DNA of 64,000 nt from contig CAWGVG010000005.1 of assembly GCA_963825865.1 (NCBI GenBank), positions 76,039-140,038 of the forward strand, read 5' to 3'. A program made the position numbers and the translations under genes. The notes beneath the pieces are model-generated. The model was not told the origin of the DNA. It saw only the letters and a list, made by a program, of their open reading frames with translations, and made no database searches. Below are positions 1 to 64,000 of the stretch, piece after piece. Position 1 is the stretch's first letter, and every line of letters starts with the position of its first letter. This DNA comes from an uncultured Nitrososphaeraceae archaeon (GTDB lineage Archaea; Thermoproteota; Nitrososphaeria; Nitrososphaerales; Nitrososphaeraceae).

Positions 1-978
1 TCCTCACCATACAGGTCGAGGTCACCAAAATAGCGAACATAGATTTCCTTGTCTGGATGGTCATCTGCAAACTCCTTCAGCCTTACACAATTCAGGTAAG
101 CAAAAGTCAGGCTGCTGAACCCATGATTCAGTATTATCCTAACGTTTCTGCCGTCCAGGACCTTTCTGAATTTCTTACCGAGTCCAGCCTCCTCAATCCA
201 CACTTCGACGTATTTGGGTTGCGCATACCATTTACCAGGTGGACTGCCTTCTTCACCTGGAATACATTTACCGTCATAACGTGAAGGCGCATATTTAACA
301 TCCTCAATTGCATTGTCGATATATTCATCAGGATCTTGAGGATTTTCTGGTTCTGTAGGATCTTCAGGTCCAGAATCATCATAATCATCCAATACTTCCC
401 TACCACTTCTGTTATCTTCAAAACAATCAATAGGTAATTGCGGATAATGTTCCCAGCCAGGCGGGCAATATATTGAGTTCTCTAGCACGGACCGTGTATT
501 TAATCAGGCTCTTGTAATCTTTAGTTTTGTCCAGCAGCTTCAGTGAGTCGAGCCGATATAGCAAAGTTCTAATCATCGGCTTAAATCCCTCTGAGTCGTA
601 GAATGGTAAGTCTACATCTCGTATGTGTTTGATAATCTTAAACCATTTGCCATTCTCTATATGATTGCGCCATTTTGGATTATCTACCATACTCATGATG
701 CTATTGTCTAGAACGCCGTTGCGTGGGTCCTTTGCTAACCGTTTTAGATATCGACGTACGGTAGTAGGTGGAATACCTGTTACCCTGCTAATTTCGCGTG
801 CGGATTTTCCTGCCCTATTCATTTCCAGTATTATCTTCAGATAATCTTGATAGCGGCTTCCCTTTAGTGGTGGCGGCGCAGGTGGCGGTGCTACAGGTGG
901 CTCACCTTCTGTTGCTGGTGGTGCTGGTGTTGTTGTTGTTGTTGGTAAATCGATATCATCGGCAGAAGAATTGTCCAT
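1..978 (-). CDS. HTH-fused Topo VI-A/Spo11-like (Mini-A-type) WHD-Toprim protein; one frameshift near 460; runs off the window edge
   Basis: ORF 427-978 has an HTH (SAREISRVTGIPPTTVRRYL) then a WHD-like RTLLYRL...YKSL..YTVRARE. A +1 shift continues LPIDCFED...QPKYVEVWIEE...HGFSS...VRYFGDLDLYGE (Toprim E and DxD), open to base 1. Confidence 0.65.
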
Positions 979-980
979 TA

Positions 981-1274
981 TCAGGCTGCCACCTCTAGAT
1001 TATCCTGTTTTGTTTTGTGCTTGTGTTCTCGACCAGTGAAATAATCTCGAATTATCCATCTTGCTACGTCGTTTGTACCATCTGAGCGTACTCTACCGAG
1101 AACCTTTTCAAATGTTATAGCCCCGTGTGGCCATCCATTAGATCTGCAAATCCTGTAATTTTTTAATTGCCAGTTATTCAGATCCCCCGAGGCAGCACCG
1201 AATTGCTCTATTATCTGGTGCAAAACCTTATGAGTAGGATCAGAATTACTATTTCTTGTAATCATGATCAGCAA
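981..1274 (-). CDS. Hypothetical protein (mobile element)
   Basis: ORF packed head-to-tail with its neighbours on the - strand. Confidence 0.55.
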   Translation of the reverse strand: MLIMITRNSNSDPTHKVLHQIIEQFGAASGDLNNWQLKNYRICRSNGWPHGAITFEKVLGRVRSDGTNDVARWIIRDYFTGREHKHKTKQDNLEVAA

Positions 1275-1596
1275 CTCCTGCTTGGTATGATTGCGTCTTC
1301 AAAACCTGGTTCTGGTGTGGGGTGGTATCCGCACCGCTTTTTACAATAACGTTATCAACAGTTAGGAAAAGGTGGTTATCTCTATGGCGGATCTTGTCTG
1401 CTTGGATTGGAGGTTGATTTGGCGGCCTCTCAACCTTTTGTTGATGTCTAGCGTCTCTGCATTCAATGATTATTGATTCCGAAATAGTATCTGTATAGAA
1501 TATTGGACACGGATCACACAGGCACTTTGTGATTATGATATACCGTTGTTGTTTTGGATTGCTTTTAATAGCTAGATTGCGGGTATCTTTATTCAC
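1249..1596 (-). CDS. Hypothetical protein with Cys/His cluster (CLCDPC...C...H)
   Basis: ORF track; first gene of the - strand cluster. Confidence 0.5.
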   Translation of the reverse strand: MNKDTRNLAIKSNPKQQRYIIITKCLCDPCPIFYTDTISESIIIECRDARHQQKVERPPNQPPIQADKIRHRDNHLFLTVDNVIVKSGADTTPHQNQVLKTQSYQAGVADHDYKK

Positions 1597-1899
1597 CGAT
1601 TCTATCGGAATGGGGGTTATTGCTGCCTTGGGGGTCCAATCCTAGACAGCACCTCCATTATTTTTATTCTTCGGATTGACACTTAATGATGTCCTGCAGT
1701 GTGGACATGAACACACAAATTGGTTTCTGCCTGTATAAAGCCAGACATGTCCACACCTTCTACATATCATTTCTCTTGCTTCTTTTTTTATGGTAACAAT
1801 TTTTGTTGACATGTTGTCTGTCAGTAGGCTAATAAGAGGTTGGTATTAGCTAACTATCATTAGATACCTACAAAGATGTAGACTGAGATGGAGATGGAA

Positions 1900-2468
1900 G
1901 AATAGAGACAAGAGCAAGAAGGGTACTTTGCCCTGTCTGTGGTGAATACGGCTTTTTAACTAAAAGGTGGGTAGAAAGTAGCTACTATCCTAGGTTTGTT
2001 AGTTATGATATTATGATGATGGAAGAATATGCCAGAGGTTTAGAGAAACATCCAAATAATGTTGAATTAAAGAGGTCATATCAAGTCTGGAAGCAAACGA
2101 TTAGAGGAAATGTATATCGTGGTGAATCCAAAAAATGTGTTGCGGACCTATCTCCAATAGTAGAACAAGATAAGGAAACGCTCTATAGGGTCACATATGG
2201 TAGATATAATCATTATTATATTGGCCATTATAGTTCTGAAAAATATCAACTACAGATGCAAGATTACAAAATGCATAAGAGAAAGTCAAGGCCCAACGGA
2301 AGAAAGTGGTGTCATCTTCAGTCAGATAGTTGTCATTTGTATCCGAATCAGCCTTCAAGAAGAGAATTTTATCTTGATTCATTACCGAAGGGCTGTTTGA
2401 TTGCATACTGTGACATAATAAAACACAGAATAAAGAAAGGTGACTATTGGTCACCCACTATCGATTAG
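1900..2468 (+). CDS. Hypothetical Zn-ribbon protein (start approximate)
   Basis: Frame of ORF 2013-2468 is open upstream through VLCPVCGEYGFLTKRW (from 1923); YYIGH and KWCHL motifs downstream. Confidence 0.55.
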
Positions 2469-3877
2469 TTCTTTCTTCACCGACAACAGGTTTTAGAATC
2501 CCAGACGAAAACAATGATTGTGTTACGTTATTGAGTTGCTGCCTAATCTGTCGTCTTTGACAAACCTGCAATTAATTTCTCAAACATTGACTGCATACTG
2601 TTAAATCTTTCCTCCATTGCTCTAAATTTGATATCTTCAGCAGCCTTGATTTCATCAAAAGCAGATGGAACTAATGGATAACTACATTTAGAGCAATATT
2701 TGTTTTCTATTGCATTGACTAAACTACACCTAGGACAGTTCAGAACTGATGGTCTTTTCTCTATCTGTTGTTCTGAAATAATACCATTCTCAACGAGTAT
2801 CTTTTGCTTTAAATCATTTCCCATTCTTCTTTTAATATATCTAGCACCCTGTTTTGAATTCATAGACCATCTGACCTTCTTCTTTAAAGCATACTCCGGA
2901 AGATAATCAGAATCGGCAGTAATTGCAGAATGCCTAATACAATACGGATTCCACTTCTTGGTTTTTAACAAATAATCAATTTTTTCCCTTTCATTTGTAT
3001 CTTTTACTTCACCATTTTGCAATAGCCTAGTCATCCTCTTCCTTAATTCTTTCATCATATTCCACAATGCTTTCGGCTTTAATGGGGAACCGTTACGCAA
3101 GTTACAGATCAGTTTAGCGTTCGGTTCGTTTCTGAAAGGATGCTGATTCAGCCAGTCTCTCACATAGGGAAACGAACATGTTAACAATACAGGACCTGCG
3201 CCTGTCTTTGCCTCATGGGGGATTTCTCCTTCTCCATACTTTTCCCTCAACCGGATATGTTTAATTTTCAGTAAGGTGATTTCATGCGGCCGTGCATCCA
3301 GATCCCACATTAAAGTTAATATCGCTTTATTTCTTGCGTAAGGTTCGTATTTAATCAGAGTTAATAGTTCGTCTCGCTCCCATAGTTCCGTTTCAGCATA
3401 TGGACTAATGCGTTTAGTAGCTTTTTGCTTGATTTTAACAAAATCTGGAGTGCTCCACTCGCGTTCTGATAAGATCTCAGGTATATATACTTCAGAATGT
3501 GAGTATTTCTGCTTATGAGCATTATGTAACCACCTAAAAAAGAGTCTTATTCTATTTAGATAATGATTCCACGTGGTAATCCATTTTTTATCTGGATCGT
3601 GTTGATCATCCTTGATCTTTGTATTTAGAAAAGATGTAATTTGGTCTTTCATGGTTATTTCGTAAAATCCTTCGGGTCCAAGGAATCGAGTAAAGTCGAT
3701 AATTACCTTGAGATTATTAATTTGATGATTTTCCGAAGAACCCTTGTCTCGCATATATCTATAGAAATCCATAATTATCGATGCATTGTTCCTATTGTGA
3801 AGAGAATCAACTTTACCTACCAGCGTAGAAAGTTTTATTGACATTGCTCTTCCTTCGTTTCTCCTTTTTAAATCCAA
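2458..3877 (-). CDS. Tyrosine recombinase/integrase with C-terminal double Zn ribbon
   Basis: DARPHE, AKTG, YCIRHS, VRWS, ARY catalytic-type motifs; CPRC...CSKC; the tail probably continues QQLNNVTQSLFSSGILK to 2458 after an indel near 2543. Confidence 0.9.
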
Positions 3878-3998
3878 CTACGTTCCCGTGTAGCATCTGT
3901 ATCTACAATCCCATCTTTTCTCAATATATGTTTACGAGCTTCTAGTTGCAAGACACCTATTATAATTAAAGTTTCAGTATATGAATTCGTATACATAG

Positions 3999-4127
3999 TG
4001 CGGTCACCGGGATTTGAATTCCCGCTCAATCCCTTATATGGGATAGAGTCCCGGGTTACGGGCTGACCCCGCATTATATGTAAATGCATGGAAGGCCAGT
4101 GTCCTTACCAAACTAGACGATGACCGC
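3999..4127 (-). tRNA. tRNA-Gly(TCC) with two introns (37/38: 4065-4088; 53/54: 4019-4049)
   Basis: GCGGTCA/TGACCGC acceptor stem; removing both BHB-bounded introns restores CT-TCC-AA and CCGGG-TTCAAAT-CCCGG. Confidence 0.92.
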
Positions 4128-4197
4128 TGTCTACATACTAGCCGAGCATGAGATGGATATTAAATCTTAGCGATCTAATACGGAAATGAAGGAATAA

Positions 4198-4764
4198 TTA
4201 TTTTTCTTCAGGGAAGATGTAGTTGAGCAGCATATCGATTGCCTTATCTTTTGCCTTTCTTTTGTAGTATTCTATGCTCTTTTTTGGAATGTCCAATGCC
4301 TTTTCTTTCTCAACTTCATCGACAGGTCGATGATCTAAAGCACCTTCAAATTGAACTCTATATCCCTTTAACTTAGATGCTACCACAGAATCGTAAACAT
4401 CCCTAAGCCAAACAGAACCGATAAAGTAAATATAAGGTGGATTAATATTGGGTTTAATAGCATCTACTACATGGTCAAATGTCTGTTCCACATTTTCTGA
4501 AATATAGTCTATCGCAATTAATTTTTTTTCAATTCCTCCATTTACCAAATGTTTCCTTATGTTTTCAGCGGATTTTTCATTTGCAACAACTACGATCGCG
4601 GTTTTATGCTTATCAGGTTTTGACTGCATAATAATTCTAAAAGCATCCATACATACCTTTACTCGCTCCTTTATATAATCAGGTAACATTCCATCCATTG
4701 ATTTTCCTGTGTGTATAGCATAAAGTATGATCAGATTTCCGTCCGTAAAGTGGTATTCAGACAT
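4198..4764 (-). CDS. Conserved-type thaumarchaeal hypothetical protein (DUF218-like)
   Basis: 188-aa ORF with alpha/beta pattern. Confidence 0.65.
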   Translation of the reverse strand: MSEYHFTDGNLIILYAIHTGKSMDGMLPDYIKERVKVCMDAFRIIMQSKPDKHKTAIVVVANEKSAENIRKHLVNGGIEKKLIAIDYISENVEQTFDHVVDAIKPNINPPYIYFIGSVWLRDVYDSVVASKLKGYRVQFEGALDHRPVDEVEKEKALDIPKKSIEYYKRKAKDKAIDMLLNYIFPEEK

Positions 4765-4929
4765 AAATGTCCATGGTAGATCATCACAGGTTCACATATA
4801 TAGATTCACTGAAGATAAAATATTGTTTCTGTCTGTGGATTACCGGAAAATAATAATGAGTGGTTTTAACTCGAAGCTATTTGCAAATCATAGATTATAG
4901 GAGGAATGCGATATTTAAGGGAAGATAGA

Positions 4930-5265
4930 CTACCAAGATGTCACTTTTTTTGGAGCAGATAATAGTCTTTCCAGTTCATCTAATCTCTGTACATTCTCTG
5001 GATTGATACGCAACTCTGAGAAAGATTTGTCAAGCCTAATTTTATGCATGACTGCCAAAACTTCTTCTATACTTACACCATGTTTTATATCGTATTCTAT
5101 CTGTTTGGCGCAACTTGAGATGGTACTATACTTTTTAAAATTACGTTTTTCGAATGCCGACGCATCAGGAGAAATACCTTTTATATAACGGATAATAACT
5201 TTTTCAACATGTTCTAAATGCCAATCCTTCATTGCAAAATTATTGGATTTCATAAATACTCTCAA
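4930..5265 (-). CDS. Hypothetical protein
   Basis: ORF with natural composition (MKDWHLEHVEKVI...). Confidence 0.7.
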   Translation of the reverse strand: MRVFMKSNNFAMKDWHLEHVEKVIIRYIKGISPDASAFEKRNFKKYSTISSCAKQIEYDIKHGVSIEEVLAVMHKIRLDKSFSELRINPENVQRLDELERLLSAPKKVTSW

Positions 5266-5862
5266 CTTCCTTTACAAAAAATGGATATTTAAATTGATAT
5301 ATGCAAAGGATATGTTATCGAAAAAGATGCATAAGGGTTTCAATTCAAGACTGCAAGCATTATATGTAATATTCTCATAGTATTTTTAAATCAATGATAT
5401 TTTACGCCGCAGATGAGATATGGCTTTGTTATAAAAAATGCAATGGCATTGATCTTCAAAGCCGATAAGAGTAAATCATTGGAACATACAGATAAACATG
5501 CATATCTATCTAAATATGCTTTATCTCTGTCGGTGTGTATGGAACTCAAGTAAATATTATATCCCGAATCAGTTTGAAATATTTTAAAAAAGTGCAAACT
5601 ATTGATGAACGTTAAGATTATAATAAACTCAATATTTTATTTGAAAAATAGTCTGAATTAAGAATTTGTCGTAAAACCTTTAACAAATTATATAAAATAC
5701 AATCAGTATAATAGTTTGCATAAGAGTCAAAATGCAAAAACGATGTAACTAACGTAGCAGGTGATCGTTCTTTACCTCTAAATAATAAAAAATTAAATTT
5801 TCAGTCTTTAAGTAAATAAAATAATATAGAAATCATTTTACTACTCTCATCGCTAATAATAA

Positions 5863-6348
5863 TTATCCTCGTATTGCCTGCCCAAAGTTTATTTTCACTT
5901 TGAGTTCATTTGAAATCGGCATTGTCTTGTCGGCATTCGTAAATTGCACAACTGCTGTTACATTTTGTACCTTGTTCTCCAAATTGGTTGCAAGCGTCTC
6001 TGTACCAGAGCTATTAGCAGTAAACCCTCCTTTAAATGAAGATGTTTTTATCAAAGTTCCATTAAGAATATATACTCTCATCAAAGCATTTACGGTTTGA
6101 TTTACAATTGAAGGGTCAGAAACAGTATAATTTACACGTACTTTGATCTGGTGTGTCTGGTTGGAAGTTGTAGAGGCGAAATGAGCATTATCTAAGGTCA
6201 GGAAAACTTGATTTGCTGGGGGATCCGCAGATATATTATGCAATAATGCTGATGGCAATATAGTTAGATCTAATATTGCAAATGTCATTGCCATTGTAAA
6301 CAAAAGAATTGTTCGGAAAAACAAAGTGCTTTCCTTAATTTTGTTCAT
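5863..6348 (-). CDS. Secreted/surface hypothetical protein
   Basis: Hydrophobic N-terminal signal, beta-rich body, many N-x-S/T sequons. Confidence 0.75.
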   Translation of the reverse strand: MNKIKESTLFFRTILLFTMAMTFAILDLTILPSALLHNISADPPANQVFLTLDNAHFASTTSNQTHQIKVRVNYTVSDPSIVNQTVNALMRVYILNGTLIKTSSFKGGFTANSSGTETLATNLENKVQNVTAVVQFTNADKTMPISNELKVKINFGQAIRG

Positions 6349-6644
6349 TACAACATTTCATCTCCCCAATAGCATAAAGACAATACAATTTGAGTGTTTT
6401 GACAATTTTATAAAAGAAGGTTAGAGGTCATAGTATAACGTCAGTTAATATATATATATATATATATATATATTCACAATTAGGAAGAAGAAAAAGCGGA
6501 GGAAAATAGAATAGATTTATGAATCCATAATACATCGGTCATTAGACAGATAAACATCTACGAACTAAAAACGGGATTTGCTCTTCAACTCTCATATTCA
6601 AAAGTACAATTAGGGCGAAATGCATAGTAAATATGGAGTAATTC

Positions 6645-7695
6645 TGCATTGGTGCATAATTCGACCATACTATGTGACATCGGTTTCACAATCTATTTTT
6701 TTCTACAACGAACATAGTGTATAACGATGCTTTTAGCATCATTTCCTTGACTATGTTTGGAAATTTCTTTGCAGATACATATACTCTACAAACATCCTTT
6801 TCAAGTAAGAGAAAATGCTGTTTCAGCAGCCGTCCATCGAGATCCACATCTAACTTTAGCCTTCCATTTTTCAAAATTCTTTTGCTACTGCCTGCTGATG
6901 CTGCAGTACGACTATTTTTTTCGTGGATGGCAACAAACTATTGATCTATCATATGTAGAGTTTTTTCCTTACCTTGATTGAAGCTTCAATATCGTTATCG
7001 GAAAGATATTGAAAATTCTCTTTACTATCATCATATGCTCCATCTGCAATTACTCTTTTCAGAGTATTATTATTTTCTGAAGCATTATCTATCATTTTTT
7101 TTCTTTAACCTACTACCGTCATCTACCTCTTCGCTTGTAACATCGAGTGAAACAATTTTCTTTTTCCTGATATCTATAGCTACTACATGTATTTTCAGGT
7201 AACCTTTTTTTCTTACATTCCATTTATGAGGCAGCCACTCTCCTCTGTTAGTTACCTTTATTCCAGCACTATCTAATACTATGACAATATCATTTCTCTA
7301 TTCTTTCATTAATTTTGATATCCAGTTGGTTTACTCGTCTGTTTATTGTACTGTAATCTGGAATGGATGATGGTGCTATCTCACCTGCATGTGCTCTTAC
7401 TACATCTAATCTGTCTATAAGGTAGGTAGATGAAAGTATACTCGCATATAACCAACTAATTGAACGAATGAATCGGGGTATCATTATGATGCACCTTCTT
7501 TACTATCATATCCATCCTATTTAGCTCACTATTCCAATTGTCAATGACATCAAAATCGAGTATACTATTTCACCACCTCTTGCCAGTGATTCGTTATAGA
7601 TACACCAGTTAACCACTAGACAACACCATAGTATGTAAGCTAAATGCGAATAGGTCAAACGATATCAACAGAACAGCAAGTTATGCAACAATGAA
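6645..7695 (-). mobile_element. IS5-family (IS903-group-like) element with degraded transposase
   Basis: Imperfect TIRs TGCATTGGTGCATAA / TTCATTGTTGCATAA; 9-bp direct repeat GAGTAATTC at 6636-6644 and 7696-7704; fragments IPDYSTINRRVN, DSAGIKVTNRGEW, YVSAKKF. Confidence 0.85.
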
Positions 7696-8166
7696 GAGTA
7701 ATTCCATCGCTATCCACACGGGATGATTACTAGGCAACTGCAGTTTAGATTGCTTTTATTCATGAACATAACAGTATAAGACATAGATTTAACAAGTACA
7801 CAACGGCTAATGCGACTAAACGAAGTATCCATGGCAGATAGCACTATCAGTTATTAGTGTCTGTTGTTTTTTTGTCAGTCTTATATGTGCACATTACCAG
7901 CTCATACTCCGGTACAGCAGTGTAATACCAATCATCCTTTTTTTATTTATTGTCTATTTTATCATATTTATATACAAAGAATTAATATGTTGAGCTAATC
8001 AATCGCATAGTTGTTGGATTCAAGGAAAAGTACATGGACTTTTCGAAGAATAACGGGGCCATTTCGTAACTCACTATTAGAAATCTAATATGTTTTCTAC
8101 TGTAAAAATAAAACAGAATCAAATTATAAACCCTGATACTCTAATGGAATAAAGGTATATATTAAA

Positions 8167-9133
8167 ATGGATTATATCGAAGGACATCTAGAATCAATAA
8201 GCAATAATGGCTTGTTGTGGATAGATATCCAAAAACCTACTCGCGATAAGATGATTATGCTTGCACAGAAGTATACCTTACATGAACTAAATGTTGAAGA
8301 CTGTCTATCCAAGATTCAACTCCCTAAAATAGACAGACACGAGGACTATGTATTCATTATACTTCATTTTCCTACTATAGAGAAAGACAAAAGCTTAGCT
8401 AGATTCAGCCAATTATCAATATTTGTAGGAATGAACTATCTAGTAACAGTGCATCAAGGAGATCTTAAACCCATAATGGAGATGTTTCAGCTCTGTAAGC
8501 AAACTGATAAACAACGCCAAGCTGTTATGGGCAAGTCCCCTGGTTACTTACTCCATAGCATCATCGATGTATTGGTAGACGATCTTCTACACATATTAAT
8601 GAAAGTAGTAGGTAACCTTGACGATATAGAGGATTCAGTATTTGATGATAGAAAATCAGACGCCAAGACAATTTCTCTTTTAAGAAGAGAGATAACAACC
8701 CTTCGACGTATCGTTATTCCACTTAGAAGAACAGTATTGGAGATGACCAAAGACATACAGAAGTTCTCTGAAGAAGACCTTCGGCCATATTTTGCTGATG
8801 TAGAGGACCATATTGAAAAGATTTTGGAAACATTGGAAGAATCAAAAGAGACTATAGAAATCTACAAGGATACAGACTTTATGCTCAGTACCTGAAAAAT
8901 CTAATAAAATTCTTGCAGTTCTCACAATCCTCTTCACTCTTTCTATTCCAGCTACAACAATAGCTACCATCTATGGAATGAATATTGAATTGCCGGGGTC
9001 TATTGGTCATCCTTGGACATTCCTCGGTCAGTATACGACCTTGATCTTGGTATTGCTAGCATCCATAATATTAGCTTTATTGATAATCGGGTACTTTCGT
9101 CGTCTTGGATGGATTTCTCGACCTGTCTCGTAG
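8167..9133 (+). CDS. corA: CorA-family Mg2+/Co2+ transporter (frameshift near 8892)
   Basis: LLWIDI, HELNVEDC...PKIDRHED; the shifted frame gives the TM region with YGMN signature and stop at 9133. Confidence 0.9.
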
Positions 9134-9494
9134 GAACCCTACAAGCTTAAGGTCAAGTATCACAGTATACTCTATCAGAAGATCTGCCAGATAGGGCACA
9201 CGAGGTTCGGAAGCTTTGGATAAAACTGGTATGTTACAATAAACGTAAAATATCAATATGCGAAGTTTCGTGTTAATACTGACATATAAGAAGGTACATA
9301 CCTTTAATCAGTTCAATACCCTACCTGAAGAATTGGTTAAAAATATCTACATCGCAAACCTATCTTTTCTTATCGCAATTCTGTTGGGAGAAGCTTTGAA
9401 TTTTAAATATCCCCCTACGTTTGTCTAATTTACTACAAGTTATCTAAAATATAGCTTTTATTATAGATGTATCGAAGATATGTCATCGTGAGGT

Positions 9495-9770
9495 TTGTGT
9501 TATATGGTTAATCTGTTTAAGCGGTGGAAACCAAAAGGGAAAATGTATAGTCTAAGATGTTCCCAATGTGAATCTGGTTTTCTCTGTAGCTTTAATCTTG
9601 ATGCACCAATCTGCGGGAAGTGTTTACAAAAGGCAAAATCTTTGGATTCTACTATAGATCATGAGAAGAAATGTATTAAATGTGGCAAGACTGGAGTGAT
9701 ATATGGCAAACAACATTGCTATCCTTGTTACTTTGGATTTGAAAAAAATAGTAGTCAATTCATCTTATAA
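9495..9770 (+). CDS. Small Cys-rich (Zn-finger) protein
   Basis: Four CxxC motifs in 91 aa. Confidence 0.55.
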   Translation: MCYMVNLFKRWKPKGKMYSLRCSQCESGFLCSFNLDAPICGKCLQKAKSLDSTIDHEKKCIKCGKTGVIYGKQHCYPCYFGFEKNSSQFIL

Positions 9771-9968
9771 CGTTGTTGTGTATCTAAGAATTCCTCAACA
9801 GACAAAGGTTATGAGAATCTGCCAATGATTTATTGTGTGAATGAAAATCTAAAAAATACATCTTTCTAACTAGACATGTTTTTCAGACACTTATCACATT
9901 GAGTCACTAAAATACTGGAGAATTTTATGTTAAATCATATTGTTTTAAATTAACAGGAGTAATGAATG

Positions 9969-10111
9969 TGGGGCCGAAGGGATCTATTCTGACACGGTTT
10001 GTAACCGTAGTCAATTGAACCCTTGATCCACGGGTTTCTTCTTGGTCTAATAACTAGCCCTCATTTTTTAGATCTGGAGCCCGTTGCGATGCCTGGCTTC
10101 GCTACGACCCC
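9969..10111 (-). tRNA. tRNA-Trp(CCA) with two introns (37/38: 10036-10073; 58/59: 9984-10014)
   Basis: GGGGTCG/CGGCCCC acceptor; ACGGG-CTCCAGA-CCCGT anticodon arm after splicing; T-loop intron bounded by a BHB. Confidence 0.92.
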
Positions 10112-10898
10112 CGTATAGCAACGCGTTAAGGATATCTGCGAATATGTGTATAAGTCTTGCTCTGAGTAAATTATAGCTCATTTAACATCTATTAACCTTG
10201 AGCTCATTTGAGTAATTGTTGCCCTCGGCCCTTAGCACAATAGTACCTTTATTCGTATCTATAAGATGTGTGGATACCCGACCAAATTTATAGATGTTAC
10301 AAAGGTAAATATAGTTTGAGTGGAATTTAGTCAAGAAGATGATCAAATTATAATTCCTGAAATTAATATTAAGTCATGCCCTAGATGTAAACTAAATAAT
10401 ATAGTAAATATAAGACATAATAAATAAATAAATAAAAATATTCAAAGATTCTGTTACAATGACTGTAGTAAATGGTTCTTTATAAATCTCGACTTTGGAA
10501 AGACATATGTCTCTCCCAGAGGTTACTTCTTCAATGTGGATATAATTTACTGGCGAATCATTAGAAATGTTCATGTTTTTCGTTAAATTATATAATAATA
10601 TTTGTCAAGTTACCAAAATACAACTTATAATGACAAAACTAGACAAGCAACTTCGTAGAATACAATCGTAGACGCAGATTATTCATCTAATAGGTTTAGC
10701 GAAACAATAGCAGATATTATTAACGATGTCATAGAAGAAAAATATCCAACAATTTTAAAGCTTTTTAATCTGACGAAGACTTGACAAAACCCTTGTATTA
10801 AACACCATATTTAACATACCTGGGCTATTAGTTAATTCAACAGTAACAAAGGGGATTTAACCATCAACTTAAATACAAGAAAAAAACAATCAACGTCG

Positions 10899-11774
10899 AT
10901 GACAGGAGAGACTCAGCTGCGCGCAAGGCGTACAAGAATCAGAATTCTAAGAGCTATTGCTGAAAGAGATGGTTCAGCAGGTTTCTCAGATATCAGAAAT
11001 GCTACTGGTCTTTCTACTGGTTCAATCTACTACCATTTAGAGAGAATGCAGAATTACGTTACCAAGGATTCTAAGCATTATATAATTACAGAAAAAGGCT
11101 TACAATTGCTGCATGAAATTGATGGTAGGTATCCTTCTTCCCCTGCTCGAAAAAAAGACGAAGGATCATCAATTACGGGGAGCGTTCAATCCGAAGGAAC
11201 AATAATAAGGCAAAGCAGTCGTTTGGGACAATTTATTCGTGAATATACATTTATTTCAGTAATTGCGGGTGTTATGATCTTCATAGCCGTTGAACTATTT
11301 GTAAACTCTAATATAATTTTCCCTAGCATAGCTACCGTTGGAAAGATAATTGCTAATGCGAGCTTAATATCTTCACTTTCAATCACTGCACTTCTTTCCG
11401 TTTCATTTTTATTGATGTTAAAAAGGCAAATGCTTCTCCCGGGATATAGAGGAATAATGCTATCTGTATTAACAGTACTATCGGTTTTATTGGTTAACAT
11501 TCTAATCTTTTCTAGTCTTGGGGCACACGTAGGAGCAAGTTCAAGTATAACTACCGTTGGAAAGATAATTGCTAATGCGAGCTTAATATCTTCACTTTCA
11601 ATCACTGCACTTCTTTCCGTTTCATTTTTATTGATGTTAAAAAGGCAAATGCTTCTCCCGGGATATAGAGGAATAATGCTATCTGTATTAACAGTACTAT
11701 CGGTTTTATTGGTTAACATTCTAATCTTTTCTAGTCTTGGGGCACACATAGGAGTAACATCAGCAACATTCTAA
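10899..11774 (+). CDS. ArsR-type winged-helix regulator with duplicated membrane domain
   Basis: RIRILRAI...FSDIRNATGLSTGSIYYHL...ITEKG; C-terminal hydrophobic helices. Confidence 0.8.
   Translation: MTGETQLRARRTRIRILRAIAERDGSAGFSDIRNATGLSTGSIYYHLERMQNYVTKDSKHYIITEKGLQLLHEIDGRYPSSPARKKDEGSSITGSVQSEGTIIRQSSRLGQFIREYTFISVIAGVMIFIAVELFVNSNIIFPSIATVGKIIANASLISSLSITALLSVSFLLMLKRQMLLPGYRGIMLSVLTVLSVLLVNILIFSSLGAHVGASSSITTVGKIIANASLISSLSITALLSVSFLLMLKRQMLLPGYRGIMLSVLTVLSVLLVNILIFSSLGAHIGVTSATF
11332..11747 (+). repeat. Intragenic tandem duplication, 219-bp period, 197 bp identical
   Basis: 11332-11528 equals 11551-11747. Confidence 0.95.
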
Positions 11775-11927
11775 TCTTTTCTAGTATCTACCACAATATA
11801 GGTTTCAGACCTAAGGCGTTTCTCCATTATAATGCTAGAAAGCGTTGCAAATTCCTCTTTTGGTCTAATAAATAATAACACTATTTGCTCGATTCCTTTT
11901 TATGACCTTTCCGTGTCATTTCATATT

Positions 11928-12194
11928 ATGAAATATAGGAGCAGAACTGACATAGCCGCATTGATTCTGGAAGCTGCGAACGGTGGGGCAGCCAAGACAA
12001 AAATAATGTATAGAGCATTTCTGTCTTATGCACAGCTGAAAGAATATCTGGCTGTGTTACTAGAAAACGGCTTGATAGAGTATAAAGAGGGGAATCAAAT
12101 TTTTAAAATAACTGAAAAGGGCATACATTTCCTACAATTATATAGCCAAGTTGGAGAATTAATTTCTGCTAATAATGAAATAGGTAAGATATAA
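11928..12194 (+). CDS. Small winged-helix DNA-binding protein (archaeal HTH_45-like)
   Basis: MKYRSRTDIAALIL...KTKIMYRAFLSYAQLKEYL...ITEKG. Confidence 0.85.
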   Translation: MKYRSRTDIAALILEAANGGAAKTKIMYRAFLSYAQLKEYLAVLLENGLIEYKEGNQIFKITEKGIHFLQLYSQVGELISANNEIGKI

Positions 12195-12289
12195 AAACTC
12201 CTTAATCGATTAGAATAGTAATCACCTAATTATCGGGGAGTGTGGGCATAATTTGATCACGCAATTTTCAAGGAGTTTTGTTGTTGTTG

Positions 12290-13375
12290 TTTGATTTGCT
12301 TCCTAACATGTGTTTGATTGTTTCGGATGTTCTTTGTGAGTCTTACAATTGTAATAAACAATGATTTGATAGAGTAGTACTGATAGCAGTACTATTCCTG
12401 CTGCCTTTCTGATATCCTCTTATTGACAAAAGATCTATTTTGAAGACATCTTTGAGGTGTTATATCAAAGCTTCTACTGATATGCTTCTCCACGAGTAAA
12501 TTACCTGTCATAATTTGGATTCATAGAATTCTATCAATTGCAGTCTGTCACTTGAAGTATTGTTGTATATTGCTGGTACTGGACATACCCAGCTAAAATC
12601 CTCTTCTATTTATGCTTAAATCGAATAGTTTGTAGTCGTCATATCCAGAATCACCTGTCACGTAACGTACTCCTTTTGGAAGTGAAGATATTATCGCAGG
12701 ATATATCTGATTATCTTGTACATCAGCCTGAGTAAAATCCTCTGATAGAGGATACTATAAGAGAACCAGTGCTTGCTATTATGTGAAGTTTGTACCAAAT
12801 ATCCAACCCTTGGTGTGACTGAATCTCCATCTGGCATCTATATCAATACCAGAACGAAGTACTACTCCTTTGATCATGGATGATTCTGTGCCAGAGATGA
12901 CCTTTGGCTCTAAGCAATATACTATCTATTGTAACAATTTCGCTCAAGACTCGCAATAGTTGATATCCTTTCTTTGATGTCTACAGATGTTGTCGAAAGC
13001 CCTTCTGTCAAATGTCCTTCTGTCAGGAAGACTGGTTAATCCACAAGCTTTCATTATCTTTCTATTGTAATGATAACAATCCATAACAAGGAAATCATGT
13101 AATGCTCGATTAGAATCTAGTCTGAACCATATCCTGACTACAAAACAATGTAATATCACTGTGGAAGAATAGACATATAGTCTACCTCTTCTTTTCTTTT
13201 TCCCCCCGATACTCTGGCCAAGGTACCAACCCCCTATGCTAATTAAGATGGAATCCTGAAGCATTTGTTGCAGCAAGTCTTCTTTGGGTGGATTTGATCG
13301 TTTCTCACCAGAACATCTGACACTCCGAGGATAGCTTTATACAAAATCATCAATGGGAATTATGCTCCAGTCTCA
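12290..13375 (-). pseudogene. Degraded DDE transposase (IS4/IS5-like); boundaries approximate
   Basis: Fragments RGRLYVYS, LPDRRTFDRR, GIDIDARW, YKLH, GDSGYDD spread across frames with stops. Confidence 0.8.
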
Positions 13376-13632
13376 ATTATCTATAAATTATATTGAGACA
13401 ATTTTTGACTGTATATGAGCATTTTTAATTGATGACGTAGACAATATATATATATATATACTACAAGAATCATGTTAAGATGAATTATGCTAAGAAGAAT
13501 AATAAATGAAAAAATCCATGTTGCAGTTCTCCCAACTTATCTAAATCTTATTGCATCATTTGTCAAACAAATCGAATGATTATAATGATAGTCAGACTAG
13601 GTTATAAGATCTTACAAAATAAAATAATAAAA

Positions 13633-14484
13633 TTAATCAACTGGGTTTAGTATTTTGTGCTGTTGAGTTTCTTTCTCTTTCTCCTTCTCCTTTAACAAGA
13701 TATTGTAAGCTCCCTCTGTGTCTGAATTCTTGTGAACAATTGCTCTTACTGCTTTTATCATTGCAACAGGATGATCGGATTGCCAAATGTTTCTACCCAT
13801 ATCAACTCCTACAGCACCATGCTCTATTGCATTATATGCTAGTTCAAGTGCATCAATTTCTTTTGACAATTTCTTGCCACCAGCTATTACCACTGGAACA
13901 GGGCACCCCTCAACAACCCTTTCAAAGTTTTCGCAGTAATATGTTTTAACTACATGCGCACCTAATTCAGCAGCTATTCTGCATGCCAAACCAAGATACC
14001 TAGCATCTCTAGCCATTTCCTTGCCAACAGCTGTGACTGCTAGAACAGGAATACCATACTTTTCACCTTCATCAACAAGTTTAGACAGAGCTGTGAGCGT
14101 TTGATGTTCGTATTTGCTTGCTACAAAAATTGAGAGAGCAAGGCATGTAGCATTTAGTTTGATGGCATCTTCAATAGAGGTTGTGATACTTTCATTAGAC
14201 AGATCTTCTCCAATAATACTGCTCCCGCCAGAAACTCGCAAAACTATTGGCACATCCGTATTTGGATTTACTGATGTCCGCAAAACCCCTCGGGTAATCA
14301 TCAATGAGTCAGCATGTGATAAAAGAGGCTGTATAGTTCTACAGGGTATCTCTAATCCTTCTGTTGGACCCAAAAAGTATCCATGGTCGACTGCAAGCAT
14401 AACACACCGACCATCTTCTGGACGAATGATTTTTGACACTCTATTTTTCATGCCCCAATCCATGTTCTGATTCCTGTCATTCAT
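13633..14484 (-). CDS. lsrF: LsrF-like class I aldolase/thiolase
   Basis: MDWGMKNR, MLAVDHGYFLGP, AELGAHVVKTYY, VDMGRNIWQ. Confidence 0.88.
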   Translation of the reverse strand: MNDRNQNMDWGMKNRVSKIIRPEDGRCVMLAVDHGYFLGPTEGLEIPCRTIQPLLSHADSLMITRGVLRTSVNPNTDVPIVLRVSGGSSIIGEDLSNESITTSIEDAIKLNATCLALSIFVASKYEHQTLTALSKLVDEGEKYGIPVLAVTAVGKEMARDARYLGLACRIAAELGAHVVKTYYCENFERVVEGCPVPVVIAGGKKLSKEIDALELAYNAIEHGAVGVDMGRNIWQSDHPVAMIKAVRAIVHKNSDTEGAYNILLKEKEKEKETQQHKILNPVD

Positions 14485-14516
14485 GCTCTTTTTTTATTAT
14501 ATATAGTTTCTACAAT

Positions 14517-15554
14517 TTATTTGGATGTCACAATCACTTTCATTGAATCCTTTCCTTCATCTGCGCATCTTATTGCATCATCAGTATTTTTAATGTCAAA
14601 ACGGTGGGTTATTAAACACTTTACGTCTAAGCGCTTCTCTACAATCAATTTTAATGCCTGGTTTGTTTCAATCTCTGATGCGGCATAAGTCGGAATGATA
14701 GATTGTTCATTTGCGTATAACTTGTTCACATTGACCGGAATTTCCGATCCTTTGGATGGGACACCAAAGAGCATTATTTTACCTGCTTTTCTTGTTACGT
14801 CAAAAGATTGTTCAAGTGCTTTTGCGCTTCCTGTGGCAACAATTGAGATATCAACACCTCTGTAGCCAGTAACATTTTGTATTTTTTTGATGAGGTTACT
14901 TTCAGTCATAGAATTAAAAGCTTGGACATTATCATATTTTTTTGCAAAATCCACTCTAAAATCGTTGATGTCGAGTACAATGATTTTTCCTGCACCCAAT
15001 GCTTTTGCAAGAGTCACATGCATCATTCCTGCAGGACCTGCTCCGAATACTGCAATATCATCGCCTTTTTGAAAATTGCACTTGTTTATTGCTCTTATAC
15101 AACATGCTAGTGGCTCAATAAGTGATGCTTCATCAAACGTTACGCTGTCTGGTAATTTTATAAGCCCTCCTCGAGAAAGGTTCCATTCAGGTACTAAGAA
15201 TTCTTCGGATAATCCACATGGATCAATTTTACTTTTTTGATACATGGCACACATCGTATAATCTCCATGCCAGCAATAATAGCATGAATAGCAGCTAACG
15301 TGATGATGAATGAAAACGCGATCTCCCGGTGCAAAATCTTTCACGTATTTTCCTGTATTTATAATCTCACCTGAAGGCTCATGTCCAAGTCCAGAGGATG
15401 ACATCCCATATTGACCATGGACTTTCTCCAAATCAGAACCACACAGTCCGCATGCGCGCATTTTTATAAGAACATCTCCATCACCTAGTTTTGGAGTTGC
15501 TACATCGTCAATTGAAACTGCATTTTTACCTTTGACAAAGACAGCTTTCATCAA
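14517..15554 (-). CDS. Zn-dependent (MDR) alcohol/sugar dehydrogenase
   Basis: CGSD, GHE, CxxCxxC, GAGPAG. Confidence 0.92.
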   Translation of the reverse strand: MMKAVFVKGKNAVSIDDVATPKLGDGDVLIKMRACGLCGSDLEKVHGQYGMSSSGLGHEPSGEIINTGKYVKDFAPGDRVFIHHHVSCYSCYYCWHGDYTMCAMYQKSKIDPCGLSEEFLVPEWNLSRGGLIKLPDSVTFDEASLIEPLACCIRAINKCNFQKGDDIAVFGAGPAGMMHVTLAKALGAGKIIVLDINDFRVDFAKKYDNVQAFNSMTESNLIKKIQNVTGYRGVDISIVATGSAKALEQSFDVTRKAGKIMLFGVPSKGSEIPVNVNKLYANEQSIIPTYAASEIETNQALKLIVEKRLDVKCLITHRFDIKNTDDAIRCADEGKDSMKVIVTSK

Positions 15555-16147
15555 TCGGAGATTAGAACTTCAACTATAAAAAATGTCTTAACACATCACA
15601 ACATATTAACGAAATTTGAAAAATTTGCGTTCCATCATATAAAACAATCCGTTGTTTTTGAAACAAGGGATTGTTATTTCAAAAGTAGTAAAATATATTT
15701 TAATATTGCAGCTTCGTATTCTTAAATAAGGTATTGTCATAAAAACCGTTCCAATAACTGATATAAGATTAGATTATATGGTTACTAAAAGTGTGATAAA
15801 AATAAATTCCTCTATGTGACGTTATAGCGGCATAATAATGACTAAATCGCATAGTGGTATTGAGTCGTAATATGCAATCCAATAAAGATTCACCCTTTCC
15901 GTACCTTGGCATGGTTAGCTCTTTCTAATACTGTTAGGATTGATCATTGATCGTAGAAAGTATCTACTGCAAACACAGATACATTCCCTTCTCCTTGGAT
16001 AGGTATAGTAATATAGTTCTTTGAATCAATTTTTAATCTACATTATAAAGAAATTTACTAATCCTGATAGCGATTATTGCAGTTGTGGTAATTGTTATTT
16101 AACTCTGGTATGGGTAGAACTTATGGTTCGATATATTATCTATATAT

Positions 16148-16170
16148 CGCACAAAATCTTTATAAATTAT
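16148..16170 (+). promoter_or_regulatory. BRE-TATA promoter of the ilv/leu operon leader
   Basis: CGCACAAAATC followed by TTTATAAA (16160-16167), ~24 nt before ATG 16184. Confidence 0.55.
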
Positions 16171-16183
16171 ATCATTGCAATCT

Positions 16184-16325
16184 ATGAATAATGCCTTGGG
16201 CTAAAAGTGAAGGGTCTTGTATTACCTCGCAGCCTGCAGGGTACAGCGGTTACAGTTGTACTTCTGGTGCTGCTGCTTTAAATCATACTCTGCACTTTAT
16301 TTTGACAGGGCATTTTGGTGGAGAT
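16184..16325 (+). promoter_or_regulatory. Structured 5' leader with putative Val/Leu-rich leader peptide (attenuator candidate)
   Basis: uORF 16207-16281 ends VVLLVLLL; nested stems span 16190-16314; GGTGGA SD-like site at 16317. Confidence 0.6.
16207..16281 (+). CDS. Putative leader peptide (M)KGLVLPRSLQGTAVTVVLLVLLL; may start at 16184 if one G is missing
   Basis: Direct translation; eight consecutive Val/Leu codons before TAA, upstream of ilvB. Confidence 0.55.
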   Translation: MKGLVLPRSLQGTAVTVVLLVLLL

Positions 16326-16333
16326 ATATATAA

Positions 16334-18025
16334 ATGGTGGAGATGGCCGGCGCAAAAGGCTTGATTTGTGCTCTTGAAAAGGAGAACGTGGACATAGTGT
16401 TTGGACTTCCAGGTGGAGCAAACCTTCCTATCTATGATGCTCTAGTGGATGCTGGTCACCTACGTCATATTCTTGTACGGCATGAACAGTCTGCTGCTCA
16501 TATGGCTGACGGCTATGCAAGAATAAAAAGGAGAGCTGGAGTGTGTTTTGCTACTTCTGGTCCAGGTGCCACTAATCTTATCACAGGTATCGCTACAGCA
16601 TATGCTGATTCTTCTCCTTTGATCGCTGTAACTGGTCAAGTGCCATTAGCTATGATCGGAAAAGATGCTTTCCAAGAAACTGATATCATTGGTGTTGCTA
16701 ATCCTTGTACAAAGTATGCGTTCCAACCAACAACAGCAAGCGAAATCCCAGAATCAGTAAAAAAGGCTTTCTATATAGCAGAAAGTGGAAGACCTGGTCC
16801 TGTGCTCATAGATATTCCCAAAGATGTGCAGCAGGCTACTGCAGATATGAAATTTCCTGAACTTATCAAGGTAAGGGGTTACAGTCCTATCGTTGATGCT
16901 GATCTATCTCAAGTGGGAAAGGCTGTTGAAATTTTGCTTAAAGCGGAAAGGCCAATCATAATGGCTGGTGGGGGTGTAATTCTTTCAGGTGCTTTTTCCG
17001 AATTACAGGCACTTGCAGAATTGTTAATGACTCCTGTAGTAACTACCTTTAAAGGAAAAGGCGCGTTTCCTGAAAATCATCCTCTTGCTATGGGACCCAT
17101 TGGAATGCATGGACATGCGGAGGCCAATAAGATCATCATTGAAGCAGATTGCATACTCGCAGTGGGTGCAAGGTTTTCTGATAGATCGATAGGAAGATTT
17201 GACGAGTTTGGAAAAGGGATGAATATTATCCATATGGATGTCGATCCTGCAGAAATTGGTAAGAACAAGTCTGTCGATGTCGCAGTCATAGGCGATGTAA
17301 AATCATCGTTGAGAACACTTGTTAAGATGCTTCCAAGAAAAATGGTGAAAAAAGATACAGAAAACCCTTGGCTAAAGAGAAAAAAGGAGCTAATCGGATA
17401 CTATGCTGAAACGCTTAAAGACTATCCAAGGGACCTTACAGCCAAAAAAACTCTAAAAAAACTTAGAGAAATTTTACCTGCCAACGCAATTGCAACTACT
17501 GAAGTGGGTCAATGTCAGATGTGGACATCATTGCATTTTGATGTAATTTCACCTGGTACCTTTTTTAGCTCGACAGGTCTTGGAACAATGGGATTTGGAT
17601 TTCCTGCTTCAATAGGTGCAAAGGCGGCTAGGCCAGAAGTGCCAGTGGTAGACATTGCAGGCGATGGTTCTTTCAACATGACAGAAAATTCTCTAGCCGT
17701 ATCTGTTCTAGATAACCTCCCGGTAATCGTGTTTTTAATGAATAATTATATGCTTGGAATGGTAGCTCAATGGCAGAGAACATTTTATAACAGAAGATAC
17801 ATGGGAGTACATCAGCACAACCTCCCTGATTATGCAAAGATAGCAGAGGCATATGGTGCACAGGGAATCAAAGTGCAATCATCGCAAGAGTTAGAAAAGG
17901 CAATTAAATCTGCCTTGAAGACGGAAGTTGCCACTGTCATCGATATTCCAATTGATCCTGAAGAAGATGTTTATCCGTTTGTAGCACCTGGTACAGGTCT
18001 TAAAGATATGATTACAGGATCATGA
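16334..18025 (+). CDS. ilvB: Acetolactate synthase large subunit
   Basis: RHEQSAAHMADGYAR, TSGPGATN, DAFQE, GDGSF TPP motif. Confidence 0.97.
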   Translation: MVEMAGAKGLICALEKENVDIVFGLPGGANLPIYDALVDAGHLRHILVRHEQSAAHMADGYARIKRRAGVCFATSGPGATNLITGIATAYADSSPLIAVTGQVPLAMIGKDAFQETDIIGVANPCTKYAFQPTTASEIPESVKKAFYIAESGRPGPVLIDIPKDVQQATADMKFPELIKVRGYSPIVDADLSQVGKAVEILLKAERPIIMAGGGVILSGAFSELQALAELLMTPVVTTFKGKGAFPENHPLAMGPIGMHGHAEANKIIIEADCILAVGARFSDRSIGRFDEFGKGMNIIHMDVDPAEIGKNKSVDVAVIGDVKSSLRTLVKMLPRKMVKKDTENPWLKRKKELIGYYAETLKDYPRDLTAKKTLKKLREILPANAIATTEVGQCQMWTSLHFDVISPGTFFSSTGLGTMGFGFPASIGAKAARPEVPVVDIAGDGSFNMTENSLAVSVLDNLPVIVFLMNNYMLGMVAQWQRTFYNRRYMGVHQHNLPDYAKIAEAYGAQGIKVQSSQELEKAIKSALKTEVATVIDIPIDPEEDVYPFVAPGTGLKDMITGS

Positions 18026-18032
18026 CACTAAT

Positions 18033-20075
18033 ATGTCAACAACAACAACAACAACTACGACAAACGAACAAAGTAAACATTGGTATATACTATCTGCTCT
18101 GCTAGAAAACAAACCAGGTGTTTTATTTAGAGTGACAAACCTTTTCAGAGCACGAAACTTTAACATTGAAAGTATAACGGTAGGTTCCACTGAACAGGTC
18201 GATCTTTCAAGGATGACGATTACCACTAAGAGTGATGAAAAAACGCTAGATCAGCTTGTAAAACAGCTTAGGAAGTTGATTGATGTAGTAGAGGTAAAAG
18301 TGCTTGATACAGATAAAACAGTTTTCCGCGAACTGGCCTTAATCAAAATGAAGGCAGAAGATCCCACTACAAGAATGGAAATAACTAATTTCGCATCTAT
18401 ATTTAGAGCAAACATACTTGACATAGGAAAAGCAACCATTCTTGTAGAACTTACAGGAACCCCGGACAAAATAGATGCGTTTAAAAATCTCGTCGGACAT
18501 TATGGGATAATACAGTTGGCAAGAACTGGTGTTTCAGCACTCCCAAGAGGTGAAACCTTAGTGTTAGACATGATGGATAAAGTTAGAATTTTTGATACTA
18601 CGTTAAGAGATGGTGAACAGACGCCAGGGGTATCAGTTACTCCAGAACAGAAATTCAAGATTGCTATTAAACTAGATGAAATAGGTGTAGACGCTATTGA
18701 GGTTGGTTTTCCAATTGTTTCTCAAGGTGAAATGGAAGCAATAAAAGCAATAACCAAACAAGGATTAAATGCGGAAGTTTGTGGTCTGGCACGTACAGTT
18801 CAAGCGGATATTGATGCTGCAATAAATTGTAATTTAAAGTATGTACACACTTTCATTGCTACTTCTGACATCCATATGCAATACAAGCTTAAAATGAGTA
18901 GGGAGCAGGTGTTAGAAAAAGCAATATGGGCAGTAGATTATGCCAAGAAAAATGGCATGCAGGTAGAATTTTCGGCAGAAGACGCAACGAGATCAGATAA
19001 GGTATTTGTAAACACGGTTTTCAAGGCAGTTGCTGATGCCGGTGCTGATAGATTAGATATTCCTGATACTGTCGGTTATGCCACTCCTCAATATATTGCA
19101 GAACTCGTTAACGATGTGAAGATAGCAACGAAACTTCCCGTCAGCATACATTGTCATGATGATTTTGGGCTAGCTGTGGCTAACGCAATTTCTGGAATAA
19201 ATGCCGGTGCCTCCTGTGCGCATGTAACAATAAATGGTTTAGGAGAAAGAGCGGGAAATGCATCACTTGAGGAATTTGTTATGGCGCTTCAATGTCTATA
19301 TAATAAGAAACACAATATTAAAACTGAGTTACTTTATGAAACCTCCAAACTTATCTCCAACATAATGGGAATAATTGTTCAACCAAACAAAGCAATAATT
19401 GGTGAAAATGCTTTTGGTCATGAATCTGGCATCCACACACACGGTATTATAAATAATCCGCTTACTTACGAACCAATTAGTCCGGAACTAGTTGGAAGAA
19501 AAAGATGGATGCAAGCTGGAAAACATGCTGGGGCCCATGGTATCAAAGCAATGTTAGAAGAATTTGGGATCAAACCAACAGATGAACAGCTACATAATAT
19601 CGTCGAAAAACAAAAAAACCTTGCAGACAAAGGAAAATCAATAACTACCGCAGAACTTTTATCAATAGCTGGAGATATTATGCATAATAACAGGTTTGAA
19701 GAGAAATTCAAACTCTATGATTTTCATATTGTAACTGGAATGAATACCATACCAACAGCTGTTGTTAGATTGAATACAGATGGTAAAGATTTCATTGCAT
19801 CTGAAATTGGCGTTGGACCAGTAGATGCTGCATTGAAAGCTATACAAAAGGTCGCAGGAGAAATGGAGAACATCAAGATCCGTGAATACAGATTAGATTC
19901 TATTACAGGAGGTTCCGATGCGTTAGCCGAAGTTTCAATAAAGGTAGAAGACAAAAAAGGAAATATTGTATCTGCAAGAAAGGCAGGAGAGGACGTGGTA
20001 GTTGCCTCAGTTCAGGCAATGATGGATGCTATTAATAAAATAATGCTTAAGAAAATGCTCTATTCCAAGAACTAA
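18033..20075 (+). CDS. ilvH-leuA: Acetolactate synthase small subunit in frame with 2-isopropylmalate synthase (LeuA part from ~18570)
   Basis: ENKPGVLFRV...ARTG ACT domain, then DTTLRDGEQ, HCHDD, GERAGNA and GPVDA regulatory domain. Confidence 0.9.
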   Translation: MSTTTTTTTTNEQSKHWYILSALLENKPGVLFRVTNLFRARNFNIESITVGSTEQVDLSRMTITTKSDEKTLDQLVKQLRKLIDVVEVKVLDTDKTVFRELALIKMKAEDPTTRMEITNFASIFRANILDIGKATILVELTGTPDKIDAFKNLVGHYGIIQLARTGVSALPRGETLVLDMMDKVRIFDTTLRDGEQTPGVSVTPEQKFKIAIKLDEIGVDAIEVGFPIVSQGEMEAIKAITKQGLNAEVCGLARTVQADIDAAINCNLKYVHTFIATSDIHMQYKLKMSREQVLEKAIWAVDYAKKNGMQVEFSAEDATRSDKVFVNTVFKAVADAGADRLDIPDTVGYATPQYIAELVNDVKIATKLPVSIHCHDDFGLAVANAISGINAGASCAHVTINGLGERAGNASLEEFVMALQCLYNKKHNIKTELLYETSKLISNIMGIIVQPNKAIIGENAFGHESGIHTHGIINNPLTYEPISPELVGRKRWMQAGKHAGAHGIKAMLEEFGIKPTDEQLHNIVEKQKNLADKGKSITTAELLSIAGDIMHNNRFEEKFKLYDFHIVTGMNTIPTAVVRLNTDGKDFIASEIGVGPVDAALKAIQKVAGEMENIKIREYRLDSITGGSDALAEVSIKVEDKKGNIVSARKAGEDVVVASVQAMMDAINKIMLKKMLYSKN

Positions 20076-20108
20076 AGTTTATACGCTATTTAAAATGTTA
20101 ATGTTTGA

Positions 20109-21135
20109 TTGACGCGATACACTATTGCATTAATTACTGGCGATGGGATTGGTTCTGAATTAACAAGTTCAGCAAAAACAATTCTGGAAACAATAAGTGA
20201 TAATTCTACAACTAAATTTACAATAAATGAAGTCTGACGCAGGTGATAATGCACTTGTTAAATTTGGTAAAGCACTTCCAGATTTTACTCTGATATAATT
20301 AAAAAGTCTGAAGCCTGTTTGAAGGGTCCTGTTGGTGAAAGCGCAGCGGATGTAATCATTGTTCTTGAGACGCATATTTGATCTTTATGTAAATATCAGA
20401 CCAGCAAAATCCTATCCAAACGTTAAAAACCTCTCTGAGAATGTAGACCTTATAACAATAAGGGAAAATACCGAAGATATATACTTAGGTTGGGAATTCA
20501 ATATTGATGAGAATACAGTCATAGCATTGAGGCTGACGTCAGAAAGGGCATCAAGGAGGGTTGCAGAATATGCATTTAAAACAGCTGTCATACGGAATAC
20601 AAAGAGGAAGGTTGTAGCAGTTCATAAAGCCAATGTTTTACGGAAAGGCGACGGATTATTCTCGCAGACCTGTAGATCAGTTTCCCACAAATATCCCAAT
20701 ATACAATATAGCGAATTGTATGTTGATGCATGTGCTATGAATCTAATCCGTAATCCTGAAGATTTCGATATTATTCTGACAACGAACCTTTTTGGCGACA
20801 TTCTGTCTGATGAGGCAGCACAAGTGGTTGGTGGGTTAGGCATGGGTCCATCAGCCAATGTTGGAAATGATTTTGGATTATTTGAACCAGTTCATGGAGC
20901 TGCCTTTGATATCGCTGGAAAGAATATTGCAAATCCCTCATCGATTTTATTATCTACAAAAATGATGCTCGAATGGTTGGCAGACAAGTATAATGATAAT
21001 GATGCTTTCAAAGAGGGTCAGCGTATTGAAAATGTCATAACCAGTTTACTAAAACAAAACAAAAAAACAAAAGACATAGGCGGAAAACTTTCAACTACCG
21101 AGTTCACAAATTTGTTTGCTATTTCAATGTACTAG
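20109..21135 (+). CDS. leuB: 3-isopropylmalate dehydrogenase (two frameshifts in the 5' part)
   Basis: ITGDGIGSE, LKGPVG, RENTED, HKANV, NLFGDILSD, EPVHG. Confidence 0.9.
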
Positions 21136-21333
21136 AAGTTATATTTTTATCTATCTTAATCGCAATTACTTTGATTCATATCTACAAACCCTATGATTTT
21201 TTTTCTGTGATGCAAAATAAATGTCAAAATAAAACTATTAATTCGTATTGTTTATGAATGTAACTTGTATATTTTGACTCAGCTGGGTATTACTACTTAT
21301 AGCCTAAATAGAAGCTAAAAGATATATGTAAAC

Positions 21334-21480
21334 ATGGTTAAGTTTGATGGAATAAAAGGTCAGGAACTGTTAGATGTAGAAGAAAACAAGGATGAAATTA
21401 CATTAATCTTCAAAGACAATAGATTCCTTTTCGTCAAGGTCGATAATGGGAAATTAGTCTGTGATTCTGTCCCGGAATAA
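21334..21480 (+). CDS. Small hypothetical protein (48 aa)
   Basis: MVKFDGIKGQELLDVEENKDEITLIFKDNRFLFVKVDNGKLVCDSVPE; below the ORF-track cutoff. Confidence 0.65.
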   Translation: MVKFDGIKGQELLDVEENKDEITLIFKDNRFLFVKVDNGKLVCDSVPE

Positions 21481-21656
21481 ATATCATCCCTACTATTTGA
21501 AATATTTTTCCAATAACCTATAATAAACTGTCAATAAAATTTCAAGTTGATACTTAAATACTTTAATCGCCAAAGCGTAGCCTAGTCAAAAGAAAGAGAT
21601 TTTCTTCCGAAAACTAAAGAATGACGAGGTAATGCTAATATCTGCTTGTTTTTTAA

Positions 21657-22014
21657 TTAATTTGAGATCTCTACGTAAATGCTTTTATCGTTCTCTATTA
21701 TGCGGTATAAAATCAAATTATCTGACTTTCTCCATTCTAAAGTTTGCTCCATCCATGTTTCATCTTTTTTCCATGACTTGATATGCTCTAACTTTCCAGT
21801 AAAAACATTGAACTCATAACCATGCATATAACAAATGATATTATCTTTACTGAATTCACCTTTTGAAAGTGATGCACCTCTATGTGGACAGGAATTATTG
21901 CATGCAAATAATCTTCCATTTCTTCTTCCTACAAGAACATCAGGTACGGTTAATTGTAAAAATCAGCATAGAGTTATCGCATAGATCACTACTGTTGCAA
22001 ACTCTATAAAGCAT
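21657..22014 (-). CDS. Rieske [2Fe-2S] ferredoxin (frameshift near 21943)
   Basis: MLYRVCNSSDL...; NSCPHRGASL...IICYMHGYEF. Confidence 0.85.
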
Positions 22015-22324
22015 AGGTGAAAAAAGTGGCGGAAAACGTTTTATAAATATATAACGTTTCTAAAATACGGATTGGATCTTTAGGTCTTCTCTGCAAGAGA
22101 CAAACTTATACTTTCGGAACAATTAAATGAGACATTCATAAGGTGATATTTTTCTCTTTTAATCATATTTTAAATCATTTTTTACATAAAATAATATCGA
22201 ATTAAAAGGTTGATAAATATTAACAGAAGGTAAGGATCAGCTAGAATAAAGACAATGACAAGAGGAAGAAAAGAGTAACCAAACTAAAATGTATGTGACA
22301 TCCTTTACATTCTATAGATAATTA

Positions 22325-23632
22325 ATGTCTGTTAGATGTAATGATATTAAATCGGTTGATTATATTGGAAAACAGGTTACAATCAGAGGTTGGATACACA
22401 GAATAAGAAGACAAAAGGAAAACACATTCATCATACTTCGTGATGACCGTGGCGGCGTGATTCAGACTATATTTCCTACTGAAAAAGCAGCTCATCTTAC
22501 AATACAGTCATCTATTGAAATTACTGGCACATTAAGACTAGATCCGAGAGCTCCAGAAGGCGGTTATGAAATCAAGGGAAATGATTTAAAAACCTTTAAT
22601 ATTGCTGGAATTGACTTTCCCATAGGCAAATATCAGAGCGCTGAACTATTGTTGGACAAAAGACATCTTACTGTGAGAAGTCGGCGAATGATTGCAATAG
22701 CAAAGATCCGGGCTTCAATTATAAAATTTGCTCGTGAATGGTTTATAAAAAATGATTGGATTGAAGTAACTGCTCCTATTATCGTTAAAGGTGCAGTTGA
22801 AGGCGGTTCTACACTTTTCAAACTTAAATATTTTGATGAAGAGGCATATCTTTCACAAAGCGCACAACTATACCTTGAAGCAATGATCTTTTGTTTAGGA
22901 CCGGTTTGGAGTATTACGCCGTCATTTAGAGCAGAAAAATCTAGAACTGTTCGCCATCTCGCGGAATTTTCACATCTTGAAGCCGAAGCTCCATGGGTTA
23001 ATCTGGAAGATATATTGGTAGTGCAAGAACAATTAATTTCACATATTGTTCAAAATACGATCAATGAAAGAGCGGAGGAACTCGATTTGTTAAAAAGGGA
23101 TGTTACTGACTTAAAAATGGTAGAAGCACCATTCGACAGGATTTCATACAAAAAAGCAATTGAACTTCTGCAATCTAAAGGATTTATGATAATAGAAGAA
23201 GATGGAAGCAAGCATAGTATCAAATGGGGCGATGACCTCAATATTGATTCGGAACGCGAACTTACAAAAAATGCTACCAAGCCTATTTTTGTAGTTGGTT
23301 ATCCAATTGAAGTGAAGCCGTTCTACGTCAAAGAAGACTGTAGTAGTATGGGATTAGGACTTGCTGCTGATATGCTTGCTCCAAAAGGGTTTGGAGAAAT
23401 TACCAGCGGAGGATTGAGAGAAGACAATATTGCATTACTTACAAAAAGAATAGAAAAAGAAGGACTGAATCCAACTACATATGAATGGTATTTAGATCTC
23501 AGAAAATATGGTTCTGTTCCACACGGCGGCTTTGGATTGGGAATTGAGCGTTTGATAAGATGGATTACAAATGTAGTAGATATCAAAGACACGGTCCTGT
23601 TTCCAAGAACCATTTCACGAGTTACACCATAA
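22325..23632 (+). CDS. asnS: Asparagine--tRNA ligase
   Basis: OB fold, YLSQSAQLYLE, FRAEKSRTVRHLAEF, YGSVPHGGFGLGIER. Confidence 0.9.
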   Translation: MSVRCNDIKSVDYIGKQVTIRGWIHRIRRQKENTFIILRDDRGGVIQTIFPTEKAAHLTIQSSIEITGTLRLDPRAPEGGYEIKGNDLKTFNIAGIDFPIGKYQSAELLLDKRHLTVRSRRMIAIAKIRASIIKFAREWFIKNDWIEVTAPIIVKGAVEGGSTLFKLKYFDEEAYLSQSAQLYLEAMIFCLGPVWSITPSFRAEKSRTVRHLAEFSHLEAEAPWVNLEDILVVQEQLISHIVQNTINERAEELDLLKRDVTDLKMVEAPFDRISYKKAIELLQSKGFMIIEEDGSKHSIKWGDDLNIDSERELTKNATKPIFVVGYPIEVKPFYVKEDCSSMGLGLAADMLAPKGFGEITSGGLREDNIALLTKRIEKEGLNPTTYEWYLDLRKYGSVPHGGFGLGIERLIRWITNVVDIKDTVLFPRTISRVTP

Positions 23633-23911
23633 TTATTTGAGAATGAACAAAATTTAATAAAATAATGTGATAATTATGCCGATGTTTATAGCTCGGATAA
23701 AATTAGAAGTATATATAAAATCTCCATTTAGATATAAGTATCATGAAACTCAATTAGATTTTTACTGAAATTGTGGTATTTCCAGTATCCCGGATGGAAT
23801 CTTATCATAAAGATTGATCTCGTATTGAATTTCATATCAACGCATCATACTCAAATATTTGTAAAGCACAATGATTAAGAATTTAAGGTACCAAAAATAA
23901 CAAGTTACTGG

Positions 23912-24234
23912 ATGGTTCAAATCCTATATCAAAACCTGGACAACTCTGATTCTAACTTTTACTATATAGGCATACCAAAGGACTGGAATGGTGCCAACGA
24001 CAATGAAGTAACTGTAATCGTAGACGATATTTGTGTTGTCGTTCCACAAACAATTGCGGGAGCAACTGGAGAACTAATAGTTTTAAGGCTCTCGAGGCAA
24101 TGATGGCAGGGAACATAATTGATGCGGGAGATATACAAAAGGCAATAGAACACATTCTATAGAATGCGATCATGTTTTGTAGTGACACAGGTAGTCTACA
24201 AAAAGCAATACTTGTGACTGGCGTAACAGATTAA
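23912..24234 (+). CDS. Hypothetical protein, frameshifted
   Basis: ORF 23912-24103 plus coding-like continuation ending KAILVTGVTD. Confidence 0.45.
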
Positions 24235-24538
24235 GCTGTTTCAGGATAATTAATTAGATCTCTTGATACGCACATTTACGTGTCTGAAATTAGTTGTAAT
24301 GTTTAGCATTGTTCAAATTTAAACACGATAGCAGCAGATAATTCGAAAGCTTCACTTTCATCGGTATTGGATCTGTTTTCTTAATGTATACGATACTACC
24401 CTTCTAGATACGAGTCAAAATTTCTCGATCTCGTATTGAATTAACTTTGTGTTTAATAATATATGTATTTTATTTTCAACGCAACATATGATCTATCACA
24501 TCATGTTTTTATATTTCACGCTTCAATAATGTCTTGTT

Positions 24539-24769
24539 ATGCCAAAAGCCTTTGTATTGATGAATGCTGAGCTAGGAAGTGAAGATTCAATTGTTAGTGA
24601 ACTGAAAAAACTCGAGGGTGTAAACGTGGTCTATCAAGTTTATGGAGTTTATGATATAGTAGCTCAGGTTGAAGCAGACACGATGGAAAAGGTCAAAGAA
24701 ACAATTACTTGGAAGCTAAGAAAACTAAATGGCGTCAAATCGACCCTTACCATGATCGTTATGGAATAA
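24539..24769 (+). CDS. Lrp/AsnC ligand-binding (RAM) domain protein
   Basis: AFVLMN...VYGVYDIVAQV...STLTMI. Confidence 0.9.
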   Translation: MPKAFVLMNAELGSEDSIVSELKKLEGVNVVYQVYGVYDIVAQVEADTMEKVKETITWKLRKLNGVKSTLTMIVME

Positions 24770-25253
24770 GTAGTTCTGCCAATGGTGAAGATTTTTTGTA
24801 TTTGTTTTTATATTTAAACTATTTCTATATGTTTTTTTGACTATGCTCATCAGGCTTGTTTATTCCAGAATTTTTTGGGAAGGATAAAAGATGCATTAGT
24901 CACTATCAGCAGAGTCAGATATCATCATAAAAATCAAGCAAATAGATTGAAACATGTTTTCTAACAATATTGACTTATTGTGAGCGGGAGAGGTCATTTA
25001 AGAGAAAATATAATAAAAGCAAGGACTTGTATTTTGAAACTCAAATAGTGCTAATCCGGTAGTTGGTTAGTAAAACGCAAAGTTCATTATAAAGATTTTT
25101 TGTAAGAATAGTTGGGTCATTAGTTGACGGATTTTCGATGATATATTCACCATTCGATTGATTCTATTCTAATATCCGGGGTATTATACCATCATTCAAT
25201 ATATTGATCGCAACTTTAATGAATGCGACGCTGATAATTGATAATGCTTCAAC

Positions 25254-25418
25254 ATGGATCTATTTAAGAGAAGAGAAAAAGCAGAGCAAGGAACTTACAA
25301 ATGCAAGTACTGCGCCATGAAGTTTGAACATATAGAGACATTGAAAAGACATGCAAAAAAGGCGCACGGTGATAAAAGTGATGATATCCCCAATGTAAAT
25401 CCTTTTGGCGGTTTTTAG
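25254..25418 (+). CDS. Small C2H2 zinc-finger protein (54 aa)
   Basis: YKCKYCAMKF...LKRHAKKAH. Confidence 0.75.
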   Translation: MDLFKRREKAEQGTYKCKYCAMKFEHIETLKRHAKKAHGDKSDDIPNVNPFGGF

Positions 25419-25467
25419 AGTATATAAGCCTTATTTAAGATGTTTTTACCAGATAGAAATAAATAAT

Positions 25468-26448
25468 ATGTTTCCCATTCATGATGACACAGAGCGTATC
25501 CACGGCAGACCATATGTAAACTATAGTTTGATCGCAATTAACGCTATAGTGTTCGTGTGGGAGATAATAGTGACGGGCTTTTTCACAAACACACAAGCAA
25601 AAGAGGCAATTTTTTACACATATGGCGTGATTCCAAAATTCCTTCTAGCCGGCTATCTGCCATCCGTTTTAACTTCGATGTTTATACACGGGAGTTTAGC
25701 TCACATTGTGGGAAACATGGTATTTTTGTTCGTATTTGGAGACAACATTGAAGATAGATTTGGACGCATTAAATATATCCTAATTTATATTGCATGGGGA
25801 ATGGTGGCTGCTTTTGTACACAGTGTCTATGCAGTTAGTGCTGGAGCTGGTGAAATTCCTGCAGTGGGAGCATCAGGAGCTATTTCCGGAGTTTTAGGGG
25901 CATATCTGGTTATATTTCCTAGAGCAAAGATTTTCACGGTGATAATAGCTTTTTTTATAACAACTGTCCGTATACCTGCATTAGCCTACATCCCGTTTTG
26001 GTTTGTTTTACAAGTTATCTTTGCACTAATAGGCCCATCTGGTGGTGGAGTTGCTTACCTTGCGCATATAGGTGGATTTGTTGCGGGTATGGGAAGTGGA
26101 TATGTGTGGAAGTTTTTATTAGGACGAAATATATTAAAGCTACCAGTTACAACGAAAAATCAGACAGTCCGAAAAGAAAGACCAAGAATAGAAGACGCCG
26201 CTCCTCAAGTTGCCCCAGAAGTTATCGAGGGTCCAGATTTCTATGAGATCATCGCTGAAATGCGTGGGATATCTAATGCATCACATATTCATGCTAATTA
26301 TGAGTCAGATACTAGAATCGTACGAATAACTGCGACTGGATCAAGGAAATATGAGATGACGGCAAAACTACCAGATACCGCTATCAGTCCAACAATCGAA
26401 TATATTCATTACCTAAACGGGATCGCAAGAATCCGTTTAGTGAAATAA
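25468..26448 (+). CDS. Rhomboid intramembrane serine protease with soluble C-terminal domain
   Basis: SMFIH...HIVGNM, GASGAISG, AHIGGF; start taken at MFPIHD. Confidence 0.93.
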   Translation: MFPIHDDTERIHGRPYVNYSLIAINAIVFVWEIIVTGFFTNTQAKEAIFYTYGVIPKFLLAGYLPSVLTSMFIHGSLAHIVGNMVFLFVFGDNIEDRFGRIKYILIYIAWGMVAAFVHSVYAVSAGAGEIPAVGASGAISGVLGAYLVIFPRAKIFTVIIAFFITTVRIPALAYIPFWFVLQVIFALIGPSGGGVAYLAHIGGFVAGMGSGYVWKFLLGRNILKLPVTTKNQTVRKERPRIEDAAPQVAPEVIEGPDFYEIIAEMRGISNASHIHANYESDTRIVRITATGSRKYEMTAKLPDTAISPTIEYIHYLNGIARIRLVK

Positions 26449-26630
26449 TTCATAGTTTATATTAATTTTCAGTTACAAATTCATCCTCTCTATAACCAGC
26501 AGATGTCTTTAGCTGTTAATATATCTGTATTTTATGCATGCAAGAACAGAGCACGAATATTTCAGGATCAGACCACTCATGAAAGAAGCAAGACAAAAGT
26601 TTATAGATATCTTCAAACTCTTCTCCTACT

Positions 26631-27245
26631 ATGGCGCAGCAAACCCCTCCAAAAAAAGGGGGTAAGGTATCGCGGCGTGATTTTCTAAAGCTAATGGCAG
26701 CTGCGGGTACTGTTATAACGTTTGTACCATTTGTAGATTGGGGCAAATTTTTACCCAATCCGTCAGGTAAAGTAGCAGAAAAAGCCAAGGTTGAGCTCCC
26801 AGATGGCACTCAGGCTAATGTTAAAACTTTTCAAGTTAATCATTCTGAATCGGTTATATATCCAAAAACTGATGATTCTGTATTAAATAAAGAATCGTTT
26901 AGAATCTGGCAATTTATAAGATTGCCAGAGGAGCTCGGTGGAACCAAAAATGACGTATCAGCTTTTAGAATGTATAGCATGGTATGTCTGCATCTTTGGT
27001 GTCTATGGAAGTATTGGCCTGATCCAGGAAGAAAAAGAGGGGAATGTCCGTGTCATGGCAGTATGTATGATCCTCTCACAGGGAAAGCATTTGCTGGACC
27101 AGCATCATTACAAGCTCCTCCGTCCAATGTTCTTCCAAGCCTGGATCTTGAAAGTGACGCTAATGGGAATATATGGGTGAAACCTCCTAATTGGAGTCCA
27201 AATGGGAATGGGATAGTAGGATTTGGTCGCTTCCTTAGAACGTGA
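26631..27245 (+). CDS. petC: Complex III Rieske subunit (Tat signal)
   Basis: SRRDFLK; CLHLWC...CPCHGS. Confidence 0.93.
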   Translation: MAQQTPPKKGGKVSRRDFLKLMAAAGTVITFVPFVDWGKFLPNPSGKVAEKAKVELPDGTQANVKTFQVNHSESVIYPKTDDSVLNKESFRIWQFIRLPEELGGTKNDVSAFRMYSMVCLHLWCLWKYWPDPGRKRGECPCHGSMYDPLTGKAFAGPASLQAPPSNVLPSLDLESDANGNIWVKPPNWSPNGNGIVGFGRFLRT

Positions 27246-28875
27246 AAATAGTCTAGTAATATTCCTTAAATGGATTTACGCTGGCGTAGAGCGAACTATA
27301 TTCATGGGATTGAAATTTACGCTCCCTGGAAGATTCGTTAGCCCCCTCGGTTTCCTTGGTATGCTTACTTTTGTCTTATTCATTATCCTGGGCATTACTG
27401 GTGCATTGTTGATGCTTTTTTACGAACCAGAGCTGGATAGGGCGTGGAAAAGTGTTCAGACTATCAACGACGTAATTCCATATGGATTCCACATACGTAA
27501 TATACACTACCATGCATCCAACGCAATGGTAATGTTGGCGCTCCTTCATATGTATTATCAGTATTTTAGTGGAAGATACAAGATTAGGAATGAAATTCTC
27601 TGGGTAACAGGATTCTTCTAGGCGTACTTACAATTCTGGAAGCATTTACTGGATATGATATTATATTTAGTGAACGTGCAGAACTTGCCATTTCTATTGC
27701 CGCTTCGTTGACCAACTCCATACCCATCCTAGGTCCACAGATGAGAGAGGCATTCTTTGGTGGAGGATTCCATGATTTCGTGTTACGATTCTATGCTTTC
27801 CATGTGTTCTTCCTTCCAATTTTCTTGCTGGGATTAATGGTTGTCCATTTCCCAAGATTCCTTGTATTTGATGTACCAATGGTTATGGCAATTTCAGGTG
27901 CAGTCATGTTAACTGGTGGTGTGTTCCCTGTAGATCTTGGGACAAGGTTCGATCCTGCCACACCACCTGGTATCACTGTGCCCGAATGGTATCTAACAGG
28001 ACTCTATGCCTTTCTACGTACACAATGTACGACAAGTTTGTAACAGGTGTCGCATGGCCTGGTCTTTTCATATTTGCGTTATTCAGTATGTCCTTTTGTA
28101 GACAGATACAAAAAATTCTCGTGGAAGGATAGACCAATAATTACTGCTGTTGGCATAACAAGCATTGCCCAAATTATGGTTACAACTTATTGGGGATTTT
28201 ATATCGATCCCGATATTAAAAAGGCTTTATTGGAAAGATTAGTAATTGATCCCATATTCTTCTATCTTATAATGCTGCTGCTAGTGCCGCTTTCTTTTGG
28301 GTTTACATACATGATGATAAAGCTTGCCAAGAACGCAGAGGCAAATGCTAAACTCCAGCCAAAGAAACCAAGTGGTAAGAGTTCAATCAATCTTACCCAA
28401 AGATGGACTTACATAATATTTGTGGCATTGCTAGCATTTCAAATATATCTAAATATTTCGGCGTATTATGCTGTCCTTAACGGGATGAAGAACTTCTCAC
28501 TGTTTGTAATTGGTATCATAATGCTAGTATTTGCTGGAATGTTTCACATTTACAGGCATGCTAGAACAATGGCAAGGGCGCCGCCGCCACAACCCCCATC
28601 GAGACCCCCAACTCCACCAATGGCCGCCAAACCTACACCTGTTGCTGTCGAAAAGCCAATGGCTCCTCCTCAGCCTGTACAAACACAAAAGGCAACTGGA
28701 ACTCAGTATGCTGGCCAGACATCTCAATCAAAACCAAGCAGTATGAGTCAAGATACGAGCTTCTCCAAGTGGAACAAAAGGGATGAACACACAGAATATT
28801 CCTTCTGCAACACAAGGTACAGAAACGCATGACAAAGATACCAACATCCGCGATCAGTCAAAAAAGGTCCAATAA
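27223..28875 (+). CDS. petB: Cytochrome b of complex III (several frameshifts)
   Basis: IRNIHYHASN, LLHM, FHVF, PEWY; pieces 27223-27621, 27708-28043, 28047-28832. Confidence 0.9.
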
Positions 28876-28964
28876 TATACAGTATAGCTAAAATGAGATA
28901 TCATTAACAAATAAACTTTATATGTGAAAAATAAACGACATATCACAAAGGACGATCATAATCT

Positions 28965-29426
28965 ATGGAAAATCATGCTGCAGGTATTAGTATCATCACA
29001 TTTGTGATTGCTGTAGCTACAAGTATGGGATACTATCAGTTTGTGTATATTCCCCAAGCGAATGCGAAACCTCAACTTCCTTCAGAAGTATTGAATCCAC
29101 CACAAACCACAAACGTTATAATAATATATGGTTCCTCCTCTCCCTCACAGACTAAGAACTTTACTCCCAAGGAAGTCGGTGGCGCCTTAGGCCTCTCAAA
29201 CAAGGTCATATGGAAAAATAATGATGCAGTTGCTCATTCTGTTACATCAGATACAGACTTCAAGGATAAAGTTAACGGTCCGTTTAACTCCATTGCTAAA
29301 ACAGGTTTGATTCCACCACAACAGACATTTGAGTTCACGTTCACAGCTGAGGGTGAATATCATTACCATTGTGAACCACATCCTTGGATGCAGGCAGTGG
29401 TTAAAATTGAAAAGGCAAAGTTTTAA
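28965..29426 (+). CDS. Membrane-anchored blue copper (plastocyanin-like) protein
   Basis: WKNND...HSVT; YHCEPHPWM. Confidence 0.92.
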   Translation: MENHAAGISIITFVIAVATSMGYYQFVYIPQANAKPQLPSEVLNPPQTTNVIIIYGSSSPSQTKNFTPKEVGGALGLSNKVIWKNNDAVAHSVTSDTDFKDKVNGPFNSIAKTGLIPPQQTFEFTFTAEGEYHYHCEPHPWMQAVVKIEKAKF

Positions 29427-29475
29427 CCAGTGAAGTAAAAATCCGCTGAGCTACAAATGGATGGTGTGCAGAGCT

Positions 29476-29832
29476 CTATTTTATTATTTTTATATAAGTG
29501 ACGTCACTTGCAATTTCTTTGTGTTCCTGTATGATTGTTACACGGAATTTTGTATTCGAGAATTTACTTGCAGGAACGTGTTTTGTAGTAGCAATAAATT
29601 CCAACATCTTCCTTGTCCCTATATCGTCTTTGAATATAGAAAGTCTTGCATAAGGACAGTTGATCTTTTTTCCGTTCAGGTCAGTGTAATTGAAAATATC
29701 ATTTGAATTTTCTATCTGTGAATTAATTACTATGCTATCAAACCTCCCACTATACTTAATATCTATCATGCCATGAATATCCTGACCAGGAGACATTTCC
29801 TTTTCTACCATAGTGATTAAAACATCTTTCAT
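29476..29832 (-). CDS. Hypothetical protein
   Basis: 118-aa beta-rich ORF. Confidence 0.7.
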   Translation of the reverse strand: MKDVLITMVEKEMSPGQDIHGMIDIKYSGRFDSIVINSQIENSNDIFNYTDLNGKKINCPYARLSIFKDDIGTRKMLEFIATTKHVPASKFSNTKFRVTIIQEHKEIASDVTYIKIIK

Positions 29833-30031
29833 TTAAAATAATAACACTTAATTATAACATAATAATGTATATGCATATATATATAAATAGAGAGTGCACT
29901 AATAATAAAGCAGTTTTTATAGATATCGTATAATTTATCTATAGTACATATAAGGTAAATGCTTATTGAATAAAATTAAATAAAATTAAATAGCATCGAT
30001 TAAATTAACATATTAAATATCATTATAGTTA

Positions 30032-30871
30032 TTGTCTAATTTTTTTGATCAAGCTATTCCCCAACGGATGACTTATGTCAACAGTTATGGGATAAGGTAT
30101 CTCGACTATGATTATATCTCCCATCAATCAGATGACTATAAATTTCTGATCCTTTTACATGGACTTGGAGCCTCCGCTGAAAGATGGTTGCCTATAGCTC
30201 CAACTTTATCCAAGTACTTCAGAGTAATTGTTCCTGATATTATTGGTTTTGGATATAGTGATAAACCTACTGTAGAATATACGATGGATTTTTTTATCGA
30301 GTTCTTTGAAGAATTTATAGACAATGTACATATTCATAGACCGATTATAATTGGCTCATCGTTTGGAGGCTACTTAGCAACAGAATACGCAATCAGATTC
30401 AATAGTAGAGTAGAAAAATTAGTTTTAGCTGCTCCAGCAGGAATGATGCGATCTTCAACTAATGTTCTTGATCAATATATCATGGCTGCATTATACCCGA
30501 CCTATGAAAATGCTCTTAGAGCTTTTATGGATATGGCATATGACCCTAGCATAGTTACAGAAGATACCGTTAGAGATTTTATAAACAGAATGAGACTCCC
30601 AAATGCAAAGTATGCATTTATGTCTACGTTGTTAGGAATCAGAGACTCACCAAGACTTCTTGGCAGGCTATCAAAAATCCTAGCCCCAACTTTACTAATA
30701 TGGGGAGATAATGATAATATGATACCATTACAATACTCAAAAGAGTATAATGAAATCCCAGGTAGTAGCCTTGTAATATTAAAGGATTGTGGACATACTC
30801 CATTTATTGAAAGGCCAATCACATTCAGTCAAACTATTTTAAAATTTCTTGATGAACAGCAAAACACATAG
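30032..30871 (+). CDS. Alpha/beta hydrolase
   Basis: LLHGLG, GSSFGG nucleophile elbow, WGDND, GH. Confidence 0.92.
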   Translation: MSNFFDQAIPQRMTYVNSYGIRYLDYDYISHQSDDYKFLILLHGLGASAERWLPIAPTLSKYFRVIVPDIIGFGYSDKPTVEYTMDFFIEFFEEFIDNVHIHRPIIIGSSFGGYLATEYAIRFNSRVEKLVLAAPAGMMRSSTNVLDQYIMAALYPTYENALRAFMDMAYDPSIVTEDTVRDFINRMRLPNAKYAFMSTLLGIRDSPRLLGRLSKILAPTLLIWGDNDNMIPLQYSKEYNEIPGSSLVILKDCGHTPFIERPITFSQTILKFLDEQQNT

Positions 30872-31105
30872 ATCGATGTATGTCAAATGGAATTTTCCAT
30901 ATTTATTTTATCAGATTCTATCAATTCTTTGAGCATCAAAAAGCTTTTATACTCATTTTCTGCAACTTTGGTCGTCGATAATACCACAACAAGACTTCTC
31001 TCGTATCATGGACTCGCTTTATTGTTTCTTCACATCTTCTTTATCCATATGTAGAACATTTGTACTCTGAAATGACTGGATGTCAAAAACATGTTCATTT
31101 ACTTA

Positions 31106-33244
31106 TTAAGAATGTCTGATATGCCTTTCCAATTCCTCTATAGAGTAAATAGGAAGCGAGCATGTATTGTTTCTACAGACAAATGCGAATTCAGATTTAT
31201 TTTTTTTCCCTTTATCTGAATTTCTTCCTTTGAAGAATAGATATTTTTGCAACTCTTCGTAATTGTAAATCATTTTCTATGATAGCAATAATTCCGTTTG
31301 GAATAAATTGTTTATTTAACCAGTTTACCATCTGGGAATGCAGTTTCTGTTTTGTATTAAGTATGATTGTTATCTCTACGGGTTTCTTTACATATAGATA
31401 GATGGCTAGCAATAGCTGTCCAAATCCGAAAGGATTTTCTAGCGCAGTTTTGGCGCCTGCCTCGCATAATATGCTCCGCCTTGTCTATGATAATCATTGT
31501 TTTGACTGAAATGATAAAGCCTAAGCAGGTTAGATGCAGCCATCGAATTACCACTTGGTATAGCAAGATCATAAAGGTTCTTTGTTCTGACAATCAGTTG
31601 TTCATGATCATCTGAAGTAAAGAAAAGATTACCTTCATTATGGATCCCAGAAGTGCTGGATCATAAAGTCGGTATAAATTATTGCTTTTTCAAGATATCT
31701 CAGTCTTCGAGTTGACTCTCAAATACATCCAACAATGCATTGACATAAAATGCATAATCATCAAGATATGCATTTAAGTTTTGAAATTCCATCCTTAAAT
31801 GTTCTTTGCAATCTGCCATCATTTTTTGCAATTTTAGACTCGATGAAGTTTACTGCATTAATTGCAGCAATCAAGATACTTTTATTATCTAGTAATCTTA
31901 TAGCCTTTGGCGAAAGCTGATATCATTAACCCATTCCAAGAAGTTAGAATCTTATCATCTCTGCCCTGGTTTTACTCGTTTTTCTCTAATTTCAAAAAGT
32001 TTCTTCGAGGCATCATTGAGGATTCGCTTCTATTGCATCAGGTTGTCATATGATATTTTTGTCGCTAAAGAGTCTAATGAGGTTCTAATATTGAGTATGT
32101 TCTTCCCTTCAAAATTACCACCCTCTGTAACTCCATAATATTCACAAAAGATGTCAGCAATAATTCGTATCATCTAATAGCGTTAACAATTTCCATTTTT
32201 AGACCAGACATAGAATTTACCCTCTTCGCCCTCAGAATCTGCATCTTGAGCAGAATAAAATCCACCTTCAGGAGAGGTCATTTCTGCATATCATATAGTC
32301 CAAAATTTTTTCTACTATATCAAGATATCCTTCATATTACCGCTGATTTGATAGAGTTCTGCGTACAGCTTGCGTCAATAAAGCATTGTCATAAAGCATT
32401 TTTTCAAAATGAGGAACAAGCCATTTTTGATCTGTTGAATACCTAGCAAAGCCACCACCAAGATGATCATGAATACCACCAGCGGTCATCTTATCTGCTG
32501 TAAACATCACAAAATCTTTGAATCGATTAATTCCTGAAATATCATAGTAACGAAGAAGAAAGAGAAGATTAGAAGCATTTGGAAATTTTGGTGCTTGGCC
32601 AAACCCACCATAAATAGGATCGCCCATCTGCAATAATCCTATGGCTGCCTCATCTAATATTGATCGCTCAATATTAATATCTTCTTCTTTCCTTTGAACA
32701 TCTCTTGCGCTATGTGATAAGGCATGCATAAATTCAGAAGTTGCGGAATGGATTTCTTGTTTTTTGATCTTATATGCTTCGGCTAGTTGATTTAAGATCG
32801 TATCCAAAACCAGGCATACCGTACCTGCTATATTTTGGAAAATATGTGCCCACATAGAAAGGCTTTTGGTCAGGATGTCAAAAATACAGATAGTGGCCAG
32901 CCACCATTTCCAGTTGCAAGTTGGCAACTTTCTGATATATATCATCTATATCTGGTCTTTCCTCTCTATCTACTTTTATATTGATAAAATTTTCATTCAT
33001 TATATTAGCTATTTCTTCATCTTCAAAGGATTCATGTGCCATAACATGACACCAGTGGCATGCACTATATCCTATGCTGAGAAAGATTGGTTTGTCCTCT
33101 TTCTTTGCTCTTTGAAGAGACTCATTCTCCCCATGGATACCAATCAACTGGATTATAAGCATGTTGTAATAGATAAGGACTACTTTCATTAATCAATCTG
33201 TTAGATTTAGCATTATTATTATTATAATTGTGGTGTTTTTGCAC
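31106..33244 (-). CDS. YyaL/DUF255 thioredoxin-domain protein (many frameshifts)
   Basis: [65 protein letters not shown]. Confidence 0.88.
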
Positions 33245-33400
33245 TAGTTTAGCTTAACGATATTGGTATTTATAATCTGTGTCGTGTACAGTTAAAAAAA
33301 ATTTACAAGCTTAAAATAAGAATAAAAACTCAACTATATTTTTGATGTCAATTGTTAAGAGTTCTCTCATATTATCAACAATTCCTAGAATTATTAATAT

Positions 33401-33700
33401 CTAAGTACTCTTATTACTGTTAGTACCGTTAGTATTAGTTATATTCCTTAGAGAAGGTGGAGTTAGCAGCACTTTTGGATTTGTTATAATTTGTTCATGT
33501 GGAAGACCATATTGTTCTCTTAGTGTCCTCTGCTGTTCTGCTAAAGTGTCTGACGAAAAAGAGGGCCCTACATGTCCAAACCATATCCATAGAAGTATAA
33601 CTGCAGCAAGAGATAATCCCATGACTAATATTGACCAGGCGACAGGAGTAAGATTATGATATCCAGGCGACCCTCGCTCTTTTTCGTGATTGGCACACAT
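33401..33700 (-). CDS. Single-TM hypothetical protein
   Basis: One hydrophobic helix in 99 aa. Confidence 0.65.
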   Translation of the reverse strand: MCANHEKERGSPGYHNLTPVAWSILVMGLSLAAVILLWIWFGHVGPSFSSDTLAEQQRTLREQYGLPHEQIITNPKVLLTPPSLRNITNTNGTNSNKST

Positions 33701-33829
33701 ATATTGTGACAGGAAAAGGAATAATATATTTCGTTTAAAAGTATTTGCATTTTAAGTTCTACCCTGTTCGATTAGAGTATACAGTAGGACGTAACAATGA
33801 CTCTAAGTAATATATCGTGATAATTTTTA

Positions 33830-35452
<1,623 letters not shown>

Positions 35453-35718
35453 GTCGTATTATATTAACTTTATAATATATTGATTCAAGGTATATGATTG
35501 TTAGGCCAATGATTGTTAGGCCGTAATTGTGGAACCCACAAATACTATTTTAGACACGTCAGGTGCGGTTGAGTAATTAAAATCGATGTCGAATCCTTAT
35601 ATTTCTTGTTGAATATTATATATATAAATAAATATGGGATTAACCATACTACTCATATCATAGACATTCGGAAAATAGCATAAGGTTAAACACAACAAAA
35701 GGTTCTACAGACGATTCC

Positions 35719-37068
35719 TCACTTTATGCCTTTTACTAAATTAGTGTATATATATAGGGCATCTTCTTCATCTTTTGCACCAACTATTGTTGCAGCACCG
35801 CTTGTCAGAAAGCTCACTGACAATTTGCTTTGATTATTACTTGTCGCAGTAATTCCCAAGTTGCCTCTAGTTTTAACCTGATATCCTAACAATTCCAAAT
35901 TCTTTGCTATTCCATTTAGATGAATTGAAGATATTTCAGGTGGAGTGACGGTATATGTTCTCTTACCATTGTCTCTGCCGCATAACTCTTCAATTATCAA
36001 CTGCTGATGTGCAACAAATTTTTCTTTGTCTAGTCTCTTATTTGATCCACATGAAGGACATTCCTCATGTCTGCAGACTTGGATCTTTTCAAATGAGAGT
36101 TCGTTCAAATCAATGTAAAGCAGCTTGTTTACAATTGTCGGTTGCTGTCCTGTGATTACCTTGACTGCTTCAGATACTTGGATACCAGCTACCAAATATA
36201 GAATCGATGGATGTACTCCTTCGGTGCTGCAAGTAGGCATCTCATCCTCACTTAATGCAGGGAATATACATCGCAAACATGCAGACTTATTTGGCAAAAT
36301 AGTACACACAGAGCCCAACATTCCTAGTGCCCCTGCATAAATAAACGGTATATTGAATTTAATGCAGGCATCGTTTATCGCATATCTTGCATCAACACTG
36401 TCAAGTGCATCAATAACAATATCACATCCCTTAACAACACTTTCGGCAGTGTATTTGGTCAATGAAAGTGGAACTGCTTCAATTTCAACTGCGGAATTCA
36501 TTCTTCTTAAATTTTCTACTGCTACTTCAACCTTGACTTTGCCAATATCATTCTCTGTGTAAAGGTGTTGTCTGTGCAAGTTCGAAATTTCTATAACATC
36601 TCTGTCAACTATTTTTAATTTACCAACACCCATTGCGGTTAATTGAGTTGCAACAGGATTTCCAATTCCGCCAGCACCAACGATGCAAACTTTGGCATCT
36701 CGAAGTTTTTCCATTCCAACGAATCCAATTTCTTCAAGCATTATTTGCCTGGAGTAGCGCCTTAAATCTTCATTTGTTAGTTCTGCTCCACCCGCTACTG
36801 CTGGCAAGATATATATAGAATCACCATCTGTGAGCGACGTTGTCGTACCGCCAGCACTACTAAAGCGCGTGTTTTTACCATTGATGTAAATGTTAATTAG
36901 AGGACGTGGTTTACCATTAAAATCAAATACTCTGCGCTTAAAGTCCTCTCCCATATGGTCGGAAAGTTTTGTAAATGCATCATCTAGATTTCCTACTTCT
37001 AACGAAATTTTCCTCTCTCCTGTACCTTTATTCAAAACCGATGGAATTACGAATTCAATTTTAGCCAT
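35719..37068 (-). CDS. MoaD/ThiS (ubiquitin-like)-ThiF/MoeB E1 fusion
   Basis: ILPAVAGG followed by RYSRQ, GAGGIG, SNLHRQ, CLRC, CPSC. Confidence 0.92.
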   Translation of the reverse strand: MAKIEFVIPSVLNKGTGERKISLEVGNLDDAFTKLSDHMGEDFKRRVFDFNGKPRPLINIYINGKNTRFSSAGGTTTSLTDGDSIYILPAVAGGAELTNEDLRRYSRQIMLEEIGFVGMEKLRDAKVCIVGAGGIGNPVATQLTAMGVGKLKIVDRDVIEISNLHRQHLYTENDIGKVKVEVAVENLRRMNSAVEIEAVPLSLTKYTAESVVKGCDIVIDALDSVDARYAINDACIKFNIPFIYAGALGMLGSVCTILPNKSACLRCIFPALSEDEMPTCSTEGVHPSILYLVAGIQVSEAVKVITGQQPTIVNKLLYIDLNELSFEKIQVCRHEECPSCGSNKRLDKEKFVAHQQLIIEELCGRDNGKRTYTVTPPEISSIHLNGIAKNLELLGYQVKTRGNLGITATSNNQSKLSVSFLTSGAATIVGAKDEEDALYIYTNLVKGIK

Positions 37069-37101
37069 TTATTTAATCTCACCATCATATCAAGTGCAAA
37101 A

Positions 37102-38328
37102 TTATCTAATCATCGCAGAAACCATTTGAGCATCTGGTTTTACAACATTAAGTTTTGGAAGCACATTTATAATTGCTTCCGTAGCCTTGAGTCCATTACC
37201 CGTGATATAACAAACTACTTTTTCATCCTTATCGATTTGTCCTTCTTCAATTAGCTTTCGAAGCACTGCTACGGAAACCCCACCTGCAGGCTCTGTAAAA
37301 ATACCTTCGGTCTTAGCAAGCATCAGTATTCCATCGATAATTTCTTCATTAGTAACATCTTCTGCAATCCCATTATATTGCCTCAATCTTTTCAATACAT
37401 ATAAGCCATCTCCAGGGTCTCCTATTGCAAGACTTTTCGCAATTGTTTCAGGTCTTTCAACTGGAACAATTTCATCGCTTTTTCTCTTGAATGCGTCAAC
37501 TACAGGAGCGCATCCCTGAGGTTGCGCAGCGATGATCTTCAGATTTGCTATGCTATCGATTAATCCTAGTTCGTGAAATTCTTCAAATCCCTTACAAATT
37601 GAATTTAACATTGCTCCACTTCCGACTGGAATTATCAGACTGTCGGGAACTTGCCAATTCATCTGCTCGGCTACTTCATAAGCAAGCGTTTTTGAGCCTT
37701 CTACATAATATGGTCGCATATTTATATTTACAATACCAATACCTTTAGAGTCACCAATTACAGAAGCAACCCTGTTAGCATCATCATATGTTCCATCTAC
37801 CGCTACAAATTCAGCGCCATATGATAATGCCTGTGCGATCTTTACGTGCTCAATGTCAGAAGGGGCAAAAATATAGCAGGGCAATTCTGCTTTTGCAGCA
37901 TGGGCTGCTGTCGCAGAAGCAAGATTACCTGTAGAGGCGCAACCTACCGCTTTTAATTTGATTTCTTTGGCTCTTGAAACAGAAACTCCAGCAGGCCTAT
38001 CCTTGAACGAAAACGTAGGATTAACGGAATCATTTTTAATAAATAAATTTTTCATTCCTCCCACTACTTTACCAAGCCTATCTGCGTGTTGCAAAGGAGT
38101 AAGACCAGCATTCAGATTCACAATATTGCATTTATCTTCAACAGGGAGAAGTTCAAAATAACGCCAGTAGGTTTTGTCTTGTCTTGATGCAAAAGTATCC
38201 TTTTTTATATCAGAAGTAAGCTTGTAAATAACATCAAGTGGGCCAAAACATTCTTCACACACGTATATAAACAGCGGTTCATATTCTCTACCGCATTCTC
38301 TGCATCTCAACGACTGTATATAACCCAT
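37102..38328 (-). CDS. thrC: Threonine synthase family PLP enzyme
   Basis: Zn ribbon, NPTFSFKDR, ASTGNL, EGSKT. Confidence 0.9.
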   Translation of the reverse strand: MGYIQSLRCRECGREYEPLFIYVCEECFGPLDVIYKLTSDIKKDTFASRQDKTYWRYFELLPVEDKCNIVNLNAGLTPLQHADRLGKVVGGMKNLFIKNDSVNPTFSFKDRPAGVSVSRAKEIKLKAVGCASTGNLASATAAHAAKAELPCYIFAPSDIEHVKIAQALSYGAEFVAVDGTYDDANRVASVIGDSKGIGIVNINMRPYYVEGSKTLAYEVAEQMNWQVPDSLIIPVGSGAMLNSICKGFEEFHELGLIDSIANLKIIAAQPQGCAPVVDAFKRKSDEIVPVERPETIAKSLAIGDPGDGLYVLKRLRQYNGIAEDVTNEEIIDGILMLAKTEGIFTEPAGGVSVAVLRKLIEEGQIDKDEKVVCYITGNGLKATEAIINVLPKLNVVKPDAQMVSAMIR

Positions 38329-38484
38329 ATCTGCTATAAACTCTAGAAAAGTTATAGATAAGGTTCGCTAATAACAATTTTAATAATACTAAACTTTTTC
38401 TCAAAAATAATTATAAAAACTAAATTTTGTTCGTTATAGTAATTACATAAAATGTAACATTATTTAAATATTTTTCATAAATAG

Positions 38485-38835
38485 TCAATTATTTTTTACT
38501 TTTTCCAATAAGCTATGAAAACATGATCTGTTACCAGTATGACATGCAGGAGTCTTTGAATCTACCAGATATAATAAAGCATCGGAATCGCAATCAACCA
38601 ATATCTCTTTAACAGGCTGTATGTTTCCAGACTCTTCTCCTTTCATCCATAATTTATTATGAGAAGTACTCCAAAAATGGGCATTTCCGGTACTAATAGT
38701 ATTGTTAATTGCTTCTCTGTTGGCATAAGCAAGCATAAGAATATCCTTTGTTTTTCTGTCTTGAACTATCACAGGCAACAGACCGTTTCGTTTTGCAAAA
38801 TCAATATCGCGCATTGACCTGATATTCATATGCAT
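38485..38835 (-). CDS. hisI: Phosphoribosyl-AMP cyclohydrolase
   Basis: LWMKGEESG, DCDSD, ACHTG..SCF. Confidence 0.95.
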   Translation of the reverse strand: MHMNIRSMRDIDFAKRNGLLPVIVQDRKTKDILMLAYANREAINNTISTGNAHFWSTSHNKLWMKGEESGNIQPVKEILVDCDSDALLYLVDSKTPACHTGNRSCFHSLLEKVKNN

Positions 38836-39717
38836 ATTCCTTTTTATCTCCCGTATTAATTATATGGTTCTCGTACTCCTAAAGATTTCGATATGAGCTA
38901 TAAGAAAATAAGAATTTTTAGCAAAAAAGAACGTTGTTACTAAGATTATCTTCATTTCCATAGATAATTTTACAATAGAAACTCCAAAGTACCAATTATC
39001 TATCAATAGCCCCTTTAGATATCTTCTAGCATTGGGATTACAAGATAAAAACAGCACCCCCTTTAACTCAACTATATCTCATGCAGGTGGACTGAATGCT
39101 TAGAATAATGATTCGGAGTTTATGAAATTGGCGGTCTAAATATAGACATGGGAAACTTTATGGTATCTCGACTTAAATTATTTATATATATATATAAATA
39201 TATATATCATAATAAGTTAAAGATACAACATACAAATACTGATGTGGAATAAAAATAGTTATTTCAAAATAAAGTACCTAAGTGACACCAGTCGGTCTCT
39301 GATGTTCCTCATGTTCTAGTTTCTTATGTTGTTCCTTATCCTGTTCCGTTGTAAATATTATACCACATACATCGCATTTGATGCTCGAGGGGGAAGAGGC
39401 TGGTTTGTTGTCTCTTGTTGTCATTATATACACTGTCACATTTATTGGATAAGTAGGTTTTCGAAAATAAGTAATGTACTTGACATTGGGAGATCAAAAT
39501 CGGAATTATCATGAAAGGGGATTAATCGGTTCTTCTAATTTAAGTAAATAGAAGTCAATTATCTTTAATATAACACCAGATAGAGAAAAATCATGAATGT
39601 TAAGTCGCGACTAATACAAGCCAATAAGGAAGAAGTCTTTTCGAGTGACGGAAAAGTTCATTGGCCATTTGTTATACTTATATTTGAATAATTCACTTCG
39701 ACTATAACCACAGAAGT

Positions 39718-41101
39718 ATGACAATTAATACTACTGACAAAGCGGGCGGGATTTTGCATATCGGATTTGATGATACTGATTCTCTATTAGGCAGATGCAC
39801 TACACAATTGGCATTTAAAATTACAGACTATTTGCTAAATAAGATAGACGCACAGTTTCTTGATTATCCGTTATTAATTAGATTGAACCCAAATATTCCA
39901 TGGAAGACCCGTGGAAATGGCTCTGTTTGTCTAAGAGTAAGGATAAAAAATCATGAAAAAGTAGTTGAACATATAAAAAAACGTGTAGAGGAAGGATCAG
40001 ATATAGGCTCAGGAGCAAACCCAGGCCTTGTATTTTTTAACGGAGAAAAGATACCAGATGCCGTGAAAGAATTCAGCAGAGTTGCAATGTTTGATGTTCT
40101 AAGCAGAAATAAAGCAGAAAAAGTTGCAAAAGAGCATTTTGTTCAATATTTCACTTTTGGAAACGGCCAGGGCCTGGTAGGCTCGTTAGCAGCAATTGGT
40201 TCTATGTTATATGGAGATCATACCTTTGAAGCCATAGCATACAGAAAACGAGAAAATTATGGTACCATGAGATTATTGGATATATCGAAGGTAATTGATT
40301 TAGACAAAGAAACGTTTCCGAATACCTTTAACAATTATGATCGAAATCATAGACGGGTACGAATTGCGCCGCATGGGCCCGATCCTGTATTCTGTGGGAT
40401 AAGAGGAGAAAAACCAGAACTTGTGGTTTCATCGCTGGAGAGATTACAACCAGAAGAGAAATTGGATGGATACATGGTGTTTCGGTCAAATCAAGGAACA
40501 AATATGCATTTGCAAAATGAATTGAATTTATCAGAGATTAAAGCTTATACTGCCGGCTACCTTCGCTGCAAAATCATTACAAAGCCTCGTACCATACAAG
40601 GAGGGCATGTCTTGTTTGAAGTTGAAGATTCTAAATGTTCTATTTCTCAGGCTGCTTGCATATGAACCAACGGGTTTAACGAAAATTGCTTCAAAATTCG
40701 AAATAGGAGACGTTATTGAAATTGGTTGTGGAGTTAGAAAGGCAACATCAAAACATCCAAAAACTTTGAATATAGAATATATTTCTGTCCTAAAACTTAT
40801 AGAAGCGTATGATTTGCATAACCCTTTATGCAAATCTTGTAAAAAGCGAATGAAGTCAGAAGGAAGAAATAAAGGATTCCAGTGTGACAGATGTCAATAT
40901 AAAGACAGTAACGCAAAGAAAATTTGCGTACCACAAAATAGAAATGTTAAGACTGGGATCTATATTCCAACTCCAAAATCTCAAAGACATTTAACCAAAC
41001 CCATACACAGGTATGGCATGGAAAAGATGTTCCCAAGTTTCAATTCTGAATCGAAACTGTTTTCTAGATGGTTTTTTTTTCTTCTTCTTCTTCTTCTTTA
41101 A
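39718..41101 (+). CDS. tiaS: tRNA(Ile2) agmatinylcytidine synthase (frameshift near 40657)
   Basis: IGFDDTDS, CTT, RLNPNIPWKTRGNG, FRSNQGT, YEPT, C-terminal Zn ribbon, HLTKP. Confidence 0.93.
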
Positions 41102-41388
41102 ACTAGTAATGCTATAGATATTATTATCAATCAGAGCCCATTGAGTATTGTCTCCTCATTCAAGTAACTGTATATTATCTCTCACATTTTAAAAAGAATA
41201 CTAGCCAGTAACCGCAACTGCAATTGCAGTAATGCGATCAGATAGTACAAAATAGGCTAATGTTAAGTATAAAACCAGTTTTGATGTATATTATTTTTCA
41301 TATTGATAGTTTTTTCTGTATTTTTAATAAATCTATATAGAATGACATCAAAATAAAGTCTTTAGAGATAATTAATTTTCGAAAATAA

Positions 41389-41514
41389 TAGCGGGGGGTT
41401 GATTTGAACATACGGCTACATGCTTTGAGCAAATGTAGAAACCGCTCTGCGGGTTATGAGCCCGCCGGGATTACCTAGCCTCTATTTTTGAGATCTCGGC
41501 TTCCCCACCCCGCT
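41389..41514 (-). tRNA. Initiator tRNA-Met(CAT) with two non-canonical introns (D-loop ~41475-41495; 52/53: 41410-41439)
   Basis: A1:U72 pair, GCGGG-CTCATAA-CCCGC anticodon arm, T arm restored by BHB splicing. Confidence 0.9.
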
Positions 41515-41851
41515 GACAGCATGTCTGTACAAGGGAAATATATCTCTGTCTCTTCTAAAATAAATGAATGTATAAATATCTAATTTTGGCATTAATTATT
41601 TCTCCTTTGCGTAGAATATAGAATTCATCTTGTCTACATCTACAAGATGAATCTGTCAAAAGGCAAGTGATAATTTACTGTAACTTTTAATCGGCTAACT
41701 TCCAATGCTGTCAAAGGACTACCTTAATAATCCACTTGGCAACGTAATGTTCAACCGGTTGGGTGGCTTGAAGGGATTTTCGTACCACTTGCAAATCTAT
41801 CGCATGATCTCAAACTGGCAATGGTTTGTTCTATATTCTTAATGTCAATGA

Positions 41852-42682
41852 TTATTTAGAATCACTTAACTTCAAAATTTTATTAAAAGCATTCTGACAA
41901 CCTTCAGGTCCTATGCCTTGAATCTTTATAATATTTTTAATGACCAGGTTTGACCATGATCTATCTGGTCTCTGAACTAACATTGGGACATCCATATGTT
42001 TTAGCATTGAATAGTCATTTTCGCTATCACCCAATCCAAAAAATATAACGTCATTGTGATACTTCTTTTTAAAAAGTTTTCTCAATATGCCTACAGCCTT
42101 GCCCTTATCATTGCCAATTGTCACATCAAAAAATCTCCCTCCGTGGATAACATTTAGGCCCACCTCTTCAGCACCATGGGTAAATCTGGCCAAGTCATTT
42201 TTTCCTATTTGTATGATGGTTTCGCTGTATTCTCGCTGAGCCATCCTACGTGCATAATCAATTGACATACCTGCTATTTTACCGAGATCTTCCAAGGAAA
42301 TATCAGAGACGCCTTTAAATTCTATTTTGAATTTTTCTCGGATATTATTAAGTTTTGATCTAATTTCATTTGTAGACTTTCCTAGCTCGATTATAGTGCA
42401 GTCCCTTATTTCTTTAGAGTTAGGAGTATCAAGGGAAAAATGAAAATAATCCTTAGGAATGATTATTGCCCCCCCATTTTCTATAATAAATGGTTCCTCG
42501 CTTAACTCAAGGTCGTCTCTTACTTTATTTTGCTCAGCCCAGGTTTTTGCAGAACAAAGGATGACTGGAATATTATTCTCTTTTAATGTGTGAATCAATG
42601 CTTTTGTGTTTTCTCCATATTCACCAGTATTGATATCAATCAAAGTACCATCTATGTCAGCAAATATTACTCTATGTCGCAT
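41852..42682 (-). CDS. mpgP: Mannosyl-3-phosphoglycerate phosphatase (HAD-IIB)
   Basis: DIDGT, CSAKT, ENG, REYSE, GGRF, DKG, GDSEND. Confidence 0.85.
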   Translation of the reverse strand: MRHRVIFADIDGTLIDINTGEYGENTKALIHTLKENNIPVILCSAKTWAEQNKVRDDLELSEEPFIIENGGAIIIPKDYFHFSLDTPNSKEIRDCTIIELGKSTNEIRSKLNNIREKFKIEFKGVSDISLEDLGKIAGMSIDYARRMAQREYSETIIQIGKNDLARFTHGAEEVGLNVIHGGRFFDVTIGNDKGKAVGILRKLFKKKYHNDVIFFGLGDSENDYSMLKHMDVPMLVQRPDRSWSNLVIKNIIKIQGIGPEGCQNAFNKILKLSDSK

Positions 42683-42990
42683 GCAAATATATGAATATGT
42701 GTTGTACCTCTTATGAATTCGTTAAGTTATCGATAGTAGTAAGAAATAGATGATAATAGTCTTTCTCACTTAGCTCGGTGATCATTCTGACGACATGATG
42801 ATATAAACTATAATGTATTGAGAATCTTCTTCTCTTGTAATTGATGTAATACTTTAACGCACCGACCTTTTCTTTACGTTTCGGTTGTTTGCTTCGAAAA
42901 TACTATAAGAACTCCCTATACATTTCCTTAAAATGAAGGAGACGTCATTGAATTCCAATTGACAAGTTTTAAATAACAATTAAATTGAGA

Positions 42991-43124
42991 TGGTGCGGGA
43001 GGTGGGATTTGAACCCACGAACCCCTAAGGGATGAGGTGACCCAGTCAAATGATCAACATCTGAGCATCGCGTCGGACAAACTTGCCCGATCTCACGCCG
43101 TTGACCTGGCTTGGCAACCCCCGC
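42991..43124 (-). tRNA. tRNA-Leu(CAG) with two introns (30/31: 43067-43091; 37/38: 43039-43059) and encoded CCA
   Basis: Long variable arm; splicing both BHBs gives TGAGG-CT-CAG-AA-CCTCA. Confidence 0.92.
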
Positions 43125-43226
43125 GGCAGATTGCTATGATATCACACTACAATATATATATCATAAAATTCATGAATTTGTTTTTAATCAAATATATTTT
43201 GTTCTCATTAATAGAGATATCCACTG

Positions 43227-43781
43227 TTACTTTGTATTATACCATTGTGCAAATTTCTCCAGCGCTTTTGCACGATGCGAAACTTCTATTTTTCTATTTT
43301 GTATCTGTAACTGGCCAAATGTAATATCAAACCCCACCGGAATAAAGATTGGATCGTAACCCCAACCACCTTCTGTAATTTTATCAGAAATCTTTCCCTC
43401 TATTTCACCTGCAAAACTTTGTGAATATGTACCATCATAGAATGCAAAAAAAGATTTGAAGCATGCAGACCTGTGTTTTGAATTTGAAAGTAGTTTCAGG
43501 ATTCCATTGTTTCCAATAGTTTTATAGGCATAAGATGAATATTGACCCGGAAAACCATTCAACTCATGTATAAACAAGCCGTCGTCTTCAACGATAACAG
43601 GTTTTGATATTTCTGCAAATGCATCTTTTGATTTTGCTATTGCAATTTCTTCAATTGAATCTGACTGTATTTCAACTAACAATACTTTATAAAATTCGAC
43701 TATAATATCATATTTTGAAAGAACTGATTGAATTTCCAAATACTTGTTATTATTAGTGCTTACGAAATAAAGCGAACTCAT
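43227..43781 (-). CDS. rdgB: Non-canonical purine NTP pyrophosphatase (RdgB/HAM1)
   Basis: EDDGL...GFPG.YS, GWGYDPIF, SHR. Confidence 0.93.
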   Translation of the reverse strand: MSSLYFVSTNNNKYLEIQSVLSKYDIIVEFYKVLLVEIQSDSIEEIAIAKSKDAFAEISKPVIVEDDGLFIHELNGFPGQYSSYAYKTIGNNGILKLLSNSKHRSACFKSFFAFYDGTYSQSFAGEIEGKISDKITEGGWGYDPIFIPVGFDITFGQLQIQNRKIEVSHRAKALEKFAQWYNTK

Positions 43782-44010
43782 GCAATCTGTGAAATCTTCA
43801 CTACAATAAAAATTATAATAATACATATGAGAATTCTTTCTTTAGTTAACTACAGCCAACCTGCTCCATTTTGGCATACCCAACTCATTTACAAGTATTA
43901 TCTTGATATAAAGGATGAAGGAGTTAGAAGAGCATTTATTGAATTGAGGCAGTTTATAATGAAATGGAATAATAATGTTGATCTAAAGATTTGCATCTGA
44001 AATTAAACAA

Positions 44011-45059
44011 TAGATCTATTGCGTAATTACGAAAGAAAATCTCTTCATGATGGTCAGTTTTGCTCTTTTTTTAGAGTGACATCCCACCATTAGTTCGTAT
44101 TATTCTGAAATTTACCAATCCTGAAACAATGTCAGAAGCATGATCATATCTTCCAAGCCTGTTTCTAAATTTAGTACCCATTATTCCGAACTTTTTAATT
44201 CTGCTTACCGTGTGCTCGACTATTATCCTTAGTTTGGAATACTTTCTATTGTATCTCTTTTCTCCATCTGAGAGTTCACTTTTCCTTTTTTTTCTAAATG
44301 GCAGTACATACTTTACAGTGGGAAAGTCATTCTTAACTCCCAAGTAGCCAAGGTCAAGGACATTTTCAACTTGCAGCGGAGTTATAGGATGTTTATTTTT
44401 GAAAATCTCATAATCATGTATTCTTCCCCAATCATGACCTGTTTTGTGTAGTATGGTACCCTCACTGTTTACCATATATTGTGTCTTGATAGTATGCTTC
44501 CTCTTTTTGCCAGAGTAGTAGCTCTTCCTTCTCCTTTTGTTCTTTGGCCTTGGTATCTCCTGTTCGGAAGAATCTATGAAAGCCTTGAAGCCTGGAAAGT
44601 ACTCCTCAACTTCATCTATGGTTCTAAGCCTTCTTGTACGTTTATACAACTTCTTTGGCAGCGGGATACACTGCTTGATAAGTGGTTCTATAATGGATAT
44701 ATCTCTGCAGATATTACTCTGGTCAAGATCAAATAGAAATCCTGATAATGTAAAGGTAATGTACAGTCTGTAATAGACTAGAAGCATCAAGAATCTTTCT
44801 TTGGCTTTCAGCTTGAATGGTCTACCAGCACCAATATCTCTTTTTCTTTTCCTATTGGAAAGACGCTTTCTTTCATGCTCATCATATTTCGATTCTATTT
44901 CTTTAGCAATGACATCAAATTCTGATACAGCCAGTCCAGTAAACGATTTAAATAACAACGGCCTTCTTGATAGGCGAGCGTAAGACATCAACTGAGTATG
45001 TAATATGAACGGATCAATGGAGAATAAAGCTCTAAGCTTTCAATTACGCAAGAGGTCTA
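44011..45059 (-). mobile_element. IS5-family (DDE_Tnp_4 type) element with intact 306-aa transposase 44071-44991
   Basis: TIRs TAGATCTATTGCGTAATT / TAGACCTCTTGCGTAATT; IDSSEQ, DLGYLG, RIIVEH. Confidence 0.93.
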
Positions 45060-45355
45060 ATGTGTATAGTAAGATAGCATAGCATATGAAATGAACCACT
45101 TCAAATTTATTCTGCTGCTCTAAAATTACTGTAAAAAGAAAGGAAAGGAAAGGAGACTAGCTGGCTTTCATATACTTGCTACTTAGATACTTGGCATATC
45201 CAACTACCTGTATGAGATGCAACGAATAGTGATATTAGGTATAAAAAAAACAATATCAACTTACAAACCCAATATGCCAGGTTTAGAAAATATTTACTAC
45301 TTGGTTATTCAATTATGACATTGTCATTTAACGTCATTTTATCAAACTATTTGTG

Positions 45356-46019
45356 ATGGCAAACTTTAGCAATAACTGGACTAATGACGTGAGATCAAAT
45401 ACACGTGAGAGGATAAAGGAGAGTGTAAAAACGCCTCAACCGCTCAAGCCAAGGGTTGAATACGCAAAGAACAAAATTCAGGCTCAAAATCAGAAATTGG
45501 CTGTCATCCTAGAGAAATTAAAAGGAAAAGAAAAAACGCTTTTTTCTCAAGTCATCTCACATCTACAGAAACATGATGCTCAGCAGGCTAAGATGAAATC
45601 AAACGAATTAGCACAGATTAGAAAAACAGCAACAACGATCTCGCAGTTAAAGATGGGTGTCGAACAGGTACATATGAGATTAGAATCAACAATAGATATT
45701 GGAGATGTAATGGGCGCCATAGGACCAGCAATGGGAGCATTGACAAGAGTAAGATCCGGTTTGTCAGGAGTGGTACCAGACGTAGATCTAGAATTAGGAG
45801 AAATCAATGGAGTCTTCGGTGAAATTATGATGAATGCAGGAGATATAACCAATGCGTCATTTGCATTTGATGCTAGCGAGCGGCGAAGGTGTAGACAGAA
45901 TACTGGCCGAAGCAAGTGCCGTTGCAGAACAGAGAATGAGCGAGAGTTTTCCAGATGTTCCTACAGGATCATTTAACAAGAAGAGTTCAAGGTCCTCTAT
46001 AGGTGAACATTCACTATAG
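45356..46019 (+). CDS. cdvB: ESCRT-III/Snf7 CdvB paralogue (frameshift near 45877)
   Basis: PLKPRV...NELAQIRK...LESTIDIGDVM; the shifted frame gives ILAEASAVAEQRMSESFPDVP. Confidence 0.88.
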
Positions 46020-46258
46020 TGCGATTTCTAAATTAGATTCCTATCATTTTTTTATTTATTTATTTCATCATGGTTAGATGATCCTAAATGTCACTCGAAA
46101 GAAAACTAGAACCATTTGAGAGCCTATCTTAGATGATGCTACATTTTCACAGTTAGTTTTTTAATATCTAAATAGTTTTTGATTTTTTTAAAAATAATTA
46201 ATAATATAAAGAACTAAAACATAAAGAGATATCATATATCGCGTATTGGCATATATCT

Positions 46259-47310
46259 TAGATCTCTTGTGTAATTAGAAGTCTTAGAGCTATATTCCTC
46301 TTCACATAGGATATCTATCTGACAAGCTCTTTGATGTCCTATAGCAAATTATGTAAGAAACCTTTGATATTCAGGTCATTTACCGGAGTAACTGTATCTG
46401 AATTTGAATCCATTTGTAACGAAATTGAACATAACTACGAAGAGCACGAAAGAAGACGTCTTCTATCAAGGACGAGAATACGGGATATAGGTGCTGGTAG
46501 ACCATTTAAGCTTAAAGTTAAAGAAAGATTCGTTATGCTTCTAGTATACTACAGATTATACATTACATATACATTATCAGGATTTCTGTTTGACCTCTGA
46601 TCAAAGCAATGTTTGTAGAGATATATCAATGATGGAACCACTTATCAAGGAGTGTATTCCATTGCCAAAGAAGATATACAAACGTACTAGGAGATTAAGA
46701 ACTATAGATGAAGTAGAAGAGTACTTTCCTGGATTCAAGGCTTTCATAGACTCTACAGAACAAGAAATTCCAAGACCTAAGAACAAAAGAAGAAGGAAGA
46801 GTTACTATTCAGGTAGAAAGAAGAAACATACTGTCAAGACACAATTGATGGTAAACAGGCTGAAGGATTGATACTGCATAAGACAGGTCACAGAAGTGGA
46901 AGAAAACATGATTATGACATTTACAAACACAATCATTCTATAACTCCATCACAAGTTGAAAACATAGTTGATTCTTGGTTATCTTGGCATTGAAAAGGAC
47001 TTTCCCACTGTAACTCTGTACTTCGTATCAAAAAGAAAAAGGGTACATTGCTTTCATGTGATGAAAGAACTTACAACAAGAATCATTCTAGGCTAAGGAT
47101 CATAGTAGAACATACCATATGTAAGATCAAAAAGTTTGGAATAATGGGTACTAAATTTAGAAACAGATTAAGGAATTACAATAACGTATCTGATATAATA
47201 TCCGGTCTCCTGAACTTCAGAGTTATACAGTCTGACAGCATTTCAATCTAAGAAGACGGCTAAAACAAGTAGGGTGTTAGACTATAGTTGCTAATTACGC
47301 AAGATATTTA
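46259..47310 (+). mobile_element. Second, diverged copy of the same IS5-type family; transposase frameshifted
   Basis: TIRs TAGATCTCTTGTGTAATTAG and CTAATTACGCAAGATATTTA; fragments similar to the 44071-44991 protein. Confidence 0.9.
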
Positions 47311-47462
47311 TGCACCTGGCAGACTATCTTAAAGGACGAAAAGATAGAAGGGAAATTGTACAAGGTAAAAACATATGTAATAGGTGCAGTCAAAATTTCG
47401 AAAACGAAGAAGAATTAGAAAAACAAACAAAGAAGGAACATTCAAACATGGTTAAGGGTTGA
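47310..47462 (+). CDS. Small C2H2-like zinc-finger protein (50 aa, first His replaced by Gln)
   Basis: ICNRCSQNFENEEELEKQTKKEH. Confidence 0.5.
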   Translation: MHLADYLKGRKDRREIVQGKNICNRCSQNFENEEELEKQTKKEHSNMVKG

Positions 47463-47742
47463 TGTGAATATATATATTTTGTTGTTCCTCGGCATATAAC
47501 GGTGCGTGCATATCACCATGCTTCTCTAAGGATGGTAAGATCTGAGTATATAATAAGGCAATACGTTTAATGGAAATACATTATTTGATCTTAAATTTAA
47601 CGAGCAATTGATAGGACAAGAATTGTTTAATTTGAAAGGGCATGTTCGTGTTGATCATATGTTAAAAAGAAGGAGGAGGAGAAGAAGAAGATCAGCATTT
47701 CCCAAACTGATATGGAAATAGTTTTGTGTATATATTGCAGCT

Positions 47743-48336
47743 TTAGTTTCTAAATTTTAAACAAACAATATAGAGCTCACTACTCTGTTGTCTGCTGGCA
47801 CCAGGTTTAGTCAGTAGCACTTTGTGGAAATTAGAGTTTAGATCGTCCTTTACTTCATTTAGCAATCCTCCTTCGAATACCTTGAAAATTGCATTACCAT
47901 CTTTCTTCAATATTTTTTGTGCTACACTAAGGGCACTTTTTGTAATGGAGATCTGCCTTACATGATCAATATCCCAAATTCCACTGACATTAGGAGAAAG
48001 ATCAGATAATACTACATCTGCTTTAGAATTTAGAATCTTAATAACTTCATCAATTATCTCCTGATCCTCGATATTGCCATGCAAAATTATTGCTCCTTCT
48101 AGAGGTTTTACCTCCTTGAGATCTATTCCAATAACTTTACCATAGGAGCCAACTTCTTTTATTGCTACCTGTAGCCACCCACCAGGAGCACATCCCAGAT
48201 CGATTACTTTGTTCCTTTGTCTAAAAATATGATAAGAATTGTTTAACTGTAAAAGTTTGTAGGCAGATCTACTTCGATAGCCTTTGTCCTTAGCTAATTT
48301 GCGATAACGGTCTTTTCGTGCATCAGAAAGCTTCAA
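47743..48336 (-). CDS. rlmE: 23S rRNA 2'-O-methyltransferase RlmE/FtsJ
   Basis: YRSRSAYKL, DLGCAPGGW, VLSDLSP, KP.ASR..SSE. Confidence 0.95.
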   Translation of the reverse strand: MKLSDARKDRYRKLAKDKGYRSRSAYKLLQLNNSYHIFRQRNKVIDLGCAPGGWLQVAIKEVGSYGKVIGIDLKEVKPLEGAIILHGNIEDQEIIDEVIKILNSKADVVLSDLSPNVSGIWDIDHVRQISITKSALSVAQKILKKDGNAIFKVFEGGLLNEVKDDLNSNFHKVLLTKPGASRQQSSELYIVCLKFRN

Positions 48337-48926
48337 TCAAGTAAAAAAAGTTATTTCAATTTGTTATAAAAATATTGCGTGTTGTAATAAACTTCGGCAA
48401 AAATCAATACACCAACAACTCTAAGGTAATCCAGGGATTATATTTGGTTCATATGTGTGCGTACTGCCCACTTTATCCATTGTTCCTTGCTGATATGTAT
48501 CGTATTTTTTGTAGACTATGGATTATGGTGCACTAGTAGCAGAGCAATACACGCGTGGAAACAACCAATGGTATCAATGATGATCTAGATCTTGACTTTA
48601 AGAAGAGTGCAGTTACATCCTTCTCTTGGCCTGCGGTTTACATAGCAGTAGAAGAACCATTCAGCGCACTTAAGCAACTATCATTCTCGGTAAGGATATT
48701 TGCACTATCGGTTTGGACCATTTATGTAGTAAACAGGCTTCAACACAAGTATCATAGTTGAATTAATTTTTTCTCTCTTTCTTTCTCTCTCTGCATATTC
48801 TCTTTCTTATTTTCTATATATCTCCTACGCATATTTGTGCAACTTCGCCGTTATTATTTAGGTCCCATATCATATAGCGACTGAAATAAATATTATAATA
48901 TAGAAGGCATTTTAGAACTACTGCTA

Positions 48927-49978
48927 ATGGGCTTTAGAAGGTTTTTTCTTATTCGATTGGCAAGGATGTTTATTACTCTGTCTGCCGTGCTTTTGATAAC
49001 TATTGTCATTACTGGGTTCAACCATGGATGACATTCTTAGACGCAACATACAACTAGGTGTCATAGAAGATCTTAGCCACAATACTAAATTAAATTCCAG
49101 TTTTAAGACTCATGAAGAACAGCAAAACTATATCTACAACCAGATAAAGTCGAAAGTACATGCACAGGGTCTTGATGAACCATGGTATTCACCAAAATCT
49201 CTAGGAATAAAGTTTTTCAAAACAATGACGTTGGACCTTGGCAACGCACTCTTCTTGACTAGTAACGCAGGATCACAAAAGGTAAGCAACATAATAATGG
49301 AAAAGTTACCCAACACCGTATTATTATTTACTACATCTACCATCATAATTACATTTATCGGAATGTATCTTGGAGCATTTTCTGCTAGCAAGGCCGGCTC
49401 ATTGATTGACAGGTTTACCTCAGCGTCTGCAATATTTAGCAGCAGTGTCGCTACCTTTTTTATAGGAATGATCATGATAATTGTCTTTGCATATATTTTA
49501 CACATATTTCCATCTAGGGCGACGCCATTAACAGCCCCTAATGATCCATATTATATTTTTGACCTTCTTTACCATATGACCCTGCCACTAATCACTTTAG
49601 TTTTGGTTGGCTTCGGAGCATGGGCCTATACAGTTCGTTACTATGTAATCAACGTTTTTAATGAGGACTTTATTACAGCCAAAAGAGCGCAAGGAATATC
49701 TGAGAGAAAAATAACTTACTCGCATGCGTTAAAAAATGCAGCACCCCCGACATTCACCTCAATTGCTTTGTCTCTTTCAGGATCGTTGGGAGGTGCCTTT
49801 CTTATTGAGATAGTTTTTAATTGGCCTGGCATGGGTTTGCTAGCATTTAATGCTATCAATGTATTTGATACACCAGTAATAATTGGTCTAACCTATATGA
49901 GTACCCTGATCTTTGTTGTCACTATGTTCATTGTTGATTTGATGTCTCAGGTACTTTGATCCCAGAGTGAAGACATGA
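48927..49978 (+). CDS. Peptide/nickel ABC transporter permease DppB/OppB (frameshifts near both ends)
   Basis: LPNTVLL, HMTLP, TAKRAQG, IEIVFNWPGMG, DPRV tail. Confidence 0.9.
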
Positions 49979-49985
49979 TATAGAT

Positions 49986-51389
49986 ATGAGTGTTAAAGCA
50001 ATATTAAAATCTGATTTTTTAAACGAATTTAGAAAGTCAAAGGGCGGTGTAGCAGGTATTGTTATACTTTTCTTTCTTGTGGCTATGTCAATATATGCAG
50101 CTGCTTCAGTGCCATTAGACTCATTTAGGCAGTGGAATAACCCCAGCTACTGGATAAAGTATCCTAAATCAGCCATGCCATCATGGACTAATATTTTTGC
50201 TTCAAAGAAGCAGCCGGAGCATTTAATCATGGATAAAGCTATAGTAAAATCTCAGATTGATGAAGGAATAAGAACCGTAAAGTATGCTTATAAATTTGCT
50301 TTCAATTATGATTTCTTTCCTAACGATTTTATGATAAGCTATGGGGTACGGTATAATTCCACACCTCCTTTGGTCGACGTTGAATTGATACGGCCAGATG
50401 GAGAATCATTGGCAATCATCTCAACCTCATTGCCCTCTGCGCAGAGTAGCCAGTACACCTTCAGGGATACTATTTTTTCAACAGAAAGCGAGATCAAGGA
50501 TAATCTTCGAAATTACATTAACAAGTACTCGTATGCCGTAGATGCGACAAGACCAGAAATAATGCTCTTTTCCGCTAGGGACAAACCCAGCGTCTTAAAA
50601 GGCACTTACACATTAGTTCAAACCTTTTCTTTTTTTGATGAGAAAGGAAATGACAAGGTTGTAAGCTCGGAATTTATTCTCGGAGGTAAGGTATATGGAT
50701 TATTAGGAACAGACGAATTCCGTCACGATTTGTCAATAGGAATACTCTGGGGGACCCCTGTAGCACTATTTATTGGATTATCCGTTGCTATTGTATCTAC
50801 ATTTGTAGGATTGATCTATGGCTTAGTCGCTGCTTACAGAGGAAGGAAAACAGAGCCAGGTCTGATGATGGTAGTCCAAATTATTATTAACATTCCCACT
50901 TTGTTCATACTTATCATACTATCTATAACAATAGGCAGAAACATCTTTCTAATAGTGGGATATTTTATTTTATTTGGATGGGTAGGCATGGCCCTGATCA
51001 GTCGGAGCATGGGATTGCAGATAAAGACGTATACATATATCGAAGCAGCAAAGTTGATGGGAGAATCCGATATAAGGATAATCTTTAGACATATAATACC
51101 ACAGTTACTGCCATTTGCCTTTGCAAGTATAGCATTATCTGTCCCCAGCGCTATTTTATTGGAGTCCGGACTAAGTTTTTTAGGACTTGGAGACCCGACA
51201 ATTCCTACTTGGGGTAAGATACTTCACGATGCGCAGTCTACAGATGCGGCTGCAAGGGGAATGTGGTGGTGGATAGCACCTCCTGGAATAATGATAGGAA
51301 TTACAGGAGCGGCTTTTGTTCTAATTGCCCGGGCCTTGGAATCCATAGTAAACCCAAAAATGATAAATCCCAAAATGAAAAAAGCCTAA
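49986..51389 (+). CDS. Peptide/nickel ABC transporter permease DppC/OppC
   Basis: LLGTD, YIEAAKLMG, ESGLSFLGLG, WWW..PPG. Confidence 0.93.
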   Translation: MSVKAILKSDFLNEFRKSKGGVAGIVILFFLVAMSIYAAASVPLDSFRQWNNPSYWIKYPKSAMPSWTNIFASKKQPEHLIMDKAIVKSQIDEGIRTVKYAYKFAFNYDFFPNDFMISYGVRYNSTPPLVDVELIRPDGESLAIISTSLPSAQSSQYTFRDTIFSTESEIKDNLRNYINKYSYAVDATRPEIMLFSARDKPSVLKGTYTLVQTFSFFDEKGNDKVVSSEFILGGKVYGLLGTDEFRHDLSIGILWGTPVALFIGLSVAIVSTFVGLIYGLVAAYRGRKTEPGLMMVVQIIINIPTLFILIILSITIGRNIFLIVGYFILFGWVGMALISRSMGLQIKTYTYIEAAKLMGESDIRIIFRHIIPQLLPFAFASIALSVPSAILLESGLSFLGLGDPTIPTWGKILHDAQSTDAAARGMWWWIAPPGIMIGITGAAFVLIARALESIVNPKMINPKMKKA

Positions 51390-51393
51390 CCAT

Positions 51394-51744
51394 CTATATA
51401 CTGCTACTACTTTTATTATTATTGTTATCCTTTTGAAATAATCTTATTTTTTCAAGCATAGAGTCGGAAAGCTTTAACGTATACGCAGATGCATCATCTG
51501 ACGAGAATTTTGAAAGTTCTTCTAAGAATTTTGTTTTGTCTCTGCTTCTTTCGTATAATCCACCAGATTCCTTAATACAGAGAGGAAACTTTTGCATCTT
51601 GGCACCGTTCTTGTTTAGATGGTTTATAAATGCACGATAACCGTTAATATCATACCACTCTAATCCCTTCTCTTCACAAAACATTATCCATGTATCTATG
51701 GTATTTTGGAAGAAAGCTTTGCTGCGAAGTTCTTCGAGAGTCAA
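51394..51744 (-). CDS. Hypothetical protein
   Basis: 116-aa ORF with natural composition. Confidence 0.7.
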   Translation of the reverse strand: MTLEELRSKAFFQNTIDTWIMFCEEKGLEWYDINGYRAFINHLNKNGAKMQKFPLCIKESGGLYERSRDKTKFLEELSKFSSDDASAYTLKLSDSMLEKIRLFQKDNNNNKSSSSI

Positions 51745-52054
51745 TTTTATTATTAATAATACTATTAATTTTTATAAATAAGAATGCTGTGTTTTTATTG
51801 ATTAACACAACACAGCACTTGTGCGCTGCCACCGCACCATTTTTGTATCTATTTATATATATATATATATGCATCACGCCAGTTTGGTCAAAGCTGAAAG
51901 ATAATCAGATTTTATTTGAGCCTGTTCAAACAACTCTAGCGATATTTTCCATACGGGATAACCTTCAGTTCTGACACATTCTTATGACTATACCGTGCTA
52001 GCTTTTTTTATTAACTATAAGATTTCGATATAAAAGTATATATATATCTAAAAA

Positions 52055-52300
52055 TCGTATTGGAAAAACTGGAATAGCACATCAACTGTTAGATTATTCC
52101 ATTGGAAAACCCATTGGAAAAAGTTTTTCCACAACTAATAGTTAGTCTTTACCTCATGTGGATAGTATAACATTCCACAACGTTTTCCATTGGAAAAAAA
52201 GGCTTTCCAATAGCTTTTCCATTGGCAAAATCGAGACTTTTGTATTACTTTTGTTTACTAAAGTAAACATGTAGATTGATTACGTTTACATTAGTTTACA
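52055..52300. repeat. Cluster of ORB-like TTCCATTGGAAA boxes plus GTTTAC repeats (candidate replication origin)
   Basis: Boxes at 52097, 52111, 52185, 52217; half sites at 52059, 52126, 52173, 52204; GTTTAC/GTAAAC at 52253, 52263, 52284, 52294. Confidence 0.65.
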
Positions 52301-52438
52301 GAACTTGACTACGTATCTTGTAAAAACAAAAGCAAAAGCAGAAGCAGAAGCAGAAGCAGAGTAGTAGAGGATTCAGTCATATTGTTGTTTAGGAATATAT
52401 TATACGTTATGAAAAATACAGACAAAATGTTTTATAAG

Positions 52439-52972
52439 TCATCTTCTAACTGAATCAGTTCTTTGTCTAGAATATATATATCCATATATAGATTCAGAAG
52501 AACATCTGCTCATAAAGCCCTTGTACAAAGTCAGTACAGTGGTAGAAGATAGAATTTCTAATTCCATACTGTTGCCATTTCTGTCAAATGCACCTATTGT
52601 CGTATCCGCATATGGGTGGCTAATAATAACCGATACCACACCATAATAATTATTTAAATCTTCAAGCGATGGTTTGTTAGAGCTGCTCGGGTGTGAATGA
52701 GCAGTGCCTATATATGAGAGATCAAAAGGTAAATCATAAGTGGGAAACCCAGAATAATAAGGACCATGTGAAGAAAAGGGAGGAATAATTAATCCGTTAA
52801 TAATGATTTGATGTTTTTTGTTATTGGTTTTTCCCTGTAAAATCAAAATCCCCTCATTTGGATGCCATGTCTTGGCATATGTGATAATCCCATCTGCAAC
52901 TTGTCGAGTCAATAAAACCTGTCTCTTTCTGGAAGGTTCAGTTTTCTCCTTATTTCTGTTTTTAAAAAACAC
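52439..52972 (-). CDS. JAB1/MPN (JAMM) metalloprotease
   Basis: PNE, GTAHSHP...PSLED. Confidence 0.9.
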   Translation of the reverse strand: MFFKNRNKEKTEPSRKRQVLLTRQVADGIITYAKTWHPNEGILILQGKTNNKKHQIIINGLIIPPFSSHGPYYSGFPTYDLPFDLSYIGTAHSHPSSSNKPSLEDLNNYYGVVSVIISHPYADTTIGAFDRNGNSMELEILSSTTVLTLYKGFMSRCSSESIYGYIYSRQRTDSVRR

Positions 52973-53214
52973 TCTGATTTATTTTATTATGAATCTTTTA
53001 TTTTAATATTGACTGCGTTCTGTTCACTTATTGAGTTCTATAGATAGTGTTAATAATAGGATCATAGAAAATTTCCAGTCCTGTTAATCTATATTTTTGT
53101 TGTTGTTGTTGTTCAAAACATATGAAAACGATTTCTTCTACTACTACTACTACTTATTATCAAACATTAACGGACATTTTCCCAAAAAAAAACAATAAAT
53201 CCTTTATGTTTATA

Positions 53215-54123
53215 CTACCCTTCTTTTGGAATTTTCTTATCTACAACTAATATGTCATTATTATCTTCAGGCGACCAATTATCAGTGGCCATTTCTTTCT
53301 TTCTCTTTTCAATATCTTCTAGCGCCACTTTGATGTAGTCTGCATCTATCTCTGTCCCCATATAGTTTACACCCAATTTAATACATGCCAAGGCAGTAGT
53401 CCCTATTCCCATAAATGGATCATAAACAAGCATATCTGGTTTTAGTCCATGCATCTTTATACAAAGATAAGGCAGTTTCTCAGGAAATACCGCTGGATGA
53501 TATCGACTTTCTTGAATGGTAGGATACGGAATAAACCATACGTTACCTCTGTCCCTTTTATCTTGCGTTGCAGACTTCCACCTTCCAATATTTGTCTTAT
53601 CTTGATAAGGCACACCAATTGCTCTTTTATTCAGTTTTACATTGCCTTCTTTTGTAAAATGAAAGATATATTCTTGAATGTCAGTTAGGTACCTGTCACT
53701 AACTATTGGTTTAAAATGACCTATTGAATAGTCTCGGATTCCATTATTTTTTCCAACATCCGTTTTTTCAAACGAGATTGATTTTATCCAATGAATTGTA
53801 TTTTGTAATTGATACTCAGCTTTTCTAAAATTCTCGATTACCTCGAAGGGAAGCATAGGATAAGACGGTGTTCCACCTATGTTAAGAAAGAATGAACCAT
53901 TATCTTTTAAAATTGAATAACTTAATCGGGCTATTTCACAAAGCCAATCCAAATAGTCTTTTCTTCCTTTATTGTCTCTATATGAGCCATATTCTTTATT
54001 GATATTATACGGGGGTGATGTCACAATAACATCTACTCTTATGCCATGTGAAATGGCTCTTTTCATAAAGTCTTTGCAATCTTCATGATAGATGTTGTTG
54101 TTGTTGTTGTTTAGTTCCACCAC
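53215..54123 (-). CDS. DNA methyltransferase, N4/N6 family (beta class; SPPY suggests m4C)
   Basis: VTSPPY, HPAVFP, DPFMGIGTT; no adjacent restriction endonuclease recognised. Confidence 0.93.
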   Translation of the reverse strand: MVELNNNNNNIYHEDCKDFMKRAISHGIRVDVIVTSPPYNINKEYGSYRDNKGRKDYLDWLCEIARLSYSILKDNGSFFLNIGGTPSYPMLPFEVIENFRKAEYQLQNTIHWIKSISFEKTDVGKNNGIRDYSIGHFKPIVSDRYLTDIQEYIFHFTKEGNVKLNKRAIGVPYQDKTNIGRWKSATQDKRDRGNVWFIPYPTIQESRYHPAVFPEKLPYLCIKMHGLKPDMLVYDPFMGIGTTALACIKLGVNYMGTEIDADYIKVALEDIEKRKKEMATDNWSPEDNNDILVVDKKIPKEG

Positions 54124-54525
54124 TTTATAGTAACCTTATGGAAACCAGCTAATAACCTCTTTTCTTATCATTTTAGATACAAACTTCGAGAAAAGACATT
54201 AATACAATTTACATTAATGTAATCCATGCATTATTTATTTTTTCCTCGATTTTGATTCCACAAACTTCAGCAGGGAGCTATCTTTCTTTTGCCTTGTAAT
54301 CCTTCATATGGTCTCACATAATTATATGATAAGTATGATAATAAAAAAATAAACCTTCTATTTGAGATAGCCCGTATAAACTTCAACAATAGGAATGATA
54401 ATACAATATGATGTAGCAATCTAAGTAATTGTACAGAATTCAGTTGAATATATGGCATTTAGTAATTTTCTCGAAAATGATAATAGATAATAAACAGGGA
54501 GCTTGTTATTAATTTTATATAGCGT

Positions 54526-54840
54526 ATGATAGGACGAATGAAAGATATAGAAAAGGATAGAATAATATTTCGTCGGGGGGTAGTTGGAAATGATGAAGAT
54601 GGAACGCCCCTATTAATCAACTACAAAGGAGAGGGATATCGAGTCAATGATACTGCTGTCTCATTATGGAATATGTGTAACGGTATAACTTTTCAAGAGC
54701 TTGTTTACGAGGTACTGCGAATCTCTAGCGATGATGAATCGAAGGTCAAGAAATCGCTTTTAGAAATGTTAAGACAACTCAAGAAGGCTTCTGTTGTAGA
54801 AATTAAAAAAGTAAAAGAAAATACAGTCATACCACGTTAA
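54526..54840 (+). CDS. PqqD/RRE-like small protein
   Basis: YRVNDTAVSLWNMCNGITFQELV pattern. Confidence 0.65.
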   Translation: MIGRMKDIEKDRIIFRRGVVGNDEDGTPLLINYKGEGYRVNDTAVSLWNMCNGITFQELVYEVLRISSDDESKVKKSLLEMLRQLKKASVVEIKKVKENTVIPR

Positions 54841-55212
54841 ATATTATTATATGAAAAGATGTAGTGCAAGAGAGAGAGTTCTAATACTTACCATATGCAG
54901 TACTAATAAACCAAGGCCAAAGAGTTTTTCTTAAATAAAAAAACGAGAACTGGCTATTTACTATTGCTTAGAATTTATTATTAGTGTTTTTTTATGAATC
55001 TCTAAAAAACAAACTAAACGTTGAAATATGAATGTTAATCTTTTTAAATGCCATAAAGAAGATCTGCTTTAGCTGTTGCATCAGCATATAAAGCATAGTA
55101 TAGTATGTTTTAGTTACAACATAATAATAATAGTGGCAGTAGCAGTATATCTGAGTGATCATTAAAAAATGCTATCTTTTTTAAGGGCTTTATACTACGA
55201 ATGAATTGAATA

Positions 55213-56486
55213 ATGGCTAATAATTGCTCTCTTTTTCTCTTAGAAGTAGGCCTTGCTGCGTTTGATGAGAATAACAATCTACTAATCTCAAAGAAATTTG
55301 ACAATGCAATAAGTTCCTACCATTCACTGAAAAGTGGAGAAAACTCAGATGAGCTTAAAGAGATTATCGAAAAGCTGCGCTCTTTTGATGATATAGCAGT
55401 TAACGACCAAAGCGTCGCTTTTCTTCTAAAACGCTCTGGTTTGAACAGCCATATAATGCCGCAGGAACAACAAGACAAAATACAGAATGCAAAACCTACA
55501 TTCATTGTCGATTCTCAATTAGCAAACAATGAAATGGAAGCGACTCAGGCATTAAGAGATTTTGCTATCAAATATTCATCTTCTAAAGTAAAAGAGGCTT
55601 CGGAAAAACTTGATCTTCATATCATTCAATCCATTAATGCCATGGATGAACTTGACAAAATAATTAACATAATAGGAGCTAGAATGCGTGAATGGTATGG
55701 TCTGCATTTTCCGGAACTTGACAATTTAATACAAAGCCTTACAGCCTACGCAGAAATTGTAACTAGGTCTGGCTTACGAGAAAATATTAACAGAGAAATC
55801 TTGGAAATTAGCGGCATCCAGGATAAAAAGGCAGAGATCATAATGGATGCTGCAAGAAGAAGCAAGGGAGGAGACATGACTCCAAAAAATATTGCAATGG
55901 TAAAAAAACTTGCTGATGAAGTTATATCTCAATCAGAATTACGCAGAATTTTAGCAGAATCACATAGAATTTGCCATGGAAACCGTGGCTCCAAATATAA
56001 AAGCAATGTTGACAGCGTCCGTAGGAGCAAGAATTATTGCTAAAGCAGGAAGTTTGAGCAGATTAGCTGTCCTACCTGCAAGCACTATTCAAGTGCTAGG
56101 GGCTGAAAAGGCGTTATTCAGAGCTCTGAAAACTGGAACAAGGCCTCCAAAGCATGGATTGCTATTTCAACACCCATTGATTCACGCTGCCACCAAAGTG
56201 GCAGCGCGGTAAAATTGCAAGGGCAGTAGCGTCCAAACTAGCAATAGCTGCGAGAATCGATGTATATCGCCATGCAGAAAAGGACTTGTCTATTTCAAAA
56301 CGTTTGGATACTCGAATCGCAGAGATACAAGAAAAATACAAGGAACCAATTATGGAAAAAGAGAGAAGTAGAAGGTATAGTGAGCATATGCAACGCCAAC
56401 GACAACAGCAACCTGCGGGTATGGGAAAACATAAGTATAAAGACAGAAAGAGGGATAGAAAACGATTTGGAAAGCGACGGTATTAA
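55213..56486 (+). CDS. nop5: C/D-box RNP protein Nop5/Nop56 (frameshifts near 55958 and 56190)
   Basis: REWYGLHFPEL, APN, PASTIQVLGAEKALFR, PKHG. Confidence 0.93.
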
Positions 56487-56614
56487 ATGGATATTCTTGG
56501 TTGCAAATGCGTATTAAATTAGTATATCATTATGATAGTAATATGAAAAGTACGCGTTAATTTGTCTTTATGCGAGCTTTTAGCATTATTAGCAATTACA
56601 AGAAGTCTGATCAC

Positions 56615-57873
56615 GTTTATGTCTGGAAGGAAGCCCACGTTCTTTAGAGGCGGGAGGAATTGCCGACAATGGTAATAAGCTAAATAATAGAATCGCATTT
56701 ATTGAACAATATCTTTCAATAACATGCTTCAATCTCTAATGATCAGACTTGAAACCTCGAAGAAGATAAAGTTAGATTGCTAGAGACTATGAGAAAATAT
56801 AATGAAGCATGTAATTTTGTAGCAGAGAAAGCGTTCAATCCTTAAGACTTTTAACTAACAAATACAAATTACATAAAGAAGTATACAAAGAAGTAAGAGA
56901 GAGATTTGGCTTGGGTTCTCAGTTTGTTATAAGAGCAATAGGCAAAGTTATAGAAACATACAAACGAGATAAAGAGATTAAACCAGAATTCAAAGAACTT
57001 AGGTTCAATACAATACGACCAGAGAAATTCTAAAATAGGAATTGATACGGTATCAATAATGACTTTGCAAGGAAGGTTAAAACTTCCTACTAGAATAGGA
57101 GAGTATCAGAAAGCAAGGTTTGATAGGGTTTGTGGTCAATGTGATTTAATATACGTAGAAATATGTTTTTACCTTTGTCGTTACAGTAGATGCACCAGAA
57201 AAGTCAGAAGAATATGATCCTGTTGGTGCTTTAGGCGTAGACTTGGGAATTGAAAATATAGCAGTAGATAGCGATAGACAGATATTCGAAAGTAAAAAAG
57301 TTGAGAAAGCAAGACAGCATTATAACAAACAAAGATCAGTATTACAGAAAGTTGGAACCAAGTCAGCAAAGAGAAAATTAAAGAAAATATCTGGTAAGGA
57401 AAGACATTTTAAGAAAGATACTAACCATGTAATATCAAAGGCCATTGTCTCAAAGGCTAAAGGCACAACTAGAGCGATAGGAATGGAGGATTTAAAGTAT
57501 ATTCGTTCTCGTTCTAGAGCAACTGTTAGATACAAAGGTAGCAAAAGAGACAGGTATTCAAAATGGAGTTTTGGAGAACTAAGGAACTTTGTAACATACA
57601 AGGCAAAGAAAGAAGGTGTTCCATTGAAGATTGTAAGTTCTGACAACACTTCAAGGCAATGCCCTAAATGTGAATACATAGATCAGAGAAACAGAAAATC
57701 AAGAAATGATTTTGAATGCCTCCAATGTGGATATAATGAAATGGCGGATTATGTATGCAGCAAAAGAATATTGCTGCCAAGGTTAGGGTTAGGGCTGCAG
57801 TCAATCAGCCTATTGTAGCAGAGAATTTAATATCTAGTTACAAGCCCCGATGCTTTAGCGTGGGGTAGTTGAC
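56615..57873 (+). mobile_element. tnpB: IS200/IS605-family TnpB-only (IS1341-type) element; tnpB ~56724-57830 frameshifted
   Basis: GVDLG, MEDL, TSRQCPKC, CLQC, ADY RuvC/Zn motifs; left-end hairpin 56630-56654; right-end CAAGCCCC...GGGGTAGTTGAC. Confidence 0.9.
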
Positions 57874-58275
57874 ATGTTGTGTATTCATACCTGCAGCCTT
57901 AGACAACCTATACAACTTTACAAAAGACCCAATATCATCTTTAATTTCTTCATAGATCTGATAAAGATTATCAAGTTGAGTTAGCTTCCAACACTCTTTG
58001 TAGTATTGTGTTGCCTCTGTCTCATATTAGGTTTAATGCAATGGCTACTTGTATTGAAGATTTACTATCGGAAATAGATTGTAAGCTTGTGTTGATATAT
58101 AGACATCTCTGTTGTGTTTGCCCTTCTTCTGATTCCTTCTCTTCTCATGCTTTTTTCAAAATGGCACCTATATCCCTAAATGACATTCCAACTTGAGATA
58201 TCTCGTGTGTGTTTTTACCTTGGTTGTAATAAAGATCTAAAACAAGTCTTTCCTTTCCTGTCTTGTTAAAATCAT
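57874..58275 (-). pseudogene. HTH-containing gene remnant interrupted by the TnpB element (3' remainder left of 56614)
   Basis: MILTRQ..RLVLDLYYNQGK..MSFRDIGAILKK with internal stops; removing the IS joins AAGMNTQH to VIRLLVIANN in frame. Confidence 0.65.
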
Positions 58276-58325
58276 ATCTCTAATATGTTTATAATAAATA
58301 CGAAATAAAAATAGAATGATAAAGT

Positions 58326-58406
58326 TGCTACCACCTGTTACCAATTTTGTTACACCTGCTACTCCTGGTTACCACCTGCTATCATCTGTTACCAGCTGCT
58401 ACCAAG
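58326..58406. repeat. Eight imperfect ~10-bp tandem repeats, TG(C/T)TACCACC
   Basis: TGCTACCACC TGTTACCAATTT TGTTACACC TGCTACTCC TGGTTACCACC TGCTATCATC TGTTACCAGC TGCTACCAAG. Confidence 0.85.
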
Positions 58407-58612
58407 ATATTTCAAACTGAACTCAATAGAGAAGTAATAGGCGCTAATTTTCGTGGCATCAATTTTTCTTAATTATATTTTTATGTGTGCACCTGTGGGT
58501 GAATTTATTTAGAGCATGTGACTTGGTCGCATGGTCACACGTTGAAAGTGTTTTGTACCCAAGTGAGACATAAAAAATTTATTTAGAGCAGAATGATTTG
58601 TTTTACTGCCTT

Positions 58613-59628
58613 ATGTTAAGGTCTATCTCCTTACACGCAATAGCCGTTTTTATTCTCCTCATACTTATGATCTCTTCTTCGTTATCTGTATCTGTTGGTC
58701 AAACGACAGAAGGGTCATCTTCATCATCTACACGATCATTTTGGACAAATGGTGCACCCATGCCTACACCAAGATCAGAAATTAGCTGCCACAAGTTTGG
58801 GAGATACCATCTATGTTATTGGAGGATTTGACACATCTGGACAACATACAGATATTGTAGAAGCTTATAGTGTTAAAGATAATACATGGAGCCAGGTTCA
58901 CCCTCTACCTCATGCATTGCATCATACAGCTGCCTCATCTTTTAATGGTAAAATATATGTGGTTGGTGGATACCTTTGATAGTCAATGGACACCTAGCAA
59001 CAGGTTGTTCATTTATGATCCTCTCACAAATCAATGGCAAGAAGGTAAATCAATGCCTACTGCAAGAGGAGCATTAACTGCCAATTTTATTAATGGAATA
59101 TTATATGCGGTTGGCGGTAATCAAAGTTTTACTAATGATGGAATTCTAGCAACAAACGAAGCCTACGACCCTGTAACCAATACATGGACATCAAAAGTTC
59201 CAATGCCTACTGCACGACACCATGCGAGCTTCGAGCTGTGGTTGATGGAAAACTATACGTAATTGGTGGTAGGATTATTGGCATGTCACCTACAGTTAAT
59301 ATCAATGTTAACGAAATGTATGATCCTGATAAGAATAATTGGATTTCTTCGCTTGAGCCTTTGCCTTCTAAAAGAAGTGGAATTGCTGCCTGCTTCTTTG
59401 GATAATAGCAGTTTCTATGTTTTTGGAGGAGAAGAGCCTACTAAAACATTCAACAACAATGAAAAATACAATCCTAAAAGCAATAAGTGGACGATCGAGA
59501 CACCAATGCCTACTGCACGTCATGGATTAGGAGCAGTAGCCATTGACGGCAAAATATACGTAATTGGTGGGGGACCACAACCAGGTATGAGTGTAACTAA
59601 TGCAAATGAAATATTCCATGTTCGCTAA
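58613..59628 (+). CDS. Secreted Kelch-repeat protein (several frameshifts)
   Basis: Signal peptide, repeated MPTAR...IYVIGG...YDP..N.W. Confidence 0.9.
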
Positions 59629-59894
59629 GATACCTACTAATACATACATACTACAGTAAAAGAAAGACCGCGTTTGTTATGATATATATAATATATATAT
59701 TAAATGTATTTAAAATTGATTTCTCTGAGATATATAAGACTACCACAAAAATATGAATCTGGAATTATATCAACTCTCATATATCTAGGTAATGTATGTA
59801 TTTTCTTCTAATGGTCCTCTCTTTTTGAGAGCCACAAAGTAGTGAGAGAGGCATTATTATAATGATTACGATATATACAAATCTGTAGATAGAA

Positions 59895-60596
59895 ATGCCA
59901 AAAAATATCTCAGATACTAATAATAATTTTGATGCTATTAACTGGATCACAGTTGATGGTGAAAAACAAATTGCGACCTTGAATCTAATAAAAGGTAATA
60001 ATGTTTACGGAGAAAAGCTGGTCAAATATAATGGAGATGAATATAGAATTTGGGATCCCTTTAGAAGCAAACTAGCAGGTGCATTGAAAAAGGGACTTAA
60101 AAAACTGCCAATAATGAATGGAACTAAAGTTTTGTATCTTGGTGCATCGACTGGCACCACTGTAAGCCATGTTTCTGATATTGTTGGGACTAATGGGATT
60201 GTTTTTGCAGTGGAACCTGCAATAAGAGTAGCAAGAGAACTCATTGAAAACGTTGCGTCAAAACGAAAAAATGTAATGCCTATACTTGAAGATGCAAGAA
60301 AGCCGCAATCGTATTTTTCAATTTTTGGTAAGGTAGATGTGGTATATTGCGATATAGCGCAGCCAGATCAAACCGAGATTGCAATAGAAAATTGCTTTGT
60401 TTATCTTAAACCAAGAGGTGCAATACTGATAGTAATCAAAACAAGAAGCATTGATGTAACGATGGATCCCAAATCAGTGATAGTCCAAGAGGCAAAAAAA
60501 TTAGAAAAAAAAGGATTTTACATTGATCAAATAATTAACATGGAGCCCTTTGACAGAGACCATGGCTTGATATATGCGATTTATTCTAGAGCCTGA
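59895..60596 (+). CDS. flpA: Fibrillarin
   Basis: YRIWDPFRSKLA, VLYLGASTGTTVSHVSD, DIAQPDQ. Confidence 0.97.
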   Translation: MPKNISDTNNNFDAINWITVDGEKQIATLNLIKGNNVYGEKLVKYNGDEYRIWDPFRSKLAGALKKGLKKLPIMNGTKVLYLGASTGTTVSHVSDIVGTNGIVFAVEPAIRVARELIENVASKRKNVMPILEDARKPQSYFSIFGKVDVVYCDIAQPDQTEIAIENCFVYLKPRGAILIVIKTRSIDVTMDPKSVIVQEAKKLEKKGFYIDQIINMEPFDRDHGLIYAIYSRA

Positions 60597-61274
60597 TTAA
60601 TGTTGGTGTTACTATTATTATTATTATATTGAGTCACTTCTTCAAGCATTTTTTTTAGTGGGCTCCATGATTTTCTGGCAAAGTGTGGTGCACACTTGTA
60701 TTTTGATACCCATCCTCTGATAAAGAGCATTGTTTTCCAATCAGATGGGTATCCACTACCTATATTGTGATGAGTATTACGAATTTCTTGGATCTGTTTA
60801 TCCCTTACAATTTTGGCGATTATCGACACGGCAGATACCACTATATTCAAACTGTCTGCATGGTGCAAAGAATATAACTTTGGTTTTGATGATGATGATG
60901 ATGAAAGCACAAGACGGGATTCTATATAGTCTTTAAACCGACAAGGATTAACATCACAGGAATCAATATAGACCTTGTCAGCCTGAATATTGTTAATTAC
61001 ACTAGCCATAGTCTCTGCTTCCAGTTTATTTAGTCTGTTCAAAAATACGTTATTATCAACTATGGTACAATTAATTATGTAGATACAAAGAGAATCGGCC
61101 ATATCCATGACAAGCCTAAACAGATTGCCCGCGTGCTTTTGGAGTCAGCATTTTAGAATCTTTAACACCTATTTGGCGTAGTTTTGAAATTTTGGATTTT
61201 CTGATGCTGATGCCTGCAACGACCAACGGACCAATAATAGAGCCCCGTCCTGCCTCGTCAACCCCTGCTATCAA
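60581..61274 (-). CDS. rnhB: Ribonuclease HII (frameshifted)
   Basis: AGVDEAGRGSIIGP, VKDSK, HHAD..VSAVSIIAK..RD, GSGYPSD. Confidence 0.9.
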
Positions 61275-61537
61275 AATACCACTATTACTACTTCTAATAT
61301 ACTACTTCTAATACTACTATCGCTTATCTGCTGAACCAACTGTATATTATCCTGTTCTTAGGTTATTATTATTAATGAAGTTTATTTATCTCTCTTTGCA
61401 GTAGTAGTTACTATTAATTATGTTAAAGCAAGAATGAGGGAGAGAAGGAGAAGGATAATAATTCCTATTCAAGTTGAGCATTAGTAATAATATAATATAC
61501 ACTTTCAACAATCGTACATAGAGTTATTATTATTATT

Positions 61538-62796
61538 ATGTTGACAAAAGAAGGAGAAGGAGAAATAGTCGAAACCATTGAAGGAAAGACAAGGTTATTA
61601 GTCCCAGCTGTATCTTTAATTGGGAAGGTTCCGCCAAAAGTTCCGGCTTTCTTTAATCCAGCAGCTAAATTAAATCGAGATATCTCCATAGTTGCCTATA
61701 GAGCGTTTATGCAAGATTTAAAAAAAAGCAAGAAAACTCTTGCAGATTCGTTTAGCGGAATTGGTGCACGGGCGCTAAGGGTAGCAGTCGAGGCTCCAGA
61801 AATAGAAGAGATACACATGAATGACATAAACCCTATTGCAATAGATTTATCAAAAAAGGCAGCTGAATTAAATTCTGTCACAGAAAAGTGCAATTTTTCT
61901 ATCAACGAGGTTTGTAAGTTTCTAACTGCTCGTCCAACAAAAGAAAATGGAGCAGAGAGGTTTGGAATAGTTGACTTGGTATCCATTTGGAAGTCCTTCG
62001 CAGTATATTGATTGTGTACTTAGAGCAGTCCTTGATAGGGGATTAATATCTATCACTGCAACAGACACAGCTGTGTTATGTGGAGTATATCGTGATGTTT
62101 GTTTCCGAAATATTATGGAAGACCCATTAACAACCATTATGCTAATGAAACAGCTCTTCGTCTTATGACATCTTTAATAGCGTTGACTGCATCCAGGTTA
62201 GACTTGGCTATACATCCATTATTTGCTCATGCCAATTTACACTATCTCAGAGTATATATCGAAGTTTCATTAAGCAGTAGCCAAGCAAACAAGGTGTATG
62301 ATAACATCGGATACCTTCGGCACTGTTTTAGATGTGGAAACAGGAATGTCATAATGGAATATGATAAGTCAGAAGTTTGTGAACTCTGTGGAAATGGTTT
62401 TAGTTTGGGGGGAAAGGTGGATCAGCAAGTTATTTGACAAGAATTTTATAAAGAAAATGTCAAGCTATTATCATAATGATGATGAACTGAAAACTACTAG
62501 TAGTAATAGTAGTAATACTAATAATGACACTAAGGAAAATATTGAACTATACAATAATAACAATAAGAATGATATAATAAAAAAAATTAGCAATCTGCTT
62601 AAATGAAATCGACGATATTCCTCATTATTTCCGAGCTGATGAAATTTCATCTAAATTAAAAAAAAGTCCTCTACCATTACAAAATATTATTGAAAAGTTG
62701 TCGACAGCAGGTTATAGAGCTTCAAAAACTAGTCTGAACACTAGCGCATTTAAAACAGATGCAAGAATTGACCAGATTTCAAGCCTTCTCAGATAA
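61538..62796 (+). CDS. trm1: tRNA (guanine26-N2) dimethyltransferase (several frameshifts)
   Basis: FFNP..KLNRDIS, SGIGARALR, (D)PFGSP, TATDTAVL, CFRC..CELC, FKTDA. Confidence 0.9.
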
Positions 62797-62969
62797 CGAC
62801 GGTATGTTATAAAAATTTTCAACCATCCAATTCTATTTTAGAACTTGATTATTATTTATTATTAATAATAATAGAGGTTGACAAAAAAGAAAAGCATAAG
62901 ATTAATAATAATAATGATGAGGCAACTAGTGAATTCAAAATTATTTATTTACTTACTTTTTCTTCTTCT

Positions 62970-63550
62970 ATAAATTAATATTGATAGTTTTGTTTGAATA
63001 GCTCTTGTATGATATCATATGTTCATTTTCTTACAAGTATATGCCTCTCCCCACTTTCATATGTATTTTCAAATTCTATTTTGAAATAAAACAATCTAAG
63101 AAATTCTACTATTGGTGCATAGAAATTGGTATCACCAGGAAGATTGTGTATTTCTATTAAAAGAGCAATATCTTTGCTTTTAGATAATATGCTAGTAGCT
63201 CCTTTTAATACTTCAAATTCAGCTCCCTCAACATCTATTTTAATCCAGTTAATATCTGCATGCTTATTCCACTTTGTTGTTGTTGTAATAATAGATTATA
63301 TAATGTGTTAGCATTTACTGTTACGAACTTATCTTCTTCAGCTCTTGCTCTGCCAACCATCACAGTATTATTGATAGTATAACCATTTTCTTCAGCTGGC
63401 AGATTTATTTTTGTTTCTTTAGAATAATACGCAGAGTTAAAGTGGTGTAATACAATATTGTTATGTTACCAGTTGTTAGTAACATATATATCCATCATTC
63501 TAATTTCCCTTCTGTCAGCGGCTTATTGGAACCTGGTCCTTTCTACTTTG
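62970..63550 (-). pseudogene. FkbM-family methyltransferase remnant (boundaries approximate)
   Basis: INWIKIDVEGAEFEVLKGA...LIEIH; stops, and no intact 5' end. Confidence 0.7.
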
Positions 63551-63580
63551 AGTTTATTAAATATGTCTGCTTGTAAAGCG

Positions 63581-64000
63581 TCATGCGATTGATTCATTCT
63601 TTATCACATCCCTTCCTTCCCTTGCACCAATTAGTATTATCTGTGCATTCTGATAGTCTATAAATTTTGTATCTTTATTAGTAAGGGACACGAAATTCTC
63701 AGTCTTATTGAATTCCTTTAGCACTTCCTCTGGATATTTTGGAGGCTCCTCTGTACTGGGTAGACCTGATGGTGATGTCGATGGTCTTGGTGCTTTGGAA
63801 TTGATAACTGAAATCACATAGCCTGCTTTCTTTTCGATACCTAATTCTTTTTGGGCTTCCCCAGGTTCTTTTGGCATTTCTAAAATATATGCAAGTTCTG
63901 CATGGTTTTGGTGTTTTACTATGGCATACTTGCCTTCCATTACAGGTCTTCCTGCATCATCGCCTTTTCTAAATTCATCTGACAAGTCTTTTTGTAAGAT
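63581..64000 (-). CDS. Hypothetical protein, 3' part (starts beyond the window)
   Basis: Frame of ORF 63581-63985 appears open to the window edge. Confidence 0.7.
   Translation of the reverse strand: MLQKDLSDEFRKGDDAGRPVMEGKYAIVKHQNHAELAYILEMPKEPGEAQKELGIEKKAGYVISVINSKAPRPSTSPSGLPSTEEPPKYPEEVLKEFNKTENFVSLTNKDTKFIDYQNAQIILIGAREGRDVIKNESIA

Follow-up and report, generated by a model that had tools for sequence, protein, structure and literature searches.

A Leu/Val/Ile-tailed upstream reading frame conserved before ilvB of ammonia-oxidising archaea: a candidate ribosome-mediated attenuator

Could an archaeon set the level of a branched-chain amino-acid operon by having a ribosome read a short leader peptide? 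In bacteria, leader-peptide attenuation is textbook knowledge and relies on coupled transcription and translation; for Archaea, neither a full-text literature search nor Rfam yielded a precedent. The question is raised by a stretch of 64,000 nt from an uncultured member of the Nitrososphaeraceae (contig CAWGVG010000005.1), referred to here as the window, in which a short upstream open reading frame (uORF) ending in Val and Leu codons precedes ilvB and had been proposed to act as a Val/Leu leader-peptide attenuator. The features concerned are these, in the numbering of the window.

16159..16167, plus strand: TATA box TTTATAAAT of the leader/ilvB promoter (from the sequence; kept in the family)
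16190..16314, plus strand: long-range pairing of AATGCCTT (16190-16197) with AGGGCATT (16307-16314), from the minimum-free-energy (MFE) fold
16191..16281, plus strand: leader uORF, 29 codons and stop after removal of a surplus C (homologous uORFs in relatives)
16233..16234, no strand assigned: CC for an expected single C, splitting the uORF frame (blastn against L002; contig of run X10)
16249..16278, plus strand: putative regulatory codon run V T V V L L V L L L, abutting the stop codon (sequence; comparison of 74 uORFs)
16288..16310, plus strand: post-stop hairpin CTCTG / 13-nt loop / CAGGG (sequence; alignment with relatives)
16313..16316, plus strand: T-run TTTT directly 3' of the hairpin (sequence)
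16317..16323, plus strand: Shine-Dalgarno-like GGTGGAG for ilvB (sequence)
16334..18025, plus strand: ilvB, biosynthetic acetolactate synthase large subunit (Pfam; TIGR00118)
18033..20075, plus strand: ilvH (ACT and ALS_ss_C domains) and leuA (Pfam; a single 680-aa ORF)
20106..21135, plus strand: leuB (Iso_dh profile, positions 90-346 only)

The predicted gene order ilvB-ilvH-leuA-leuB is borne out. The ilvB product scores 701.7 bits against TIGR00118 (cut-off 538) and is followed by the Pfam domains of ilvH, leuA and leuB; an N-terminal extension of ilvB is excluded by the in-frame stop TAA at 16331-16333. The genes ilvH and leuA, separate in relatives, are fused here solely through a surplus base at 18556, and the first ~90 codons of leuB are spread over the frames through assembly indels, as a three-frame reading shows. 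The base at 18556 is omitted in 4/4 runs and runs X1 and X10 show the leuB indels at 20230, 20289 and 20365, so that each of these 1-nt assembly errors near the leader appears in 2-4 runs.

An error of the same kind probably splits the uORF. The original prediction read the frame from GTG 16207 to TAA 16279-16281; the reading itself, MKGLVLPRSLQGTAVTVVLLVLLL, holds, as does its end of eight consecutive Val/Leu codons at 16255-16278, and the conserved start is instead ATG 16191. The surplus C at 16233-16234 shifts the Val/Leu tail by one base relative to the frame of this ATG. The first part of the uORF is MPWAKSEGSCITSQ, in the frame of ATG 16191, and the second is LQGTAVTVVLLVLLL, in the frame of GTG 16207; homologous uORFs of 29-32 codons occur at seven related loci (L002, L003, L005, L006, L008, L010 and L011). 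An independent short-read contig from run X10 aligns from 16234 onwards, and its 12-letter loose end equals 16222-16233 minus one C, the support for a single C being this one contig at a depth of 3.3. The frame break had been ascribed to a G missing from 16198-16200, which would have extended the frame to a leaderless ATG at 16184; it stems from the surplus C, and the frame of ATG 16184 reads MNNALG, then a stop, and lacks a counterpart in relatives. RNA contigs of two runs begin at 16423, where DNA contigs of run X10 break too, and 15984-16351 is without an RNA contig.

A TATA element had been placed ahead of the uORF, and the box listed above is indeed retained in 10/10 family sequences, 32-36 nt 5' of the uORF ATG. 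In the window ATG 16191 sits 32 nt past the first T of the box, and because of this spacing the uORF looks to be translated from a leaderless message. In 68 of the 74 uORFs of the order described below, an in-frame ATG is preceded at 28-42 nt by a TATA-like hexamer; for random positions the figure is 10%. Leaderless transcription is outlined as typical of Thaumarchaeota, in 11/11 genomes (PMC6028130).

The comparative check was carried out on the regions upstream of ilvB in 124 relatives of the same order. A uORF was counted when it started with ATG, had at most 70 aa, ended 10-130 nt before ilvB and held at least 6 L/V/I among its last 10 residues. By this measure 74/124 relatives (60%), from 17 of 19 families, carry a Leu/Val/Ile-rich uORF, and 55/124 do so at the stricter cut of at least 7; families f1 and f13 include complete genomes. 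The reverse complement of the same regions gives 4/124 (1/124 at the stricter cut), shuffles 3.1% (0.5%) and the upstream regions of the whole G000 genome 118/3022, or 3.9% (32/3022); regions upstream of ilvD in the same genomes give 1/30 and those upstream of ilvB in other orders of the phylum 3/50. The rate before ilvB within the order is thus ~20x that of the controls, counts which overstate significance because related genomes are not independent. Judged by these comparisons, the uORF and its Val/Leu tail are beyond chance. The 50/124 relatives under the threshold include most of family f9 and several f1 genera, and homologous uORFs with scores of 4-5 (L005, L007 and L008) are lost to the threshold as well. 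The locus set omits G126 (unpublished), G134 (ilvB with stops), G054 (contig end), G006 (gene over two contigs) and the second copies in G089 and G112. One f9 locus (L056) passes the threshold with an Ile-rich uORF that ends 11 nt before the gene, and was dropped from the counts of tail composition and TATA spacing.

Between families the nucleotide and peptide sequences of the uORFs are unrelated; what recurs is their layout and the makeup of their ends. Across the 74 loci the uORFs are 14-35 codons long, and the stop lies 29-77 nt from ilvB (median 55.5; 52 nt in the window). Leu, Val or Ile occupies position -2 from the stop in 95% and position -3 in 89% of the 74 uORFs, and in the window Val or Leu makes up 9/10 of the final codons. 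Tail composition, in a set itself selected on L/V/I, is L 0.38, V 0.25 and I 0.09, against F 0.016, M 0.004 and A 0.03. The tail is, from its composition, specifically branched-chain and not generally hydrophobic, and it shows a period-3 NUN pattern that reaches exactly to the stop codon.

Directly 3' of the uORF stop a hairpin is found, its position conserved and its arm sequences family-specific. In the window this hairpin is weak, with 5 bp and a 13-nt loop (CTCTGC/GCAGGG in relatives), and in the alignment of the window's family 76.7% of cells pair, which is not above shuffles; equivalent hairpins are strong in other families. For the 61 nt from six bases before the stop, the fold beats shuffles at z <= -2 in 34/75. 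In f12, 91.9% of cells in the hairpin pair with 3 compensatory pairs, a result reached by 0/500 shuffles, and the uORF tail pairs with the ilvB Shine-Dalgarno (SD) sequence in 93.8% of cells (<=62.5% when slid). In f4 (15 pairs), f7 and f12 the Leu/Val run also pairs with codons earlier in the uORF, and in f7 the 5' portion of the uORF and the Leu run are connected by two compensatory pairs.

The nested stems of the original prediction are not backed by covariation. Its outer stem, AATGCCTT with AGGGCATT, is present in the minimum-free-energy fold of the window and recurs in the folds of three relatives (L003, L005 and L011); 75% of its cells pair, covariation is absent, and it excludes the post-stop hairpin because both use CAGGG. 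The stem AAAGTG-AGGGT/ACTCT-CACTTT is compatible with the sequences of the window's family and likewise shows no covariation, as does the post-stop hairpin of that family. In 10 family sequences these three helices have 71-77% of their cells paired, a level that shuffles also reach. Candidate alternative pairings in f1 (16190-97 with 16307-14, and GTGAAG.. with CTCTGCAC) pair in 71-75% of cells, again without covariation. The fold of the whole leader, at -45.5 kcal/mol and z -1.7, was equalled by 9/200 shuffles and is not clearly better than chance. RNAalifold found no consensus structure in 16 f13 sequences. In Rfam, the whole window had no match at gathering score, and around the leader and in 16 related loci there were chance-level matches only.

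Downstream of the hairpin lie a short T-run and the ribosome-binding site of ilvB. The T-rich element proposed at 16296, TTTATTTT, is located in the hairpin loop, and the T-run that follows the hairpin is that at 16313-16316. Judged by eye, a T-rich stretch follows the hairpin in f1, f4, f5, f12, part of f13, f16 and f17 and is absent in f3, f6, f7, f10, f14, f15, f19 and f20, about half of the families; an automatic count is unreliable, as the helices of the MFE fold take in the T-run. The genome region shows no enrichment of bacterial-type hairpin-plus-T sites (11 found against 11.0 expected), and the scan for that pattern did not flag the leader's 5-bp hairpin with TTTT. Archaeal termination is described as relying on U-tracts and aCPSF1 over hairpins (PMC8716108). 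The predicted SD-like GGTGGA was confirmed as GGTGGAG, 10 nt 5' of the ilvB ATG at 16334, with GGTGA or GGAGG 5-12 nt 5' of the ilvB start in relatives. Across the loci, the mean predicted accessibility of the ilvB SD is 0.455 free and 0.474 with the footprint of a stalled ribosome masked, and masking lifts accessibility by >0.15 in only 9/75; a general sequestration of the ilvB SD is therefore unsupported, the pairing being found only in f12.

The leader is probably a ribosome-mediated attenuator of ilvB-ilvH-leuA-leuB, sensing Leu, Val and Ile in an ammonia-oxidising archaeon, a reading drawn from the sequence comparisons above. Transcription would start at ATG 16191 or immediately ahead of it, ~30 nt past the TATA box, and lead to leaderless translation of the leader ORF. 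The ribosome would then meet the final 8-10 codons, Val and Leu here and Leu, Val and Ile in relatives, which run up to the stop codon, and a few bases past the stop the predicted hairpin would begin; in the window TTTT comes next, and the ilvB ribosome-binding site after it. With charged Leu, Val and Ile tRNAs plentiful, the ribosome would finish and depart, the hairpin would form and the operon would stay low. With charged tRNAs scarce, the ribosome would dwell on the codon run, and its footprint, reaching ~12-15 nt past the A site, would mask the stop codon together with the hairpin's 5' arm, so that no hairpin would form and the operon would be expressed. Such a scheme needs a kinetic argument, because the hairpin arm would likewise be masked by a ribosome that has reached the stop codon. 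As to the output, termination at the U-run, here and in the families with a T-run, is the version tentatively favoured; control of ilvB translation, on which the explicit pairing of uORF tail and ilvB SD in f12 bears, is placed second to it and is a doubtful one. The core of the earlier attenuator idea, a Val/Leu leader peptide before an archaeal ilvB operon that would sense branched-chain amino acids by ribosome stalling, agrees with the comparison of relatives; its start, the role of TTTATTTT and the nested stems are not retained.

Several other explanations share part of this evidence. Translation of the uORF might simply aid ilvB, through ribosome loading, termination-reinitiation or 5'-end protection, with no amino-acid sensing; the Leu/Val codons would then be set by the needs of RNA pairing, because the run pairs, as a 3' hairpin arm, with codons further upstream in the uORF. 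The pairings in f4, f7 and f12 and the short distance from stop to ilvB fit such a role, and leader genes have been put forward as boosting translation via reinitiation (PMC4833913). Pairing, however, would not impose one amino-acid class on 17 sequence-divergent families, nor would it call for a NUN pattern of period 3 whose end coincides with the stop, and in the same genomes such uORFs precede ilvD in only 1/30 cases and His-rich ones precede hisG in 0/30 (scored for His-rich tails only), which makes this explanation improbable. If instead the conserved element were an RNA structure, hairpin and blocks, bound by a protein or metabolite, the frame would be incidental. The family alignment does contain conserved blocks (AATGCC, GGTGAAGAG, CTCTGCAC and GCAGGGCGTTT) and the hairpin keeps its position; yet the frame is open from a TATA-spaced ATG to a stop ahead of the hairpin in 74/124 loci over 14-35 codons, the opposite strand of the same regions gives 4/124, and Rfam families show no match, so that a structure-only element is considered quite improbable.

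A functional small hydrophobic protein co-transcribed with ilvB, for example a membrane- or enzyme-associated one, would account for the conserved presence of the uORF and for its hydrophobic C-terminus. Beyond composition, the peptide sequence is not kept from family to family; the hydrophobic stretch spans only ~8-10 residues in which Phe, Met, Ala and Trp are scarce, and the association is limited to ilvB. Such a micropeptide is accordingly deemed very unlikely. Ile/Leu-rich short ORFs do arise by chance (at least 6/10 in 3.9% of G000 upstream regions), but a chance ORF in AT-rich intergenic DNA is already refuted by the controls, with 60% before ilvB against 3-4% in every control, and its probability is negligible.

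Amino-acid sensing by a leader ribosome, the preferred reading, has parallels in known systems. In the enterobacterial ilvBN, ilvGMEDA and leu attenuators the leader peptide is rich in the end-product amino acids and the ribosome reads tRNA charging; classically, segment 1 holds the regulatory codons, and the alternatives are a 2:3 antiterminator and a competing 3:4 terminator. The archaeal leader shares the end-product-rich peptide and differs in that the codon run sits at the 3' end of the uORF, by the stop and the hairpin, and in that an antiterminator is unsupported. Translational attenuation of the ermC/cat type responds to drugs via the nascent peptide, with a hairpin that holds the SD; there too a hairpin further downstream is opened when a ribosome stalls in the leader ORF, whereas the archaeal signal would be tRNA charging.

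This layout is shared by the actinobacterial ilvB leaders, which consist of a short ORF, runs of Ile/Val/Leu codons and a hairpin (PMC1262725; PMC10272879). In the ilvBNC leaders of Corynebacterium, Mycobacterium and Streptomyces (ilvB-II motif) the short ORF is described as overlapping or abutting a hairpin and U-run 5' of ilvB (PMC1262725), and the actinobacterial uORF peptides as enriched in branched-chain residues (PMC10272879). In C. glutamicum, going by the title of Morbach 2000, the leader peptide is synthesised in the absence of a ribosome-binding site. The leader studied here belongs in contrast to an archaeon, with a TATA/TFB promoter and an archaeal RNA polymerase and ribosome, and has no sequence relationship to these; nor is a set of three hairpins established here as in the terminator/antiterminator/anti-antiterminator model outlined in PMC11857589. 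In a similar ilvB leader of Streptomyces coelicolor, altering the candidate regulatory codons is stated to have had no effect (PMC1262725). The leaderless polycysteine short ORFs of mycobacteria ('Cys ribulon') are likewise presented as a leaderless sensory first cistron in which stalling on cognate codons blocks an inhibitory mRNA structure (10.1101/834739); they concern another amino acid and another domain, and the predicted SD sequestration in the archaeal leaders is not general (9/75), though present in f12.

That the leader is a true archaeal transcription attenuator, in which a ribosome on a leaderless peptide ORF occludes the hairpin and so sets termination by RNA polymerase at a short U-run, kept across ammonia-oxidising archaea, is a less likely proposition. 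If true, translation-controlled, hairpin-assisted termination would exist in the archaeal domain, with its eukaryote-like RNA polymerase. More generally, a conserved leader-peptide attenuator across the order would mean that amino-acid sensing by ribosomes also works alongside archaeal promoters, leaderless transcripts and the archaeal polymerase. Such a case would offer a testable handle on how transcription and translation are coupled in Archaea and on what RNA hairpins contribute to termination there, and would show how globally important nitrifiers tune branched-chain amino-acid synthesis. For annotators, the uORF is a small feature to call in ammonia-oxidising archaeal genomes.

Leaders of other genes were also surveyed. 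No His-rich uORF was found upstream of hisG in 30 loci. A mini-ORF 'M-G-G-x-(L/V/F)-W' precedes trpE in 14/30 loci, against 2/30 and 1/30 in control sets; it was rejected as a Trp leader, being the N-terminal coding region of TrpE read in another frame, where TrpE starts with GTG as (W)V-x-T-F-G and no hairpin follows. A genome-wide scan of G000 returned other amino-acid-rich uORFs, and nine of the genes behind them, when checked, proved unrelated to the cognate pathways (terminase-like, transposase, glycosyltransferase and others); one uORF before homoserine dehydrogenase, with neither TATA nor hairpin, is probably due to chance. In other orders of the phylum, ilvB is preceded by a different conserved leader motif.

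The leader of the ilvB operon in the window comprises the following features; the entries before the gene are readings of the sequence.

16159-16167: TATA box, TTTATAAAT
16191: ATG opening the uORF, a short leader reading frame
16249-16278: run of Val/Leu codons, ending at the stop codon TAA (16279-16281)
16288-92 (CTCTG) with 16306-10 (CAGGG): small hairpin
16313-16: TTTT
16317-23: GGTGGAG
Immediately 5' of the ilvB ATG: in-frame TAA
16334-18025: ilvB, with TPP-enzyme N, M and C domains (TIGR00118 at 701.7 bits)

Domains of ilvH, leuA and leuB lie 3' of ilvB. The host is an ammonia-oxidising archaeon: its genome encodes an archaeal AmoA (383 bits; the family matches 0/14 control genomes) and many TFB genes (this family matches only the four archaeal controls). 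The stretch occurs in 20 public runs, 3 of them without an organism label, and every labelled run is a soil metagenome.

The original prediction placed a Val/Leu-rich reading frame at GTG 16207 to TAA 16281. This ORF is present in the ORF list with the peptide as described; the observation is real, but the uORF was framed wrongly. Ten leaders of the window's family were aligned. All have the TATA box, and counting from its first T the ATG that opens the uORF lies 32-36 nt downstream. Seven relatives have a uORF of 29-32 codons, that of locus L002, MPWTKGEEFCITSSQLHDSIVTAVRMLLI, being an example; in loci L007 and L009 it is shorter, at 19-21 codons. ATG 16191 is the family start, and the first 14 codons from it (MPWAKSEGSCITSQ) match the relatives' uORFs, while in the window assembly the Val/Leu tail lies one base out of frame. 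The difference is CAGCCTG in the window vs CAGCTG in L002. Contigs of public short-read runs were compared with the window over 15800-21300. At the frameshift site, covered only by run X10 (single contig, depth 3.3), X10 shows a single C against two in the window: the contig aligns from 16234 onward, and the 12 letters of its loose end match 16222-16233 minus one C. The single C agrees with the comparison with relatives and with the error pattern of the window. A start at ATG 16184, proposed on the supposition of an extra G, finds no support; this ATG reads six codons and then a stop, and relatives lack an ATG there.

Single-base indel errors are frequent in the assembly relative to independent short-read contigs (18556, 20230, 20289, 20365, 21175, 21197). 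Dropping the surplus base at 18556, which 4/4 runs lack, removes an apparent ilvH-leuA fusion, consistent with the separate ilvH and leuA of relatives, and corrections at 20230, 20289 and 20365 (2/2 covering DNA runs) mend leuB. Both the 'fusion' and the broken leuB are thus artefacts of assembly indels. Close to the start of ilvH (18036), some runs also have CAA inserted, a 3-nt variant.

Conservation of the uORF was scored in the ilvB upstream regions of 124 genomes from the window's order (19 families), taking per locus the ATG-initiated uORF, no longer than 70 aa and with its end 10-130 nt upstream of ilvB, that was richest in Leu/Val/Ile over its last 10 residues.

Loci with at least 6/10 and at least 7/10 Leu/Val/Ile residues in the uORF tail
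ilvB upstream, 124 relatives: 74/124; 55/124
Reverse complement of the same regions: 4/124; 1/124
Mononucleotide shuffles: 3.1%; 0.5%
All upstream regions of the window's genome: 118/3022; 32/3022
ilvD upstream regions in relatives (at least 6/10): 1/30
ilvB upstream, other orders of the phylum, 50 genomes in 23 families (at least 6/10): 3/50

Conservation across relatives holds within the order (74/124, with at least one passing member in 17/19 families), against 3/50 in other orders; these counts are not probabilities, since related genomes are non-independent. Passing members number 15/36 in the window's own family (f1), 1/1 in f3, 7/9 in f4, 1/1 in f5, 2/2 in f6, 8/9 in f7, 1/1 in f8, 1/10 (doubtful) in f9, 1/2 in f10, 8/8 in f12, 18/23 in f13, 1/3 in f14, 4/11 in f15, 1/1 in f16, 1/1 in f17, 3/3 in f19 and 1/1 in f20; no member of f2 or f11 passes. 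Among 74 uORFs (73 relatives and the window), chosen on their Leu/Val/Ile content, these residues make up 95% at position -2 and 89% at -3 from the stop; the tail composition of this selected set is L 0.38, V 0.25 and I 0.09, with Phe, Met and Ala very scarce. Peptides and DNA are unlike between families (..LLLLVVLLD, ..VVLLSSVVLQ, ..LLVELVL, ..LSLLVILA, ..VLPLVVLL), a divergence suggesting that one and the same class of codons has been selected repeatedly. Family f9 (L052-L055, L057) mostly lacks a Leu/Val-tailed uORF and has instead a conserved uORF starting MLYH..; some f9 uORFs carry a run of Met codons (MMMM).

In 68/74 uORFs an in-frame ATG is preceded at 28-42 nt by a TATA-like hexamer, vs 10% of random positions. 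This spacing is as expected for a uORF, here of 14-35 codons, that is leaderless or nearly so, and leaderless transcription is described as typical of Thaumarchaeota (11/11 genomes; PMC6028130). At trpE, many relatives (L165-L194) have an apparently leaderless GTG start as well, some 30 nt downstream of a TATA box. The encoded N-terminus, V-x-T-F-G, is conserved, and four bases before the GTG an ATG opens a short overlapping frame.

Generally, a hairpin starts within -6 to +3 nt of the uORF stop codon (the post-stop hairpin; most loci). For the 61 nt beginning 6 nt before the stop, z is at or below -2 against shuffles in 34/75 loci (median -1.4), including all of f4 (7/7) and f7 (8/8), as well as f5, f6, f12 (7/8), f17 and f20. 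Folding gives little signal in f13 and in the majority of f1 loci, the window among them (z -0.2; whole leader, -1.7). The arms are family-specific: CCTGCAG/CTGCAGG, CTTGTAG/CTACAAG, CCCAGCG/CGCTGGG, GCCTAC/GTAGGT, CCCACAG/CTGTGGG, GGGCTCA/TGAGCCC and GCTGTA/TACAGC. In f12, 91.9% of cells pair, with three compensatory pairs (7 cells), a result reached by 0/500 shuffles; in f4, 90.8% pair vs at most 61.8% when slid, with no compensatory changes. A further hairpin, lying upstream, is formed between codons early in the uORF and the Leu/Val run; it occurs in f4 (15 pairs, invariant), f7 (two compensatory pairs) and f12. In the window's family the post-stop hairpin, the pairing of the 5' end with 16307-14 and the originally proposed AAAGTG../..CACTTT stem reach 71-77% of cells, none of them above shuffles.

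The end-product codon run adjoins the stop and the hairpin begins at the stop, a geometry suggesting that ribosome position sets the hairpin open or closed. A stalled ribosome covers about 12-15 nt beyond its A site. A ribosome awaiting charged Leu, Val or Ile tRNA would cover the 5' arm and keep the hairpin open; once the ribosome terminated and left, the hairpin would form. The open state would correspond to operon on, as physiological logic requires. A weak point is that a ribosome standing on the stop codon would hide the arm as well, so that release has to be fast relative to the decision. Amino-acid-sensing leader-peptide attenuation of the ilvB operon is the reading we consider reasonably probable; the comparative evidence supports the core of the original interpretation, and the mechanism is put forward as a proposal.

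Two outputs may be envisaged. A closed hairpin followed by a U-run, as in the window and in about half of the families, may pause or terminate polymerase. By eye, a T-rich stretch lies 3' of the hairpin in f1, f4, f5, f12, part of f13, f16 and f17, and none in f3, f6, f7, f10, f14, f15, f19 or f20; the 20 kb around the locus show no enrichment of bacterial-type hairpin-plus-T sites (11 vs 11.0 +/- 3.4 expected). U-tracts and aCPSF1 are what archaeal termination reportedly depends on (PMC8716108), and a part for the hairpin would therefore be new in its own right. In the second case, the closed hairpin would limit ilvB translation. A stall-mimicking mask raises predicted accessibility of the Shine-Dalgarno-like site (SD) by more than 0.15 in only 9/75. 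Only f12 (L107-L114) shows pairing between the uORF tail and the SD: there UGUCCUCC can pair with GGAGGA, enclosing the post-stop hairpin (93.8% of cells vs at most 62.5% when slid; no covariation). This pairing would account for the presence of two Ser codons within the f12 run, and the layout, judged from sequence, is of the translational-attenuation type in f12 only.

The nearest described systems are bacterial. In actinobacterial ilvB leaders, short ORFs with Ile/Val/Leu runs overlap a hairpin that is followed by poly-U (PMC1262725). PMC10272879 describes the Corynebacterium ilvB-II uORF together with the ilvB-OMG and Leptospira ilvB motifs, PMC11857589 a three-hairpin model, and 10.1101/834739 mycobacterial leaderless polycysteine short ORFs. 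In S. coelicolor, substituting codons of the ilvB leader was without effect (PMC1262725), a warning for the present reading. Full-text literature searches found no archaeal amino-acid-sensing leader peptide, and a Haloferax start-site paper (PMC4983044) reports uORFs in long leaders without using the words attenuation or leader peptide. The leader has no Rfam match. It would rather likely represent an archaeal leader-peptide attenuator, with a leaderless uORF and the codon run next to its stop.

A motif, CC[CT]TCCAAGT, is conserved 64-106 nt upstream of ilvB in 8/50 genomes of other orders (f37 3/3, f45 2/2, f52 2/2, f53 1/1; L254-L256, L265, L266, L272-L274). It contains an anti-SD-like CCUCC, sits inside a mini-ORF ending ..(G)TLQV, has no Rfam match and occurs in 0/125 loci of the window's order. 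It is possibly an ilvB leader element of another kind.

About 600 AT-rich nt (15555-16158), with no ORF of at least 60 aa and no Rfam match, separate the ilvB promoter from a divergent Zn-dependent dehydrogenase gene. Downstream of the operon, 22325-23632 encodes a class II tRNA ligase, scoring best as asparagine-tRNA ligase (421.6 bits; cut-off 414). In the window's family, the upstream neighbour of ilvD is a conserved protein of about 62 aa with two CxxC pairs (..CPKCDY..CGMCET..), found at L145-L150, L153, L156 (contig C9 of the window's genome, G000), L159, L160 and L164.
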